Shown here: positions 1-64,000 of the stretch, piece after piece
Numbering within the stretch: position 1 is the stretch's first letter
Layout: each line of letters opens with the position of its first letter
Assembly (NCBI GenBank): GCA_964019425.1
Contig: OZ025789.1
Span: forward strand, 620,001 to 684,000
Length of the DNA stretch: 64,000 bases
Direction of reading: 5' to 3'
Source of the DNA: Flectonema sp. DT1601
Taxonomy: Eukaryota
Notes under the pieces: generated by a model
What the model saw: the letters and a program-made list of their open reading frames with translations, nothing else
Databases searched by the model: none
Told to the model about the DNA's origin: nothing
Program-made: the position numbers and the translations under genes

Positions 1-489
1 CAGGGAATTGATCCTGCGACAGACTTTCGTGGAGGAGGTATTTTTTCACTTACAAACTTATTAGTGCTGAATGCAATTAACAGAACGTTGTTTGTTAAAG
101 TGCTGCAGTCTGAGATGCCGTTAGCGATTGCAGGAATTAACGTAACTATGATGTTGTTGCACTTATTGCAACTAACGAAACACAAAACTTGTTTTAGTAC
201 TTCTCACAACCCAAACACTGTCGCGGCACGGACGGCTAGGAAGAATTTTGTGAGGATACTACTGTCAGAATCATACAGCTCTTCGACGTCTGAGGAACGC
301 ATCAAAGAAATGGGTCGCGCTTTTGGAGAAGTATACTGTATTGCTTTTGAAAATTTATTTAATATTTGGAAAGAGGAAAACGGAAACATAATGAACTTTA
401 ATTCTATGCTTTTGAAGTGTAGGAACGCGATGGAAATAAAACTCCGGGTCTGTGTTTCAATTGATGAGCTAATGAGTATGGAAATGTGA
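1..489 (+). CDS. ELMO/CED-12 domain protein, 3' part (start lies upstream of the window)
   Basis: Frame 1 is open from base 1 and reads QGIDPATDFRGGG...MPLAIAGINVT, matching the ELMO-domain motifs QGxDPxTDFRG and PxAxxGINxT; stop at 487-489. Confidence 0.85.
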   Translation, partial: QGIDPATDFRGGGIFSLTNLLVLNAINRTLFVKVLQSEMPLAIAGINVTMMLLHLLQLTKHKTCFSTSHNPNTVAARTARKNFVRILLSESYSSSTSEERIKEMGRAFGEVYCIAFENLFNIWKEENGNIMNFNSMLLKCRNAMEIKLRVCVSIDELMSMEM

Positions 490-1472
490 ACAATTCCGCG
501 ACCACAGCGGACTTCTTTACGATTACATAGGACCGGTTGACGAGAATCAGACCTCCGATTGCCACTACTGTGGATAGTGTCATATTTAAATGACAATTTG
601 TTCACCAAGTCCCTATTTTCTGTGTGATGTTTTTTTTTTATCTTTACAATATCCAAAGCTTCTTTTTTTTTTTTCCCCCCTATCGCTTTTTTTTCTTTCT
701 TCACCCTGCCCCTGTCTGCTTTTCTTTCCATTCTAGCCAGGTTAGTTTTATTTTCATTTTTTTTTTTTCCTTTCTTTCTTCTTTTCCGAATCTTCTTAGA
801 AAGAAGGCAACAGGAGAACACAGAATTGTTAGATAGAGTATTGTTATGTCGTTTTTTTTTTTTTTTTTAAACCCGTTCCCATTTCCCCCTCCTGCCCTCC
901 ATTTCTTTTTCAGCCATTGCGATAGTTGTTCAGATGTTGTCTAATACCTATTCTATCTATTTGTGAGTGTGGTTACTCTTTTTTAACATACTACGCCAAG
1001 GCGGACAGTAAGCTGTTTATACCATAATTTCGTCCCATGTAATTGCCTCAGTATTTACTTTCCTAATAAAAGAGGAGTAAATCGGTTTTATGTAAAATCA
1101 TTAGTGGCAACTTCGAAAAAAAAAAAAAAAAAAACAACAAACAACAACCCACTTGAGTTGCCGAAAAAAAAAAAAAAAAAAAAAAACTGATAGAAAAAAA
1201 TAGAGGTAACGGGGGACAAAAAAAAAACACACTACCACCCAGCCTTGCAATCTTGAGGCATTCAGGGTGCTATAATAGACAACAGAATTATCGCCTTTTT
1301 TAGTGAGTGAGAGAAGCTTTTGCTTAGCCTCTCGAAGTTTAATACAATAACAAAAAGGCAAAACCCCGACAGGGCGGATTATTACACTAAAAACAGATGA
1401 TTGAAAAAAAAATTATGATTTTTTTTTTTAAATTCACAGCATCTGTACACACACACTGACACATGTTATATA

Positions 1473-2390
1473 ATGCCTAAGAGAACGCGACGTTCTCAAC
1501 CAACCAATGAAGAGTTGAAGACTTGGGGAGCTGATAAGCAAATCGACTTCGATGAAACGGAGAAATTAACTTCCAGTAGGATCGCAACGTTTACGATAGC
1601 TGTTTATGTTTTTGGTCAGGCTATTGGTGTGTGGGTTGTTATTACGAGGCAGAATTCGTTGTCTTTGTCTGCGAAGAAAGGTGACTATCAACTATCAGTT
1701 TTATTTACTGCCCTGACAATCTTGACTGACTCGGTGTACTACTCCATGATTAATGGTGATCCTGGAAGATTACTGCGAGAGGACCAAATGAGTCTCGAAA
1801 TTAATTCCGAAGTCGCTTCATTAATGAATAACGCAGAACAACACTTATCTGATGACCTACGAGATGCTCAAAACTGTAAATATTGTCGCACAACTAGATT
1901 ACTACGAGCCAAACACTGCCACCAATGTGGATGTTGCGTAGCAAGGTTCGACCATCATTGCTATTGGATATATAATTGTGTTGGAGCAAAGAATCATTGT
2001 CGATTTTTTATTTTACTCATCTTGTTGTCAATAAATTTGGGTTGGGGTAATTACCTAGTTTGGGAATCTTTTGTAGCACCCCCTCCAAATTCATCCCAAA
2101 CAGAAGTCAACATAAACTCTGCTCGCAACTTCGTTCCATTTATCGCATCCGTGTTGGGAATGCCGATGTGGTTTTTTATTATGTTGGTATTTTCTTGTCA
2201 TGTTTTTTTAATTTTTTCAAGTGTAACGACTTGGGAATTTGTAAAACGAAGTAAAATACCGTATCTTAAATCACTTCCCGACGATGTGAATCCTTGGGAT
2301 AAAGGCTACTGGGGTAACCTCGTTTCATTTTGCTTTTCAAGAAGAATGGATTGGAGGTTGCCTGCTCAGTATTTCCACAGCCCTGTCTGA
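1473..2390 (+). CDS. DHHC-type palmitoyltransferase
   Basis: CKYC...RAKHCHQCGCCVARFDHHCYWIYNCVGAKNH cysteine-rich domain, DPG, TTWE and NPWDKG motifs, four hydrophobic segments. Confidence 0.95.
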   Translation: MPKRTRRSQPTNEELKTWGADKQIDFDETEKLTSSRIATFTIAVYVFGQAIGVWVVITRQNSLSLSAKKGDYQLSVLFTALTILTDSVYYSMINGDPGRLLREDQMSLEINSEVASLMNNAEQHLSDDLRDAQNCKYCRTTRLLRAKHCHQCGCCVARFDHHCYWIYNCVGAKNHCRFFILLILLSINLGWGNYLVWESFVAPPPNSSQTEVNINSARNFVPFIASVLGMPMWFFIMLVFSCHVFLIFSSVTTWEFVKRSKIPYLKSLPDDVNPWDKGYWGNLVSFCFSRRMDWRLPAQYFHSPV

Positions 2391-2551
2391 GATGTTGTCA
2401 ACCAGAAATATAACATACCTACCATAATAGAACAGTGCTATAATCTTTATTAAATGAATTTTTTTTTTTAAAAAATTATTTTTTTTTCACAAAACAGTTT
2501 CTTAAAAAACAAAAAAAACCACACACCAAACACTTAAAAAAAACAACAACA

Positions 2552-3340
2552 ATGACATCTCTGAGAGTTTGTAGCATAAATGTGTTATTCGAGGCCTATT
2601 ATCAAAAATATTGCAAAGCGGATGTCATGAAGACGGCTGATCGTTTCGCAGCATTCAAACAATGGGCAGAAGAGAAGATTCTCGACTATGACTACATTGC
2701 TATGCAAGAATGGCCTTATAGCGGTGTAACTGCTGAACAATGGAATGGATTATTAAATCATTTTCAAGAGAAAGCTGGTCTTCAAGTATTGTATCATATT
2801 GCTTGCAACCAAGCTGGCGTTACTTCGTTAGTTTCTCGTGATTGCGAAGTTTTAAACCACCGAGTCCATTCCTTAGGACGCGGTAAAAGTTATTCCTGTA
2901 CAGTTATAAAGAAGAATGGTGTTGTTGTAGGTTTGATAAACGCACATGTTCCGTGGGCACCTAATAAGGAATTTGCTTTTCAGAGCGTGTCAAAGATTTT
3001 TGAAAACATAAGTGACTGCACTCCTCATTGGATCGCTGTTGGAGATTGGAATGTTGAGGCGATCAGTGATCAAGACGTTGATAGGTTTAAAGAGATTGCG
3101 ATTCCAAAAGGATTTGTTGAATTGTCATCGGAATTTCCAAAAACTTGCGCTTCTGATTCTGGTCTTTCAAAAATTGATTACATCGTCACATCTCCATCTG
3201 TAGAAGTATTGACGTCTAACAGCTACCCGGACGTAAAACATGCGATTAAACACTCAGATAGGTACGAAAGACCTCATTATTCTTCTTTGTGGTTTTCTGA
3301 TCACGTGGCTGTTGAAGCCGAAGTAAAAATACCAAACTAG
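2552..3340 (+). CDS. Endonuclease/exonuclease/phosphatase (EEP) superfamily protein
   Basis: Ordered EEP motifs SINV, AMQE, NAH, GDWN, KIDYI, SDH. Confidence 0.85.
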   Translation: MTSLRVCSINVLFEAYYQKYCKADVMKTADRFAAFKQWAEEKILDYDYIAMQEWPYSGVTAEQWNGLLNHFQEKAGLQVLYHIACNQAGVTSLVSRDCEVLNHRVHSLGRGKSYSCTVIKKNGVVVGLINAHVPWAPNKEFAFQSVSKIFENISDCTPHWIAVGDWNVEAISDQDVDRFKEIAIPKGFVELSSEFPKTCASDSGLSKIDYIVTSPSVEVLTSNSYPDVKHAIKHSDRYERPHYSSLWFSDHVAVEAEVKIPN

Positions 3341-3637
3341 TTACTTTAAATTAATTGCAAAAGAGAGTGGAGGATCACTCTTTTTTTTTTTCTTTTTTTC
3401 TTCTTCCTCTCACTTAGTTGAAAACAATATGTAAGTTGTACTACGTTTTCACACACTTTTTCCCACGACACGTTTCTAACCCAAAGCTGGAGTTGTGCCC
3501 CCCCCGAGCACACATCGCTTTTGATTTTCTTTTAGAGTGAGTTGCCTCTACGTTGTTTTTTATCATATTTGTTCTCATTCAGCATTTAACAGTTCAAAGA
3601 AAACATATGAGAAATTAATAAAAAAAAAAGGTACTCC

Positions 3638-4561
3638 ATGACTGCAATGACTGTACAACTATTCTCATTATTAATTATAGGAATCGCCTTTGGTTTAATT
3701 GGAGTATACGTTCAAACTGAACCTGTGGAAATAAAAGTTTGTTCTGTGAATGTTCTACATGAGAAATATTACTCTAAGTACAGCACTGTACAGAGAATGA
3801 ATCCGGCAGTGAGACTTGACTTGTTTGAGGAATGGTTAACGAGAGAGGGTTCGTTATTGGATATTATTGCAATGCAGGAATTTCCATATCCAGAAACAGA
3901 ATACAACAATCAAGATTGGATTATCACTGTTGAGAAATGGTCGAAAACATACAACAAAACAATACTAAGAGATCCCAAAGTATCTAGTGTTGGGTTACTA
4001 CTTATAATATCTAATAACATTAAGGTAGTCGAGCACAACTCTTATTCGTTTCCAGATAGCGGGAAATCAAAACGATATTCACACACTACGATAAGGTTGT
4101 CTGGTAAAGAAATTCTTGTAATCAACGCACATGTACCTTGGAATTCTAATCCAACTGAATCTCATAAATTTATAAGAAATATGATTCCACAATCAACACT
4201 TGTTATCGCGTTAGGTGATTGGAATACGGAATTGAGTACTTCCAAAGACAAGTTTGCAGCTCTTCCAGGTATGTGTTTTGAACCAATGCAGTGAGGCAAT
4301 CATATCCTTTAAGTCAAACCAACTAAATAAACAGCTTCCTTTACCGATGTTACTTCAGAAGTAGGGTCAACTTGCATCTCTCCGACTGGCATTAGTCAGA
4401 GACTAGACTACATAACAATCGGAGAAGGTATTAAAGGATCTGACTGTGAGGTGTTTCCGAAGAGTTTATCTTCAGCGATAAAACACTCTGGAACTCCTCC
4501 TCATTATGATAATTGGTTTTCTGATCATCTTTCTGTGAAGGCAGTACTCTCTATTAGGTAG
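3638..4561 (+). CDS. EEP superfamily paralog with N-terminal signal/anchor; one intron (4269-4334)
   Basis: SVNV, AMQE, NAHVPW, GDWN in exon 1. Removing the GTATGT...AAACAG intron restores the frame to RLDYI and WFSDH, stop at 4559-4561. Confidence 0.85.
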
Positions 4562-4858
4562 TTAAATAATCTTCACATGTCTTGTCCTTTCAAACCTTCT
4601 CTTCTATGCTGGTTTTCAAGTCGCTCATCTTTTGATGAGAAAATATTGAAAAAAACGTTTGAAACTTCGAATAGACATCGAGGTTTCGAACTACCAGTTG
4701 TGTACTTCATTCGAATTTAAGATTTGAATAACATAACATCTATCAATTACAGGAACACTACAGTAATGTGAATGGGATAACTGGCTTGTAGTAGACAGTG
4801 ATCACTGATTACTTTTTCACTTATCTTTTTTACAATACTCAGAGTATAATCAAGAACC

Positions 4859-6613
4859 ATGTCTTTGTGGAAAACAGCTGCGAGAAAGCTGTTCGGCAGC
4901 GATGATTTGGATGATATATTCGCTTACAAAACAGTTCGAATGGTGATCATAAGAGATAGAAGGCTTGGTCTACTCAGTACCTTGTGTATGTTTGGAATTG
5001 TAGTTTTCGTGGTACTTCAATTAGCCATGAATGGTACCTATTTAACCGTAACACCTGTATCAGGTACAAGTAGGTATTTGTTGGTACAGCCAACAAGCAC
5101 ATGTACTTTTAAAGAAAGAGAAGAAGGTAAGACAGGCTGTACTGAATGTGATCCAAACCAAGATAATTGCTATGATAAATTTCCGAGAGTTCAAAATCTT
5201 CCTTATTGTAATCAATCGACTCTTCCATTTCAACGAACTCGAGTAATGTGTCGATTCCAAGAGAGCGCTGCAGTTCAAGCTGTTTTTCAATCTTCAATGC
5301 TCGTAGCAACAATGGGTCAAGAGATTAATCAAACAAAAGAATGCTCTGCCGACCCTGACGCAGGAGGTCTGTATCACAATGGTACTTGTGATAGGGTTTA
5401 TAAAAAGAATGAGCAGGGATCTGATATTTTCTTCTTCGCTGATGTTGAGAAATTTACGATTGGAATATTTCATTCTTTGGCATCACCGGTTGTTAGAAGT
5501 GGTACGCAAATGACTGGAGGATTACACATCACACGTTCGAACAGATTGTGTACTTATGAAAACGGGGCAATTGATAATTTCCCTTATGGAAAACCAACAG
5601 ACTCAGCTCCTTGTTGGATCACTCCAAATAAGACACAAGAAGGTATCGATGAATTTACTCTTGAGATCTTATTAGAAGCTGCTGGAATTAATCTTGACGA
5701 TGACAGTTACGCCGGTTCTAATACAACATTAAGAGAAGACGGAACTAGTATTGCAGTCAATATAAAATATAGTAATTGGAATAATTGGCAGGTTGTAGGG
5801 TTTACATATGTCGAACCTCGGTATGAATACGAAGTAGTGTCGCTTAAAAATAATAGTTTTCATCATACTGAGGCCATCTACGATAATTATCCTTCAACAA
5901 GAACTCTTCTAAAGAGATGGGGAATACGTTTCGTGTCTGTACAGAGTGGTAATCTGAGAGAGTTTTCGATAATGGAATTTTTAATCACGCTGACGACCTC
6001 ATTAACGCTTGTGACTGTGACTACGGTGGTGGTTGACATTATTGCAACCAGCGTAATGACTGATAGTAGTTTGTACAAGGATTATAAAATGTGTGTCACT
6101 CCCGACATCTCTGAGGTTCGTGATGGAAGACGCTGTGCTACTTGCAATAACGAACTCCACGACGTGTACTCAGATGAAGCTCATGGTGGATATTGCGGAA
6201 TATGTGAAGGTGATTTCGTAACCGGAACAAGACTATTTAGGTGTATTAGATGTGGGCACGATCGATGCGAAGACTGCCTTCTATGCAGCACTACAAACAA
6301 ACCTCCTGCGACCAACATCGCTTCAACCATTCTAGACTTGTATGACACTGAGAAGAAGGGAAGTCTTTCTTATGATCAATTTATAAGATTTGTTTTGGAT
6401 GTCGCTGGTTCTGGTGCTCAGATTCCAACTCGAGTAGAATACAACAGCAGCTATTTATCAAACTATCTCAGGGAACTTACTTCTGAGGAACGTGACAAGG
6501 CTCGTTCTATTCTTAATAAAAAAAGACTTCTCAGAATGGGAAGTCTGAACATTCATGAAGACGATATGCTGACTCTCGATAAATTCGAAACAGAAACAGA
6601 CACTTTAATGTAA
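4859..6613 (+). CDS. P2X receptor-like cation channel with C-terminal Cys-rich finger and EF-hand-like motif
   Basis: N-terminal FAYKTVRMVIIRDRRLG plus TM1, Cys-rich ectodomain, RTLLKRWGIRF before TM2 ending VVVDII, and YxxxK (YKDYK). Confidence 0.8.
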   Translation: MSLWKTAARKLFGSDDLDDIFAYKTVRMVIIRDRRLGLLSTLCMFGIVVFVVLQLAMNGTYLTVTPVSGTSRYLLVQPTSTCTFKEREEGKTGCTECDPNQDNCYDKFPRVQNLPYCNQSTLPFQRTRVMCRFQESAAVQAVFQSSMLVATMGQEINQTKECSADPDAGGLYHNGTCDRVYKKNEQGSDIFFFADVEKFTIGIFHSLASPVVRSGTQMTGGLHITRSNRLCTYENGAIDNFPYGKPTDSAPCWITPNKTQEGIDEFTLEILLEAAGINLDDDSYAGSNTTLREDGTSIAVNIKYSNWNNWQVVGFTYVEPRYEYEVVSLKNNSFHHTEAIYDNYPSTRTLLKRWGIRFVSVQSGNLREFSIMEFLITLTTSLTLVTVTTVVVDIIATSVMTDSSLYKDYKMCVTPDISEVRDGRRCATCNNELHDVYSDEAHGGYCGICEGDFVTGTRLFRCIRCGHDRCEDCLLCSTTNKPPATNIASTILDLYDTEKKGSLSYDQFIRFVLDVAGSGAQIPTRVEYNSSYLSNYLRELTSEERDKARSILNKKRLLRMGSLNIHEDDMLTLDKFETETDTLM

Positions 6614-7570
6614 TTAAAAATAGTCTAATTAGTATTTCAATGACGATAGCTGAACGAGGTCTACCCGCGAAGCAAGAGTCTTGTTTCGTCTGGAATGACG
6701 CAGTTTGTTAACTACTGTTAAGGTATATCAACCTTTAACAGACTACCTATTTAGGCAACACTTTGGTGTGTTGCTTAAATTCTTACGATGATTCATTGTA
6801 CATGGTTTTATAAACTACTGAGAATGAAACAGATAACCTACACAGCGGGGATTGGGGGGGGAAAGAAGAAAAAAAAAAAAAAAAAAAAAAATTAGATTTT
6901 TAAAAAATTAATTTTTTTTTTACTGACTTGAACGAAAAAAAAAAACTTTTCTGATTAACCACAAAGACACACTACAGAAGGCTTGTACTTGGCTTACACT
7001 TTTAAAGACTACTGGTTTTTGTCAGATAGAATTGGCATGTGTTTTCTTCCCCAGTACGATTCTGAAAGATTCTTTTCCGCAAAGTTACTGTTATATTTTT
7101 TTAATTTTAAATAATATTATTTTTTTTGTAGCCTCTTTAACTTATTCTGTCATAATTCAAACCCTTGCTCGAGAGACCCAGTTTGAATCTCAGAGGTGTT
7201 GACGATGACAACAATTAAAGGAAAATGATGGCCACCTACCTGACCGATTAATTCAACCTAAAATCAGATCTAAAACTGACAGTCTCACTTTAGGTTCTAT
7301 TCGTGTTTCCTAAACTTTGTAGTACTTCTTTTTTAAATTCGGTTAAGCCCTTTGCAATGTTAATGGGGCAATTAGGTGTGAACGTGTTCCAGGTTTTTTA
7401 TTTTTCTTTCGTGGTTTGACGGACATTTTGCCAAAGATATTTTTTTTTTTTTTTTTTTTTTGTATCTACTCTACTCTAATCATTTCTTTTTTTTTTCTTA
7501 TTTTCAACAAAGTCGGTCTCCGTGATCTGTAGCTGAAAATTGATCCTCCCAGCCGATTGGAGTCAACTAT

Positions 7571-7710
7571 CTGACTAAAACTTGAAAATACAGACTTAAG
7601 TTCTGAAACTACGCATTCCACGATGTTAAATGGAGCGAGCCGTAGTCCAATGTGTGTTAATTTTATTTAGTTTTTCTTTTTGATTTAGTGCACTATTTTT
7701 ATAAACAAAA
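7571..7710 (+). repeat. Degenerate relative of the retroelement terminal repeat (hammerhead remnant)
   Basis: CTGAAACTACGCATTCCAC (from 7603), CAATGTGT and TTTAGTGCACT...TTTATAA are collinear with 51767-51870; the core CTGA is decayed. Confidence 0.55.
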
Positions 7711-7797
7711 TCTGATGTTCAAGTCAACAAACGAATCTTCTTTCATCATGTCTCAATTGAGATCTGCCTTTGTCTGTTTTGGAGAGCTTCGGAGGGG

Positions 7798-7831
<34 letters not shown>

Positions 7832-8050
7832 CCTGTGTGTTTTATGTTATTGCTTGGAAAAAATTGTGAAAAACAGAGGGGAAAACAAAGAACAATTAAA
7901 AAAAAAAAAAAAAAAAATTGCAACAAGTTCTTTGTTTCTTCTAGTTTCAGGTACTAAGGATTTTATTTGTTCTATAAAAAAATGATCACCAAATATTTTT
8001 AATTATGTTCCTTTGTTTCAATACAGACTTTATCAACTGTACTAAATAAA

Positions 8051-10052
8051 ATGGCTCAAATTCAGCCTCAGATTGTGTTGTTGAGAGATGGTACTGACAC
8101 TTCTCAGGGTATAGGTCAGTTAATTAGTAACATCAATGCTTGTATGACTGTTGTTGATACTATTAAGACTACTTTAGGTCCTCGTGGACTTGATAAGTTG
8201 ATTCAAGCTAAGAACGAGACTACCATCTCCAACGATGGAGCTACCGTAATGAAATGCCTTGACATTCAACACCCAGCTGCAAAGACACTTATTGAAATCG
8301 CAAAGGCACAGGATGCTGAGGTTGGTGATGGTACCACATCCGTCGTTGTCCTTGCTGGTGAATTCTTAAGAGAAGCAAAGCAATTTGTTGAAGATGGACT
8401 TCACCCTCAGATCATCATCAGAGCCTTTAGAGAAGCTTGTGAGTACGCTGTTAATCACATCGCTAAAATTGCCGTCCCAATCGGTGACGGTCAGACTGAA
8501 CGGGATGTTCTTATCAAGTGCGCACAGACCGCACTTAACTCAAAAATCATCAACCACGACAAAGGATTCTTCGCAAAGATGGCAGTTACCGCTGTTGAAT
8601 CTATTGGAGAAGATATGAACCTCAACAACATTGGTGTTAAAAAGGTCCAGGGTGGATCAATGACCGACTCCCAGCTCATCGACGGTGTCGCTTTCCTTAA
8701 GACTTTCAGTTACGCTGGATTTGAGCAGCAGCCAAAGTCATTTGCTGCTCCAACAATTCTGCTTTTGAACGTGGAATTAGAGCTTAAGGCTGAAAAGGAC
8801 AACGCTGAAATCCGTGTCAAGAACCCTGAGCAATACCAGGCAATTGTTGATGCCGAATGGAAAATTATCTACGACAAACTTGAGAAGTGCGTCGAAACCG
8901 GAGCAAAGGTTTGTTATTCTTTTTTTCCCCCCAAGTTGCTCTCCATATATTAATATCAAGTAGCCTCCCTTCTTGAGTTCCACGTTGTTGTACAGACTTT
9001 TATAAATAAAACAAACCAGGTTGTCCTTTCAAAGCTCCCAATTGGTGATCTCGCCACCCAATACTTCGCTGATAGACAAATCTTCTGTGCCGGCAGAGTT
9101 CCGCTTGATGACATGAAGCGGTATGTTTCTTAATTAACTTATTTAGTTTATTGTTTCTAAGTAACAGCATCCAATAATAATAAAACAGTGTCGCCAAGTC
9201 ATGTGGAGGAGCCATTCAAACCAGCGTTAACAAAATCACTCCTGACAACTTAGGAACTTGTGAAACCTTCGAAGAAAAGCAGATAGGTAACGAGAGATAT
9301 AACTTTTTCCACAAGGGATCAGCAGCACAGAGTGTCACTATTTTGTTAAGAGGTGGAGCTGAACACTTTATTGATGAGGCCGAGAGATCCCTTCACGATG
9401 CTCTTTGCATTGTTAAGAGAGCTAAGCACAACACTACCGTTGTTGTATGTCGTTTAACTATTTTTTTTTAAAAAAAAAGTTTCTTTTTATTCTTGAATTT
9501 CGAATTTAATCATTGTTCGGAGAGAATGTTTCTAAATAATACAAACAGGCTGGAGGAGGTGCTATCGAGATGGAACTCAGCAAGCAGCTTCGTGACTTCG
9601 CCCACAGCATTAAGGGAAAGCCACAAGTAATCGTAAACAGCTTTGCCAGAGCTCTTGAAGTGATCCCACGTTTGGTAGCAGATAACGCTGGTTTCGATTC
9701 TACTGAAATCTTGAACAAGTTGAGACAGAAGCACTACACAGCAGAGACTGAGAACAGCAAGTGGTTTGGTGTTGATATTGTCAACGAAGACGTCTGTGAT
9801 ACCTTCGCAGCATCAGTATTAGAACCTTCGATTGTTAAGAAAAACGCTCTCAGATCTGCAACTGAAGCAGCCTGTTTGATTTTGTCAATTGACGAGACTG
9901 TCAAGAACCCAGAATCAGAACAAGCCCAGGCCCAAGGAGGTAGACCTCACCCTGCTGGTGGAGGTTCCATGAGCCAACAAGGAATGAAGGGAATGATGCA
10001 ACAAATGGGAGGCCGTGGTGTCAAAACCATGAAAGGAATGGGTGGCCGATAG
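8051..10052 (+). CDS. CCT7: T-complex protein 1 subunit eta; introns 8909-9019, 9121-9188, 9445-9548
   Basis: [44 protein letters not shown] and a GGR-rich tail; three GT-AG introns join the ORF pieces in frame. Confidence 0.95.
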
Positions 10053-11018
10053 GTATTTTAGTATCCTGCTCTTCATCTTTTCAGTTTAGCACACTAGAAC
10101 GAAATAACTGCCCAATAACGAAGAATTGTATCAAGTGTGTTGATCCTAGTCCCCATCCCCCGATATCTTTTCCTTTCTCTTGGTTAATTACTTAGCACGA
10201 AGAGTGCCGTGTAGGTGCTACGTGGTTACATAATCCCTTAGAATTTCCCTCCCCATGCCCCCTATCCTAAGCTGTTTCCCTTGCCACGCCTTGCAGGTCG
10301 TTAGTTTTTATTTTTTTTTTTTGTTTCTTTTTTTTTTTTCTATTTTTATTTTTTTTGTTTTTGTTTGTTTAAGTGTCGGCCTTGCTAGAACGAACCTGGC
10401 ACGTATGTGGTCAAAAAAAAAAAGAGTAAAAAGGCACGAAACCACGGAAAAAAAAAGAAAAAATTAGTTTTCATCAGCAAGAAGGGGCACACGAAGGAAA
10501 AGAAATAAAGAATTGTAGGGAGGCAAAAAAGGAAAAACAAAAAAAAACCCCCCGAGTACGAAAAAAAAAAAAATGTCACGGAAAATTATTAGATTCTGAG
10601 GTGGCGGCCAACTGTCCTGCTGCGTTTAATTTAATGGAAGGAAAAAAAAAAAAAAAAAATGAAGAAAAAAAAAAAAAAAATAACGAAACAAAACCATAAA
10701 CCGCTTGCGGGTATGTTGAAATAACAAAAAAAAAAAAAAAAAAGAAAAAAAAAATTAAATAATAAAAGAGAACCCCAACGAGCAGAATGAGAACCTTAGT
10801 TTAATTAAATTAAATAAAATAAAAAAAAACAAAGAAGAGGTTATCCCTGCAGTGCAAGCCATCGTGACAGCCATCACAAAGAATGTTAAGAATAATTGTA
10901 GTGTCATAGTTTTAATCATTGTTTTCATTCTTTATTCCAGATTACAATTTAATGATTATGAAGAGTAAAAGGTTTCGGTTATCCTATTTCATCCATTAGG
11001 GTGATACATAAAACAACT

Positions 11019-12275
11019 ATGCAATTGCTACTCGCTGGTGGGGTAGTTGCCCTGTTAGTATTCTTAGCTGTCGTGCACTACGTGATAAGAGATGGAGATT
11101 TTATGAAAATATTGCAAGTCGTAGTTTTCATTGATCTTTTTGGAGTGGCATTGGTACTGCCATTGATGTTTAAATTCGCAACTGCATTGGGAGCGGATGC
11201 AAAAAGCTACGGATTGCTTGGGACAATATTCGCAGGAGCGCAATTGCTCGGATCACCTTTTATGGGTTGGCTTAGTGACAGGTATGGAAGAAAGACAGCT
11301 CTTTTGATTAATTTCACGGGAGCAGCTGGTTCCTACTTGGCATCTGCATTTGCTCCTACATTTTTATTATTATGTCTTGCAAGGATACCCGTTGGGATTG
11401 TCAAACAGACAATGATGATAAGCGCAGCATATGCCGCTCAACTAACTCCAGCAAAACAACGTTCTGCTTCCATCGGTCGATTGCGTAGTATGGTTTCCTT
11501 AGCTTTTGTTTTGGGACCAACAGTCGGAGGATTCATCGCTTCTGAGGTCGACTTAAAGGCTCCGGCAATTATCTCTGCTGGATTGTTTCTCGTTGATTTT
11601 TTAATAGTTCTGCTGTACCTTCCAGATATAAAGGTCGTTGCTGGGAATGAAGGTCCAGTTGGTAAGAAACCATCACTCATTGCAAAGATAAAGTCTGCTG
11701 CAAAGCATCCACAGCTTCGATTAATTTTAACTTCGTGCGTGTTAATGGAATTTGGAGGTCGACTCAACCGAAGTTCTCTTCCAGTCCTAACTGAGTCGTT
11801 AGATCTTGGGGCTGGAGCGACTGGGATAGTGTGGAGTACTTTAGCAACAGTTACTACTTTATCAGGCGTGGCAATCGGACCATTGTTAAAGAGATTCTCA
11901 CTTACAGATCACTTAGCAACGTTGTATGCAATTCCTGTTGCTTGTGTTGCAGTTTTTATATGGGCACTTGTTCCAAGTGTGTTTGCATTCTTCATGACGT
12001 ACACAATTTATGTGTCATCTAAACTCGTAGTTGAGACTTGTTTCTCTTCTATGTTGACACATACAGTTTCACAAGATCAGGTGGGTGCTACTCTCGGAAC
12101 ACTCGACTCTCTAAATTCTATGATTGGTCTCGTTGTTCCATTGTTGTCAGGGTATCTCGCTGAAGAAAGCCCCTCGTATCCATCTCTACTTGCAGTATTG
12201 TTTACCATAATGGCATATATACCTATGAGATACTATTCTGGAAGTGAGCACGTTGTTGGCGAAAAAACCGATTAA
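11019..12275 (+). CDS. Major facilitator superfamily transporter (DHA1/TetA-like)
   Basis: Motif A GWLSDRYGRK, motif C-like LGPTVGG, about 12 hydrophobic segments. Confidence 0.9.
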   Translation: MQLLLAGGVVALLVFLAVVHYVIRDGDFMKILQVVVFIDLFGVALVLPLMFKFATALGADAKSYGLLGTIFAGAQLLGSPFMGWLSDRYGRKTALLINFTGAAGSYLASAFAPTFLLLCLARIPVGIVKQTMMISAAYAAQLTPAKQRSASIGRLRSMVSLAFVLGPTVGGFIASEVDLKAPAIISAGLFLVDFLIVLLYLPDIKVVAGNEGPVGKKPSLIAKIKSAAKHPQLRLILTSCVLMEFGGRLNRSSLPVLTESLDLGAGATGIVWSTLATVTTLSGVAIGPLLKRFSLTDHLATLYAIPVACVAVFIWALVPSVFAFFMTYTIYVSSKLVVETCFSSMLTHTVSQDQVGATLGTLDSLNSMIGLVVPLLSGYLAEESPSYPSLLAVLFTIMAYIPMRYYSGSEHVVGEKTD

Positions 12276-12515
12276 AATGTTCTATTTCGATGCTTCATTT
12301 GTACGTCACGTCGGTGTCCTTTTGTATTCTTGCTTCCACTTATTGCTATCTACTTTGTATTACCTAGCCTTGTGAGACAGTAATTTATGGCAACAAAGTT
12401 TGTGTGTCATAGTGAGCGGTCGTGTCAACTTAGTTATAAGAACCTCTTTGAAAAAAAAAAAAAAAAAATTCCAAAAAAGTAAGTAACTTCTTATTGTCCG
12501 ATGGACCGCAGTGTC

Positions 12516-12602
12516 TCTCTTACTTTCTTCGTTGAAGAAGGCTGGGTAAGAAGAATGGTCCGAAGAAAAAGATTTTTTTTTTAATTTTTTTAACCCGAAA
12601 CC
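12516..12602 (+). ncRNA. Decayed non-circularly permuted hammerhead ribozyme (family 2)
   Basis: TTTCTTCG-TTGAAGA...TGGTC-CGAAGAAA...GAAACC, homologous to 22391-22474; core C3 is changed to T and stem II is mismatched. Confidence 0.6.
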
Positions 12603-12825
12603 TAACTATTATTTGTTTGTTGTTCCCCCCTGCGAATTTTCAATTTGATTTTTTTTGATTGCTCTGATTAATGCTAACTAACCGTCCAATGAGATTAAGA
12701 AATCAATGAATGGTCCTTTTATTTTGATTTTTTTTATATTTTGATTTAGTGCATAAATCTTCTATATTGTAACTTAGTATCGTCACGAGTGACTTACTTG
12801 GGAATCTTTTTTAAAACGAGATGAA

Positions 12826-12857
<32 letters not shown>

Positions 12858-12920
12858 AAAAAAAAAAGGCTTTATCTTAAAACTATACAGAAAATAGTGA
12901 TGTAGCACTTCTTGATGTTT

Positions 12921-13028
12921 TTGTTTGTGTCACAAAAACCGTGAACCAACTCAAACTGATACAGCTAAAAGGAGGTTTACGCGTGCTGCTCAACATTATT
13001 TTTCGTTCTTACAAATACTTGTTAATTG
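12921..13028 (+). repeat. Dispersed ~105-bp repeat, copy 1 (copy 2 at 39868-39970)
   Basis: Shared blocks AAACCGTGAACC, AAACTGATA, AAAGGAGGTTTACG, CAACATT, TTTTCGTTCTTACAA, TACTTGTTAA. Confidence 0.85.
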
Positions 13029-13030
13029 AC

Positions 13031-13062
<32 letters not shown>

Positions 13063-13881
13063 CTTTTTATTGCCTATTTATTTTTACTCCGTTACCAGCC
13101 GAGGGTATACGTTCCGTTATATCTGCTTCCCGCTGTTTTTTTTTTTTTTTTTTGTTGTTCCTGAAGGTTTTCCTGAAGCTTTCCACCCATAATTCTGTTT
13201 AGCATTAGCAATCTCTGACACTGCGCGACGTCACAAAAGCAGTGAAATCCCTTCGCTGAACTCGAGTGTGATTTTTTTTTTTACTTTTTATAAAAGTAAA
13301 GGCACACTGCGAACTACGTCCACCGGCCTTTCTTGGGGTAAATGTATTTTTTTTTCCCCCCCCCAGATTATTGTTGTGGAAAAAAAAAAGGAAAAAAAAA
13401 AAAAAAAAAGAAAGACAGAAACATTTGATAAGCCATGTATTTAGTCAATTGTTTTGTTTTTGCGAACTGGAAAATGAATCCTGACACACGCGTGGGTCAT
13501 TAATCTACTTATGTGCTGTTAGTAGTAGTAAGCAGTCTTAACACTTGGCGTTGTAAAACAACAACAACAATAATTCACGTACTGTTCTTCTCCTTCATAA
13601 GAGAAGGTGTTTTTCTCAAAAAATTTATGTCTCTTTACGATTATTCTATTTTTTTCAATAGGCCAGCGAGAACACTTTGGGTAAAGCAAAAACGACGAAT
13701 TGTTTTCAAGTTGCGGTATCCATTCCAACCTTTGTTAATAATGATTGCTGGGTTTACTAAAATCAAAATAATCTTTTTATTTTAAAATTCTCACAGTTGG
13801 AGCTGAGATTTAAAATATAGCCAAAAAAAAAAAAATAAATAAATAAATAAAACGCAAAAAAGGAATAAAACCAAAAAAAAC

Positions 13882-15240
13882 ATGGACCAATTCAACATTT
13901 CTGATCTGTCATTTGAACATCGCAATTTCGGAGAAACGTTCAGCAACCAGGCAGTTCTTGGAGCACTTAGTAGCTTACAACAAAAAATAAAAAGATTAGA
14001 GCAAGAACGAGACTACTACATGGATTCCGCACAGAAAGCAAGACAACATTTGGAAGCATTTAAGGCAGAGAGTGAAACTCTGAGAGAACAAGAGAGGAGG
14101 CAGATTGAAGAAAAAGAACGACAGCGGGCGGATGACTTTCGAAAACTAAAAGAGGACAGACCAAGAATCCAAATGGAGCTACACCACGTTCATGATAAAG
14201 CTTTACACACTGAGAGACTACTAGAGGCTGAACGAAAAGGATTTCAAAATAGACTTCTGGACGTTGAAAGAGAACGAGACTCTCTCCGCGATGAGGTATT
14301 GGAGTATAAAACTCGTTACACTGGTCTTGAGGTTCAGTGTAGTGCTGAAACTCGTCTAAATCGAGAATCAATTGAAGGAAACGAACGTCACAAACAAAAC
14401 ATTTCTGAATTTATTAACCTGAATGAAGCTCTGTTTTTAAAAGTTCAAGACCTTTCTGATAAACTTGACAGAGTCTCTGCGAAGAAACGAACTACGAGAT
14501 CAAACAGTAAGAAGCGATCCCACTCCTCAGGTTTGTACTTTATGTGTTTATGTGTCATTCTAGTAAGGGATTCTAAGATAATAAAATAATACAACTCAGG
14601 TCATGATGTTCACACCATCAGTAGTCGTAATCGAAAAGCCAGTCCGAAGAGATCTTCGACAGCTCTCATTTCTGGTGATAATATTCATGAAAAATTAAAG
14701 AAAATTAATCAAGGGGAAATCCCATTCGTACCTGCAGGAAAAGCAAGTCATGGAGATAGCTTTAATCAAATGGCCCGGGTACAAAATGGGTTAGATATCA
14801 GCTTAAGGGTTTGTTATAACTTCCTCTGTCGAAAAAAAAAAAAAAAAAAAAAAAAAAACCTACAGCCTGCAGAACAAAAGCATCCTGTCATAGTCCACAA
14901 GAAAACAATTCAGAAAGACCAGCATCCTCAGGGTATTGAAGAAGTATACGGAAGATTCGCAGCTGAATACGACAGCATACACAAGAGATATGCTGACGAG
15001 CTTGAAAAAATGCGATGCACAGGAGAAGTTGATCCGGCTGCGATAAAAAGAATGGGAGTCTTATCAGACGAATTAGTTCGCAAAGGTGAAGACATTAAGG
15101 TCCTTCGCGCTCATGAAACAAAAGTTCATGAACAACTCCAAGAAGCAATCAGACCAGCCTTAGTACGAGGTTTAGATAAGAGAACAAAGACACTTGAGCT
15201 GTTTGAAGAAATGAAGAGAGTCCACGCTTTGATTAGTTAG
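13882..15240 (+). CDS. CEP57/translokin-like coiled-coil protein; introns 14531-14599, 14809-14865
   Basis: SNQAVLGALSSLQQKIKRLEQER resembles the Cep57 centrosome-localisation domain; long coiled coil; IPFVPAGK motif in exon 2; GT-AG introns restore the frame. Confidence 0.65.
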
Positions 15241-16045
15241 TAATTAGTTTTTATTTTTAATTGTAGCATAAAGAATCAAAGAAGGAAGAAAAAAAAAAAA
15301 ATGAATATTTGAAGAATAAGAAAAACTCCCCCTGTACTTTATACGTTGTTAGACTTTGCAAAATGCCACTCATACCATTAGGCTTCTCATTTTTTTTTTT
15401 TTCGTTCTTTTTTTTTTTTTCTTTTCACGTTAGAACTCAACTATAGTAGATTTGTTAAAAAAAAAGTCCTCCACAGTATTATTAGTTAGTGGGTGTATGA
15501 GAGGGGGAAAAAAAAAAAAAAAAAAAAAAAAGTTTGGAAAAAAAAAAATTTTTTTTTTTTAATCATCTAAAACAAAACTCTCTTCAGCAGATAAAGAGCA
15601 GCCGTAAATGTCGTACAGGGTGGCAATATTATTTTTATGTTTTTTTTTTGTACGAAAATTAGTAAAATTCATATAGTTGAGTCAGGGACACTTACACAGG
15701 AAATGAGACCAGTAGGTTCAACCGAAAGCTATTTCTATATAGAAGCGAACGCATCGCCATATACAGCACGGCAGGTCTGTAACGTCCTCCTCGTTGAATA
15801 GGGAATCGTTTCCAGTGACTGGTGTTGAGAAAAAAAAAAAAAAAAAAAAAAAACACAGTGTTCACAGCTAGAGATGTATCAAAGCGACGTAGATTACTAT
15901 ACAAAAGTAAAAGGATATAAAAAAGGTACCTGCGCAGAACACAAATTCGGTCGAAACACTGGTGGTCCAAATGCTCAAAAATCCTACTGGCTACAATAAT
16001 TCAAACATAATATAAGAAAAACCACACATGCTATTGAGATGCAGC

Positions 16046-16080
<35 letters not shown>

Positions 16081-16169
16081 CACAAAAATGTTGCAAATAA
16101 AAGATACATCTCTTCTCTTTATGATACAGAAAAAACTGCAATAACGATGTGTCATGGCGTTAGATTGAG

Positions 16170-18947
16170 GTGTTTTTTTTTCCCCCCGAGAAGTGGATTG
16201 CTTATTTAATTATTCTTATGATCAGCTTAGTTTTATTAATGTCGTCTGGTGGTCGAGTATCGTCTCCGACTAAATTATATGAAAAAAGTCTTGGGATCCT
16301 TAAGGAATTCTATTCTGATGCAATTCAAGATCCCAATCAACAAACTGTATCAGATTGTAATAAGGGAAAGAAAAAATTCAAAGTAAAAAAAACTAATTTA
16401 ATGAAACATAATTGGTGGGCTAATTGCAGTGAGGTGATAAGTACCGAGGGATCACCTACCTCTCAAATTCAATCACCAGGTGTTGAAAGTGAAATGTCAA
16501 TTCCCCAACACAAAATAGTAAAATCAACCACCACTACAAAACCTCATTTTATACCACCACTACTAAAGAAGGAAAATTGTAGTAATTCGTTTGATCGATT
16601 TGGTAGTTCACTTGAATCGATCATTTCTGAAATTCAATTATCAGTTCTTGCTGATAAATGGGAAACACTCACAGAGTGGATAGACAAATATCACATTAAT
16701 CATTATACTCAAGAGGTGCTTGCTAATATTAGGACATTATCAAAATCTGTGACCACGTATTCCTCAACTACTCCGACAGTTATAGGTACCAGTAGAACTT
16801 GTTTAACTCTTCATCAGATGCTATTGTTGTTACAAAAAAGTCATCCTTCTCTAAGTAATGAAATAAAACAAACTCATTCTGATATAATGAAATCTGTTTT
16901 CGTTAATTGGGCTGGTGAAGATAATATATGCAACAGAGATGAATGGGATTCACTCATATTGTTACCAACTGCGACGAATATCGAAAAACTGCTCGATTCG
17001 TTTCGAAAAAAGACGTATTTCACTCTTTTAACGGAAGAGCTCCACAGCAGACAAAAAAATCTTTCCGACATTCAGCTAGCTGAGATGAAAAGAGTAAAGG
17101 GTATCAAAGCAGTAGACAGATGTGTGAGATTTTGGCAACAACAACTCGTAAAAAGATTGCTTTTCGCATGGAAATTAGTAGTTAAAGATAGAAAAAAAGA
17201 AGATGAGTTGGGATTAACAAGACAACGTGCTTCAAAACTTCAAGGCAATATTGGTGAACTGGAAAGTGCTATTGCTGACAATGAAAAACGTCACAAGGAT
17301 GAAGTTATTTATTTGAAAAGAAAAATTCAAAAGTTAGAACAAGAACTCTATCAGTCAGAAGAGGACAATAAACTTTTATCAATGGCTATAAGAGAACAGA
17401 AGACGATAAGCAAACAGACCCACTCAAGGGAAGTGAGTCTTCTTCAACACAAAGCTTCTGTCGATGCTGTCCTCAGTGAAGTTGATAGTTTTTTAGATTC
17501 TGATCTTTTTGGTATAATACCTTGTAAAATATCTCAATCAAAATGGAATCGCTATGACGCATTTAAAACTTTGAGTGACACTGGTGGGGTCACGTCATCC
17601 ATTTTAAGATTTTTTAACATTGCAATTTCTCGAATTAGAGAAAGACAAGAACAGGCAGATGTGTCTGAGAAAACAACCCGACTGGACTTAGCACACTCAC
17701 CCCTGACTGACCTTCGTAATATCCCTAAGTTGCTTGATGCGTATATCGCTGCGTATCATTATGTCAATTCTAACTTGGTGTCTGTTCAGGAATTACAAGA
17801 AGTTATCAATGAACCTCTTGCGAATAGAAAAGCTGAATTATTTCTCAGATACTCAAACAGGTTCGGGATGTCATTTCCGTGTTCATCACGTGAATTAGTG
17901 AGTTCAGCAAAACTTCACCAATCGATCATGTGTTCGATAATTCAGTACTTGGCTTCACCGTTTTCCAGCTTACTGAACCTCGCTGATACCTGCAAACTAG
18001 TAGACTCAAACAGCGCATCAACATGCCCTCTAGTCAACAGCTATAGACAAAGACTTATAAAATGCAGTAGGGAGGTTCGCGAAGCTGACAGAGCTTTACG
18101 AACATTCGCAATGCAACAAGTCAAAATCGCTGGTAGTAGCGATCAACAAAATTTTAAAAAGCAAGGACCAGCATTTGTGTATCCAACAGACGTTGAATTA
18201 GTTTCGTTTGGAGTCCAACTCGGTGAAGATAAAAACAAAGCTATAAAGCTGATGGAAGATAATTGGCAAGTTCTAACCCGAGTCTTTTTTTACTACCGAA
18301 ACGAAAACCATGAAATCGGTTCTGAAGAACTGAAGCTACTCCTCAGAGATTCCCGAATTTCAAAAGTAATGGGAAAAGCATCCGCTCGATCATTGATATC
18401 GTTGGTGAAGGAAAACTTAACGGTCCACACGTTCTCAATATTTATTCTCAAAATCGCTACCAGCGAGTATCGAACTGCGGCTGGTATGACTACTGAACCA
18501 ACGTCATCCGTAGTAGAGAAGATTATAAAAGACCATATATCCGTTTATTGTACTTGGTATGATGTAGAACCGTTCCGCGCAGCAGTAGGAACACCTCAAG
18601 TGTATGACGTAATGAATAGTGAATTTTCAGGTACTTTGAAATCCGCATTTAAATCATTTGCGAGTCGTACGAAAGGAATTCACACGATGAATCGTGAGGG
18701 TTGGTTGCAATTTATTAGTTCTTATGAACTGCTTGATGAGAATAGTAATCTCACGGGGGTGGCTGTCGATCTAATACCGATTCTTGCTGGTGATCCCAAT
18801 ACTGGTATTCTTTCCTTTCAACAATTCCAAGAAGCAATTTGCTGCTTAGCTGCATACAGAACTCCGTGTCCTTATCAACCACTTCAATGTAGTGTCAGAG
18901 CTTTTATAGAAACAAAAATAAAACAAAAACCTGTGACGGCTTCGTAG
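16170..18947 (+). CDS. Large hypothetical protein with central coiled coil and possible C-terminal EF-hand-like helical repeats
   Basis: 925-codon ORF; heptad region around LQGNIGELESAIADNEKRHKDEV; the true start is probably a downstream ATG. Confidence 0.7.
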   Translation: MFFFPPEKWIAYLIILMISLVLLMSSGGRVSSPTKLYEKSLGILKEFYSDAIQDPNQQTVSDCNKGKKKFKVKKTNLMKHNWWANCSEVISTEGSPTSQIQSPGVESEMSIPQHKIVKSTTTTKPHFIPPLLKKENCSNSFDRFGSSLESIISEIQLSVLADKWETLTEWIDKYHINHYTQEVLANIRTLSKSVTTYSSTTPTVIGTSRTCLTLHQMLLLLQKSHPSLSNEIKQTHSDIMKSVFVNWAGEDNICNRDEWDSLILLPTATNIEKLLDSFRKKTYFTLLTEELHSRQKNLSDIQLAEMKRVKGIKAVDRCVRFWQQQLVKRLLFAWKLVVKDRKKEDELGLTRQRASKLQGNIGELESAIADNEKRHKDEVIYLKRKIQKLEQELYQSEEDNKLLSMAIREQKTISKQTHSREVSLLQHKASVDAVLSEVDSFLDSDLFGIIPCKISQSKWNRYDAFKTLSDTGGVTSSILRFFNIAISRIRERQEQADVSEKTTRLDLAHSPLTDLRNIPKLLDAYIAAYHYVNSNLVSVQELQEVINEPLANRKAELFLRYSNRFGMSFPCSSRELVSSAKLHQSIMCSIIQYLASPFSSLLNLADTCKLVDSNSASTCPLVNSYRQRLIKCSREVREADRALRTFAMQQVKIAGSSDQQNFKKQGPAFVYPTDVELVSFGVQLGEDKNKAIKLMEDNWQVLTRVFFYYRNENHEIGSEELKLLLRDSRISKVMGKASARSLISLVKENLTVHTFSIFILKIATSEYRTAAGMTTEPTSSVVEKIIKDHISVYCTWYDVEPFRAAVGTPQVYDVMNSEFSGTLKSAFKSFASRTKGIHTMNREGWLQFISSYELLDENSNLTGVAVDLIPILAGDPNTGILSFQQFQEAICCLAAYRTPCPYQPLQCSVRAFIETKIKQKPVTAS

Positions 18948-19435
18948 ATCACTTTTTTTTTCCACAATTTTCTTTCTAAGTTTTCTTTTTTTTGCACCGA
19001 CGAAGTCGGAGAAGTGCCGTCAGTAATACTGTCTGCGATCAACGAAATATATAAAGACGGTATTTATCTGAATGGTTTAGTTACCATTACTGTATTGTTT
19101 TATTAATCTCTTTGAGATGCATTCTTAGCGACTTTGATAGCTTGTTTAACAACAACGCCTTTTCGTCCTAAAGTTGTATTTCTTTTACTTGAATTTATTC
19201 AAATGCTGCGATGCTATCTCGTAGCAGTCTGGGGGCTTTCTAGTAGCGTTTTTGTTGTGTTTTTTTTAAGGTCAAAACAACTTATTCATGTTTTATAACA
19301 TGACCGCTCCTTAGTTGTTCACATGACTTCACTAACTAACTAACATGAGTTGTGATACTAACATGAGTTGTGTATTAGGTTCTCTTTGTGTTTGTTATAA
19401 ATATTATTCAAACAGTGTGGGGGAGGTAATTTAAT

Positions 19436-20551
19436 ATGGTCGTCACACCTTATCAAATTCAAGAGAGGAATATGATGGCAGTCACTGGGTCAGGTCCAGA
19501 GTATTGGTTAGTGGATGCCAGAAAGACGATAACGGCTTCGACAGTAAAGGTACTTCCGTCTGAGCCACAGCAAGAAACTGTTGAAAATGAGAAGTCGGTT
19601 GCGACGACAGAACGAGAAGGAAAATTCACGAATTGGACAACGCGATCTTATAAAGTTGGTGACGGAGAAAGTGAACCTGGAGTATGGGGACAAAGTGAGT
19701 GTGACATGGGAAGAGATGGTGTCAGTCAATGCAACGTCCGAATCCGACCCGAAGTCGAACTTAGTGAAGAGATCTGGTCAATCTCTCACATGGCAATGCT
19801 ACTTAGTTTTTGGGTGATAGTATTCATACTCGGTGTTTGGGAATTTACTATTTGGTACGCTCACAGAAATGACACTACCACTGATGAGTCCTGTGATAGA
19901 TTACTAATTTATTATTTAATCAGTTCCATTTCTGGTTTATTAATATTTCCTTTCGTAATGTTTATAACGATATCATCAATGCATGAATTAGATAAACGAA
20001 GACTTCAAAAGATGGCAGGAATATCTGTTCCCAACTTTACTAGACACTCAGTCTTAATGTCAACGTGGCTTAGTTGGGGACGAGTAAAGCTATTTGTGAC
20101 TTGTTTAGTATTTGTTGGATCTACTCTCGAGTATTTTTGGGTCATATCTGGAGTCATGTTTATTGCTACTGGATCTGACTGTGGTACAGCATACGAACAA
20201 GGTGTTTATTTATACTTTATCTTATCTGGGTTGATTATTTTATTTGCATTGACCATTCCGCTGTTAGCAACTTATTTCATTACCCACAAATCAACTAATG
20301 ATGTTGGTTCTTTGAAGCAAAGTTATGATCGATCGTTTCACTCTGCATCACCTTCTTACTATGATGAACGTCCTCAGTCTCCTAAACCATCTGCGTTAGC
20401 TGCTCTTAAAGCATTAAAGCATGGGCATTCTCCATCAAATACTGAGGGTGATACAAAACATGGTAGTAATCATCACACTGCTCGTGCTGAAGGTCATCCA
20501 AAACATAAACATGGTCGTGTACATGCATCTAAATCGAGTTCCCATATATAG
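19436..20551 (+). CDS. Hypothetical four-pass membrane protein with His-rich tail
   Basis: 371-codon ORF after an AAACAG motif; four hydrophobic segments. Confidence 0.75.
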   Translation: MVVTPYQIQERNMMAVTGSGPEYWLVDARKTITASTVKVLPSEPQQETVENEKSVATTEREGKFTNWTTRSYKVGDGESEPGVWGQSECDMGRDGVSQCNVRIRPEVELSEEIWSISHMAMLLSFWVIVFILGVWEFTIWYAHRNDTTTDESCDRLLIYYLISSISGLLIFPFVMFITISSMHELDKRRLQKMAGISVPNFTRHSVLMSTWLSWGRVKLFVTCLVFVGSTLEYFWVISGVMFIATGSDCGTAYEQGVYLYFILSGLIILFALTIPLLATYFITHKSTNDVGSLKQSYDRSFHSASPSYYDERPQSPKPSALAALKALKHGHSPSNTEGDTKHGSNHHTARAEGHPKHKHGRVHASKSSSHI

Positions 20552-20573
20552 TAACGATTATCTTTTTTTTTAA

Positions 20574-20606
<33 letters not shown>

Positions 20607-20773
20607 GATTTTCGTTTATTATTAATAATATTTTATTTATGCAGTTTGTATTTTATTGTACCTTTCTTATCTCTGGCCTTTAATTGTATCGTACGAAGTA
20701 CGAGTGTGTACTGTATTTAGTTATTCAACAACATCTAATTCATTCACACAGAGCTCATTTTTGATATTTTGAT

Positions 20774-21817
20774 ATGGATCCAGATAACTTCATCAAAGCC
20801 GTTGATCAAGATTTGTTATGTCCAATTTGTTTTCAAGTTGTACTTCGACCGTTTTCTTGTAGAGAAGGTCATATCTTCTGTGAGAGTTGTATCTTGAAGG
20901 CTTTAAAAGAAAGGAAGGAATGTCCAATAGATAGAAGCCTACTTGAAAAAGAAGAACTTACAAGGGTTTTATCTGTTGAGAAGCTCATTGGAAAAATGAA
21001 GATGCGCTGCCTTAACAATGATGGAAATGACACACCTCAACAACAATGGATTAAGAAACTTAAAGTATGCAAGAAATCAGGTGCAAAGCGTTTGATATGG
21101 AAGAAAACTAAAATGACGGAAAAAGCTCAAAAAAGATGTGATTGGTCTGGGACTGTAAATGAACTGCAAGCTCACGAGGAAAGCTGTCCATTGAAAATGA
21201 TACCATGCCCGTACTCTGTACATGGATGTTTGGTAGACAACATGCAACGACAATATCTGGACCGTCATCTTCGCATGTCAGCTGTGCAACACGCGGCTTA
21301 TGCAGCTTCTCATTCAAGTGATGTTTTAAAACAGATTGCGAAGCTTCAAGTGGAAACGGTAGAACTTCGAAGGGTAGTCAGCGACTTTCAGTCAACTCAC
21401 TCAATCATGGCGCCTTCTGTTTGTTGGAAGATAGAATCTTCAACTTTGTCATGTAACAAAACAAAAATATTTGAAAGTAAAACTTTTGAAATTGGACACA
21501 CGTCATGTTCTTACGAGTTGTCTCTCCAATTAAGACAAGAAAATGGACAAATATCCGTCGGCATCATGTGCGACGAAGCATCGGAATATGGTCACTACCC
21601 CGTTAGTCTTGTTGGATCAAAAATTACAATTTGCGGTGCTCGTGATGACGTCGAAGATTATGTTGTAGAACTGGATGAAGACTTCTCCTGCGAATCCGGC
21701 TTCACTACTGAAGTTGAAGTTATGACTATGACAAAATTTGCAAATGACTTCATTTCTTTAGGATCTTCTACGTTGAGAGCTGCATTTTGCGTGGAAGCTA
21801 AAAGTATTGAAATTTAG
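20774..21817 (+). CDS. RING finger + TRAF-type zinc finger protein (TRAF-like E3 ligase), possible MATH-like C-terminus
   Basis: CPICFQV...CREGHIFCESCI...CPID RING; CDWSG...HEESCP...CPYSVHGC...H zinc fingers; short coiled coil. Confidence 0.85.
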   Translation: MDPDNFIKAVDQDLLCPICFQVVLRPFSCREGHIFCESCILKALKERKECPIDRSLLEKEELTRVLSVEKLIGKMKMRCLNNDGNDTPQQQWIKKLKVCKKSGAKRLIWKKTKMTEKAQKRCDWSGTVNELQAHEESCPLKMIPCPYSVHGCLVDNMQRQYLDRHLRMSAVQHAAYAASHSSDVLKQIAKLQVETVELRRVVSDFQSTHSIMAPSVCWKIESSTLSCNKTKIFESKTFEIGHTSCSYELSLQLRQENGQISVGIMCDEASEYGHYPVSLVGSKITICGARDDVEDYVVELDEDFSCESGFTTEVEVMTMTKFANDFISLGSSTLRAAFCVEAKSIEI

Positions 21818-22110
21818 GTCGTCAAAAAAAGTCAGTTTTTTTTTTTTGTAAATTAGTTCTTGTTGTATTATTCCTACTAATCGTTTCATTATGAAAACGA
21901 TATTTATACACCAGATCTTTCAATTCGATGTATCAAGTTTTCGCAGTTTTTTTTTTTTTTTTTTTAAATATATTTCCAAAACCTCTACCACCATTTTATG
22001 AGGAAGGTTATGCTTCACTAAATAAGACCTACCTTACTGTTTTTTTTTTTTTTTTAAAAAAACAACGAATGGGAGTCCTGTTTAGCCGCGCATGAAAAGT
22101 ACTCCTCACA

Positions 22111-22235
22111 ATCCCCTGGGATTAGGTTCTTCCTTCTGCAGCAGTATTGTGGACCCTCAGAAGAGTCACCCGGTACTCTTTGAGTGTCTACCTAACAGAT
22201 ACTCGGTGGTCTGACGGACTTGCTAACTAACTAAC
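22111..22235 (+). repeat. Structured dispersed repeat, copy A, ending in (TAAC)n
   Basis: Shares GGGATTAGGTTC, AGTATTG, GTGTCTA-CTAAC, TACTCG-TGGT and GCTAACTAAC with 22762-22887. Confidence 0.75.
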
Positions 22236-22320
22236 AATTCCTACGCTTTTTTGATTGACTGATAATTATTAGTACTAACTAACAATTCATTAATTCAGTT
22301 TTTCTTTTTTTTCCCCCCCC

Positions 22321-22380
22321 TTTCTTTTTTTATATTTTAATTTCGTGCACACTTTTTTATAATAAACTCATATTCTAACT
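22321..22380 (+). repeat. 3' fragment of the retroelement terminal repeat
   Basis: TTTCTTTTTTTATATTTTA...GTGCAC...TTTTTTATAATAAACTCATATTCTAACT matches 51826-51882. Confidence 0.85.
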
Positions 22381-22390
22381 AACAATTCAT

Positions 22391-22474
22391 TTCCCTTTGC
22401 TTTCTTCGCTGAAGAGGGCTGTAAGGGGGAATGGTCCGAAGAAAAAGATTGTTTTTAATCTTAGCCCGAAACCA
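22391..22474 (+). ncRNA. Predicted hammerhead ribozyme, non-circularly permuted (family 2), cleavage predicted after C22436 (GUC)
   Basis: Core CTGAAGA 22409-15 and GAAA 22468-71. Stem I 22401-08/22437-44 (8 bp), stem II 22416-20/22463-67, stem III 22432-35/22471-74, extra helix 22391-98/22424-31. Confidence 0.75.
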
Positions 22475-22761
22475 ACTTGTTCGTGTTGTCTTACGAAATT
22501 TTGCCTTTTTTTTTTTTTTTTTGATTGACTGATAACAACTCATTAAATTAATTTTTTTTTCTTTTTTTTTTTCTCCCTTTTCCTCACTTGAAATGATTTT
22601 GTTGTCGTTATTCATAAGTATTGATGTCACAAAAAAAGTATGAAAGTTAAACAACCTTTCGTGCAATTTACACATTTCTATCGCCAAAAAAAATCTTGGG
22701 TCTGTCTAAAAAAACTGATAAATCAGTAACATTAGATTTCCTCGCTTACGCTAAAAAAGTG

Positions 22762-22887
22762 ATCCTCTCAGGGATTAGGTTCGACATAAAGTCGTAGTAT
22801 TGGGGACTCACGGGTGGTTAACCGTTCCACCCTGTTGTGTCTATCTAACCAGTACTCGATGGTATGTCGGGCTAGCTAACTAACTAA
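22762..22887 (+). repeat. Structured dispersed repeat, copy B, ending in (TAAC)n
   Basis: Same conserved blocks as 22111-22235, with a different but still paired central hairpin (GGGTGG/CCACCC). Confidence 0.75.
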
Positions 22888-23030
22888 AATGATACTAACT
22901 AAAACGACAAACTGAACACTTAATATTCTTAATAGATTTGTTTACTATCATTTGTACCATCTTATTATAGTGTCGAAGTATTGGGACATCCTCATGTGTC
23001 TATGTCAGTACATCGGACCCGCTAGCTAAC

Positions 23031-23078
23031 TTATTTTTAGTGCACTTGTTTTTTTTATAATAAATTCATATTCTAACT
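23031..23078 (+). repeat. 3' fragment of the retroelement terminal repeat
   Basis: TTATTTTTAGTGCACTT...TTTATAATAAATTCATATTCTAACT matches the repeat end. Confidence 0.8.
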
Positions 23079-23226
23079 TATTTTGATGTATATATTGCTT
23101 GTTTGGCGGTTACCCTAATCTTTCATTTCTTTCACTATAGGTTGATTTTTTTTTTCATTGTTTTTGGAAAGGTGATTTATTTTTAAATAGAATTTTTTAT
23201 CAGGGGTAACAAAAAAAAAAAACAAA

Positions 23227-24652
23227 ATGTTAGTGAATTTTATAACGAGGGGAGCTCGCGGGGTATCCCCGCGCGCGATGAAGCAACTTCGCACCTACGC
23301 AACACTAGAGGAACAGATCGCACAGGGATACCAAGACACGAAGGGTTCAATGGCTGGTCAGAGTACTTTTCATGTATCACTTCAATTCTCTATTGATAAT
23401 CAGAAGCCTGGGTCATTATTTGATGCCCTATTACCTTTTAAGGAAGCGGGAATTAATTTGAGTTCCTTGGCAACGAGGAAGGCTCCTGCTGATGCTCAAG
23501 CGATCACAGTATTCGCTGATATCAATGGAGACGTCAAGGATCCTAAGATTGAAAAGGCGATTGAGGAACTTCGCAGGCAGACAATTTACTGTCAGTTGGT
23601 GAGTTCTGGTGAAATCCCTTGGTTTCCAACATCAATTGAGGGACTTGATGACTTAAACCACTCTACTCTTGCAGGAGGATCGGATTTAGCATCTGACCAT
23701 CCTGGGTTCAATGATGAAGAATACAAGACTCGTCGTAATAAAATCGCATCAATACAATACAAACACGGACAGAAGATTCCAAATGTCAGCTACTCAAAAG
23801 ATGAAGTTAAGACATGGGGTCTTGTTTGGGATAAACTAATGGAATTATACCCAACACATGCTTGTAAGGAATATTTATATAATTTCTCACTCATGGTTGA
23901 AAATTGTGGATACCGACCAGATGCTATCCCTCAGTTAGAAAAAATCTCACAGTACCTCAAGTACAGAACTGGGTTCTCAATTCGACCAGTCACTGGATTG
24001 TTATCACCACGTGACTTTCTTAATGCTTTAGCATTCAGAGTGTTTCACTCTACACAGTATGTTGTGTTACTTTATTACTTTATAAAACTTAAATATTTGT
24101 TATCAATATAACTACAGGTACATCCGACACCCGAGTCTTCCATTCTACACACCAGAACCAGATGTTATCCACGAGTTGATGGGACACTGTGTGTTGTTTG
24201 CTGATAAAGACTTTGCTGATTTCACTCAAAGTATTGGTCTCGCTTCTTTAGGAGCATCGGATGAGACGATCGCTAAACTTGCTTCGTGTTATTGGTTTAG
24301 TGTTGAATTTGGTCTTTGTAAACAAGAAGGTCAATTAAAAGCTTATGGAGCAGGTATATTAGGATCATTTGGTGAATTGGAATACGCTATCAAAGGAACA
24401 GGTGAGGGTGTTGAAGAAGGACCAAAATACCTCGACTGGGATCCTAATGTAGCTGGGGTGACACCATACCCAATTACTACTTTTCAACCGCAATACTTTG
24501 TGGCTGAAAACTTCTCAGATGCTACCTGTAAGATGCAGAAATACGCTCAGTCGTTCGGAAGACCATTTAATCTTGAATACAACCCTTACACATCTTCAGT
24601 TAAGAAACTAACTAAGAACAGCGAGGAATACCTCAGCGGTAGAGAAAGCTAG
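23227..24652 (+). CDS. PAH: Phenylalanine-4-hydroxylase (ACT + aromatic amino acid hydroxylase domain); intron 24057-24117
   Basis: PWFP, DHPGF, THAC, GLLSPRDFL, spliced FHSTQYIRH, YTPEPDVIHELMGH, YWFSVEFGLC, KAYGAG; N-terminal ACT-like segment. Confidence 0.9.
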
Positions 24653-25691
24653 GTCTGGAATGAAATTCCTTGTTTTCTCAAAAAATGTGAAGCAGACATA
24701 TTTTTGTCATTTTTTGAAATTTTTTTTCAAGAAAAAATTCTCCTTTTTTTTTTTTTTTTTTTTATCGTAAAAATCCCGCCGAAAAAAAAAAAAATGGCAA
24801 AACAAACCAAACCTGTTATTTTATTATTCCTCGTAATTCGTTAAAATAAATGTTATAAATCAAAACACTACTTTTAATTCGTTTTGAGTTTTCCCAACGG
24901 CTCAAACAGAATTCTATTTGTGTGTGTAGCATCACTGTCTTACTTTTACTTTGAGTGTAGTAACTGACTCACGCGTTATCATTTGTGTAAGTCGTATGTA
25001 TAGCTTAGCAAGTATTCATTTGGTTTCTTATCGAATGATGCTTTTCCACGTTTCGCAGTATCGAAGCTGTGTTAGTCGTGATTTCTTTTGAAAACTATTT
25101 TTTTTTCTGGTTTGTGATCCGATATAAAGGAGGGAGAGAGAGAGGAACAAAATAAACCTAAATTAAAATAAACATGTTGTGCTTCATTTTTCCAAAAAAA
25201 AAAAAAAAAAAAAAAATTATGAAAAATTCTCTTTCCTTCTACAGTAGCTTTTCTTTTTTCTATTTTTTTTTGTGGGTGTTTTTTTTTCTTTTTTCTTAAC
25301 CCAATGAGAGGTTCAAAAAGCGTAAAGACAACGACCAAAAACGTGCAAGACATCCAAGACAGTAGTCACAAGTACATTACTTGTGATGCCTTACAAATTA
25401 AAACGGTAACTCAGAAGAACACAGTTATCCGATTAAAAAAAAAAAAAAAACAAATATAAAAAAAAAAACGTTTTGCCTTTTTTTTCTTTAAGTCTCCTCT
25501 CTACTTACGCGTTGTCACAAAATAAAGACTTGAGGGGAAAAAAAAAAAAAAAAAAAAGCAACTTCTGATTATCCACATCTATGAAAATGGTGTGAGTAGC
25601 AGCAGTGTTTCTTTATCAGAATGAGTAGTGTTAATGTTATTATTGTTTTCACTCACAAACAGGTGTTTTATCTTAACAAGATAGAGCCTAC

Positions 25692-25860
25692 AATAAACTC
25701 ATATTCTAACTAAATAAGAACTTACTGATGAAGGCCTAAGAGTATAAGATTAAGGCTCCTGAAACTACGTATTCCACAAGTGTATTATGGAACAGCAGAA
25801 CAATTGTGTTTTTTTATAATTTTTCTTTTTTTTATATTTTCATTTAGCGTACTTTTTTAT
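25692..25860 (+). repeat. Solo, internally deleted copy of the hammerhead-bearing terminal repeat
   Basis: 25717-25860 aligns to 51717-51862 with a 10-nt deletion in loop II; preceded by the repeat's own 3' end AATAAACTCATATTCTAACT (25692-25711). Confidence 0.9.
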
Positions 25861-25922
25861 TCAAGACTGAGTCTACTTCACGTTCATCTACCAAATTACT
25901 TCATAGGTTCGACCAACAAAAA

Positions 25923-27305
25923 ATGGCGTACGTCGACTTCACTGGTAAAGCCTTGGAGATGGCGAAGAAGGCTCGTGAACACGACGAGCGTAAAGAATAC
26001 GATGAAGCATACACCTGTTATATCAACGCTATTGAAGGATTCGTCACTGCGGTAAAACACGAAAAAGAAGCAAAGAAAAAAGATATATTAAATGCTAAGG
26101 CAAATCAACTCCTAGACAGAGCAACAGCAGTAAAACAATTTCTAGACCGAGCAAAGGACCAAGGAGGAAGTGGTAGTGGTGGAAGCGCACAGGCACAAAA
26201 AGGTCAACAAAAGAAAGATGACGAAGAAAATGAAAAAATGAAAAGTCAAGTAGACGGTGCAATTGTAGCAGAAAAACCTAACGTTGCTTGGGATGATGTT
26301 GCCGGTTTGGAAGGTGCGAAGGAAGCACTCCGTGAAGCAGTGATCCTACCAATAAGATTTCCTCAATTATTTACTGGTAAAAGAAAACCATGGAGAGGTA
26401 TTCTTATGTACGGACCACCTGGTACTGGTAAGTCATACCTTGCCAAGGCTGTTGCGACAGAATCTGACAGCACTTTCTTCAGCATCTCCTCTGCCGATAT
26501 TATGTCCAAGTGGGTCGGAGAATCTGAAAAACTTGTACGTTCCTTCTTTCAAAGAGCCAGAGAGTGTAAACCAGCTATTATTTTTATCGATGAGATTGAC
26601 TCTTTGTGTGGAGCTCGTGGAGCTGGTGACAATGAAAGCAGTCAACGTGTAAAAACTGAATTCCTTGTTCAAATGCAGGGAGTTGGTAACGATGACAGCG
26701 GCATCTTAGTACTCGCAGCTACTAACTTGCCATGGCAACTTGATAGCGCTATCAGACGTCGTTTTGAGAGAAGAATTGAAATTCCACTTCCGGACGTAGC
26801 AGCGAGAGCTCAGATGTTCAAGATTCACTTGGGAACCACTCCAAACACACTCGCAGATGAAGACTTCGATCTGCTTGCGATAAAATCAGAGATGTACAGT
26901 GGATCTGATATTAATGTTTTAGTCAGGAGTGCTATCATGGAGCCTCTTAGGACACTTCAGGTTGCTATGCACTTCAAAAACTGTAGTGGTCCTGACCCAG
27001 ACAATCCAGAGGTAACTATTCATAATTTATTAACTCCATGTGGACCAGGTGATCCAGGTGCTAAGGAAATGACTTTATTAAAGGTACCAGACCCTAAGAT
27101 GGTTGTCCCACCTCCAATCACAATGGACGACTTCACTCGCGCATTCAGAAACGCACGTCCTTCTGTTTGTAAAGAAGACATCGAAGAACACAAGAAGGTA
27201 TTATTTATTTTTTTTATCATTTGTTGTCTTATTTAGAATTAAAAAAATTTTCTAAAAAAAAAAAAAAAAAAACAGTTTACTCTCGACTTTGGTCAGGAAG
27301 GATAG
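25923..27305 (+). CDS. VPS4: Vacuolar protein sorting 4 AAA ATPase; intron 27198-27275
   Basis: MIT domain, GPPGTGKS, IIFIDEID, SKWVGESEK, LTPCGPGDPGA beta-domain; the final exon gives FTLDFGQEG. Confidence 0.95.
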
Positions 27306-27521
27306 GTCGGAAAAAGGAAACAAAAATTGTAATCCTGCCTGTTGGTCGTTTGTTTGCTTCTTCTTGGCCGTGAGTGTTGTACCGTCGACGTCTTAACCAT
27401 TTCTGTGATACTTTGCGCTGTTTTTCTCTTACTGCTTGAAAGCTGGTGGCACCCTGCGCTTTATCTTGCGTGGAGTTCTGTTCCCAAATAATACTTTACA
27501 AAAGAAGAGGAGTGTGAATGG

Positions 27522-27552
<31 letters not shown>

Positions 27553-27977
27553 CAGTGAGAGAAAAAAGAAACGAATAAAAAGAAAACAAAAATAAAAAAA
27601 GGATTAGCGCTTCCCCCTTTTGCCTTTCAAACTGCTGTCTTTAACTTCGTAGAATATTTGCATACAGGAATTGGCTTTTCTTGCTAACTACTATTTTTTT
27701 CCGCCTGCAAATATTTTCTTCCCTCCGTTCTTGCCCCCTCAATTCTGCTTCATTCAATTTCTTTCTTTTTTTTTTTTTATTATTTGGGGGAGGTTTTGAT
27801 ATATTATATTTGTTAATCTTTTGATACTATTCGCAGATACAATGAGAAAGGATTCCCCCCCCTTCGATTACTTCTTCTCGGTACACCAGACATGCTGACA
27901 AAGGAGGAGTCAACTGATGATAATTACCCATTCATTATTAACGGTTGTTATTTATTTTTATAACTAGCGGGGGGAAG

Positions 27978-30203
27978 ATGGTTGTGTGGGCTTCCAAAGA
28001 GGTTAATGGAACTCCAATTGTACTTTGTGTTCAGTGTGGAGCTGATGACACAGAACCAGAATCTGAAGGAGTTATGAGAGAAGAATACTGCGACGTTCCA
28101 ATGACTGTTTGGGTAACTGATTTTGAAAGCTGCTGGTCAGCAGAGTACCTACCTGAATGTTTAATGGATTCAAGTGATGCAGTGCTAGAAGGTCCTCTAC
28201 CATACAGTTGGTATCATTTTCAAAAAGTCTTCCTACGATCATTCCAACCACGAAACATCAACTGCACGTATCCAACTCCAAAAAACCCAACTCCTGGTTG
28301 CACTGTTTCCGTTGAACTGACATTCGACGGGATAACACCAACTCTGTGGAAACCTACTCTTCGACCAGTTCCTACCTCTTGTATTAAAACACTTAATTTA
28401 TTATTAGTTCATTGTTATTTGTTGATGTCTAGAAAAGTTTCAGATAATCAAAATGGTAACAGCAACACAATAAACTCAAGTGATGAGAATGATGTTATCT
28501 CTTCGAGGGGTTCTACTCCAGAAAATGAGGACCAAGTTCACCCTCCAGAGAATGCATCTCCACATCACAAGTTTAGAAGGAAGAGAGACAGAGCAGCAGC
28601 AGCATGGCAACATGATCGTCCATCGTCACCGTCACCAGAGAAGCCAGGACGGTTTATAAGGCATCAGTTAGTGCAGCAGTCACAACCCAAAGCTATTCGT
28701 CAGCAGAGAGTTCCAAAAATCCAGGCTGTTGGTAAAGTTGTATTGCCAAGTCCAAGAAAGGGAAGTCAAAATAAAAGTTTACTTCCGCTTGTAAGAAAGA
28801 AACCATGGACGTCAGCTTCTGAAGATGATGATAATAGCCATCCAGTGATCTCACCTCCACCTACACCTCCTAAAAGACCTCTTAGAATTCAAGGAAGATC
28901 AGGTCCTAGACAGCGATCAAAGAGAGAATCGTTAACAGTTCAATTGTCTGTTTTCACTGGTAAGAATCCAATTCAGCAACCACTTACTCCGATGTGGGAA
29001 CCACAGCAGCCTTTGACACCTCAAGGACCAGGTGCGAGGTCACCAAATACGTCATTTCAATTTAATCAACAGCAAGCTAATAACTTAATATCAACAACAA
29101 ACCCAACGACGTGTAATATATTAGACTTAGTCACTGATCTGTTTCCAGATTATCCTATCGCTGCAAGGTTAGGTCTGGCTCGATTTGATACGTGGGATTT
29201 TGACTCGATTGGTCTACTCCAAGACTTAGACAAACCTTTATTCGCTGTCGGTTATTTAGCTTTTCATAGATTCGGATTAGTAAGTGCATTTAATCTAGAT
29301 ACTTCGAAGATAAGAAACTTTCTTACAAGAGTTGAAGATCAATACAGCGCCAACCCTTATCATAATAGCAGTCACGCAGCTGATGTAACTCAAGCATTAT
29401 TTATGCTCATTAACATAATGGCTAATGAAGTCACTTACTTTAACATTAGACCAATTGATATGTTAGCAGCGTTAATCGCCGCAGTTGGTCATGACGTTGG
29501 TCATCCTGGATGGAACAACTACCTCGAACAGGCGATGAAAACAGAAAGATCAATGGTGTATAATGATCTTAGTATTTTAGAAAATTATCATTCTTCAACT
29601 CTGTTTCGGACATTGGAAGAGACGGAGTGTAATTTTTTATGTGACCTTCCATCTCCAAAACTAACATATTTAAGAAGTACAGCGGTATCGATGATTCTAG
29701 CTACTGACATGGCGCAAAGTAGTAAATTTGTGTATCAGGCAAAGGCTCTGTTGAGGAGTTGTGAAACAGAAAATCCTCCATCTGAAGACGAGATGCGAAA
29801 GATCTCAATGATTCTCGCTCTTAAGTGTGCAGATGTTAGTAACCCGGCTCGACCAACAGATATTGCAACCCAGTGGGCTGACTGTATCATGGATGAATTC
29901 TTAGGGCAGGGTGATAAAGAAAAGCTTCTTGGTATTCCTATAACTAAATACATGGACAGGTCTGAGCATAATGATGAAATGATGAAGAAGTGTCAAATTG
30001 GGTTCATAACTTTTGTAGTCGAACCTCTCTTTCAAGTTATGTCTAACGTCATGTCAGTTGGAAAGGAAAGCAGCAGCGCATTAGAAGAAGTATTTCAGTC
30101 ATTAAAATCTAATCAGGCTTACTGGGAAGGTGATGAACAGAATCCAGAAAATGACAGCGTCAAGAAATGGAGAGTGTCACTACCAGCACCTTTAAAGGCT
30201 TAA
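27978..30203 (+). CDS. Class I cyclic nucleotide phosphodiesterase with long low-complexity N-terminal region
   Basis: NPYHNSSHAADV, HDVGHPGWNN, YNDLSILENYH, ILATDM, KCADVSNP, EFLGQGDKEK, QIGFI. Confidence 0.92.
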   Translation: MVVWASKEVNGTPIVLCVQCGADDTEPESEGVMREEYCDVPMTVWVTDFESCWSAEYLPECLMDSSDAVLEGPLPYSWYHFQKVFLRSFQPRNINCTYPTPKNPTPGCTVSVELTFDGITPTLWKPTLRPVPTSCIKTLNLLLVHCYLLMSRKVSDNQNGNSNTINSSDENDVISSRGSTPENEDQVHPPENASPHHKFRRKRDRAAAAWQHDRPSSPSPEKPGRFIRHQLVQQSQPKAIRQQRVPKIQAVGKVVLPSPRKGSQNKSLLPLVRKKPWTSASEDDDNSHPVISPPPTPPKRPLRIQGRSGPRQRSKRESLTVQLSVFTGKNPIQQPLTPMWEPQQPLTPQGPGARSPNTSFQFNQQQANNLISTTNPTTCNILDLVTDLFPDYPIAARLGLARFDTWDFDSIGLLQDLDKPLFAVGYLAFHRFGLVSAFNLDTSKIRNFLTRVEDQYSANPYHNSSHAADVTQALFMLINIMANEVTYFNIRPIDMLAALIAAVGHDVGHPGWNNYLEQAMKTERSMVYNDLSILENYHSSTLFRTLEETECNFLCDLPSPKLTYLRSTAVSMILATDMAQSSKFVYQAKALLRSCETENPPSEDEMRKISMILALKCADVSNPARPTDIATQWADCIMDEFLGQGDKEKLLGIPITKYMDRSEHNDEMMKKCQIGFITFVVEPLFQVMSNVMSVGKESSSALEEVFQSLKSNQAYWEGDEQNPENDSVKKWRVSLPAPLKA

Positions 30204-30675
30204 GGGGTAGACTCCAAAACATGTGCTGTGAAAAAGAATAAAAAAAAATCAGATAATCATTAGATTTTTTAATTAAGTGGAATAAAAAAATTTAAGAAAA
30301 AAAAAAAAAGAAACACCCCATCCCACTACCATCCCCTAACCCTCTATGTTCGCTGCGTCATTTCTGTTATTTGGTTCTTTATTGTTAGTGATTGTGCTTG
30401 TTAGTTTTTTTCTACCCTCATTTCTCTTTTTATAATTGTTTTCACATACATTTAGTTAAATATTTCCTTATATCTCACTACGATTATATTCCCCTATGGT
30501 TGCTCGGTAAAAGACATAAATCATTGACAGTAAAAAGAGCTCCAAAGTGCAAGACCAAAAGAAAAAAAAAAAAAAAAAAAAATCCGATCAAAGACCGACT
30601 TAATAATTGTGCGAACCGAAAAAAAAAAAAAAAAAAAAACACACTTTTTTTCTTTTTTTTTTTTTTTGATTGGTG

Positions 30676-30711
<36 letters not shown>

Positions 30712-32832
30712 TTTATAAAGGTAATTTGCAAATAATTGGTCTGTAAAAAGCTGTGTTTACAATGTGAGATGCTACTGAGGAGAGCACCTTTCACCCCATT
30801 CTCTTTTACTTCTTTTTGCTCGTTCGTTCTCTGTTATGTGATTATACTTGTGATGCCTTCCTTTTATTAAAAAGAATAACAACTTATAGCTTATGTTTAG
30901 ATCGTTGTGGAACAGACATATTTTTTTTGATTTTCTTTTTTTTTTCACCCCTTCACATACAGAAAACATGACATCTCAAAATCTCTCCCCTTCAACACAA
31001 TTAGAGTTGGGGGGGGGCGAATTTTGGTGTTATATAACGGCTTAAAAACCTTTTTTTTTTTTTTTTTTTTAATTTTTTTTTAAATATATTTTTGTTTGCA
31101 ATAAATTAGTCCCGTGAATGTCTTAAGTGTAATTTTTTTTTTTTTTTTTAAACTTAATCACTGCAACTCTTCAACACAAAAATTTGTGGCAATGCAACGC
31201 AATGCAATCAACAACGAGGGATAAAGAATCGCTTTTTTCATAGCGACTTATTTTCGTAAAAAAAAAAAATATATCTCTCTGTTTGTTTGATTAAAGTGAC
31301 GAGATCTTCTTCTTTTTTTTTCTTCTTTTTTTTCTTCTTAGGAATGATGTCCTGTACAGGAATAAAACTGAATTGCTTAAAATAGGGTGAAGGTCCACTC
31401 TTATTTTTTTTTTTTAAAAAATGTTTCAACGCAAGAAAGCTTATATTCCTTATGTCTGGCATCCTTAAAAAATACCCTAAGTTTGTTGATTAACGAAATC
31501 GCTTTTTATGTTTAAATAACCTGATGGAGTGACGAGGTCACTTTCTCTGTGGTTTTTCCGTAAAAGTGCAAACAACCCCCTCCCTTACAATACTTTTATA
31601 TTTATATCATTATATAGGTATGCTCAACCTTTTTTTTACAATTTCTTTTGCAAAAAAAAAAAAAAAAGTTTTTTTTTTTGTTATCGAAAAAACTCCTCAA
31701 ATGTTTTAAATCAATATAATCTTTTAATAGAGCGGCGAAAGTGCGTGTTTTCGTCTGCTTTTTTTGTGAGTCGAGGATGGAAGTTTTTTTTAAATACAAG
31801 TGGACGAGGTTTGAGTTCTTATTTTGGTAAACTGAAGTTATCTTTTGACTGGATTTTCTTTAGTCGGTACGAAAAAAAAAAAAAAAGAGAACGACAGTCG
31901 CACCTTTCCTGCGATGCACGGGCTGACAAACAACAATAATAGCTCAAGGCAGGTCTTTGACAACTAGCCAGCAACACGTCTTCAAGACATTTGTGAATTT
32001 CTTTATCAATAATGAACAAGAGAAGGCAATTAAACGGTTTGTGCATATTCGAAATTAATTATTGATTTTTCGGATTGCTTTCTATCATTACGCTGATTAC
32101 TTGCTTTTTTTTTTTCTTGTTTCTGTTTTTTTTCGATTCGGTTATTGATCGCAGCAAACATTCATGACCATCACAACAACGCACTGTTTCTGTTGAGCAA
32201 CTGTTATTTTATTTATTTATTTTTTTTCTGTTTAAAGATTAGTACTGAAAGGAGGTGTGTCCAATTATTTCTAGTGGAGCCGACAGACGAGACTAACTGG
32301 TATGGTGCCTTATGGCAACTTTATTGGAAGATTTTTTTTCTCGTATGTTCTGAAGAGTTATCTTCGTAAGCGCGTCTTTTACGTGTTGTTTTCCTTTGAT
32401 GAGAGTTATTTTTAATAAAAAAAAAAAAAAAAAAAAAAATCACAATTTTGGTTTGGGAACCTTGGTTCTCTTTCCTTAACTGAAGATAAATTCTTCATAC
32501 AGGCTTCGTCTTATGGCGGTGAAAGCCTTCATAGTAGCGAATAAATTCTCTTTTTTTTTTTTTTAAATACCCACTCAGACGTGATGCCGAAGATACTGTC
32601 TTCGTGTCAGAGGTTTGTCAGCGCTTTATGGCAGTGACATCTTTATTCACTTTTTTATGTTTTTTTTTCTTTCAAATTTTGGTTATTAATTTTTTTATTA
32701 ATACCTAAAGTTTGTTACTGTTTTTTTTACATTATCATATTTTTTCACTTACTTTTTATTAAATTATTTCATTATTTCTTTTGTTTTTTTTTCTTCTTTT
32801 TTGTTGAGATGTCGTTGCAGTTAAAAAATGTG

Positions 32833-32867
<35 letters not shown>

Positions 32868-35866
32868 TTCCCGAAAATTAAACTATTATTTGTTTGTTTA
32901 TTTAATTTCTTTCAAAAAAAAAAAAGGGGGTGATTTCACCTTTATTTTTCGCAAGTAAAAAGTTTCATTGAGGGGAATATTTTCTTTATGTGAGATAACA
33001 AGCAACTGGTGTTAAGTCAACAGGTTCAGTTTTCATTTTAAATTAAATTATTATTTATTGATTTAATATTTATTTATTCTTTTTTTTTTTCTATTCAGTA
33101 TGGAGGGAGCATTCACTAGCTGATGCTAGTCTGTGACTGGTTGGCGTCCTTAAAACAAACCATCAGCTTTCCGTGCTAATCCGAAGGAGAAGGGGGAGAA
33201 AAAAAAAAAAAAGAAATACATTTTTCACGTTCCGCTTCCCATTTTCTGGTAGTATTTCTTTCTTATTTTTTCTTTTACAAAAAGTGTGGCCTTTTTTTTT
33301 TTTCATTAATTTTTTTTCGGATAAAAAATAAACCTGGAAGACAGAGCAGATTGCAGCTGTTTTTTTGCATATACTAGTAATGCTCTGTAATCTCTCAAAA
33401 TTAAAAAAAAAGACTACAAAATTCATGTTTCTTTTTTCGTGTGTGTTTCATACTTGTTGTTATTGAAGAAATAAGGAAAAAAAAAAAAAAAAAAAGAGAA
33501 GTTAACCGAGAGGGATAAGATATTCCTTCATCTCTTAGTGAGTAATTCACGAGTCCTATTTGGTAAGGAATTGAGTTGTGTTCTAAACGTAGTGGGTTTT
33601 ATTTCTTTCCTTGATATTAGCAACGGCATAAGCCTTTTTATCTTTCCATTTATATTTTTTTTTGTCTTTTTGCTGGTGCTCAACAGAATAGAACCTTAAT
33701 TTTTTTCTATTGTATGCTGGGGGGGGAGGAGGATGTAGCTAGGTACCGTGAGTTAACTTAGATGTTAATATTTTATTTACTTTTTTTTTTTTTTTTTCCT
33801 TTTTCTGAGGAAATTTTTAATATGGATGACAAACACCCAAACCCCACACTGCAATGGGGCACTCAATCCCCATGTTCGATAGATACTATCGAAAGCAACA
33901 CCGTCTAGTCTTTTTGCTAATTCAGTTTTTAGTATGAAGTTCAGTTTTGTACTTTACTAACAACATTACAACTTAAGAGACCAAAAGTCGGATGATTTGC
34001 GAATTTTTTTCTCTTTGTGCGACATTTAACAAACACGCGTATGTTGTTTATCTGCTTTTTTTTGAGTTAGTAATTAAACGACAAGTTTATAACATTTTTG
34101 CGACAAACATAAGTCAGCGTATTCATTTTATTTGATTCTTTTTTGTTTTAAAGAATTTATGTGAAAAAAGTTTGACACAAATTTAAGCCTTTTATAATTA
34201 TTTATATATATTTTTGATGTGTTGAGGAATACATCATCGAGTGCTGTTTGTTTAATTATCATCCAGAGAAATTCGCCTCACCTTTTTTTTTTTTTTTTTT
34301 TCCCTGCGAATTTTCTTATGTGTGGAGTAGTTTAATTCTTCATTTTGTATTAGGAACCCTGTTTTTTTTATTATTATTATAATTTTACTGTTTTTTTTTT
34401 TAGTAGTCTGTATTTTATCAACCATTCCAGACAGAGTTCTGTAGCGTGCTTTGGCTGAGAGTCATTAACTCTCTCGCAGTGACGTATCTCCTTCGGAAAC
34501 TGAAAGGATCCTTTCTGTAATGACGAAAAAAAAAAAAAAAAAAAAGTTAAGTCCCTCAGCTCTGAAGGGATGATTAAAAATTAAAAAAAAAAAACTATGA
34601 ATGCTTTCCTCCTGGTTCGTAACCCGCATTCTTCACGCACAGTACTCTTTGGATGACTTCGGGGAAAGAAGCAACAAAAGGAAAAAAAAAAAAAAAAAAA
34701 GAAATGTCAGGGGTTTGTTTTTTTTTCCATTCCCTCTCTTTTTAGCCACCTGACAAAGTTGTGTGGTTTTGGTTTGCTTTTTTTTATTTTTTTTATATAA
34801 ATAGTTACTACAGTATTATATTTTCTCATAAAAAAAATCTCATGGTAAAAAAGGAAGAAAAGAAACGACACGATTTTATTATGTAATTCCAACTATCGAT
34901 TGAGCCAATTGCGAGTAGAACAAAATGAGGTCTGTTCAGTGACAGAACCTTGCGTTAGCAGTTTGGCTTAACAAACCTTTTTTTTTTTTTTTTTTTTTTT
35001 TTTTCCAAACAAAAGTATCCTCGTAAGGTATTGAAGAATTTCCTCCCAAAAATTATTTCATTACAAGGACGTTTATATTTTTTTTTTTGTACAGAGAGCA
35101 GCTTGATTAAAAGAAATCTTGCTAACGCTGCCTAGACGATTATGAATCGTCGTTTTTGCGGCCGAAGAGCAGTTGATATGCTAGACAAAACAAAACAAAC
35201 AAAAAATGAAGAACAGCACTAAACTCCTGTTAAAGCGAGTTTAGGACTTCCTCTGCAACTTTCTTTTTTTTTTTTTTTTCCCCCACTCTTTTCTTCCTGC
35301 TTATCTTTTTCTTGCAGGAATGCGGTGAACAGAGCAAGCACTGAAAACGTCTGCTTTCACTATTCGCTGTGGAGTTCTTTTAAAAAAAGAACCCCCTTTT
35401 TGAGCAGACTGCGTAGTCATGAGATATAATTTTGGATTTCAAAAAAAAAAAAAAAAAAAAAGTGACAAGCCACATTGATCTTTCACGGAGACCACACGAA
35501 AAAAAAAAAAGAAAAACAAACAAACAAAAATCGTAGAGAGCTCTTACCCTAGATACAACACCATAACCGTTCTTTGGGATCAAAATTCTGTTTTCTTCTT
35601 ATTTTATTATCAGTTTTCTAAATTTTAATATTAATGGTTCTAAAGATTTTCTCTTAAATCCCATCGGTCACCCAACCCCCCGTGTGTTATCCATTTCAAT
35701 TTTTGTTTATCGCGTACTTTACTTTTTTTTTTTTTTAAAAAAAAAACATTACTGAAAAACTTTCATTTTTATTTTATTTTATTTTTCAAGTCAGGTGTCC
35801 ACAGGAAACTGTGATTAAAGAAAAGTTATTCGGAGGTACTGCTATGACTTACAGTAGGAGAAAGTG

Positions 35867-36955
35867 ATGGGGGGAAAAGCAAGCAAGACTAATGAAGGTT
35901 ACGAGAAGGAGATAGTACCACGAGCTGAATCCTCAAAAGATAAAGCGAGTGAGGTTATCGATCAAATGAGACGACAGCTTCTGAGATCATTAGTAGCAAA
36001 AGGTCAACACAAAGTTAAAGAAGCCGTTGAGAATCTTGTCGGGGCTTTAGAACGATCAAAAGCTGTTTATGGTTTTGGACATCCGCAAACTGCAAAAATC
36101 ATGTTCGACCTTTCCATAGCACTCGTTCAAATGAACTGCATGCCTGAAGCGGTACTCTCTCTTCGTGAGTGTACTCAAATATTTAAATCACTCAGAGCTG
36201 TTGATTATATGATTGCGGAAAGTAGTGAAGGAAACAAGAGTAGTTTATCATCATCAACACCAGTTCTCTTATCCGAAAAAGATCCTCGAATGCTCTACAC
36301 TCCTGCACTATCTCATAAGATTCACACTGAGGCATCCCTCAACTTGGCTCAAATATTAATGGAAATCGGACACGAGAAATCTGGTGATGAGCGAAGAGAG
36401 AACTTTGAAGAAGCTGTTGGTCATTTGATATCAGGAATAGGACTCAGAAAAGACATCATTGCGAGATCTGAAGTATCTAAATCATCACCCGCTGAAGAGA
36501 TAAAACTTTTACGAGAATGTAACGTCATATTAGGAGAAGGGTTTGTCAGCCCTGAACACTTGGGTTATAAACGACGGAAATCTGATCCAACTCCTGGTGG
36601 AAAACGGAATAAGTTTAAAAGTGTAAAGCAGCGATTGCGATTAATGAGATCTCATACTCCCAGTTCCCCACAACTTATTAGTAGTCCTAAAGTAGGTTTT
36701 GAGAAACCTCCTCCAGTACAGAAGTTATTAAGACATCGAATTAGTAACGTAGCATTTGATACAAATCGAATAAGGCCTCTCACAGATTGGTCTGATGAGT
36801 TGTCACCAACTTCGGGAGAACTACAACCAACTTCTGATGTTGAGAAATTAGGAAAACTCCTTCTTCCTTCAATCATTAGAAAGTCTTCATCAGTAAGTGA
36901 TGGAACTCCTTCAGAGTCACCTCCTCCATCGGAAGACAACCACCTTCCACCCTGA
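35867..36955 (+). CDS. Hypothetical protein with TPR-like repeats and Ser/Pro-rich tail
   Basis: VYGFGHPQTAKIMFDLSIAL resembles a kinesin-light-chain-type TPR; 5' exon structure uncertain. Confidence 0.65.
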   Translation: MGGKASKTNEGYEKEIVPRAESSKDKASEVIDQMRRQLLRSLVAKGQHKVKEAVENLVGALERSKAVYGFGHPQTAKIMFDLSIALVQMNCMPEAVLSLRECTQIFKSLRAVDYMIAESSEGNKSSLSSSTPVLLSEKDPRMLYTPALSHKIHTEASLNLAQILMEIGHEKSGDERRENFEEAVGHLISGIGLRKDIIARSEVSKSSPAEEIKLLRECNVILGEGFVSPEHLGYKRRKSDPTPGGKRNKFKSVKQRLRLMRSHTPSSPQLISSPKVGFEKPPPVQKLLRHRISNVAFDTNRIRPLTDWSDELSPTSGELQPTSDVEKLGKLLLPSIIRKSSSVSDGTPSESPPPSEDNHLPP

Positions 36956-37232
36956 AAAACCCAACCCAAATCCATTCCTCAATACTGTCTTCTGACATGG
37001 GCCTCTTGATTGCAACATCTTTTTTATATAATTCTTATGATGTGGTAGGGCGGCATTTGTTTGTTGCCGCCGCATGGAGATCAAAGTTGTGTTTAATAAG
37101 TATTCTTTCTGTCATTACACCCAGGCAATACCATCTTCTTACGGAGATGTAGCGTTAGCCGTGTGAAACCATTTATAATGTTTGTGTGTCTTCTTGTGTT
37201 GATGTTACTTTATTATATAACAGTCGGGGATT

Positions 37233-38093
37233 ATGAATAAAGCGATGAGAGGAATCCCTGGAAGTCGAATCAGGGACTTCACTCAAATAGTAATATACAC
37301 TGGAGGTGTACTGAACTACATGTTGGTGGTTAATCAGGCCATGAGACTGTTGAGAGTGGGGGGAAAATCTAGAAAATTAGTCGTCCTGATAGGATTACTT
37401 TCTATTGGACTTGCACATGCTTGTCGTGAAGCTCTTCGAAGGATGCGAGAGGTTGAAATCTCAAAACTTGAGAATGCAATTGGGTTCAAAGGAGATATTA
37501 TAGCTGCGAATATTAATTCGTATTTTCCTGCTCTTCAACCCCTTGATCAAAACAGATGGATGTCACTTACTAATAATAAAATATTCGACATCTGCGCGAA
37601 CAACTTCACCGATCCCAAAAATATCTCCAAACTATCATCCGCAGACAATGAAAAAACAAGGTTTCTTCGTGACGCTAATGCAACGCATTTGTTTACAGTC
37701 ACAGAAGGTGTTCCTTTGAATATCTACAGCGAGGTGCATCAGTTCTCATATTCCTCTGTAAAATCATCACTGCGAGACCTAATAAAACATTTATGTACAG
37801 CGACTGGTCCTATTTCACCACAGACAGTTAGGATAGTTGTTAATACATACACAGACACTCTTGTATCTGTTGATTCTGAATCCTCTTATGTCAGAACTGC
37901 AGACAACTTGTCGACTGACGTTAAGGGTCTCGGCTCTTGCCTTTTTCTAATGTGTACAAATGTACACTACAGTGGTGATAATACTCTCTTAGTATCGAGA
38001 TGTGCCCCGAGTAGGTTCTCAAAGTTGGTTATCGACATGTTAGCAGGCAGCATTGACGTACCTGAAATAAAAAGAAGAATTGAAGTACTGTAG
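37233..38093 (+). CDS. Hypothetical protein with N-terminal hydrophobic segments
   Basis: 286-codon ORF starting just after TAACAG; no family recognised. Confidence 0.65.
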   Translation: MNKAMRGIPGSRIRDFTQIVIYTGGVLNYMLVVNQAMRLLRVGGKSRKLVVLIGLLSIGLAHACREALRRMREVEISKLENAIGFKGDIIAANINSYFPALQPLDQNRWMSLTNNKIFDICANNFTDPKNISKLSSADNEKTRFLRDANATHLFTVTEGVPLNIYSEVHQFSYSSVKSSLRDLIKHLCTATGPISPQTVRIVVNTYTDTLVSVDSESSYVRTADNLSTDVKGLGSCLFLMCTNVHYSGDNTLLVSRCAPSRFSKLVIDMLAGSIDVPEIKRRIEVL

Positions 38094-38271
38094 GCACCAC
38101 GACCCCTATCTTTCGAGGGGAATTAATGTTAAAGATGACAGGTCTGATGTTTCCACCGATTTATCAGATTTTCTGTCACATAGAATAGTCTTATTAAACA
38201 CAAAAATTGTTAGTTGAATTGCGATTGTTAATTATTTATCTTTTTAACACAACAGGAATACAGTATATTAA

Positions 38272-39384
38272 ATGGGATCTGGTTCCCCAGGATGCTCTGT
38301 CCTAGTCCGTACATGGGTGAAGGAGAATGTTGTAGGAGCACTCGCTCTGGCGGTGATATTTTCATTGGCGGTGTTGTATGCTAAGTTTTGTTACATGGAA
38401 CCTGATGAGGAGATAATGAGATGGATAAAAAAACAAACCGTGAACGATGGCAACACTACAGAAATGATGATTACTCGACTTCCTTCAAAGTATCGAATGT
38501 TGAATCCGTTTTTGTTGTTTGTCGATTACCCCCTTTGTAGATTTGTTACTTTTGATTTGAAACTGAAAGACGTTCCGGGAGTATCAGCAAACCTAGTATC
38601 ACTAGTCCATCCTTTGGTAGCAGTCTTAGCATCGATTACAATTATAAGAGCTGCTTACCCTCCAAGAAGTCGACCAGACTCAGAATCAACTGAGCTTCCG
38701 TTAGTAACAAAAGATTCATCACAATCGTTAGTTGTCCCAGCTGAACCAAATTTCTTTTTAGTTAAGTTGGCAGCTTTCTTATTTACTCTTCGGAATACCT
38801 TAGATACTCTTGATGGAGTGTTAGCGAGAGCTCAACAATCAAAAACTTTATCAACGAAAGTTGGTTTCAACGGACATCTACTTGACGTTGTTACTGACAT
38901 GGCAGGTGTCACCTGCTTTGGAGTTTGTATTTGGTATCATTTTTACTTGTTAAAAAGTCGTGTTGAACGGCATAGTTTTCCAGGTGTTCGGGAAGCAGTT
39001 TCAAAATTAATATCGATGGGACTATCACCTGTTGCTGTCTCTCGTATAATGGTCTTCGGAGGACTCGCAATGATAGGTATGACTGGCATGTCTTGGGAAA
39101 CAACGATGCTTAAAATGCAAATTTTCTTTGATGAAACCAGCAACCCTGCGATTCAAGCAGTGGAGCGAACACCTCCTGTTCAAATTTGCTACCTTCTCTG
39201 GTCTTTAACTTGCAGTGATACTTTATTTACGTATCTCACTGTAGCTCTCATGTGTGGTGTTGCACATGATTGGTTGCTTATACTTGCTGTTTATGGTTGG
39301 TCGTGGTTAGTTATTCTTACCTTGTATTCTGTATATACTACGAGGTGGATAGGAAACCTTCCTGAGTTACAGGGTGCACTCTAA
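38272..39384 (+). CDS. CDP-alcohol phosphotransferase family membrane enzyme
   Basis: Signature DTLDGVLAR...GHLLDVVTD (DxxDGxxAR...GxxxDxxxD) and multiple TM segments. Confidence 0.85.
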   Translation: MGSGSPGCSVLVRTWVKENVVGALALAVIFSLAVLYAKFCYMEPDEEIMRWIKKQTVNDGNTTEMMITRLPSKYRMLNPFLLFVDYPLCRFVTFDLKLKDVPGVSANLVSLVHPLVAVLASITIIRAAYPPRSRPDSESTELPLVTKDSSQSLVVPAEPNFFLVKLAAFLFTLRNTLDTLDGVLARAQQSKTLSTKVGFNGHLLDVVTDMAGVTCFGVCIWYHFYLLKSRVERHSFPGVREAVSKLISMGLSPVAVSRIMVFGGLAMIGMTGMSWETTMLKMQIFFDETSNPAIQAVERTPPVQICYLLWSLTCSDTLFTYLTVALMCGVAHDWLLILAVYGWSWLVILTLYSVYTTRWIGNLPELQGAL

Positions 39385-39867
39385 TTCATCTCTTTTTTTT
39401 TTTTTTTTTTTTTTTTTGATTATTATGACGTAATTTTTTTTTTTTTAATACAAAAATCTGTGGGGGGAAAAAACAAAAAAAAAAAAAAAGTGTTAAACCA
39501 GCTCCGTTAACGACGTGCTAATCGCTCGTCAAAGCTGCGTCTGCTGGGCAATCGAACTAACCATCTAGTAGCTGGATCACTCCGAAGGAAGTTTCCCTCG
39601 CTCGATAGCTGGAACCATAAAGGAGTTACGCCAAGTAAGGCGAATGATTGAAGGCATTGGGGATATCGTTTCGCCAAGCATAGTTGTTTTTTCATTCTAC
39701 TTTTTTTTTTTTTTTTCTTTAACTTTTCTTTTTTAGCTTTTTAACTACAGTCCTGTCTAATAATGTCACAATGAAGGAAAAAAAGTAGGAAAAAAAAAAA
39801 ACTTAAATTCGTTGCATTGACAGCGAGTATGCCAATTTTTTTTTTTTTTTTTTGATAGTACAAACTT

Positions 39868-39970
39868 TTGTTTGTGCACGAAACCGTGAACCGACTTAAA
39901 CTGATAAAGCTAAAGGAGGTTTACGTGTGCTGCCAACATTCTTTTTCGTTCTTACAATACTTGTTAAATG
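39868..39970 (+). repeat. Dispersed ~105-bp repeat, copy 2
   Basis: Collinear with 12921-13028. Confidence 0.85.
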
Positions 39971-40931
39971 CAGAGTCTTCATCCAAGGAAGAGAACATTT
40001 TGGAATGAAACGTTTAGGTTTCACAACCATTACAGGGATGTCAGCCAGATGACTATCATTGCGGCTTCTCTGAATAGAGATAGCATAGGAAATCTATGAT
40101 TACGATGGTGGGGTTGATTCTTTTTTCTAACATTTTTATCTCCCCGACTGCCACCTTTTTCTTTTTTTATATATTTTGAGAACCGCACCAATGAGAATCT
40201 CTAATCGGCTCAGAATATCGCTGTTTGTCTTCGCACAATCTAAACATGAAAAAGCAGTCAAACTGCACATAGTAGAACGGACTCACTTGCCCAAGCCTTC
40301 TGTTTTTTTTTGTACAGGCTTAGTAGTCTTACATTATATTATTTTTGATAACTGAAGGGAAACAGCTACTGTCTTTTTAATAAAGTCTAATCTTCTAACT
40401 GACTTAAGTAAGCTTATTCTCATAGGTGTGGAGATCATTGTGTTATTTGTGGTTTTTTCTGATTTGAGTTGTTGTTGTTGTTGTTTTTTTTTTTTTTTTT
40501 TTTTTTTGATTCTGAAAAAGGGGAAAAAAAAAAAAAGGAGGGAAAAGAAAAAAAAAAAAAGGGAAAAAAAGTTGTCTAAAAATGCCCACTGGGGTACTTT
40601 AGTTTGCTGTCACAACAGTGCAGCGTTTTTTCGTTTTTTTTTTTGTTTTGTTCTTGCAGTTATTGTTCATCAGATTTTCTTCTTTTTTTTTTCTGCTTTC
40701 CTCGGACACGATCCCCTGTTGTTGGTGAAATGCTGTTTCTGATTATTATATTCTGCTAATTTTGCTTTTTTCATTTTTATACGACAGGAATCCATTACCT
40801 CCGCAATGGGAATGGAATTCCACAATAAATAAATCTACTGAATACAGATGACGATAAGAGGTGTGAGTATCGAGTCATCATAGTCATTGTTTTTGGAGTA
40901 GTTTAAATTTATTATTTAACAGAAACATAAG

Positions 40932-41789
40932 ATGATGAGATCCTTGTTAGTGTTGTTTTCACTTTTTTCATCCTCAGCTGGAGACATTATCCGACTCTGG
41001 CCAGGTGTATCTCCAGGGGATGTGCCTGGAGAGTTCGGTCCTGAAGTTACAGTTAACCAGAGAGTGTATAACGTATCAACTCCGACATATGAAACTTATT
41101 TAAACAAGTCTGGTCATGGAGGAGGAATTGTAATCGCTCCTGGTGGAGGTTACGAACACTTAGCTATTGTAAAGGAAGGAAGTGATGTAGCAGCGTGGTT
41201 AAACAAATTAGGATTTCACGCATTCGTTCTAAAATATAGGGTCCCTCCTCGCCCGCCTGTAGAAGGGATGCCAGTCCACTGGGCACCACTGGAAGACGCA
41301 CAAAGAGCGATGGGTTTGGTTAGAGAGAGTGCTGAAGAATATGGTCTTAATGCTTCCAGATTAGGGTTTATGGGATTCAGTGCAGGAGGTCACCTTACAG
41401 CTCACATCTCAACCAACTGGCAACATCGTATTTACAAACCAAACTCATCTGCTGACTACAAACACTGCAGACCTGACTTTTCAGTTTTAAATTACCCTTG
41501 GGAAATAGTGTCTAAGAATCTTACTGTTGTCGCGCCGGAACTTATTTCTGGTGTCGGCCCTTCTCAGCCACCTGCGTTTTTCAGTCAAGCGATGGATGAC
41601 CCGACAGCTCCGTGTGAGAATTCACTCGTGTTCATGACGCAAATGAAGATTAGGAAATCACCACTTTCTGAACTTCACCTGTGGCCTCATGGAGGACACG
41701 GCTATGGTCTTTGTACTGAAGATCTTGACGTCTGCACGTGGCCAGCCAGGGCTGAATTGTGGTTCCGTTCAAATGGCTGGATGGAGTGA
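40932..41789 (+). CDS. Secreted alpha/beta hydrolase (bacterial-type esterase)
   Basis: Signal peptide, PGGGY oxyanion motif, GFSAGG nucleophile, RPDF, DD and GGHGYG. Confidence 0.88.
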   Translation: MMRSLLVLFSLFSSSAGDIIRLWPGVSPGDVPGEFGPEVTVNQRVYNVSTPTYETYLNKSGHGGGIVIAPGGGYEHLAIVKEGSDVAAWLNKLGFHAFVLKYRVPPRPPVEGMPVHWAPLEDAQRAMGLVRESAEEYGLNASRLGFMGFSAGGHLTAHISTNWQHRIYKPNSSADYKHCRPDFSVLNYPWEIVSKNLTVVAPELISGVGPSQPPAFFSQAMDDPTAPCENSLVFMTQMKIRKSPLSELHLWPHGGHGYGLCTEDLDVCTWPARAELWFRSNGWME

Positions 41790-42110
41790 GGACAACAGTT
41801 CTTGTTCTTGGGGTTCACGACTTGTGTTAAGTAACCTACCCAACGTAAATAACCAATAACAAAACTAGCCAAACTAATGTATCGAAATGTGCGTACTTCT
41901 TGCATTACGATAACGTGGCGTGCGGACCCTATTTGTCAGCCCTGTCACTTTAATTTCGGCTTCTGATGTTCTCCTTTCTTATTATTTTCTATTGTTGACG
42001 ATGTTTTTTTATTATTTAATTACAACTCCCCTTTTACCAGTAAAAAACCATGTGATCCTACTATTTATTAAAAAAAAATATAATTTTTCCTTCAGAGTAC
42101 GTAATAAAAA

Positions 42111-42581
42111 ATGGAAGAAGTATTTGAGGGAATTCGCTCTGCGTTTTCTTACAATGAGACAAGTGGTGATTGTAATGCAGTTGGGCTTATGTCAGCAGTA
42201 AAAGTAGCCTTTAGAGCAATTGAATGGACGGACTCTTGTGTGGTCGGAGTTTTATTATTTCACGTGTTTGTTTGGTGTTGTATTATAACGTTCAGGAACA
42301 ACTCTAAAATGTTAACCTGTCTATGTGGATTACTCACTATAGGAATTCAGTCAAACACAATAATAAATAACTTCGCAAGAGAACATTGGAAAAGTTTCTC
42401 AAGTCGTAACTACTTTGATGATAATGAAATCCTCGTTAGGCTACTGTGGACTACACCACTCTTGTTGACAGCGTTTGTTGTTTTGGTAGCAGCGTTGGTT
42501 AATTCTGCTATGCAGATAAGAAAGTCACCGAGACTAATTAGAATTCAACGTCACGTTCAACAAGAACGAAAGAAGTGTTAG
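42111..42581 (+). CDS. TMEM18: TMEM18-like membrane protein
   Basis: AIEWTD, INNFAREHWKSFSSRNYFDDN, PLL motifs, three TM segments and a basic tail. Confidence 0.75.
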   Translation: MEEVFEGIRSAFSYNETSGDCNAVGLMSAVKVAFRAIEWTDSCVVGVLLFHVFVWCCIITFRNNSKMLTCLCGLLTIGIQSNTIINNFAREHWKSFSSRNYFDDNEILVRLLWTTPLLLTAFVVLVAALVNSAMQIRKSPRLIRIQRHVQQERKKC

Positions 42582-42738
42582 TTGGTTTAGACCACCCAGT
42601 TATTGATAACAGTGATCAGTAACTTTAAAAAAGGTATTGTCATTTTGTGATATTTGGTTCGTTGATGTCAGTAATCCTTGAGTATGAACTTAGTAGTCAC
42701 TTTTACAAGTCAGTAGTTCCCTTCTCAGAATATTTAAA

Positions 42739-44620
42739 ATGATTGCAGATCGTTTTGAAGACACAATCACCACCGTCAATGGAGATAAGTACAAAGGACA
42801 GCTGAGAGATGCTATTGGAAAAGCATGTGAAATGGACGGGTCGGGAGTAATGCACTACGTTAACGGTGATGAGTACGAAGGAGAATGGGAGGGTGGGAGG
42901 AAACAAGGAAGTGGCAGAATGAAATACGCAGACGGAACAGAATACGAAGGCGAATGGCAGAGCGATGTCCCAAATGGATGTGGCTGCCTAACACATTCAA
43001 ATAAAGATTTATATGAAGGAACTTTCAGAGATGGATGCAAGCATGGTTTGTATTTTATAAACAATTCTCTCACACTTAACAACAAGTATCCTCTTACTCA
43101 TTACTAAACAGGAATCGGAACAGAAGTAGTCAGCAACACTGGAGAGCGCTACGTTGGGTCATTCAAAAATAATCGAAGAGATGGACGCGGTATCCTCGAA
43201 CTCAAAGACGGAACAAAATACGAAGGAAAATTCCACAACAGCACCGTACAAGGAGCAGGAACCATGATATTTCCAAACAAAGATGCCTACGTCGGTAATT
43301 TTAGTAATGGTTTAATGCATGGAGAGGGGACTTACAGATTCTCAAACGGTGATACCTACAAAGGTGTCTACAAAGACGGTAAGAGAGTATCAGGTATATT
43401 TAAGTTTACTTTTAAAACACAACAATGTACACAAAACTAAATTAACCACTTATTATAAAAACAGGAACACTCATTCAAGAAGACGGTCGTCACTTCAAGG
43501 CTGAATTCCGACCCTGCGGGTCACTAACTCGATTAGAATCAATTGAAGAGAGTAACGGCAGCGGCTATGGTTCGCGGAATAACGAAATCGGGTTCTCAGT
43601 AGAACATCACATCGCTAAGAGAGACGACACCAGCACTGCCTGGAAGGAAGGAAAAGGACGAATTGAGTACGCAAACGGTGATACTTTTACTGGTGATTTC
43701 GTTGCTAATAAAAAACACGGAATGGGTGTGTATTTATATATTTAACAAAAAAACGATGAACACCATCTTCTAAAATATAAAAACAAACAACACAACCAAC
43801 AACAGGGATTATGATATACGGAAACACAGATCAATACGAAGGCAGCTGGAAGAATGATCTCCGATCTGGAAAAGGTCGAATGACTTGGGCTTCAGAACAA
43901 CCTTACGGAGGATGGAGATATGAAGGAGAATGGAGAGAAGACCTCCCAGACGGACACGGCAATCTGATTATTGATTTGGAGGGTTCTCGTTATGAAGGCT
44001 GCTGGGTTGGTGGTACCCGAAACGGTCTCGGAATAGAAACAATAACAGGTATGCAACATAATTATCCCGCCCCATGGTTATCCACTATTACTATCCTGAA
44101 TGACACCACCAGTTTGAAAACTATTTTAATAACACAACTCTCAGGTAACACTTATCGCGGAGAATTCCGCCAAAACGAACGAAGCGGTAGCGGAAAATAC
44201 ACCACCACTGACGGTACTACGTATATTGGACAATTCCAGTCAGGTGTTCTCTCTGATTTAAATGCAACAATTATTTACACAAACGGAGATGTATTTAAAG
44301 GTGAAGTAGGTGAGGGCGTACCTTGCGGAGAAGGAGTAACAGACTTCGCAAACAAAGACGTCTACGAAGGGGAATATAAGAATGGAAGCCGCTGGGGAAG
44401 TGGAGTGATGACATACGCTAATAATGACATCTACGAGGGAATGTGGGTTAACGATATTATAACAGGGCACGGATCTATGACTTATTGCTCTGGTGGTACC
44501 TATGAAGGTTCTTTCAGAAATAATCAAAAACATGGTCGAGGAACTTGGACTGAAGAAGGATTAAAATACTCGGTAGTTTTCAAAGAAAATCAACTTATTG
44601 AAAAGACGAAATCCTCCTAA
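42739..44620 (+). CDS. MORN-repeat protein; introns 43046-43111, 43394-43464, 43726-43805, 44049-44144
   Basis: Many YxGxW/F...GxG repeats; four GT-AG introns join the fragments in frame. Confidence 0.9.
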
Positions 44621-45035
44621 AGTAAATTAAGATTCGTTTCTACCCGTCGTAGTTCACTAAGCGAATGGTTTTGAAGTCATCTCACTATTCGCTTCAATAC
44701 TGCGCATGTTTTATGTTTTTTACTCTGTTTTATGTCAATTATTGTGGGTGTTGCTTTCCAGCCACCCTTCCTCTCACTTTTTTTTTTGAGAAAAAAAAAA
44801 AATAACAAAACCAACTCAGTTTAACTGCATCGTATATTATCTAATTATGTAGTTATATAAATGTGATTTCAGAAAAACTGTTTTAATCACGTCTCTCAAC
44901 AAATAACAAACACTCTTTTCTACAATTATTATTATTATTATTATTTTGGTTATTCTATTAATGTTCTTTTTGTGAATTGGAGAAAGTGTTTTTAAAAATA
45001 TTTTTCCAAACACGAAATCAGATTGGGATTTTTTG

Positions 45036-48000
45036 ATGTTAATTCGACTCGTTGAAGTAATCGCTCTGGTCGTAGTAGTTGAGGGAGGTTGGCCGCAGTG
45101 CATCACAAAACCTGAAACATGCTATGAAAAGATTCATGGAGATTTCGCATACGCGATTCGAAGTGCTAGTAGTGGGAAGAATCCACATTCTGTTATGAAA
45201 TCTTTTATTTCAATGGGTGAGGATTCGTTTGGAGAATTGTGTAATCGAGAAAATTGGAATAAAAGAGAAAGCTGTACACACTGTCCTTTAAGAGTTGTTA
45301 TTTCTGATCCACCTGATCTCCAAATGGAAGTTTGTGCCAAAGACAATATCTTTGATCCCTTCGTACCAGATGCACACATCGACATGTACCACAAACTCAA
45401 CGGACAAAAACTTGAACTTCTCTTATCCGGCAATACAGATGAACAAAACCTCGCATGTAGCCCGACTGATTTATATGACGGTAAGAATTACACTGGTAAG
45501 ATGGTCGTGAGTATCCGCGGTACCTGTTTCTTCTTTGAAAAAGGTAAAAACGCAGCCCAAGCTGGAGCATCAGCATCAATCATAATGAACCCAAACCATG
45601 CCTTGTCAAGAGACTGGAGGATACCAGTTATGGCTGGCAGATCAAATGGACTTGGAGACATGCCTTCAGTGGCTGTTCATTACTACAGATTTGATCGCAT
45701 AGTAAAGGCTTTGAAAGATGGTATTAAAGTAACTGGGAGTATTCAATTATCCTGTAGTCAACCAGAAAGCTATCACGAATATGTTGACTTGGATTGTCCA
45801 CTTCCGTATTTTGTCAGCATGTGCAACATGCCAAGATTTTCTAGTCAAAATCGATTGTGTTCGAAGTGTACCTTCACAGTGGAAATGGGTGGTAAAGACG
45901 TTTGTATTTGGGGAAATGATCTCTTTCCGAGAAAGAAGAGAAATCACATACTCCGCAGAAGTGACTATCCAAGCCTCCCTTTTGAAACAGATATGGCTGT
46001 TTATATTCCTCATGATGGATGTGATTTATCGATGTTTAATTCTAATTTAAAAGATAAATTCGTATTTATTGACATTGAAGAAAAGTGTTTTTTAAACGCC
46101 ATCCATGCAATCCAAGAAGTAGGAGTAGCAGGGGTGTTCTTGTGTAGGAAAGACAACAGACCGTTTGAGTTTCCCAGTGAGAATTTAAAAATTCCATTTC
46201 ACAGAGTAAATGCATCTAATTACAGTACAGTAATTGACTTTTCATTGAAGAATGGAAAACTATTCAAATTATCGCCTGACTATGAAGCACATGAGCTACC
46301 AAGCCTCGTCGTCAAAGAGTGGACGGTTGACTTGCCATTTGTTCACCTGCTTCCTGCAGAACAACCACCTTCGCATATTAGGCTTAAGTCTTCTGATTTT
46401 ATTTGGTCATTTGCTGTTATTTTTTGTATCGTTTTGTTTTTATTGTTGTCAGTGGCATTTATTGTTCGACATGTTAGACAACCGAAAAGTACTTTGGGAA
46501 AAAGCGCATCTCGGAATACAATTCCTCTTTCAAGTGCTAGCGCAATGCTGTCGGTTACTTTATTGTTGACGATGGCTGCTAGTGCTTTTGCTCTTTCTTA
46601 TAACTCTGGTCTTGAGATTGCAACAACAACAAAAACTGAAACCAACGTTGTAGTTCGATTGTCTCATGCAAACGCTGCTGAGAATATCCGTCATTTGAAT
46701 GAGCTGTGGAGAAGTGTCCTTCTCGAAGATACCGTTCTCACCACGGCTTCCTTCTTCGAAACCGGCTCTCGTCTTGCCAGGTCTCTAGCAAGCGCATACG
46801 TCAGCTATAATGGAACATGGGATTCGTTTCATGAGTTGTTCTTCATTCAACACTCACTTAAATTCAATTGGCTTCATCAAATTAAGATGAAAAACGGTTT
46901 CTTTGCTTCGAAGAATGTCGTTTCAGACTTCGTCAAATCTCCAGAAGCAAATAAAACTGAAAACGGATATGACTGTGGATTGTTATCTACGACAGTACAC
47001 GACAATGGTATTCTGACGTATAAAACTAAAATTAGTAAGACTCAGTACAACCCAATGAGAGTAGTAGCTGGTGAATACAGAAACCCTTTTGATACTATTG
47101 CCGGTGTTGATATGGGAGGATTGGTTTATGTTCAAAATTCATACAACATTCTGTTTATGGCTGAAGCTGATATCAGTCGGAAAGCACCACTAACGATTGC
47201 AACACCAATCTATACAGCTTTATCTCAAACAGAACCAGTTGGTGTTATTGAGGTTCACCGAGGATCACGTCATCTCTCAGATGCAATTATTTCATCAATA
47301 AAAAGCTCTCCTGAAGCAGAAAACATCACATTCTTTATTGCTCATCGAACCACAGGAGCTATCATAGCCAATAGCTACAGCACAATCAAACACATCGATA
47401 TGTTTCCATTCAGTGCTAATTACAGACCTGCGACGGAACTCTACACGTTATTTAACATAGCTGAAATCCAGCAGAGGGCTTTGGGAATGAAACTTTATAA
47501 TGCAGGTAGTGGATCTTTCGGTGTTGGATTTAAACAGCTTTCTGGTGGTAGTCACAAAATGGGAGGGTTGTTTGATCAAAAAGATTATTACAAGGAAACT
47601 GTTAGTAATGTTATACTTAAATTCGATTTTGAGATGACAGATGAATTTGGTAGGATTATCGACAGAGGACCAGAACATTGGAAAGCAGAAAACAGAGATG
47701 GATCTTGCTCTGGAAGTAGTTGCCTTCATGAGGTGACTGTTAATTCTCACGGACCGAAAGGTAATAGGGCGATGCATTTTGACGGAAAATCAATTTTATA
47801 TATTTACCAAAATCTAACAACTGACACCCCTCGCATTGCATCATCACGAATTCAAGCCAATCCTTGGCAATCAACATCAACTGCATGGAACAAGTCGATG
47901 ACGTATTCAGATGGTACCGAAGTACTCATCTTTAGTGAGGATACGAGTAAGACACCACTTCCGATTGTAAGAGAAGCGTGGTACTTGCACGTCTTTTCTA

Positions 48001-49820
48001 TCTCTCTCTGGATGAAGCCGAGTGGCTTTATAAATGACTCACACACACCAGATGAGACGTCGCCAATTCTTTATTCAGATGCGGAATTCTCAGAGAATCG
48101 AATCTATGCTAATGGAATGTGGTGGTTGGGAGTTCAGTACTTCGGGTGTGCCACTGATCCTATACCTGGGGGACCTCCTCCAGATGAGTGGACTCACATA
48201 TTTGCAACACTCCGATCAGAAGGTCTCAACTCATTCTGTGAAGTTTACATAAATGGCCACCTTCACTCAGAAAAGAGACTAGCACCTATGTATGGAGCAG
48301 CTCCAAATGCAGAACCAAATCGACTTGGAGTTCACTACGAGGGGTTGATTGATGATTTTATAATTTTCAACGACACATTCAACCCTGAAGAGATATCCCA
48401 ATTTTATAAAACAGGAATAATGAAGAGGAGTATTCGATCAAGGGAATGGACGTATGACGTCTGTGAGTTTAATTTTGGACCACATCAATTTCTAATTGGA
48501 CTAATGATCCCAGCAGAAGACATACTTCGAAGATTAAATAAAGACAGCGCTGCTCTTGTTAACGACCTTATGATTCTGGATAGGAATACTTACGCTAGAC
48601 TAGATCAACTCATCGTTGAAGCAGTTCTTATAGTTATGGTCAGCGTCTTGGCTTCTGTTTTAATATTCTTATTATGCAACGATTTCTTAACAAAACCATT
48701 CTCATCATTCGCGAATCGATTAACAGCAGTAGCTGCAATGCGGCTAGACAATCACCAACCTCAGAAAACTTTTATCAGAGAAATTCATAAGCTTGAAGAG
48801 GCAATGGAAACTATGATGACAAACATTCAAGAGTATAAAAATTATGTTCCGAAAGACCTATTTATTGCGGTTGAAGTTGATTATTCTAGTGATAAAATTA
48901 GTAGCTCTGAAGAGTCTTCGTTAGGAACTTCAACCGGAAGTGTTACTCCGGGACAACCTCTGAACTTATCATCGTCAAGATCCGAACCACTTTCTAATAT
49001 GAAACAGGTTCAGGAATTGAGATCTGCCTTGGAATTGTCACTTGTTAAGAAAAAAGTTTCATTCTTAGTTGTTAATATTTCACACTTTCAACACTTAGTC
49101 GAATCTCTGACTGACGCGTCACTTATTGAGACTCACGGTACTTATATCAGTACTACCTTAGTAACGATAGTTCTTAATAAGGGTACCCCTGATAGTTTTA
49201 GTGGTGATAGAATATTGGCAACTTTCAACGCTGTGAGACCAGTTCCGACCCACCGACAGGCAGCGTGTAAAAGTCTCGTTGTACTTAAAAATAAATTACA
49301 AGAATGTAATGCGACTTGTACGTTGACGTTTACTGCTGCTATTGCGTCGGGTGATTCTAAAGTAGGTAATATAGGAAGTGATACCATGAAGAAGTTTACT
49401 TGTATATCAAATGTTGTGAGTTGGGTTTATGCTTTGGAACGTGTCGCTAAGAAGCTTCGAGTCCCAAATTTAATTGACACTGGAGTCTATGAAGATGTTA
49501 AGACTTTCTTTACTACACGACACACAGCAATGGTATTCTACAACAAAAGAAGTGAAAAACAAGTAAGGGTTTCTACTCTAATTCGATGCAATGAAGTCGC
49601 GTTGGAAGAATGGATGTATACTCTCGCTCGCAATGAAGAAAGGGATCCATACGTCGCTTGGAACATTGCATTGGAAGCAGTTTTTTCTGGAGATTGGGAA
49701 ACAGCAACATCATTTTTTCGTCGACCAGCCGTTGGCATTGCTGACGAGAGTACTGTTCGCTACTTTCAGAGATGCTGCAGTGTGAAGGACTACTTTCCAA
49801 TTAATGTCCTATTTAATTAG
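45036..49820 (+). CDS. Multi-pass receptor-type protein: PA domains, LamG/ConA-like domain, HAMP-like linker, degenerate class III nucleotide cyclase
   Basis: Signal peptide; RGTCFFFEKGKNAAQAGA (PA); FSISLWMKP...WTHIFAT...VYING...GLIDDFIIFN (LamG); FSGDRILATFNA and GNIG cyclase motifs. Confidence 0.8.
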   Translation: MLIRLVEVIALVVVVEGGWPQCITKPETCYEKIHGDFAYAIRSASSGKNPHSVMKSFISMGEDSFGELCNRENWNKRESCTHCPLRVVISDPPDLQMEVCAKDNIFDPFVPDAHIDMYHKLNGQKLELLLSGNTDEQNLACSPTDLYDGKNYTGKMVVSIRGTCFFFEKGKNAAQAGASASIIMNPNHALSRDWRIPVMAGRSNGLGDMPSVAVHYYRFDRIVKALKDGIKVTGSIQLSCSQPESYHEYVDLDCPLPYFVSMCNMPRFSSQNRLCSKCTFTVEMGGKDVCIWGNDLFPRKKRNHILRRSDYPSLPFETDMAVYIPHDGCDLSMFNSNLKDKFVFIDIEEKCFLNAIHAIQEVGVAGVFLCRKDNRPFEFPSENLKIPFHRVNASNYSTVIDFSLKNGKLFKLSPDYEAHELPSLVVKEWTVDLPFVHLLPAEQPPSHIRLKSSDFIWSFAVIFCIVLFLLLSVAFIVRHVRQPKSTLGKSASRNTIPLSSASAMLSVTLLLTMAASAFALSYNSGLEIATTTKTETNVVVRLSHANAAENIRHLNELWRSVLLEDTVLTTASFFETGSRLARSLASAYVSYNGTWDSFHELFFIQHSLKFNWLHQIKMKNGFFASKNVVSDFVKSPEANKTENGYDCGLLSTTVHDNGILTYKTKISKTQYNPMRVVAGEYRNPFDTIAGVDMGGLVYVQNSYNILFMAEADISRKAPLTIATPIYTALSQTEPVGVIEVHRGSRHLSDAIISSIKSSPEAENITFFIAHRTTGAIIANSYSTIKHIDMFPFSANYRPATELYTLFNIAEIQQRALGMKLYNAGSGSFGVGFKQLSGGSHKMGGLFDQKDYYKETVSNVILKFDFEMTDEFGRIIDRGPEHWKAENRDGSCSGSSCLHEVTVNSHGPKGNRAMHFDGKSILYIYQNLTTDTPRIASSRIQANPWQSTSTAWNKSMTYSDGTEVLIFSEDTSKTPLPIVREAWYLHVFSISLWMKPSGFINDSHTPDETSPILYSDAEFSENRIYANGMWWLGVQYFGCATDPIPGGPPPDEWTHIFATLRSEGLNSFCEVYINGHLHSEKRLAPMYGAAPNAEPNRLGVHYEGLIDDFIIFNDTFNPEEISQFYKTGIMKRSIRSREWTYDVCEFNFGPHQFLIGLMIPAEDILRRLNKDSAALVNDLMILDRNTYARLDQLIVEAVLIVMVSVLASVLIFLLCNDFLTKPFSSFANRLTAVAAMRLDNHQPQKTFIREIHKLEEAMETMMTNIQEYKNYVPKDLFIAVEVDYSSDKISSSEESSLGTSTGSVTPGQPLNLSSSRSEPLSNMKQVQELRSALELSLVKKKVSFLVVNISHFQHLVESLTDASLIETHGTYISTTLVTIVLNKGTPDSFSGDRILATFNAVRPVPTHRQAACKSLVVLKNKLQECNATCTLTFTAAIASGDSKVGNIGSDTMKKFTCISNVVSWVYALERVAKKLRVPNLIDTGVYEDVKTFFTTRHTAMVFYNKRSEKQVRVSTLIRCNEVALEEWMYTLARNEERDPYVAWNIALEAVFSGDWETATSFFRRPAVGIADESTVRYFQRCCSVKDYFPINVLFN

Positions 49821-50647
49821 GGAATACATTTTCTTACTTTAAACTTTTTTTTTTGAGTTAACGTCACGCATGCGAAATGAAGTTCTTTTAATTTATGCAT
49901 ACGTTGGTTTGGTGTTTTCATTTTTTTTTTTTTTTGTTTCATTTCTGTCTTTTTTTTTTGTACCTTCAAGTTGAAAAAGAAAATTTCAAAAAAGAACGGG
50001 AAAAAAAAAAAAAAGCAAATCCAAAAAATGGATTTATTTATCTTTTTTGCTTTTAACATTTCACAAGTTTTATTTACACACCTTTTTTTATTTTTATTTT
50101 TTTTTTATATTGTTTTTGATATCGATATCTATTACCCGATATCTGTTATTGTTCGTTTTGTTTGCTTGCGGCTCTTACCTTTTAAGTGTTGAATTATTCT
50201 CTCACCAGCTAGTAGTTTAGCTACCGGTTGGTTTACTTTGCAACACTCTGCTTGCCAAAAAATAGCTTTTTTTTTTGCAAAGTCATTAGAGCCCTGGTCA
50301 CTCGACGAGCTCGGAGAGCACCTGGTTTCAACCATAGTGCTTAGTCATAGCAATTGCTTTATTTATTTTTTAAATTCTCCTTTTTTTTTTTTTTTTTTTT
50401 TTTTCTTCTCTCGGTTGCTTTTTTCTTTAAGTCCAACAACATTGTTAGGATGGGAAAAAAAAGAATTGACGCACACTTTTACCTCTCCTTGGGTCTTGGC
50501 TGAGCAGTTGGGAATGATGCCGTGCTGTTTTAGTCTTTTTTTTTTACGTTTTCTTTTTTTTCTTTTTTAGCTTTCCGTAGAGCATTTACATTAGCAGAGT
50601 TTTTCTTTTTTTCATAAAATAAAAACTGTACTACAACATTAGCTCTG

Positions 50648-50937
50648 TGGAAATCTGATGACTTCCTTTCTTTTTCATCTGAGATATCATTCGTGAGATG
50701 AGATAATAATAATCATTTACTCTTCACAGCAAGCATACATACACATACTCGCGACTGCAAAAAAGCAAAACCCGTTTGTGTGTTTCGTAAAGGGTTTTCC
50801 GAGTGTTTCTTTAACCCCCATTATACTTCACTCCTCAGGAATTACCGAACAAGATTAAAGGCTCAATTATACTTTTTTTCATGAAAAACTGTACTGGAAA
50901 TCTGATGACTTCCTTTCTTTTGCATCTGAGATATCAT
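50648..50937 (+). repeat. Local 43-bp direct repeat (50648-50690 and 50895-50937)
   Basis: TGGAAATCTGATGACTTCCTTTCTTTT(T/G)CATCTGAGATATCAT, one mismatch. Confidence 0.9.
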
Positions 50938-51132
50938 ACGTCTCTTCGATAAGAATTTATTTATTAGCTGATTCGTTATATTATTTTAAAGAACGAAGCT
51001 ATAATAAAACAATCCTAATAAGATTGGGTCTAAATACGTTGCTGTTGCCTTGTAGCTCTAGGGAGTTAACCCGATGCTCCCTAGTTTGCTGTATCTATCA
51101 GCGATGCACAGTACGCAATGTATTGGACTTCC

Positions 51133-51879
<747 letters not shown>

Positions 51880-52584
51880 ACTTCGGTAACTACCATGTGG
51901 GACTCGCTTAGGGTCTACCAGTGGAGGTTGCCAAGCTGCTTCTAGGAAGCAGCATATGACGGGGTATTTCGGTTCTTCGTAACCACTTTCCCTGCAAGGT
52001 GCATTCTACCTAAAGACTCCACCAAGCTAACATATGGCGAGGAGGAGCATGACTGACCATTTCAGTCATTTTCTGCATTAACATAATATTATGTTCCAAC
52101 GAATTATTTTGATATTTATTTTTCTTTTATTTCCCCATTTTTATTTTCCTAGAAACGCAATTTTGATTATTACTTTTATTTACATCTTTTACCACGGTAA
52201 GGTAATGTGAAACGGGCCCTGCTCATCTCTCTATTTTACTCCTTTAAAACTATTTTCCTTTTCTTTCTAAATTAATCTCTCCTCTCTACTTAGTCAACGA
52301 GCAAGATTTAACCTGGACCCCTTCTAGCTCTCCACCTAGCAACGAACAACGTTTAGCCTACGTTTTTTACCGTTCGAAATTAGGTATGCTTTTAGGGCAC
52401 GAAAGGCTATGAGCTTAGCGGATAAGTGGTTTCTGATCGTGTTAAGATAACCCCCCTCTCTCTGAGGGTAGAAGTCGATACCCGCCTACAAAAAACTTCT
52501 GTAAGCACGAGGTTTCTTCGAATACTTTTAGTTCTCTTCCTTTAAAGAGAAAAAGCCGCCGCTTTAGGCAAAAAAATATTTCAC

Positions 52585-55500
52585 ATGCGACACCCGAACT
52601 ATTTTAGGACGGGACCCAATGCAAAGGGGTATAACTTTGCGAAAAAACCCGGAGGGGTCGAAAACTCAAAGTTTTGGGGATTCCCAAAACAACAACAAAA
52701 AAGCAATAACCAAAGATTTCAATCAAAAAACGTTTCTAGACCCCATTTTTCCCGCCCCCATTCCCATTCACCAGTCAATGCAAACAAAGCGCTACGGACA
52801 GCGCTTTTTAAAGTCCTGCCTTTAAGGGACTTCCTTCTCAGGAAAATCACGCACACCGGCAAGACTCTACGTGTTTTAGTAGAACAGCGAAGCGGTAAAC
52901 AGCTACCGTTTAATGCAATTAATACAGCAATTCGCAGCGTGGGTGCGGGGAACCTTCGTATCATCATCGAGGGAACAGCAAATCAGCGCGCACAACAGCA
53001 AAGTTACAACCAGAACCCATGGAAAAAGAGCCAGATGAAAAAAGTAGATCATCTGTTTGCCAAACCATCACAGCACCGGCACAGAAGAAGTTACGGGCAA
53101 CAACGAGGCGGCCGTCTTAGACACTCGCCGCTGTCCAACTTCCACCATCGAAGCGAAAACGTGCAACACCGAAACAAGCGAAACTTCGATGGTATTGACT
53201 GGAAGTTATATGAGAAGAGCTGCAATAGGCAAAGGATGTCTTTCGTAAGAAGAAACCTCTCTCATCGTAAAATCCGCGGAAAACAACCAGGACTTCGAAC
53301 TTGCGGTGTAATCTATGCACTGTTTAGACGCTCCGACGGCAAAGTAATATACGTCGGCCAGACAGCTAACTCAGCACTGGAGCGAGCGCAGTCCCACTGG
53401 TACCAAGCAAAGAAGTGGTCACGTGACAGAAGGCAGAACGAAAATCGTCTGATGCAATACCTGTCACAGGAAAGGCTACCTCCACTAACAATCCCACTCG
53501 AGAAAATCCCAAGCAATCATTACCACAATGCTTCGGACTTCTACAGAGCTGCTGCCCCTCGAGAGCAGCATTATATTAATAGTTTTGGAAAACTTCTAAA
53601 TGTGAGAGGTTATTACTCACCAAAGCTAAGCTCTCAACGATCGAGAAAACACCAAAACCGCCCGCCACGCCCTGTTCGCCAACAACAGATGCCATCTTTC
53701 AAGTCACAGAATGTATACGAGCAGAACAGGTTTTATTTCAGTGAAGTTAACGATGATGGCGAGGACTTTGAATTATTCCAACAATCAAAACCAACCGCAA
53801 CAATTACATTAGAAAATGGTGTGTCATTTGAAGTTGAGACTTCCTACAAATGGTTGCCATCGAAGCTCAACTTTTTATTTGCTATGCCTGAAGACGAATT
53901 TTCGAACTACGACTTTACTCGTTGGCAAACAAATACAACTACAAAGGTACTTCAATTCCTTCGTTCTAATTTCCACCAAGAACGTTACACAGCCCGTGTA
54001 AAGTACCTCGAGAGCTGCTTTATGGAAAGATTGAATCCAGCAACACTACGCCGTCTCAAAAACAAAAAGGAAGCAAACAGCTACTGGCTTAAACTGAACG
54101 TCAGCCACAAGGCCTTAGATAGATTGAATCTAGGAGCAATTCTACACAGTGACGAAGTTAAGGCAGTCTGTCCAAATTTAAAAACCTTAAGCAGAACTAG
54201 AATCTGTCACAAACTGGGTACAACTGTAGGAGATATTGTATTAAACGCCACTTCTGTTGGGAATGGATGCGATGAACCCCTCTGTTCACCATGTCCCTGT
54301 TGTACTCTCGTTCCAGGAAGTATTAAATTCGATGGCCACGCCTGCGGTCTAGCAGTAAATCTTCCCGTATCTGCCGAATTACGAGATTTCTTTGCACGAG
54401 GACAGAAATTCAGAGTTCCAAAGCACCCCGCTGCAGCAATGGACTCGCTCGAAAGCGACATAGCAGTTTACGTAGATAAAGCTTACAGAAACACCACTGA
54501 CGATATTAAACTTCGCTTCAAAAACGTAATTCTTAAGCATCTCCACACCAAACTGAGCCGAGACCTTTCATTCCTTGACTCCCCGCTGTCAAGCAAAGCT
54601 CTCAAAGAACTTTCTTCACTACAAAATTCGATGGTTCTCTTAAAAGTAGACAAAGGACAACATGATATTGGTTTCATCTGTAAATCCTTCTACCTGAGTC
54701 TCCTCAGCAAACAATTAGGAGGTCCAGCCTATCAACAATTGAAAGCAACAGAGGAAATCACTCTAGCCTTCTTAGCTGAGAATAATAAAATCTTAGGAAA
54801 CAAGCATGCAGATAGACTACCACATCTCTACGGCATGATTAAATTGCACAAGTCAGCTATTGGGATGAGATGGATTTCGGGAGCCTCTTCACTCACAGGA
54901 ACGGAGAAGCAGCGTCAATTAGACAAGGAGCACAAAACGGCACCCGCAACAGCCACAACACACGCCCATCTGCATCTATCAAGTATTCTTAAAAATGTGA
55001 TGGCTCTACTAAAAGAAAAAGATATGAATTCAAAATACAAACGTTATTGGATAGTCGAATCTGATAAAGACATAGCTGCTGATATTAAATTAAACACAAC
55101 TCGACTAAAAGGCCTATCTCCCAAGACGCACGACTTCACTACGATGTATACACGACTACCCCACCAGGAGATCAAAGATAAAGTGAATGAAGCAATTAAA
55201 GAAGCATTCGAATTCAAGAATATTATGCGACTTGAATCTAATGACCCTGCGACCTACCGTGCTTTATCACAGTTAGAATGTAGAGCGCTTCTAAGCTTTT
55301 GTGTGGATAATTCTCTAATTTCAATGAGAGGAAAACTATGGAGACAAGTAGTTGGCATTCCCATGGGCGGCAACGCAAGTAGCGATATAGCTAATCTCTA
55401 CTGTTACAGAATCGAATCTAAATTTATGGATGACCTTGTAGCAAAAGGAGAGTTAGATTTAGCACGCAAACACGACTACTCTTGCCGGTACATAGACGAT

Positions 55501-56688
55501 TTCCTTACATGGAACTGCAACCCACCACCAGCAGAATTATACTCCATGAACTACACCGAGACCTCTAATGGTATTGATGATGTTTCATACATTGGAATTA
55601 GAATCCGAATCGAAACCACCAGATCAAACAACAGGTGGATACGTCTAAGCGTTAACGACAAAGCGCGTGGTTGGCATATCATACCAACAAGATTCACCCA
55701 CCAGCACTCAGCTGCTCAAGAATCGATGGGTACTGGTATCTTCACCACCATGCTCCTACGAGCACTCAGAATCTGTAATAATCAGGCAGATCTTCTACAA
55801 GAGCTCGAGTTCGTAACATACAGACTACTCAACCGAGGATACAAGTTTAAGAACCTCGCAGTAGCTTGTCACAGCTTTATCAACTTATATATTGACGATG
55901 GCAATGTTGCAGCTGCAATTCGAAGACGACTAAATATTACTTCCGAAAAGTTTAATCATGGTATCCCTGTAAGCGACGAAAAAGACACCATTAATCATAA
56001 AAGTTCCACACTTCACACCTTAGACAAACGATTCCCAATACAATCACATCAATCTTCAGGGGAAGGTCTAATCGGAGGTGAGTGTGGATGGGCATCGCTG
56101 AATTTTGTTGCAGACCATCTTTATCTTGACCGAATTAATTTCAGCTATTTGCAAGAACTACAACAAACATTCTACGAAGAACATCAAAAAGTAGAACCTG
56201 GCAGCAACGAGCAAAAACCATCCCCGGATGGTTGGTTCTCTTTAACCGTTCTGGGGGTAGCAAGTAAACATAAACTCAACAGGGAAATCCACCAATATGT
56301 AGATCCCAGTTCTATGGACTACCCAACAATAGCCGCCGCATTCATTTTAAACAAAGCTGGTGCTAGAATGTCACACTACATGGTGGCCCTTGTCTCCTTT
56401 GATTCCATTATTGTTAGAGACATTCTCAAAGGAGCGACAGACCGACGATTATCATTCGACCATTTTGACAGACATTTTAAACGCCCAGAATATTGTTTTC
56501 ACATGATTTTAAGAAAAACTCTGCAGGATAATAATAATGATAACGACTGTACCATGGCACCCTCGAATGAAGGAATTCTACTCCTCACCAACACTAAGGA
56601 AAAGCGCAAGAAAGACGACTACAGCTCCGATGAAGGAGAACTCGCACTCGTAATAAAACGAACAGATGTAGAAGAGATAGAACGCTGA
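52585..56688 (+). CDS. Retroelement polyprotein: basic N-terminus, GIY-YIG endonuclease, CxC/H linker, PLE reverse transcriptase, Josephin-like protease
   Basis: GVIYALF...IYVGQT...R...H...REQHYI...LLN; CPC...GH...RGQKFR; DKG, KLHK, DFTTMYT, QVVGIPMGGNAS, RYIDDF, SYIGI. Confidence 0.92.
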   Translation: MRHPNYFRTGPNAKGYNFAKKPGGVENSKFWGFPKQQQKSNNQRFQSKNVSRPHFSRPHSHSPVNANKALRTALFKVLPLRDFLLRKITHTGKTLRVLVEQRSGKQLPFNAINTAIRSVGAGNLRIIIEGTANQRAQQQSYNQNPWKKSQMKKVDHLFAKPSQHRHRRSYGQQRGGRLRHSPLSNFHHRSENVQHRNKRNFDGIDWKLYEKSCNRQRMSFVRRNLSHRKIRGKQPGLRTCGVIYALFRRSDGKVIYVGQTANSALERAQSHWYQAKKWSRDRRQNENRLMQYLSQERLPPLTIPLEKIPSNHYHNASDFYRAAAPREQHYINSFGKLLNVRGYYSPKLSSQRSRKHQNRPPRPVRQQQMPSFKSQNVYEQNRFYFSEVNDDGEDFELFQQSKPTATITLENGVSFEVETSYKWLPSKLNFLFAMPEDEFSNYDFTRWQTNTTTKVLQFLRSNFHQERYTARVKYLESCFMERLNPATLRRLKNKKEANSYWLKLNVSHKALDRLNLGAILHSDEVKAVCPNLKTLSRTRICHKLGTTVGDIVLNATSVGNGCDEPLCSPCPCCTLVPGSIKFDGHACGLAVNLPVSAELRDFFARGQKFRVPKHPAAAMDSLESDIAVYVDKAYRNTTDDIKLRFKNVILKHLHTKLSRDLSFLDSPLSSKALKELSSLQNSMVLLKVDKGQHDIGFICKSFYLSLLSKQLGGPAYQQLKATEEITLAFLAENNKILGNKHADRLPHLYGMIKLHKSAIGMRWISGASSLTGTEKQRQLDKEHKTAPATATTHAHLHLSSILKNVMALLKEKDMNSKYKRYWIVESDKDIAADIKLNTTRLKGLSPKTHDFTTMYTRLPHQEIKDKVNEAIKEAFEFKNIMRLESNDPATYRALSQLECRALLSFCVDNSLISMRGKLWRQVVGIPMGGNASSDIANLYCYRIESKFMDDLVAKGELDLARKHDYSCRYIDDFLTWNCNPPPAELYSMNYTETSNGIDDVSYIGIRIRIETTRSNNRWIRLSVNDKARGWHIIPTRFTHQHSAAQESMGTGIFTTMLLRALRICNNQADLLQELEFVTYRLLNRGYKFKNLAVACHSFINLYIDDGNVAAAIRRRLNITSEKFNHGIPVSDEKDTINHKSSTLHTLDKRFPIQSHQSSGEGLIGGECGWASLNFVADHLYLDRINFSYLQELQQTFYEEHQKVEPGSNEQKPSPDGWFSLTVLGVASKHKLNREIHQYVDPSSMDYPTIAAAFILNKAGARMSHYMVALVSFDSIIVRDILKGATDRRLSFDHFDRHFKRPEYCFHMILRKTLQDNNNDNDCTMAPSNEGILLLTNTKEKRKKDDYSSDEGELALVIKRTDVEEIER

Positions 56689-56742
56689 TCAAAAGCAAAT
56701 ATATGCTAGCCCGTCCTGGCGAGCTCCGATGGACATTAAGAA

Positions 56743-56971
56743 ATCAGTTCTTTTAAAATAGACCAATTGATGGATCCGATTTATTATTTAACTGGAATGA
56801 AGTCCCTCAGAACTTACTGATGAAGGCCTAAGAGGGACAAGTAGTATAAGATTAAGGCCTGAAACTACGTATTCCACAGTGTATTATGGAACAGCAGAAC
56901 AATGTGTTTTTATAACTTTTCTTTTTTATATTTTATTTTAGTGCACTTTTTTATAACAAACTCATATTCTA
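56743..56971 (+). repeat. Right pseudo-LTR (229 bp), followed by about three TATC units
   Basis: Appears identical to 51651-51879; continues TCTATCTATCT to 56982. Confidence 0.95.
56802..56868 (+). ncRNA. Second copy of the family 1 hammerhead, cleavage predicted after A56846
   Basis: Same sequence as 51710-51776 at an offset of 5092 bp. Confidence 0.8.
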
Positions 56972-57002
56972 TCTATCTATCTAAAACAGATAGAAACCAG
57001 CA

Positions 57003-58304
57003 ATGCGACTGTCGTTAGTATTTCCAGAACACGGGTTTTTCCCAACGTAATTTTCAACGCAACTGCGGATTCTCGTGTAAGTGATGACGACACAAACAGC
57101 AGCAGAATGGAAATTTCATTTGAGGGGAAGCTGCTTCCATCAAGAACACTGTTGGAATCATATGGAGTGAAATCAGATTCACAACTGGTAGTTAGTGGGT
57201 TAAAATATTATTCAAAAGACTGGTTCACTGACCATTATAAAAAGAAAATAAATGATTGAACTGTCTTAACTCCACTGGAGAGCTTCGCTTAGACACTCCG
57301 ACATTCGTAGTTGATGTCTGCCTTGTATTTAACAATAATTGGAGTACAATTAATGTTATAAGGTTGTATTTCTGTAATTCTGTTTCTTCTGTAACCCGCG
57401 TCTCAGAGATGAAAAATGAAGTCCCTGAACATTTCTATTATCGATTTATCAGGACTTTCAGACATTACAGTTTTTTGGTGATGATTTTCTTAGATATTCC
57501 ATTCGGTCAATAATGTAGACTTTTCTGATCTTCGTAGTGTGACAGCCATTGGAGAATGTTTTCTTGAGAGAGTTGATTTATCTCCATTGAGCAGTTTAAC
57601 TTCTATAGGTCGACGCTGTCTTTATTAATGTTTGATGTCTGATATAAACTTATCAGGTCTGAGTAACATTACCAATGTTGGAGAATACTCTCTAGCAGAG
57701 TGCACGAAGGTCGAGACAAATTGATTTGTCATCATTCGGTTCTCTGAGCGCTGTTGGTTATTATTTTCTTTTTATGTGTACATTAATCACGACATTAGAC
57801 TTTTCGTGCTTTGAAAGTGTCACGTCAATTGGGAGGTCATCTCTCTCTGGATGTACGGGTCTAACAGCTCTTGAGTTGGGTAGTTTTAAGAACGTCACGT
57901 CAATTGATGATTTGTTTTTAAGTAATTATTTTGAATTAGAAAAAGTAGAATTACCGATCCTTTCACAGCATCGTTTTCGTTGGTAGGTTCTTCCTGAGTA
58001 ATTGCAAGTCGCTTAGGAAGTTTGATACTTCTTGTTTTCGAAAACATCTTGTTGATTAGTGATTTATTTATGAACGCTTGTTCTTGACTGAGGTAGACTT
58101 ATCAGGTTTTTGCAACACCTCCGCAATTGGAATCTTCTAAACTGTACATCAATCAACACAGTTGACCTGTCACATCTTAAGAAAGTTGTTTCAGTAGACG
58201 ACTTTCTTTTTGATAAGTGTCACTCACTGAAAACTGTATCAGGTCTTAGTAATCCAGTCATAGCGAAGGGTTTAAGAGAATACCTTGCGGTATTGCCTTC
58301 ATAA
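57003..58304 (+). pseudogene. Disrupted ubiquitin-like + leucine-rich-repeat (BspA-like) gene
   Basis: Fragments such as ISFEGKLLPSRTLLESYGVKSDSQL, FESVTSIGRSSLSGCTGL and VDLSHLKKVVSVDDFLFDKC lie in different frames with multiple stops. Confidence 0.8.
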
Positions 58305-58645
58305 ATATAGGTTTCATTATTCTAATTGGTTTTTCTTGAGCTGTTTTTTCGTAGACCGATCAGAACTCGTGGTTTTTTGAAACTTTGTGTTGAAATCCGG
58401 GATTTTTTGAAAATTTTTGTGCGGAATTAGGGGGATTTCCCAAATAATATACACATTCTTTGCGAAAATCGAAAAGGAAGACGGCAGAATGCGTCTGCTG
58501 AGAATTTGAGAATTTGAATCTAAAAAAAATTCGAGAGAAAAAAAACACTTTTTCTATGTTCTTGATGCATGTGGTCTTTTGGCGTTGTAGGAGAAAACCT
58601 TTTTATTATATTTTTAGATTCTCCTCCTCAGTCTCTTTTCAATTA

Positions 58646-59395
58646 ATGTCGATATCTATCTCTGTACGACTTCCTGATGGGGAGGTCTGCAGCATCGATG
58701 TTACGGAACACATGAGAGTAAATGATATTAAGAAAATAGTTTCTTATGAACGAAGATGGGAATACGACTACTTTGATCTCGTGTACGAGGGAGCAATCTT
58801 AGATACTAACATCCCAGCTATCTCATTAGGTTTAGTCGATCAAAGTGAAATAGAACTTGTACTCTCTAGAAAGGGTGCAGCTTTAACTCGATTGGGAAAT
58901 CGTCCAATTACATGCGATGAGATGATACGTGAAGTCTATTCTGATGGTGGTAACGTTGCTGATTTCATCGATGCTGGGATACCAGCAAACGAAAGGATAT
59001 CACCGGGAGAGGCAATTCTTTCTTTTTGTGTGTCGCAAGGTAAATTAAAAGCCGTTCAACAACTGTATTCCCACCCGTTAGTTAACATTAATCTTCTTGA
59101 TGCGATGGGAAACAGCCCTCTTCATGTTGCTTGCAACAGAGGATTTGACACCATAGTAAAGCTCCTCATCACTCACCCTCACATTAATATAAACATCCAA
59201 AACAATGATGGATGGACACCTCTCTACACAGCTGTAGCTAATAATAGAGATGATATCGTTCTACTACTCTCACTCACAGATGGAATTAATATAAACTTGT
59301 CTACAAAACAAGCTTGGACTCCACTTCGGTTAGCCTCAACTAAGAGGAGACAAGACATGGTTTCAATTTTATTAGCGAGAGGAGGTGATCAGTAG
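58646..59395 (+). CDS. Ubiquitin-like domain + ankyrin repeat protein
   Basis: MSISISVRLPDG...LVYEGAILD...IELV (Ubl); GNSPLHVAC, GWTPLYTAV, WTPLRLAS (ankyrin). Confidence 0.85.
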   Translation: MSISISVRLPDGEVCSIDVTEHMRVNDIKKIVSYERRWEYDYFDLVYEGAILDTNIPAISLGLVDQSEIELVLSRKGAALTRLGNRPITCDEMIREVYSDGGNVADFIDAGIPANERISPGEAILSFCVSQGKLKAVQQLYSHPLVNINLLDAMGNSPLHVACNRGFDTIVKLLITHPHININIQNNDGWTPLYTAVANNRDDIVLLLSLTDGININLSTKQAWTPLRLASTKRRQDMVSILLARGGDQ

Positions 59396-59498
59396 GAAGT
59401 TGTTTTCTTTTTAGTTTTCTACCTTTACTTAGCCATTGTTTATGAACTCAATATTCTCCTTTTTCAGGAACGGGAGGAAGGGGGTGAAAATAACAATA

Positions 59499-61871
59499 AT
59501 GTCATTCAGAAAGCCAGTTGCGGAAAAGCAAAGAGTACTAATACTGTACACAGGAGGTACTATTGGTATGAAGAACAGTGACAAGGGATACATCCCTGCA
59601 ACAGGTTACATGGCTGAGAAGTTACATTCACTTCCTCAGTTTCATGACCGGGAGCTGTATGAATCAAAGAAAGAATGGATTAAGACCAGTCATGTAATGC
59701 CTCTTAGTTCTCATGGAAGATATGTTGGTTACGATATAAAGGAATATAATCCTCTACTTGATTCTTGTAACTTATCAAATAATGACTGGGAGAAGATTAG
59801 TAAGGATATTGCTGAAGAATACGACAATTATGATTCTTTTATTGTACTCCACGGAACTGATACGATGGCTTACACTTCATCAGCGTTGAGTTTTATGCTT
59901 CAAGATCTTGAGAAGACAGTCATCGTGACTGGATCACAAATACCAATATCACAACCTCGCAATGACGGTGTCAGTAACTTAGAAGGAGCTCTCTTCGTAG
60001 CTGGTCACTATGTTATTCCTGAAGTCACATTGTACTTCTCTCATAAGTTGTATAGGGGTTCTCGTTCTTCAAAGGCTGACGCATCAACACTCACTGCTTT
60101 TCAGTCTCCGAATTTTCCTCCAATCGCAAACGTCGGTATCAACGTCGACGTCAACTGGCATTTAATCAAAAGTCCCCATTCGGGTGGTTTCAAAGCCATC
60201 ACTACTTTCGATAAAGATGTTGCAGTTGTTCAACTGTTTCCGGGTCTCTCGACGGAGTCATTGAAAAGGCAGTTGGCTCCGCCACTCAAGGGGGCTCTGT
60301 TGAGGACGTATGGAGCTGGGAATGCTCCGGATGCGAATAAAGAGTTTCTGAGTGTATTAAAAGAAGCTTCTGACAGAGGAGTAATCATTGTGAATACTAC
60401 GCAATGTTGGAGAGGAACTGTTGAAGGACACTATGCAACGGGTGTTGCTCTTCAAGATGCGGGTGTCATTGCTGGTAGAGATATGACACCTGAAAGCGCA
60501 CTTGTTAAACTTGGATGGCTTCTCGGACAAGGACTTCAACCATCTGAGATTCGCGATCTCATTCCTCAGTCAATCAGAGGTGAACTAACACCTAAAGTAG
60601 ACATGCAATTCTCTCTTCATGACAGTGGTTTTGTTCATACTTTGTACACAGTTCTTAAGGAACAACGTGGAGAGACAAGAGACGGTGCAAACATCCGACA
60701 CATCAGAGAAATATTATTACCGACAATCATCTGTTCTGCTTCAGAGAGAGGTGACGTAGATGAACTCACAAGCATCTTAAATGATGGAGCAAATGTAAAC
60801 AGCAAGGACTATGATGGGAGGACTGGTTTACACTTAGCAGCAAGTTGTGGACAGTTAGAAGTTGTTGAATTATTAATATCACAATCAGGTGTTGAGATTG
60901 ATATTCAAGATCGTTGGAAGGCTACTCCATTACTTGACGCAATCAGAAATGATCGCGATACTTGCTGTGAAGCTTTACGAAAAGCTGGAGCCACATTTAC
61001 AATCTCTGACTTAGAACAAGCAGCCACTCTTTGTAGACTTTCAAACGATGATGACAACGAGTCACTCAAACGTTGGTTGAAGTTCGGAGCAGATCCAAAC
61101 GTATCCGACTACGACAAGAGAACTCCTCTTCATGTTGCTGCCTCGTCTGGGAAGACTGATGCTGTTGAAATACTTCTCAAATACGGAGCTAATCCAACTC
61201 CAGAAGACAGGTGGAAATCTACACCTCTACAGGAAGCAATCATACATCAGTTTGATATGTGTTGTGAAGTACTTCGTAAAGGAGGTGGGAGGATTACAAT
61301 AAGTGATACTGACTTAGCTGCTATCCTCTGTAGGTTGGCGAACTCTGGAGACATCGCCAGTCTGGAGAGATGGTTTAAGAACGGAGCTAATTTAAATGTT
61401 GCGGACTACGATGGCAGAACACCTCTCCACATCGCATCTCGTGAGGGACAGTCTGAGGTTGTGAAATTCTTAATATCCTCAAACTGTAATGTCAGTCCAG
61501 CAGATCGTAATAATGTAACTCCACTCTTAGATGCAATCACACGTGGAAATGATGATATTTGTAAAGTGTTAGTCGATAGTGAAGCTGATCTTAATTTCAA
61601 ACCGACTCAACTGTGCTCTGCCGTAATGGATGATAACTTACAACTGGTAACTCGATTCTGTCGTTACTATCCTCAATCAGTTATTGCCGCAGACTACGAT
61701 CTTCGAACTCCTCTCCACATCGCAGCATCAGAAGGAAATAAGAAAGCTGTCGAATTGTTATTATCATTTAATTCAAACTCTTCTGCTAAAGACAGATGGG
61801 GAAGAACTCCCAAAGATGACGCGACCTCGAATGGGTTTGACCATATCATCGTATTGCTTAATCAGAGCTGA
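59499..61871 (+). CDS. ASPG: Type I L-asparaginase with C-terminal ankyrin repeats (60-kDa lysophospholipase-like)
   Basis: YTGGTIGM, HGTDTMAY, TGSQIP, TYGAGNAP, DMTPESA, followed by repeated DYDGRTxLH and DRWxxTP ankyrins. Confidence 0.92.
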   Translation: MSFRKPVAEKQRVLILYTGGTIGMKNSDKGYIPATGYMAEKLHSLPQFHDRELYESKKEWIKTSHVMPLSSHGRYVGYDIKEYNPLLDSCNLSNNDWEKISKDIAEEYDNYDSFIVLHGTDTMAYTSSALSFMLQDLEKTVIVTGSQIPISQPRNDGVSNLEGALFVAGHYVIPEVTLYFSHKLYRGSRSSKADASTLTAFQSPNFPPIANVGINVDVNWHLIKSPHSGGFKAITTFDKDVAVVQLFPGLSTESLKRQLAPPLKGALLRTYGAGNAPDANKEFLSVLKEASDRGVIIVNTTQCWRGTVEGHYATGVALQDAGVIAGRDMTPESALVKLGWLLGQGLQPSEIRDLIPQSIRGELTPKVDMQFSLHDSGFVHTLYTVLKEQRGETRDGANIRHIREILLPTIICSASERGDVDELTSILNDGANVNSKDYDGRTGLHLAASCGQLEVVELLISQSGVEIDIQDRWKATPLLDAIRNDRDTCCEALRKAGATFTISDLEQAATLCRLSNDDDNESLKRWLKFGADPNVSDYDKRTPLHVAASSGKTDAVEILLKYGANPTPEDRWKSTPLQEAIIHQFDMCCEVLRKGGGRITISDTDLAAILCRLANSGDIASLERWFKNGANLNVADYDGRTPLHIASREGQSEVVKFLISSNCNVSPADRNNVTPLLDAITRGNDDICKVLVDSEADLNFKPTQLCSAVMDDNLQLVTRFCRYYPQSVIAADYDLRTPLHIAASEGNKKAVELLLSFNSNSSAKDRWGRTPKDDATSNGFDHIIVLLNQS

Positions 61872-62393
61872 TTGGGTTTAACTTTTTCTATTATTTTTAT
61901 TACGTTTATTTCTATCTGTTGACAATCCGTTATTGTTACTGTCGGGGGTTTTCCTGGAAAACCTTTCTGTTCTTTAACTCTGTTTTATTACTTTGTGGTA
62001 GCGGAGGTCACAACTACAAAAACGAATTTGGTGATCAGATTTCGGGAAAGGATCGCTTCTGTTTTGAATCGCATGTCCAAATGAAATCCTTTTCACCAAA
62101 AAAAAAAAAAAAAAAAAAAAAAAATTACATACTACATGGAAAATGATTTTTCCTAACCTCCCCTTCTTTTTTTTTTTTTTTTTTTTTTTTGGAAATTAGA
62201 ACAAACAGAATGGATCTGAAATCCCTCATTCCGATCTTCTATTCTGTTTGGACTTCCGATTTTATCTCTTTTTTTTTATTTAATGCGCTTTCCCTTTCAC
62301 TGACAATGATCTCTTGTAATACTTTACAAAGTACTCAATTTCCAATTTAATGTTACTTTAATTACATAAACACTCCTACCTAACAACAGGCTA

Positions 62394-62977
62394 ATGCCAT
62401 CACAACATGACTCAGATGTTAGTTCGGTGGAGGAGAAGGAAGAGGTGAAGGATGAAAAAGTTGAGAGAAAACCGATCGACCCCGTAGCTGACTGGCGTTG
62501 TCCAGATTGTTCATTTATAAACAGAGAAAGGTATCATAATGACACCTGTCACAGATGTGGGAAACCAAAACCTGGAGACGAAGAGTTAAAACAAAGATTT
62601 GATGAAATGATGAGAAGTAGGGAAAAACAAAAAGCCGCCATGAGATTCCGCGGAGGAGAACGCGAAGTAGAAGTACGCGAAGAGATGGAACAAGAACTGG
62701 CTAACGTCAAGGCATTCAAAGAGAAATGGGAACAGTACTCCACACAATCAGATGAAACGTTAAAAAAGATAGAAGAACGGGTATGTGATCATCAGTCATG
62801 TTATCGTATTAGAAATCTTTTCATATTAACATCAATCAGGAGCAACAGTTGAAGATACTAAATCAAATGGAAGACCGAATGCGTATAAAACATGCGAAAC
62901 ATGAACACGATGACACCTTTCTCAGAGACCTTCAGGACGCTGCCGAGCTCAGCGCTTGTTTACCCGCAACGTGCTGA
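62394..62977 (+). CDS. RanBP2-type zinc finger + coiled-coil protein; intron 62781-62839
   Basis: DWRCPDCSFIN...CHRCGKPKP; a GT-AG intron joins a 46-codon last exon. Confidence 0.75.
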
Positions 62978-63262
62978 GGAGACACGTTGATCTTATATCT
63001 TATTATTGAAAGCTGGCTGCTTATGCAAATCAACTTTGCTACTAGCCCGTCATACTGTCTTAATGTAAACCGACGAGTCATAGACACGTCACATTAGACA
63101 TGTTAGTTAGCAGTAAGCTGTATTAATATTTATTATTCAAAACTGATGGGACGAACGCTGCCATTGGGAGTCGTATTTCGAAAGCTGGATTACTATTCAC
63201 ACATACGTTCCACCACACAGAGACATGAGATTATTACATAAGTAATAAAAGAGTTGAAACAA

Positions 63263-64000
63263 ATGGTAGCATTCAGTGATGAGATATCGCTAATTGGATT
63301 TCTTTCTCTAATTTGGATAATTGACAAGGGATGCAGACTGATTGGCATCTCTCCGTTAGTGGGTAACTTACTGACTGGGATTGTAATGGGACCAGCTCTG
63401 TTGAATGTTGTACCTTACGCAGATGCTATGAAATTGGTTGGAAAAATAGGAGTTTTGTTACTAATTGTCGACGGGACACTTTCTATTGATTTAGAACAAG
63501 TAAAACAGATTGGTTTGAGAGCTTTTGTAGCAGCTGCATTAGGTGTTGCTGGTCCAGTAGGTTTGAGTATGTTATTTGTTGTTGTTGTATTCGACAGACC
63601 TTGGAAGACTGGTCTATCAACTGGAGCAGCAATAGCTCCAACCTCATTAGGGTTTAGCGCTAAGATGCTGCAAGAAGCTAAAGTTTTAACGACACCTCTT
63701 GGTCAACTCATCTGTGTTGCTGCCGTAATGGATGACGTATTAAGTCTTTGTTTATTATCAGAAATTAGAGCTCTCGATGACATCTCTGCTTGGGGATTAA
63801 TTCAACCGATTGTTGCCTCTCTCGGTTCTATCATTGTTGGCGTCTGTCTTGCTATCGGTCTTCCCAAAATAATTCCTTCTTTATTATCAAAATTACCTTT
63901 AAAGGGGACCAACAGAAGATATTTTCTTGTATTTTTAATTCTTGGATTATCGTCTCTATTAGCATTCTTAAGTGCTTACGCTGGGTCATCAGATCTGTTG
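63263..64000 (+). CDS. Cation/H+ antiporter, CPA2 family (5' part; runs off the window)
   Basis: Not in the ORF track; my translation gives SPLVGNLLTGIVMGP, GAAIAPTSLG and GQLICVAAVMDDV with many TM segments. Confidence 0.88.
   Translation, partial: MVAFSDEISLIGFLSLIWIIDKGCRLIGISPLVGNLLTGIVMGPALLNVVPYADAMKLVGKIGVLLLIVDGTLSIDLEQVKQIGLRAFVAAALGVAGPVGLSMLFVVVVFDRPWKTGLSTGAAIAPTSLGFSAKMLQEAKVLTTPLGQLICVAAVMDDVLSLCLLSEIRALDDISAWGLIQPIVASLGSIIVGVCLAIGLPKIIPSLLSKLPLKGTNRRYFLVFLILGLSSLLAFLSAYAGSSDLL

Follow-up and report, generated by a model that had tools for sequence, protein, structure and literature searches.

Does a short stretch of intergenic DNA in a diplonemid genome encode a self-cleaving ribozyme, and if so, what brought it there? 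A first-pass annotation of our window (the whole 64,000-nucleotide stretch of Flectonema sp. DT1601 analyzed here) had proposed a hammerhead with permuted strands at 22391-22474, belonging to the second of two families. This motif occupies 84 bases of the + strand and combines a complete core (CUGAAGA, GUC, and GAAA) with four helices. All of the core positions checked (C3, U4, G5, A6, N7, G8, A9, G12, A13, A14, A15.1, U16.1, and H17) are present. The blocks run 5′ to 3′ in the order C (22409), S (22436), and G (22468), a non-circular arrangement known as type CSG. Checked pair by pair, stems I, II, and III abut the core blocks with 8, 5, and 4 Watson–Crick pairs, respectively. The parts of the motif and of the tail downstream are as follows.

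22392-22400/22421-22429, +: joining helix of stems I and II, then a short linker to 22431; a one-base slip is possible
22401-22408/22437-22444, +: stem I, 8/8 Watson–Crick
22409-22415, +: catalytic core block C, CUGAAGA (C3-A9, N7 = A), read from the sequence
22416-22420/22463-22467, +: stem II (G10.1 first), 5/5 Watson–Crick
22432-22435/22471-22474, +: stem III, 4/4 Watson–Crick, including U16.1-A15.1
22434-22436, +: GUC triplet, predicted cut 3′ of C22436 by analogy with CSG-1 and CSG-2 (PMC10085705)
22445-22450/22457-22462, +: hairpin of 6 bp within the stem I-stem II linker (insert 22445-22462), 6/6 Watson–Crick
22468-22471, +: block G, GAAA, between the 3′ arms of stems II and III
22480-22497, +: hairpin 3′ of the ribozyme, starting with UUC and ending with GAA; the family-1 terminal repeat has a counterpart at the corresponding position
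22506-22535, +: T tract and family-2 3′ end motif, recurring at 22247-22265 and about 12650-12670

All four helices therefore pair as the annotation had claimed, as does its linker hairpin, AAGATT/AATCTT. In the register that it gave for the fourth, joining helix (22391-22398/22424-22431), there are six Watson–Crick and two GU pairs, worth -8.2 kcal/mol. A register one base over (22390-22400/22421-22431), with eight Watson–Crick and three GU pairs, is stabler at -12.9 kcal/mol and connects stems I and II without linkers; with its 9-11 pairs, this is the helix that type CSG calls for. Slippage between the registers is possible because of the G5 run. Bases 22387-22391 could extend the helix, yet they are part of a duplicated target described below. 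We consider it nearly certain that 22391-22474 is a real type-CSG hammerhead motif.

The topology itself has already been published. In the scheme of Eckert et al. (2023; PMC10085705), a hammerhead consists of blocks C, S, and G. They described type CSG from two unique soil-metagenome sequences, named CSG-1 and CSG-2, which are near-identical and have no known organism, host, or role in the passages on this type. Both cut at the predicted site in vitro, at 0.004 and about 0.026 per min, and these authors graded the evidence that the type is biologically relevant as weaker. The Flectonema motif shares with CSG-1 and CSG-2, as described there, the order C-S-G, stems I-III, the full core, G10.1-C11.1, the GUC site, and a helix with its 5′ arm ahead of stem I and its 3′ arm behind stem II. 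It differs from them in its eukaryotic genome, its retroelement context, A at N7, an 8-bp stem I, and a 4-bp stem III, and its 18-base hairpin linker is missing both from the published pair and from family 1. The motif would escape the descriptors in that paper's supplement, which ask for CUGAUGA and for linkers no longer than 10 and 8. By analogy with CSG-1 and CSG-2, cleavage is predicted, and the motif is likely to be active as a ribozyme in vitro.

Could the core and its four helices be a chance product of intergenic DNA rich in T and A? Stem I and the linker hairpin are AU-rich, and nested folding of the whole region does not reveal the fold (z-score just -1.72). Rfam gives no match at its gathering score and, at E up to 10 over 22000-23100, six weak matches that include no ribozyme. 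Compared with the Rfam models of canonical type I, II, and III hammerheads, which have circular order and a three-way junction, 22391-22474 belongs to none of them. The lack of a nested-fold signal and of an Rfam match is expected, because the fold is a double pseudoknot. Against chance stands a shuffling test. The whole window was shuffled 6,449 times in 2-kb blocks with dinucleotides preserved, and both strands were scored with GU pairs permitted, at thresholds chosen after the motif was seen. The shuffles produced 41 loose matches (helices of at least 4/4/4) and a single match with at least 18 core pairs; none of the 6,449 equaled the motif in having at least 18 core pairs plus a fourth helix of at least 8. 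Moreover, the fold recurs in two terminal repeats and a diverged copy. A scan of the window for all six block orders returned three matches (22409, 51725, and 56817), all of type CSG and all on the + strand, which bears out the annotation's statement that families 1 and 2 have the same permuted fold. A chance fold, which it had also thought unlikely, is indeed very unlikely, and this explanation is close to refuted.

Searches of viral and metagenome contigs with the family-2 pattern gave no matches. A looser CUUA/UAAG-type CSG pattern gave none in viral contigs and one in metagenomes (L001), which has no stem II and lies on the contig of an unrelated mobile element; we set it aside as a chance match.

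The other two matches in the scan identify a carrier. The + strand carries, at 51653-56974, a Chlamys-like Penelope element that appears intact. Each of its terminal repeats contains a CSG hammerhead, and it lies inserted after a TCTA array of about 500 bases.

51653-51882, +: 5′ terminal repeat (pLTR) with a CSG hammerhead at 51710-51776, from the order scan and repeat alignment
52546-56688, +: frame of 1,380 aa, Chlamys-like, with N-terminal GIY-YIG, CxC, DKG, and reverse transcriptase
56745-56974, +: 3′ terminal repeat with a CSG hammerhead at 56802-56868, the same as the 5′ repeat at 229/230 bases

Its motifs match the description of Chlamys elements given by Craig et al. (2021; PMC8557442). 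The frame has an N-terminal GIY-YIG domain with neither CCHH nor the CX2-5CxxC linker (there is one cysteine in residues 246-370), a CxC motif (CPC at 583), and a DK motif (DKG at 702); the Pfam GIY-YIG match has an E of 0.0074, short of the cut-off. The pLTRs and a microsatellite target are further features in common with the Naiad and Chlamys elements described there. The target here consists of CTA(A/T) repeats, whereas the targets listed for Naiad and Chlamys are (TA)n, (CA)n, or (C)n, and the relevant passages and tables of PMC8557442 include no diplonemid member.

Relatives of the family-1 protein occur in Flectonema (57% identity) and, at about 40%, among several Diplonema papillatum proteins that carry other names. 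Proteins P0029, P0032, P0033, and P0177-P0182, named in D. papillatum as kinesin-like, ubiquitin hydrolase, or hypothetical, are relatives of the Penelope reverse transcriptase, and the word "Penelope" is absent from the main text of the D. papillatum genome paper (PMC10161547). At its C terminus, the family-1 protein has an extension that is possibly a protease domain similar to Josephin or UCH; relatives of the protein carry PF00443/PF02099. No relatives of the Penelope reverse transcriptase were confirmed in viral or prokaryotic contigs. Penelope protein fragments of 54-63% identity lie on long contigs (three were looked up among eight proteins) and are not tied to this genome or to the ribozyme.

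Decayed family-1 tails are also present on the + strand at 25689-25860 and 7560-7712. The former (25717) lacks 10 bases, among them the 5′ arm of stem III, and the latter (7596) represents a 75% subfamily, whose 3′ part is resembled by 12684-12760. In addition, a stretch of the Penelope element's 5′ untranslated region (52246-52292) is matched at 81% by 25465-25507.

The ribozyme at 22391-22474 does not lie in such an element. Instead, it is found where insertions are nested at a CTAACTAAC target that occurs repeatedly. The components of this nest, together with a second family-2 copy elsewhere, are listed here.

22247-22274, +: 3′ end of family 2, truncated at its 5′ side and inserted separately in this nest, from a repeat match and an X1 contig
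22320-22378, +: piece from the 3′ terminus of the family-1 Penelope repeat, at the same target, 88.5% to 51824-51882
22375-22391, +: left target copy, CTAACTAAC-led, a putative target-site duplication identical to 22275-22291
22533-22580, +: right target copy, first bases lost, continuing as flank, 82% to 22280-22312
12513-12675, +: decayed second family-2 copy, in which 12520-12607 is 81% identical to the 22391-22474 motif

A target starting with CTAACTAACAATTC occurs four times, at 22227 (14 bases), 22275 (about 45), 22375 (17), and 22533 (start lost). Between these copies lie the family-2 3′ end, the family-1 3′ end, and the piece that bears the ribozyme, a pattern that repeated rounds of target-primed insertion at a single site would be expected to leave. 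The duplication around the ribozyme is imperfect, since its right copy lacks the first bases. The same CTA(A/T) repeats, as CTAACT or CTATCT, also adjoin the ends of family 1. All pieces lie on the gene strand, at five separate loci; five are too few for this bias to be more than suggestive.

The same target appears elsewhere nearby. At 19332-19370, a short direct repeat comes after CTAACTAAC; this may be an insertion site that is empty or has decayed. A third, structured repeat family also ends at CTAACTAAC and is present on the + strand at 22118-22222, 22771-22875, and 22975-23030. Two of its copies are 71% alike, with 7/28 predicted pairs changed on both sides; a pseudoknot of UUAGGU with A(C/U)CUAA is possible, Rfam has no match, and 22661-22902 is identical to an X1 contig. 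This family is a candidate tail or ribozyme of another element. Judged by eye against consensus features, it fits neither HDV-like, pistol, nor twister ribozymes. A weak match at 22656-22681 to a degenerate family-1 end that would close a tandem unit was rejected, as that stretch starts the third-family X1 contig.

What do the other family-2 pieces say about the origin of the ribozyme? The annotation had predicted a related retroelement family elsewhere in the genome. Family 2 is indeed represented by the diverged copy at 12520-12607, the 3′ end at 22247-22274, and an X1 contig; its parent element was not found in the window. The 12520 copy keeps stem I intact and, in the joining helix, the six pairs on the junction side; it breaks one pair in each of stems II and III, along with C3 to U, G10.1 to A, and two mismatches in the distal joining helix. 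Within the six kept pairs, C-G has become U-A, U-G has become C-G, and G-U has become A-U, so that one pair has changed on both sides. Covariation within family 2 thus amounts to three pair-keeping changes in one helix of two sequences which, even with the different but paired helices of family 1, are too few for statistics.

Further instances of the family-2 3′ end motif lie at 22253 and 12657. The motif is also found in sequencing run X1, the one run among those screened that shares sequence with the window (0.16 of words), on a 261-base contig whose host organism may not be this one. The 229 letters upstream in that contig are different, with the last 30 resembling 22486-22515. Neither of the two X1 contigs that match the window spans the ribozyme, and X1 gave no helix variants; no RNA sequencing runs are listed among those matching the window.

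The annotation was right that families 1 and 2 differ in sequence while their helices pair in both, but they look like diverged homologues and not like independent inventions. They have a common 11-base linker between stems II and III, and their alignment score was reached by just 26 of 5,000 shuffles that preserved core and helices. Because of this linker and this score, the two families are probably homologous. Both also have the UUC...GAA hairpin and T tract 3′ of the ribozyme, and the layout of the family-2 tail is that of the two CSG-bearing terminal repeats of element 51653-56974. Family 2 has the 5′ truncation, common 3′ end, and duplicated simple-repeat target (the right duplicate imperfect) of a Penelope tail. 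From these resemblances, we judge it very probable that 22391-22474 is Penelope-derived. Position in a terminal repeat or 3′ tail, on the sense strand, is likewise typical of the pLTR hammerheads of Penelope-like elements (PMC11167929; Cervera and de la Peña 2014). As described in these sources, those are type I, of circular order, and often minimal, in contrast to the double pseudoknot found here, whose stems are long enough for a monomer to act.

Our preferred reading goes a step further, and we hold it with reasonable confidence: the sequence is a type-CSG hammerhead with a predicted cut after C22436, likely the 5′-truncated tail of a second Penelope-like family at the CTAACTAAC target. In the mechanism that we propose, the joining helix would be the first to form and would dock stems I and II. 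The 5-pair hairpin that it encloses would at first bury CUGAAGA, as in the nested minimum-energy fold; stems I and II would next displace this weak hairpin, and the core would close only once GAAA, the last block, had been transcribed. Summed stacking energies are -54.3 kcal/mol for the active fold and -36.8 kcal/mol for the nested alternative, a gain of about 17 with loop and pseudoknot costs left out. The core is hidden in a hairpin of the nested fold, and stem III, a short stem of 4 pairs, loses three bases to the joining helix when constructs are longer. According to these models, the competing hairpin could slow folding.

Cleavage would leave a cyclic phosphate and a 5′-OH. If a full-length parent had the ribozyme in each terminal repeat, two cuts would free a unit-length RNA from a read-through polycistronic transcript, a role proposed for Penelope hammerheads, as cited in PMC8557442. 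The inserted copy would itself derive from uncut or re-ligated RNA, because sequence is kept on both sides of the cut site. This agrees with work on a Penelope enzyme for which uncut RNA was the main substrate in vitro (PMC11167929).

Such a truncated tail must be weighed against a family 2 that never had a coding parent. Family 2 would then be a short retrozyme- or SINE-like unit, non-coding and about 145 bases long, that the enzyme of family 1 mobilizes in trans. Both ribozyme-bearing copies start near the 5′ edge of the ribozyme and have similar lengths, the target is common with family 1, and the window has no second reading frame: tblastn of the window with the family-1 protein and four relatives found the family-1 frame alone, and no reverse transcriptase or GIY-YIG frame lies beside either ribozyme-bearing copy in the window. 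Published precedents include non-autonomous Chlamys derivatives (PMC8557442) and Penelope-derived retrozymes (bioRxiv 10.64898/2026.07.22.740005). However, 5′-truncated copies would lack a frame in any case, and family-1 fragment 25717 is also cut at the 5′ edge of its ribozyme, so truncation can give that boundary. Non-autonomous Chlamys elements, as described in PMC8557442, generally share the 3′ end of their partner, whereas that of family 2 differs from family 1, and the 229 letters upstream of the 3′ end in the X1 contig are longer than the unit. Nor is the unit in a tandem array: non-LTR retrozymes are tandem units, each with a type I hammerhead, and family 2 occurs as single dispersed copies with CSG order. 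We therefore regard a purely non-coding family as unlikely, and on balance favor a coding parent of its own for family 2.

Another conceivable reading is that the host has kept this copy as a processing signal. The neighboring genes, one RING/TRAF-like and one for phenylalanine hydroxylase, point the same way, and the ribozyme sits between them on the sense strand. The hydroxylase has its best match with a named species in Diplonema papillatum (58%), which points to a diplonemid host, and nearly all long frames in the window are on one strand. Diplonemid genes form unidirectional clusters with inferred polycistronic transcription (PMC10161547), so that cleavage here would cut a polycistron between the two genes; further, 22391-22474 is perfectly intact, and its sister copy is decayed. 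A young insertion accounts for this intactness without selection, however, and the location inside stacked insertions with target duplications also speaks against a host function, to which we assign only a slim chance. A derivation from a truncated Penelope tail remains the reading that we prefer.

A literature search, with most subscription papers and bioRxiv supplements outside its scope, found no paper that connects type CSG with Penelope elements or with any eukaryote by name. The papers found describe the topology, but not this host, this carrier, or a second family. The window thereby supplies two divergent CSG families in a real genome, along with a carrier element. In euglenozoan genomes with polycistronic transcription, the L1Tc/ingi elements of trypanosomatids also have a ribozyme; as described in PMC12278014, it is HDV-like and thus of another class, and it sits at the 5′ end of a LINE.

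These observations may bear on an apparent lack of hammerheads in Naiad and Chlamys elements. Naiads were reported without a canonical hammerhead, and cores were flagged with their second half 35-50 bases off (PMC8557442). The spacing of 37 in family 1 agrees with this "HHR_half_core" range, and that of 52 in family 2 nearly does. One possible answer is that searches presumed circular strand order. We searched the supplement of PMC8557442 for 6 of 16 CTGANGAN words, some occurrences being hidden by line breaks, and judged the folds by eye. The Chlamys consensus file gave no place that fits CSG (0/18), even though the element here is Chlamys-like. Among 22 CUGANGA places in the Naiad consensus file, 5 fit CSG with four helices, 5 fit another order, and 12 fit neither. 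The CSG-fitting records are Naiad-2_Nbra and Naiad-3_Nbra, both identified by their headers, the record preceding Naiad-2_Nbra, and two nematode records placed by file order only. We give slightly better than even odds to a broader proposal, in which Naiad and Chlamys elements would carry knotted hammerheads across eukaryotes. Type CSG would be theirs in diplonemids and nematodes, with several families in this genome; these elements would be the home of the orphan CSG sequences, and the ribozymes would free element RNA from diplonemid polycistrons.

The tails of Physarum-Pp1 and Pp2, considered as CSG candidates, were read by eye as type I with a very long stem II insert (PMC8557442, supplement part 51). 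The five Naiad tails of the other order (supplement parts 10-12 and 19) appear, again by eye, to have CUGANGA last and separated from its stem II arm.

What the first reader, a model, noticed from the sequence alone, without database searches (positions are those of the whole stretch)
56030..56520. Josephin-like deubiquitinase domain fused to the C-terminus of a Penelope-like reverse transcriptase
Seen: after the RT thumb the ORF reads HQ...GECGWASLN...LQELQQTFYEEHQK...SPDGWFSLTVL...AFILN...SHYMVAL...IIVRDILKG. Established: the ataxin-3 Josephin domain reads Q...LCAQHCLNN...LSSIAHQLDEEER...DDSGFFSIQVI...SFICN...EHWFTVR...WFNLNSLLTG, with triad C14/H119/N134. The candidate triad here is C1167/H1264/D1279, with the same 15-residue His-to-Asx spacing. 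Inference: a retrotransposon-borne deubiquitinase or protease that could protect the RNP from degradation, act on ubiquitinated chromatin, or process the polyprotein. I cannot confirm whether this fusion has been described.
Basis: partly seen in the sequence, partly recalled or inferred. Interest (0 to 1): 0.85.

Follow-up and report, generated by a model that had tools for sequence, protein, structure and literature searches.

The report
Penelope retroelement with swappable deubiquitinase tail
An intact jumping gene of a protist (likely a diplonemid) ends in a domain predicted to fold like the ubiquitin-removing Josephin enzymes, with its three catalytic-type residues kept in relatives; this fusion was already noted in an alga, but related elements carry an unrelated ubiquitin-removing enzyme family in the same slot, which suggests that these elements likely gain from stripping ubiquitin.

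Summary
Observation confirmed; the fusion type is already in print. The ORF 52585-56688 belongs to a Chlamys-type Penelope-like element (N-terminal GIY-YIG, CxC, RT, identical 229-bp pseudo-LTRs, TATC microsatellite flanks). Pfam misses the C-terminal domain, but an alignment-based model (pLDDT 88) matches human Josephin-2 and ataxin-3-like best among 48,161 chains (Z 13.0 and 12.2; best non-Josephin 9.4). Cys, His and Asp are each kept in 14 of 17 aligned domains. The domain is 65% identical in a sister family (RT 69%, tail 36%). New here: a divergent subfamily in likely diplonemid hosts, fold-level support, and a swappable slot. Three RT relatives in the same clade carry a USP deubiquitinase instead, and seven Naiad-like RTs carry USP separately (one USP clade rejected, p 9e-47). 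My searches found no paper on USP in Penelope-like elements. Best reading: a cis-acting ubiquitin hydrolase that likely shields the transposition complex. Activity and substrate are untested.

The parts
51134..51653 (+). (TATC)130 perfect microsatellite at the upstream junction; likely insertion target
   Evidence: the only such array among the 32 rows for the window
51651..51879 (+). upstream pseudo-LTR (exact copy of the element's 3' end)
   Evidence: 229 nt identical, spacing 5092
52585..56688 (+). single intact ORF, 1367 aa from Met: GIY-YIG endonuclease, CxC, RT, Josephin-like domain
   Evidence: identical to database protein P0075
53305..53604 (+). N-terminal GIY-YIG endonuclease with R, H, E, N residues and without CCHH
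   Evidence: Pfam GIY-YIG E 0.0074, below cutoff; motifs read
54283..54303 (+). CxC motif of Naiad/Chlamys elements
   Evidence: aa 580-586; definition
54637..55950 (+). Penelope-type reverse transcriptase (DKG aa 702, motif A aa 863, GIPMG aa 937, YIDD aa 982) and thumb
56020..56520 (+). divergent Josephin-fold cysteine protease domain (aa 1159-1325 stop-to-stop)
56083..56085 (+). predicted catalytic Cys, at the start of a helix in the model
56374..56379 (+). predicted catalytic His followed by an aromatic gatekeeper (Tyr)
56419..56421 (+). predicted catalytic Asp
56521..56685 (+). poorly conserved tail with a basic stretch
   Evidence: 36% identity to the sister family
56743..56971 (+). downstream pseudo-LTR / 3' end, followed by a short TATC run
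56817..56864 (+). hammerhead-like core within the pseudo-LTR (second copy at 51725); not a canonical ribozyme, untested

Best explanation
This is an intact Chlamys-type Penelope-like retrotransposon whose single protein ends in a domain predicted to be an active Josephin-fold cysteine protease, which likely removes ubiquitin from the element's own endonuclease-RT protein or from proteins next to it during transposition. Shown by sequence and calls: element anatomy, in-frame fusion, conserved Cys/His/Asp, conservation at the level of the other domains, and replacement by USP domains in relatives. Predicted: the fold. Inferred: catalytic activity (about 0.85); ubiquitin or a close ubiquitin-like protein as substrate (about 0.7); action in cis as part of the ribonucleoprotein, most likely to escape ubiquitin-directed degradation (about 0.4) rather than to edit ubiquitin on chromatin or repair factors at the insertion site (about 0.2). 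Mechanism by analogy with Josephin-2: the ubiquitin tail would thread under the Tyr gatekeeper, Cys1167 would attack the bond after Gly76, and His1264/Asp1279 would activate it.
For: Fold: model pLDDT 88.4, pTM 0.86 from a 20-row alignment. Against 48,161 chains the top four rows are Josephins: 6pgv Z 13.0, rmsd 2.9, 131 aligned; 3o65 Z 12.2, rmsd 3.2, 144 aligned; two bacterial Josephins 9.7 and 9.5; best non-Josephin 9.4; C39 peptidases 8.8 (one search agrees). A profile built without any Pfam-Josephin row hits 4 PDB sequences at E up to 10, all ataxin-3 or ataxin-3-like, E 0.1-0.67. Triad: C, H, D each in 14 of 17 rows; 13 rows have all three, 1 has C/H/E, and the 3 rows without Cys also lack His; the residue after His is aromatic in 17 of 17. 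Sister family P0071: domain 108 of 167 identical (65%) against RT 69%, GIY-YIG 66%, N-terminus 48%, tail 36%. Slot swapping: of 12 RT homologs, 3 have Pfam Josephin and 4 Pfam UCH/USP above cutoff after the RT, 5 neither; the 4 USP domains keep Cys and His boxes. In a 32-row RT tree this element lies in a 13-row clade (100/100) with 8 Josephin, 3 USP and 2 unassigned tails; 7 more USP rows form a clade (100/99) among Naiad-like RTs; one USP clade is rejected, p-AU 8.6e-47.
Against: No activity data. Identity to solved Josephins is only 12-18%, and Foldseek ranks two C39 peptidase chains first by E-value (TM 0.47-0.50, against 0.55-0.59 for the eukaryotic Josephin chains at ranks 3, 4, 6, 7 and 10). 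The folding alignment held 3 rows with Pfam Josephin hits, which may pull the model. The oxyanion Gln is not identifiable: the loop before the Cys is longer and Gln1156 is not conserved. Triad distances could not be measured, as the tool gives no coordinates. The domain is dispensable: 26 of 37 metagenome loci with a finished ORF end right after the thumb. Two sister elements (L005, L022) have tails without the triad that do not score significantly against the profile, and Diplonema papillatum homologs lack Cys and His. No evidence picks the substrate protein.
Confidence: 0.62

Rival explanations
1. The domain is a ubiquitin hydrolase, but its job is at the insertion site: it removes ubiquitin from histones, PCNA or repair factors to steer repair of the endonuclease cut.
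For: It is tethered to the endonuclease and RT and followed by a basic tail. Bao et al. 2010 proposed such a repair-related role for OTU and Ulp1 domains of DNA transposases.
Against: No chromatin-reader domain was found in the ORF. No direct evidence. It shares all fold evidence with the best explanation and differs only in substrate.
Confidence: 0.2
2. Josephin-fold enzyme with a shifted specificity: ester-linked ubiquitin, clipping before the di-Gly, or another ubiquitin-like protein (NEDD8, UFM1, SUMO, ATG8).
For: Human MJD enzymes are selective ubiquitin esterases (abstract). Bacterial Josephins include clippases, and many keep the aromatic gatekeeper; they are the next structural matches (Z 9.2-9.8). 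The subfamily has its own invariant residues near the Cys.
Against: Eukaryotic Josephins fit clearly better (Z 12-13). Exchange with USP domains points to ordinary ubiquitin removal.
Confidence: 0.15
3. A self-processing or general protease (C39-like) that cuts the element's own polyprotein.
For: Foldseek's two best E-values are C39 peptidase domains; Pfam C39 E 0.12 on the Cys region.
Against: C39 Z 8.5-9.8 against Josephin 12-13. Sequence profiles lead to Josephin. Most relatives have no protease, and USP replacements need a ubiquitin body as substrate (established knowledge, recalled).
Confidence: 0.08
4. A passenger capture or catalytically idle ubiquitin-binding module without a role for the enzyme activity.
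For: Triad-less relatives exist (P0019/P0105, perhaps L005, L022).
Against: Triad columns are among the six most conserved in the alignment, and the domain is conserved like the endonuclease.
Confidence: 0.07

Closest known systems
Chlamys-1, -4, -6_cBra (Chara braunii; Craig et al. 2021, PMC8557442)
   Same: N-terminal GIY-YIG without CCHH, CxC, RT, C-terminal extension with a Josephin-like motif, microsatellite targets.
   Different: Those ORFs are about 1,800 aa with a second Cys/His-rich domain and were called only weakly homologous, with no triad or fold test in the passages I read. This one is 1367 aa, lacks the second domain, sits in TATC and is likely from a diplonemid. Direct comparison was not possible because the supplement's sequences are cut at 400 letters.
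Dualen/RandI non-LTR retrotransposons with a Josephin-related cysteine protease (Kojima and Fujiwara 2005)
   Same: Josephin domain inside a retrotransposon protein (cited; legend).
   Different: A different retrotransposon subclass with APE and RLE endonucleases. The original paper was not held.
Human Josephin-2 and ataxin-3-like (MJD family)
   Same: Best structural matches (Z 13.0, 12.2); Cys-His-Asp triad with His-Asp spacing 15 as in Josephin-2; aromatic residue after His.
   Different: 12-18% identity, no Pfam hit, longer loop before the Cys, no conserved Gln; fused to an RT.
OTU/Ulp1 domains of Ginger1, Mutator and Helitron; peptidase C19 on a Trichomonas DNA transposase (Bao et al. 2010, PMC2836005)
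   Same: Transposon proteins with a C-terminal ubiquitin or SUMO protease, with two families alternating within Ginger1.
   Different: DNA transposons and other protease families. Josephin-USP alternation in Penelope-like elements was not found in my searches.

Membership tests
Josephin (MJD) deubiquitinases | Papain-like Josephin fold with helical protrusion | tested here: met
   Model pLDDT 88; top VIA rows Josephin-2 Z 13.0 and ATXN3L Z 12.2. Predicted, not solved.
Josephin (MJD) deubiquitinases | Cys-His-Asn/Asp triad in register | tested here: met
   Aligned with Pfam-positive Josephins; each residue in 14 of 17 rows; Cys at a helix start, His and Asp on neighbouring strands.
Josephin (MJD) deubiquitinases | Triad side chains within catalytic distance | not testable with these tools
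   The prediction tool returns no coordinates.
Josephin (MJD) deubiquitinases | Pfam PF02099 gathering score | tested here: not met
   No hit for the domain or for 13 closest proteins. Linked only through profiles. It is therefore filed as a divergent Josephin-like subfamily, not a PF02099 member.
Josephin (MJD) deubiquitinases | Aromatic gatekeeper after the catalytic His | tested here: met
   Tyr here; aromatic in 17 of 17 rows; feature described.
Josephin (MJD) deubiquitinases | Oxyanion-hole Gln upstream of the Cys (recalled feature) | tested here: inconclusive
Josephin (MJD) deubiquitinases | Hydrolysis of ubiquitin conjugates | not testable with these tools
   Needs an assay.
Chlamys (N-terminal EN+ Penelope-like elements) | GIY-YIG N-terminal to RT with R, H, E, N residues | tested here: met
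   definition.
Chlamys (N-terminal EN+ Penelope-like elements) | No CCHH and no CX2-5CxxC zinc finger (separates Chlamys from Naiad) | tested here: met
   Read from the sequence.
Chlamys (N-terminal EN+ Penelope-like elements) | CxC motif and DK(G) motif | tested here: met
   aa 580-586 and 702.
Chlamys (N-terminal EN+ Penelope-like elements) | Pseudo-LTRs and microsatellite target | tested here: met
Chlamys (N-terminal EN+ Penelope-like elements) | Insertion-in-fingers domain | tested here: inconclusive
   Motif A to B distance is 74 aa here against 86-98 in 7 relatives; no canonical element was at hand as control.
Chlamys (N-terminal EN+ Penelope-like elements) | RT phylogeny with named Chlamys references | not testable with these tools
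   Reference sequences are cut in the supplement. My tree separates this clade from Naiad-like RTs.
Peptidase C39 | Best structural and sequence match | tested here: not met
   Pfam E 0.12; Z 8.5-9.8 against 12-13 for Josephins.

The most novel reading that the evidence does not exclude
N-terminal-endonuclease Penelope-like elements have a deubiquitinase slot behind the RT that has been filled at least three times (Josephin, possibly twice, one from a diplonemid-specific subfamily that Pfam cannot see; USP in a protist clade; USP again in Naiads). This convergence marks ubiquitination of the retrotransposon protein as a host restriction that these elements counter with their own active enzyme.
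Probability: 0.4. Interest if true: 0.75.

Novelty: new member of a known kind. Interest (0 to 1): 0.5.

Why it matters
Ubiquitin and SUMO proteases keep turning up in transposon proteins, but their role there has only been guessed in the papers I read. This element offers an intact, compact test case: one ORF, a soluble domain of about 170 aa with an assigned triad, a sister family as replicate, and natural relatives in which an unrelated deubiquitinase takes the same place. If activity is shown, it would support ubiquitin-directed control of retrotransposon proteins as a host defence and add a divergent Josephin subfamily. The fusion itself is not a first report.

Tried and rejected
Pfam scan of ORF and domain: no Josephin; the Longin hit (E 0.001, 29 residues of one helix, below cutoff) was rejected as spurious. 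Single-sequence search of PDB: one chance hit. Single-sequence fold: pLDDT 35, discarded. Homolog search with the domain as region of the full protein: 0 of 229 candidates. P0025 was dropped as a repeat protein and P0014 as a near-identical copy before alignment A1; P0043 was dropped from the 17-row count as a near copy. Domain scans of metagenome and viral contigs: 47 and 9 pattern matches, none confirmed. ESM Atlas: no usable hit for the domain; other tries did not complete. Sequencing runs: none was listed. No whole genome is held, so copy number and DNA-level selection were not measured. Complex prediction with a ubiquitin from a giant-virus contig: no verdict, score 0.25 under the mark 0.34, alignment not used, controls not folded. 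Rfam found no ribozyme in the pseudo-LTR, and the minimum-energy fold is not a hammerhead (z -1.69). Monophyly of Josephin-bearing RTs (with L005, L022) is not rejected, p-AU 0.077, so a second Josephin capture is not shown. Earlier scan findings: none.

Full report
Observation. The finding lies at the 3' end of one uninterrupted ORF, 52546-56688 (+), 1380 aa stop to stop and 1367 aa from the Met at 52585. Below, positions in calls use stop-to-stop numbering (add 13).

The element. The ORF has an N-terminal GIY-YIG endonuclease (Pfam E 0.0074) with the R, H, E, N residues and no CCHH, a CxC motif at aa 580-586, DKG at 702 and YIDD at 982. An exact 229-nt repeat flanks it (51651-51879 and 56743-56971). 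A perfect (TATC)130 array lies upstream and a short TATC run downstream. These are the features that Craig et al. 2021 give for Chlamys elements (PMC8557442, sections 6 and 9 read). The insertion-in-fingers is doubtful (motif A to B 74 aa against 86-98 in 7 relatives). Named close relatives come from Flectonema neradi, Lacrimia lanifica, Rhynchopus humris and Diplonema papillatum, so the host is likely a diplonemid (inference; that these are diplonemids is recalled). Clusters of 12 and 24 near-identical proteins and a sister family of 59 members indicate two multi-copy families.

Is the domain a Josephin? Direct searches fail: no Pfam Josephin hit, no PDB sequence hit. A search of 1.84 billion representatives gave 13 proteins at E up to 0.001; none has a Pfam Josephin hit. 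The profile of the query plus 11 of them hits 4 PDB sequences at E up to 10, and all 4 are ataxin-3 or ataxin-3-like (E 0.1-0.67). It also aligns to the Pfam-positive Josephin region of three other Penelope-like proteins with 94.4% probability, E 8.7e-8, with Cys, His and Asp in register. A profile of five such Josephins scores the domain 12.7 bits; 0 of 2000 shuffles reach it. AlphaFold2 with a 20-row alignment gives pLDDT 88.4 (the alignment included 3 Pfam-Josephin rows). VIA-align against 48,161 chains ranks Josephin-2 (Z 13.0, rmsd 2.9, 131 aligned) and ataxin-3-like (Z 12.2, rmsd 3.2, 144 aligned) first, two bacterial Josephins next (9.7, 9.5), and the best non-Josephin at 9.4 (one search agrees). 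Foldseek puts two C39 peptidase chains first by E-value but gives Josephin the best TM-score, 0.59. I conclude a Josephin-type papain fold in a divergent subfamily.

Is the active site kept? In 17 aligned domains Cys, His and Asp are each present in 14; 13 rows have all three, one has Glu for Asp, and the three rows without Cys also lack His. Two of those three (L005, L022) are not significant matches to the profile and may not be homologous. The residue after His is aromatic in 17 of 17, the gatekeeper described for conventional deubiquitinases and many clippases (passages of 10.1101/2024.07.24.604956). Josephin-2 uses Cys24, His125, Asp140 (PMC7337049, section 2.3): the same residues and the same His-Asp spacing. 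Against the full-length sister P0071 the domain is 65% identical, the RT palm 69%, thumb 79%, GIY-YIG 66%, N-terminus 48%, tail 36%, which fits purifying selection. Among 46 listed copies of the two families, all 24 that cover the Cys keep it, 28 of 29 keep the His and 29 of 29 the Asp; these copies are close to each other and add little.

The slot is swappable. Of 12 RT homologs, 3 have Pfam Josephin and 4 Pfam UCH (USP family) above cutoff behind the RT; 5 have neither. The four USP domains keep their Cys and His boxes. Of 49 metagenome loci, 37 have a finished ORF: 26 stop after the thumb and 11 have a long tail. Of the 11, 2 match Josephin profiles, 6 USP (one broken by a frameshift), 3 are unassigned; one further locus has a Josephin in two frames. 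Pfam, run on 13 of the 49 loci, confirms UCH in 5 and gives Josephin E 2.3e-5, just below cutoff, in one. In an RT tree of 32 chosen rows (all 18 with a recognised deubiquitinase and usable RT, the 2 unassigned sisters, 12 without), this element sits in a 13-row clade (100/100) with 8 Josephin, 3 USP and 2 unassigned tails; 7 other USP rows form a clade (100/99) among Naiad-like RTs, one of which shows the Naiad zinc fingers by eye. One clade of all USP rows is rejected (p-AU 8.6e-47); one clade of Josephin rows is not (0.077). The groups were named after a smaller tree had been seen, and the tool warns of a long branch (L048). In a tree of the domains, the 10 members of this subfamily are split from the 5 other element-borne Josephins (100/100), and the RT-fused ones nest among proteins without RT similarity, one of them a complete Lacrimia transcript ORF. 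Capture from a host family is plausible but unrooted, and most of those proteins may be gene-call fragments.

How it likely works. Shown: fusion, conservation, exchange with USP. Predicted: fold. Inferred: the element's protein carries its own ubiquitin hydrolase in cis. Two unrelated deubiquitinase families in one slot argue that the selected activity is ubiquitin removal rather than self-cleavage. The simplest substrate is the element's own protein, which would escape degradation; chromatin or repair factors at the cut are the main alternative. Ester-linked ubiquitin (abstract of 10.1101/2020.05.11.087965) or clipping are open. Against necessity: most relatives have no such domain.

What is known. 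Craig et al. 2021 describe Chara braunii Chlamys elements with a C-terminal extension with weak homology to Josephin, three families in the supplement table, and cite Dualen elements for the same domain. I saw the abstract, sections 6 and 9, passages, and supplement parts 2 and 7, where proteins are cut at 400 letters, so the Chara domains could not be compared and may bear on whether this is the same capture. The words ubiquitin, UCH, USP, diplonem and Euglenozoa do not occur in the main text, nor UCH, USP, ubiquitin, peptidase or protease in the supplement text held. Bao et al. 2010 (PMC2836005, passages) list OTU and Ulp1 domains on Ginger, Mutator and Helitron proteins and a peptidase C19 on a Trichomonas transposase. 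Kojima and Fujiwara 2005 was not held; I know it only from citation and a legend in PMC9977147. Searches for USP or deubiquitinases in Penelope-like elements listed no paper that reports it; I saw listings only for most, read passages of PMC6431247, 10.64898/2026.07.22.740005, 10.1101/2025.06.12.659260 and the Craig preprint, and did not open PMC4792442. Subscription journals and Repbase reports are not covered.

Verdict. The added value is the Josephin-USP exchange. Interest 0.5.

Noticed in passing
window 56817-56864 and 51725-51772 (+); L009:2930, L012:2792, L015:3427, L020:3642, L038:1696: Hammerhead-like core with a 6-bp stem II and long loop II in the pseudo-LTR, without a canonical stem I and without an Rfam hit. 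A segment upstream can pair with loop II: 7 bp here (242-276 of 1000 shuffles do as well), 11 bp in L015/L020 (15 of 1000), 14 bp in L038 (0 of 1000), 7-8 bp in L009/L012 (not above chance). Craig et al. noted such split cores in Naiads. A pseudoknotted variant ribozyme is possible.
   Followed up: partly
P0008, P0099, L013, L018, L019, L027, L035, L036: Naiad-like elements with a full USP (PF00443) domain fused behind the RT, forming their own clade; not found in the papers searched.
   Followed up: partly
P0002, P0006, P0003: Closest RT relatives outside this element's own group carry USP after a long proline-rich spacer; P0002 is a 17-member family with ORFs over 2,000 aa.
   Followed up: partly
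P0043: A truncated copy's thumb and whole Josephin-like domain, triad intact, is read in frame with about 380 aa of unrelated sequence: 3' fragments can hand the domain to other ORFs.
   Followed up: no
P0019, P0105: Annotated Diplonema papillatum proteins with this domain lacking Cys and His, one followed by Cys/His-rich repeats: possible pseudo-enzyme.
   Followed up: no
window 51134-51653: 130 perfect TATC units at the upstream junction against about 4 downstream; the asymmetry might reflect repeat addition by the RT or an older array.
   Followed up: no
window 56957-58250: Broken pieces of a ubiquitin-like domain (Pfam E 0.011) and BspA-type leucine-rich repeats (E 5.8e-6) directly after the element; next gene 58502-59395 encodes a ubiquitin-like domain plus ankyrin repeats.
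   Followed up: partly
window 50648-50694 and 50895-50941: 47-nt direct repeat, 96% identical, upstream of the microsatellite.
   Followed up: no
window 44976-49820: Intronless 1,594-aa membrane protein with PA and LamG domains and, by eye, a cyclase-like C-terminus.
   Followed up: no
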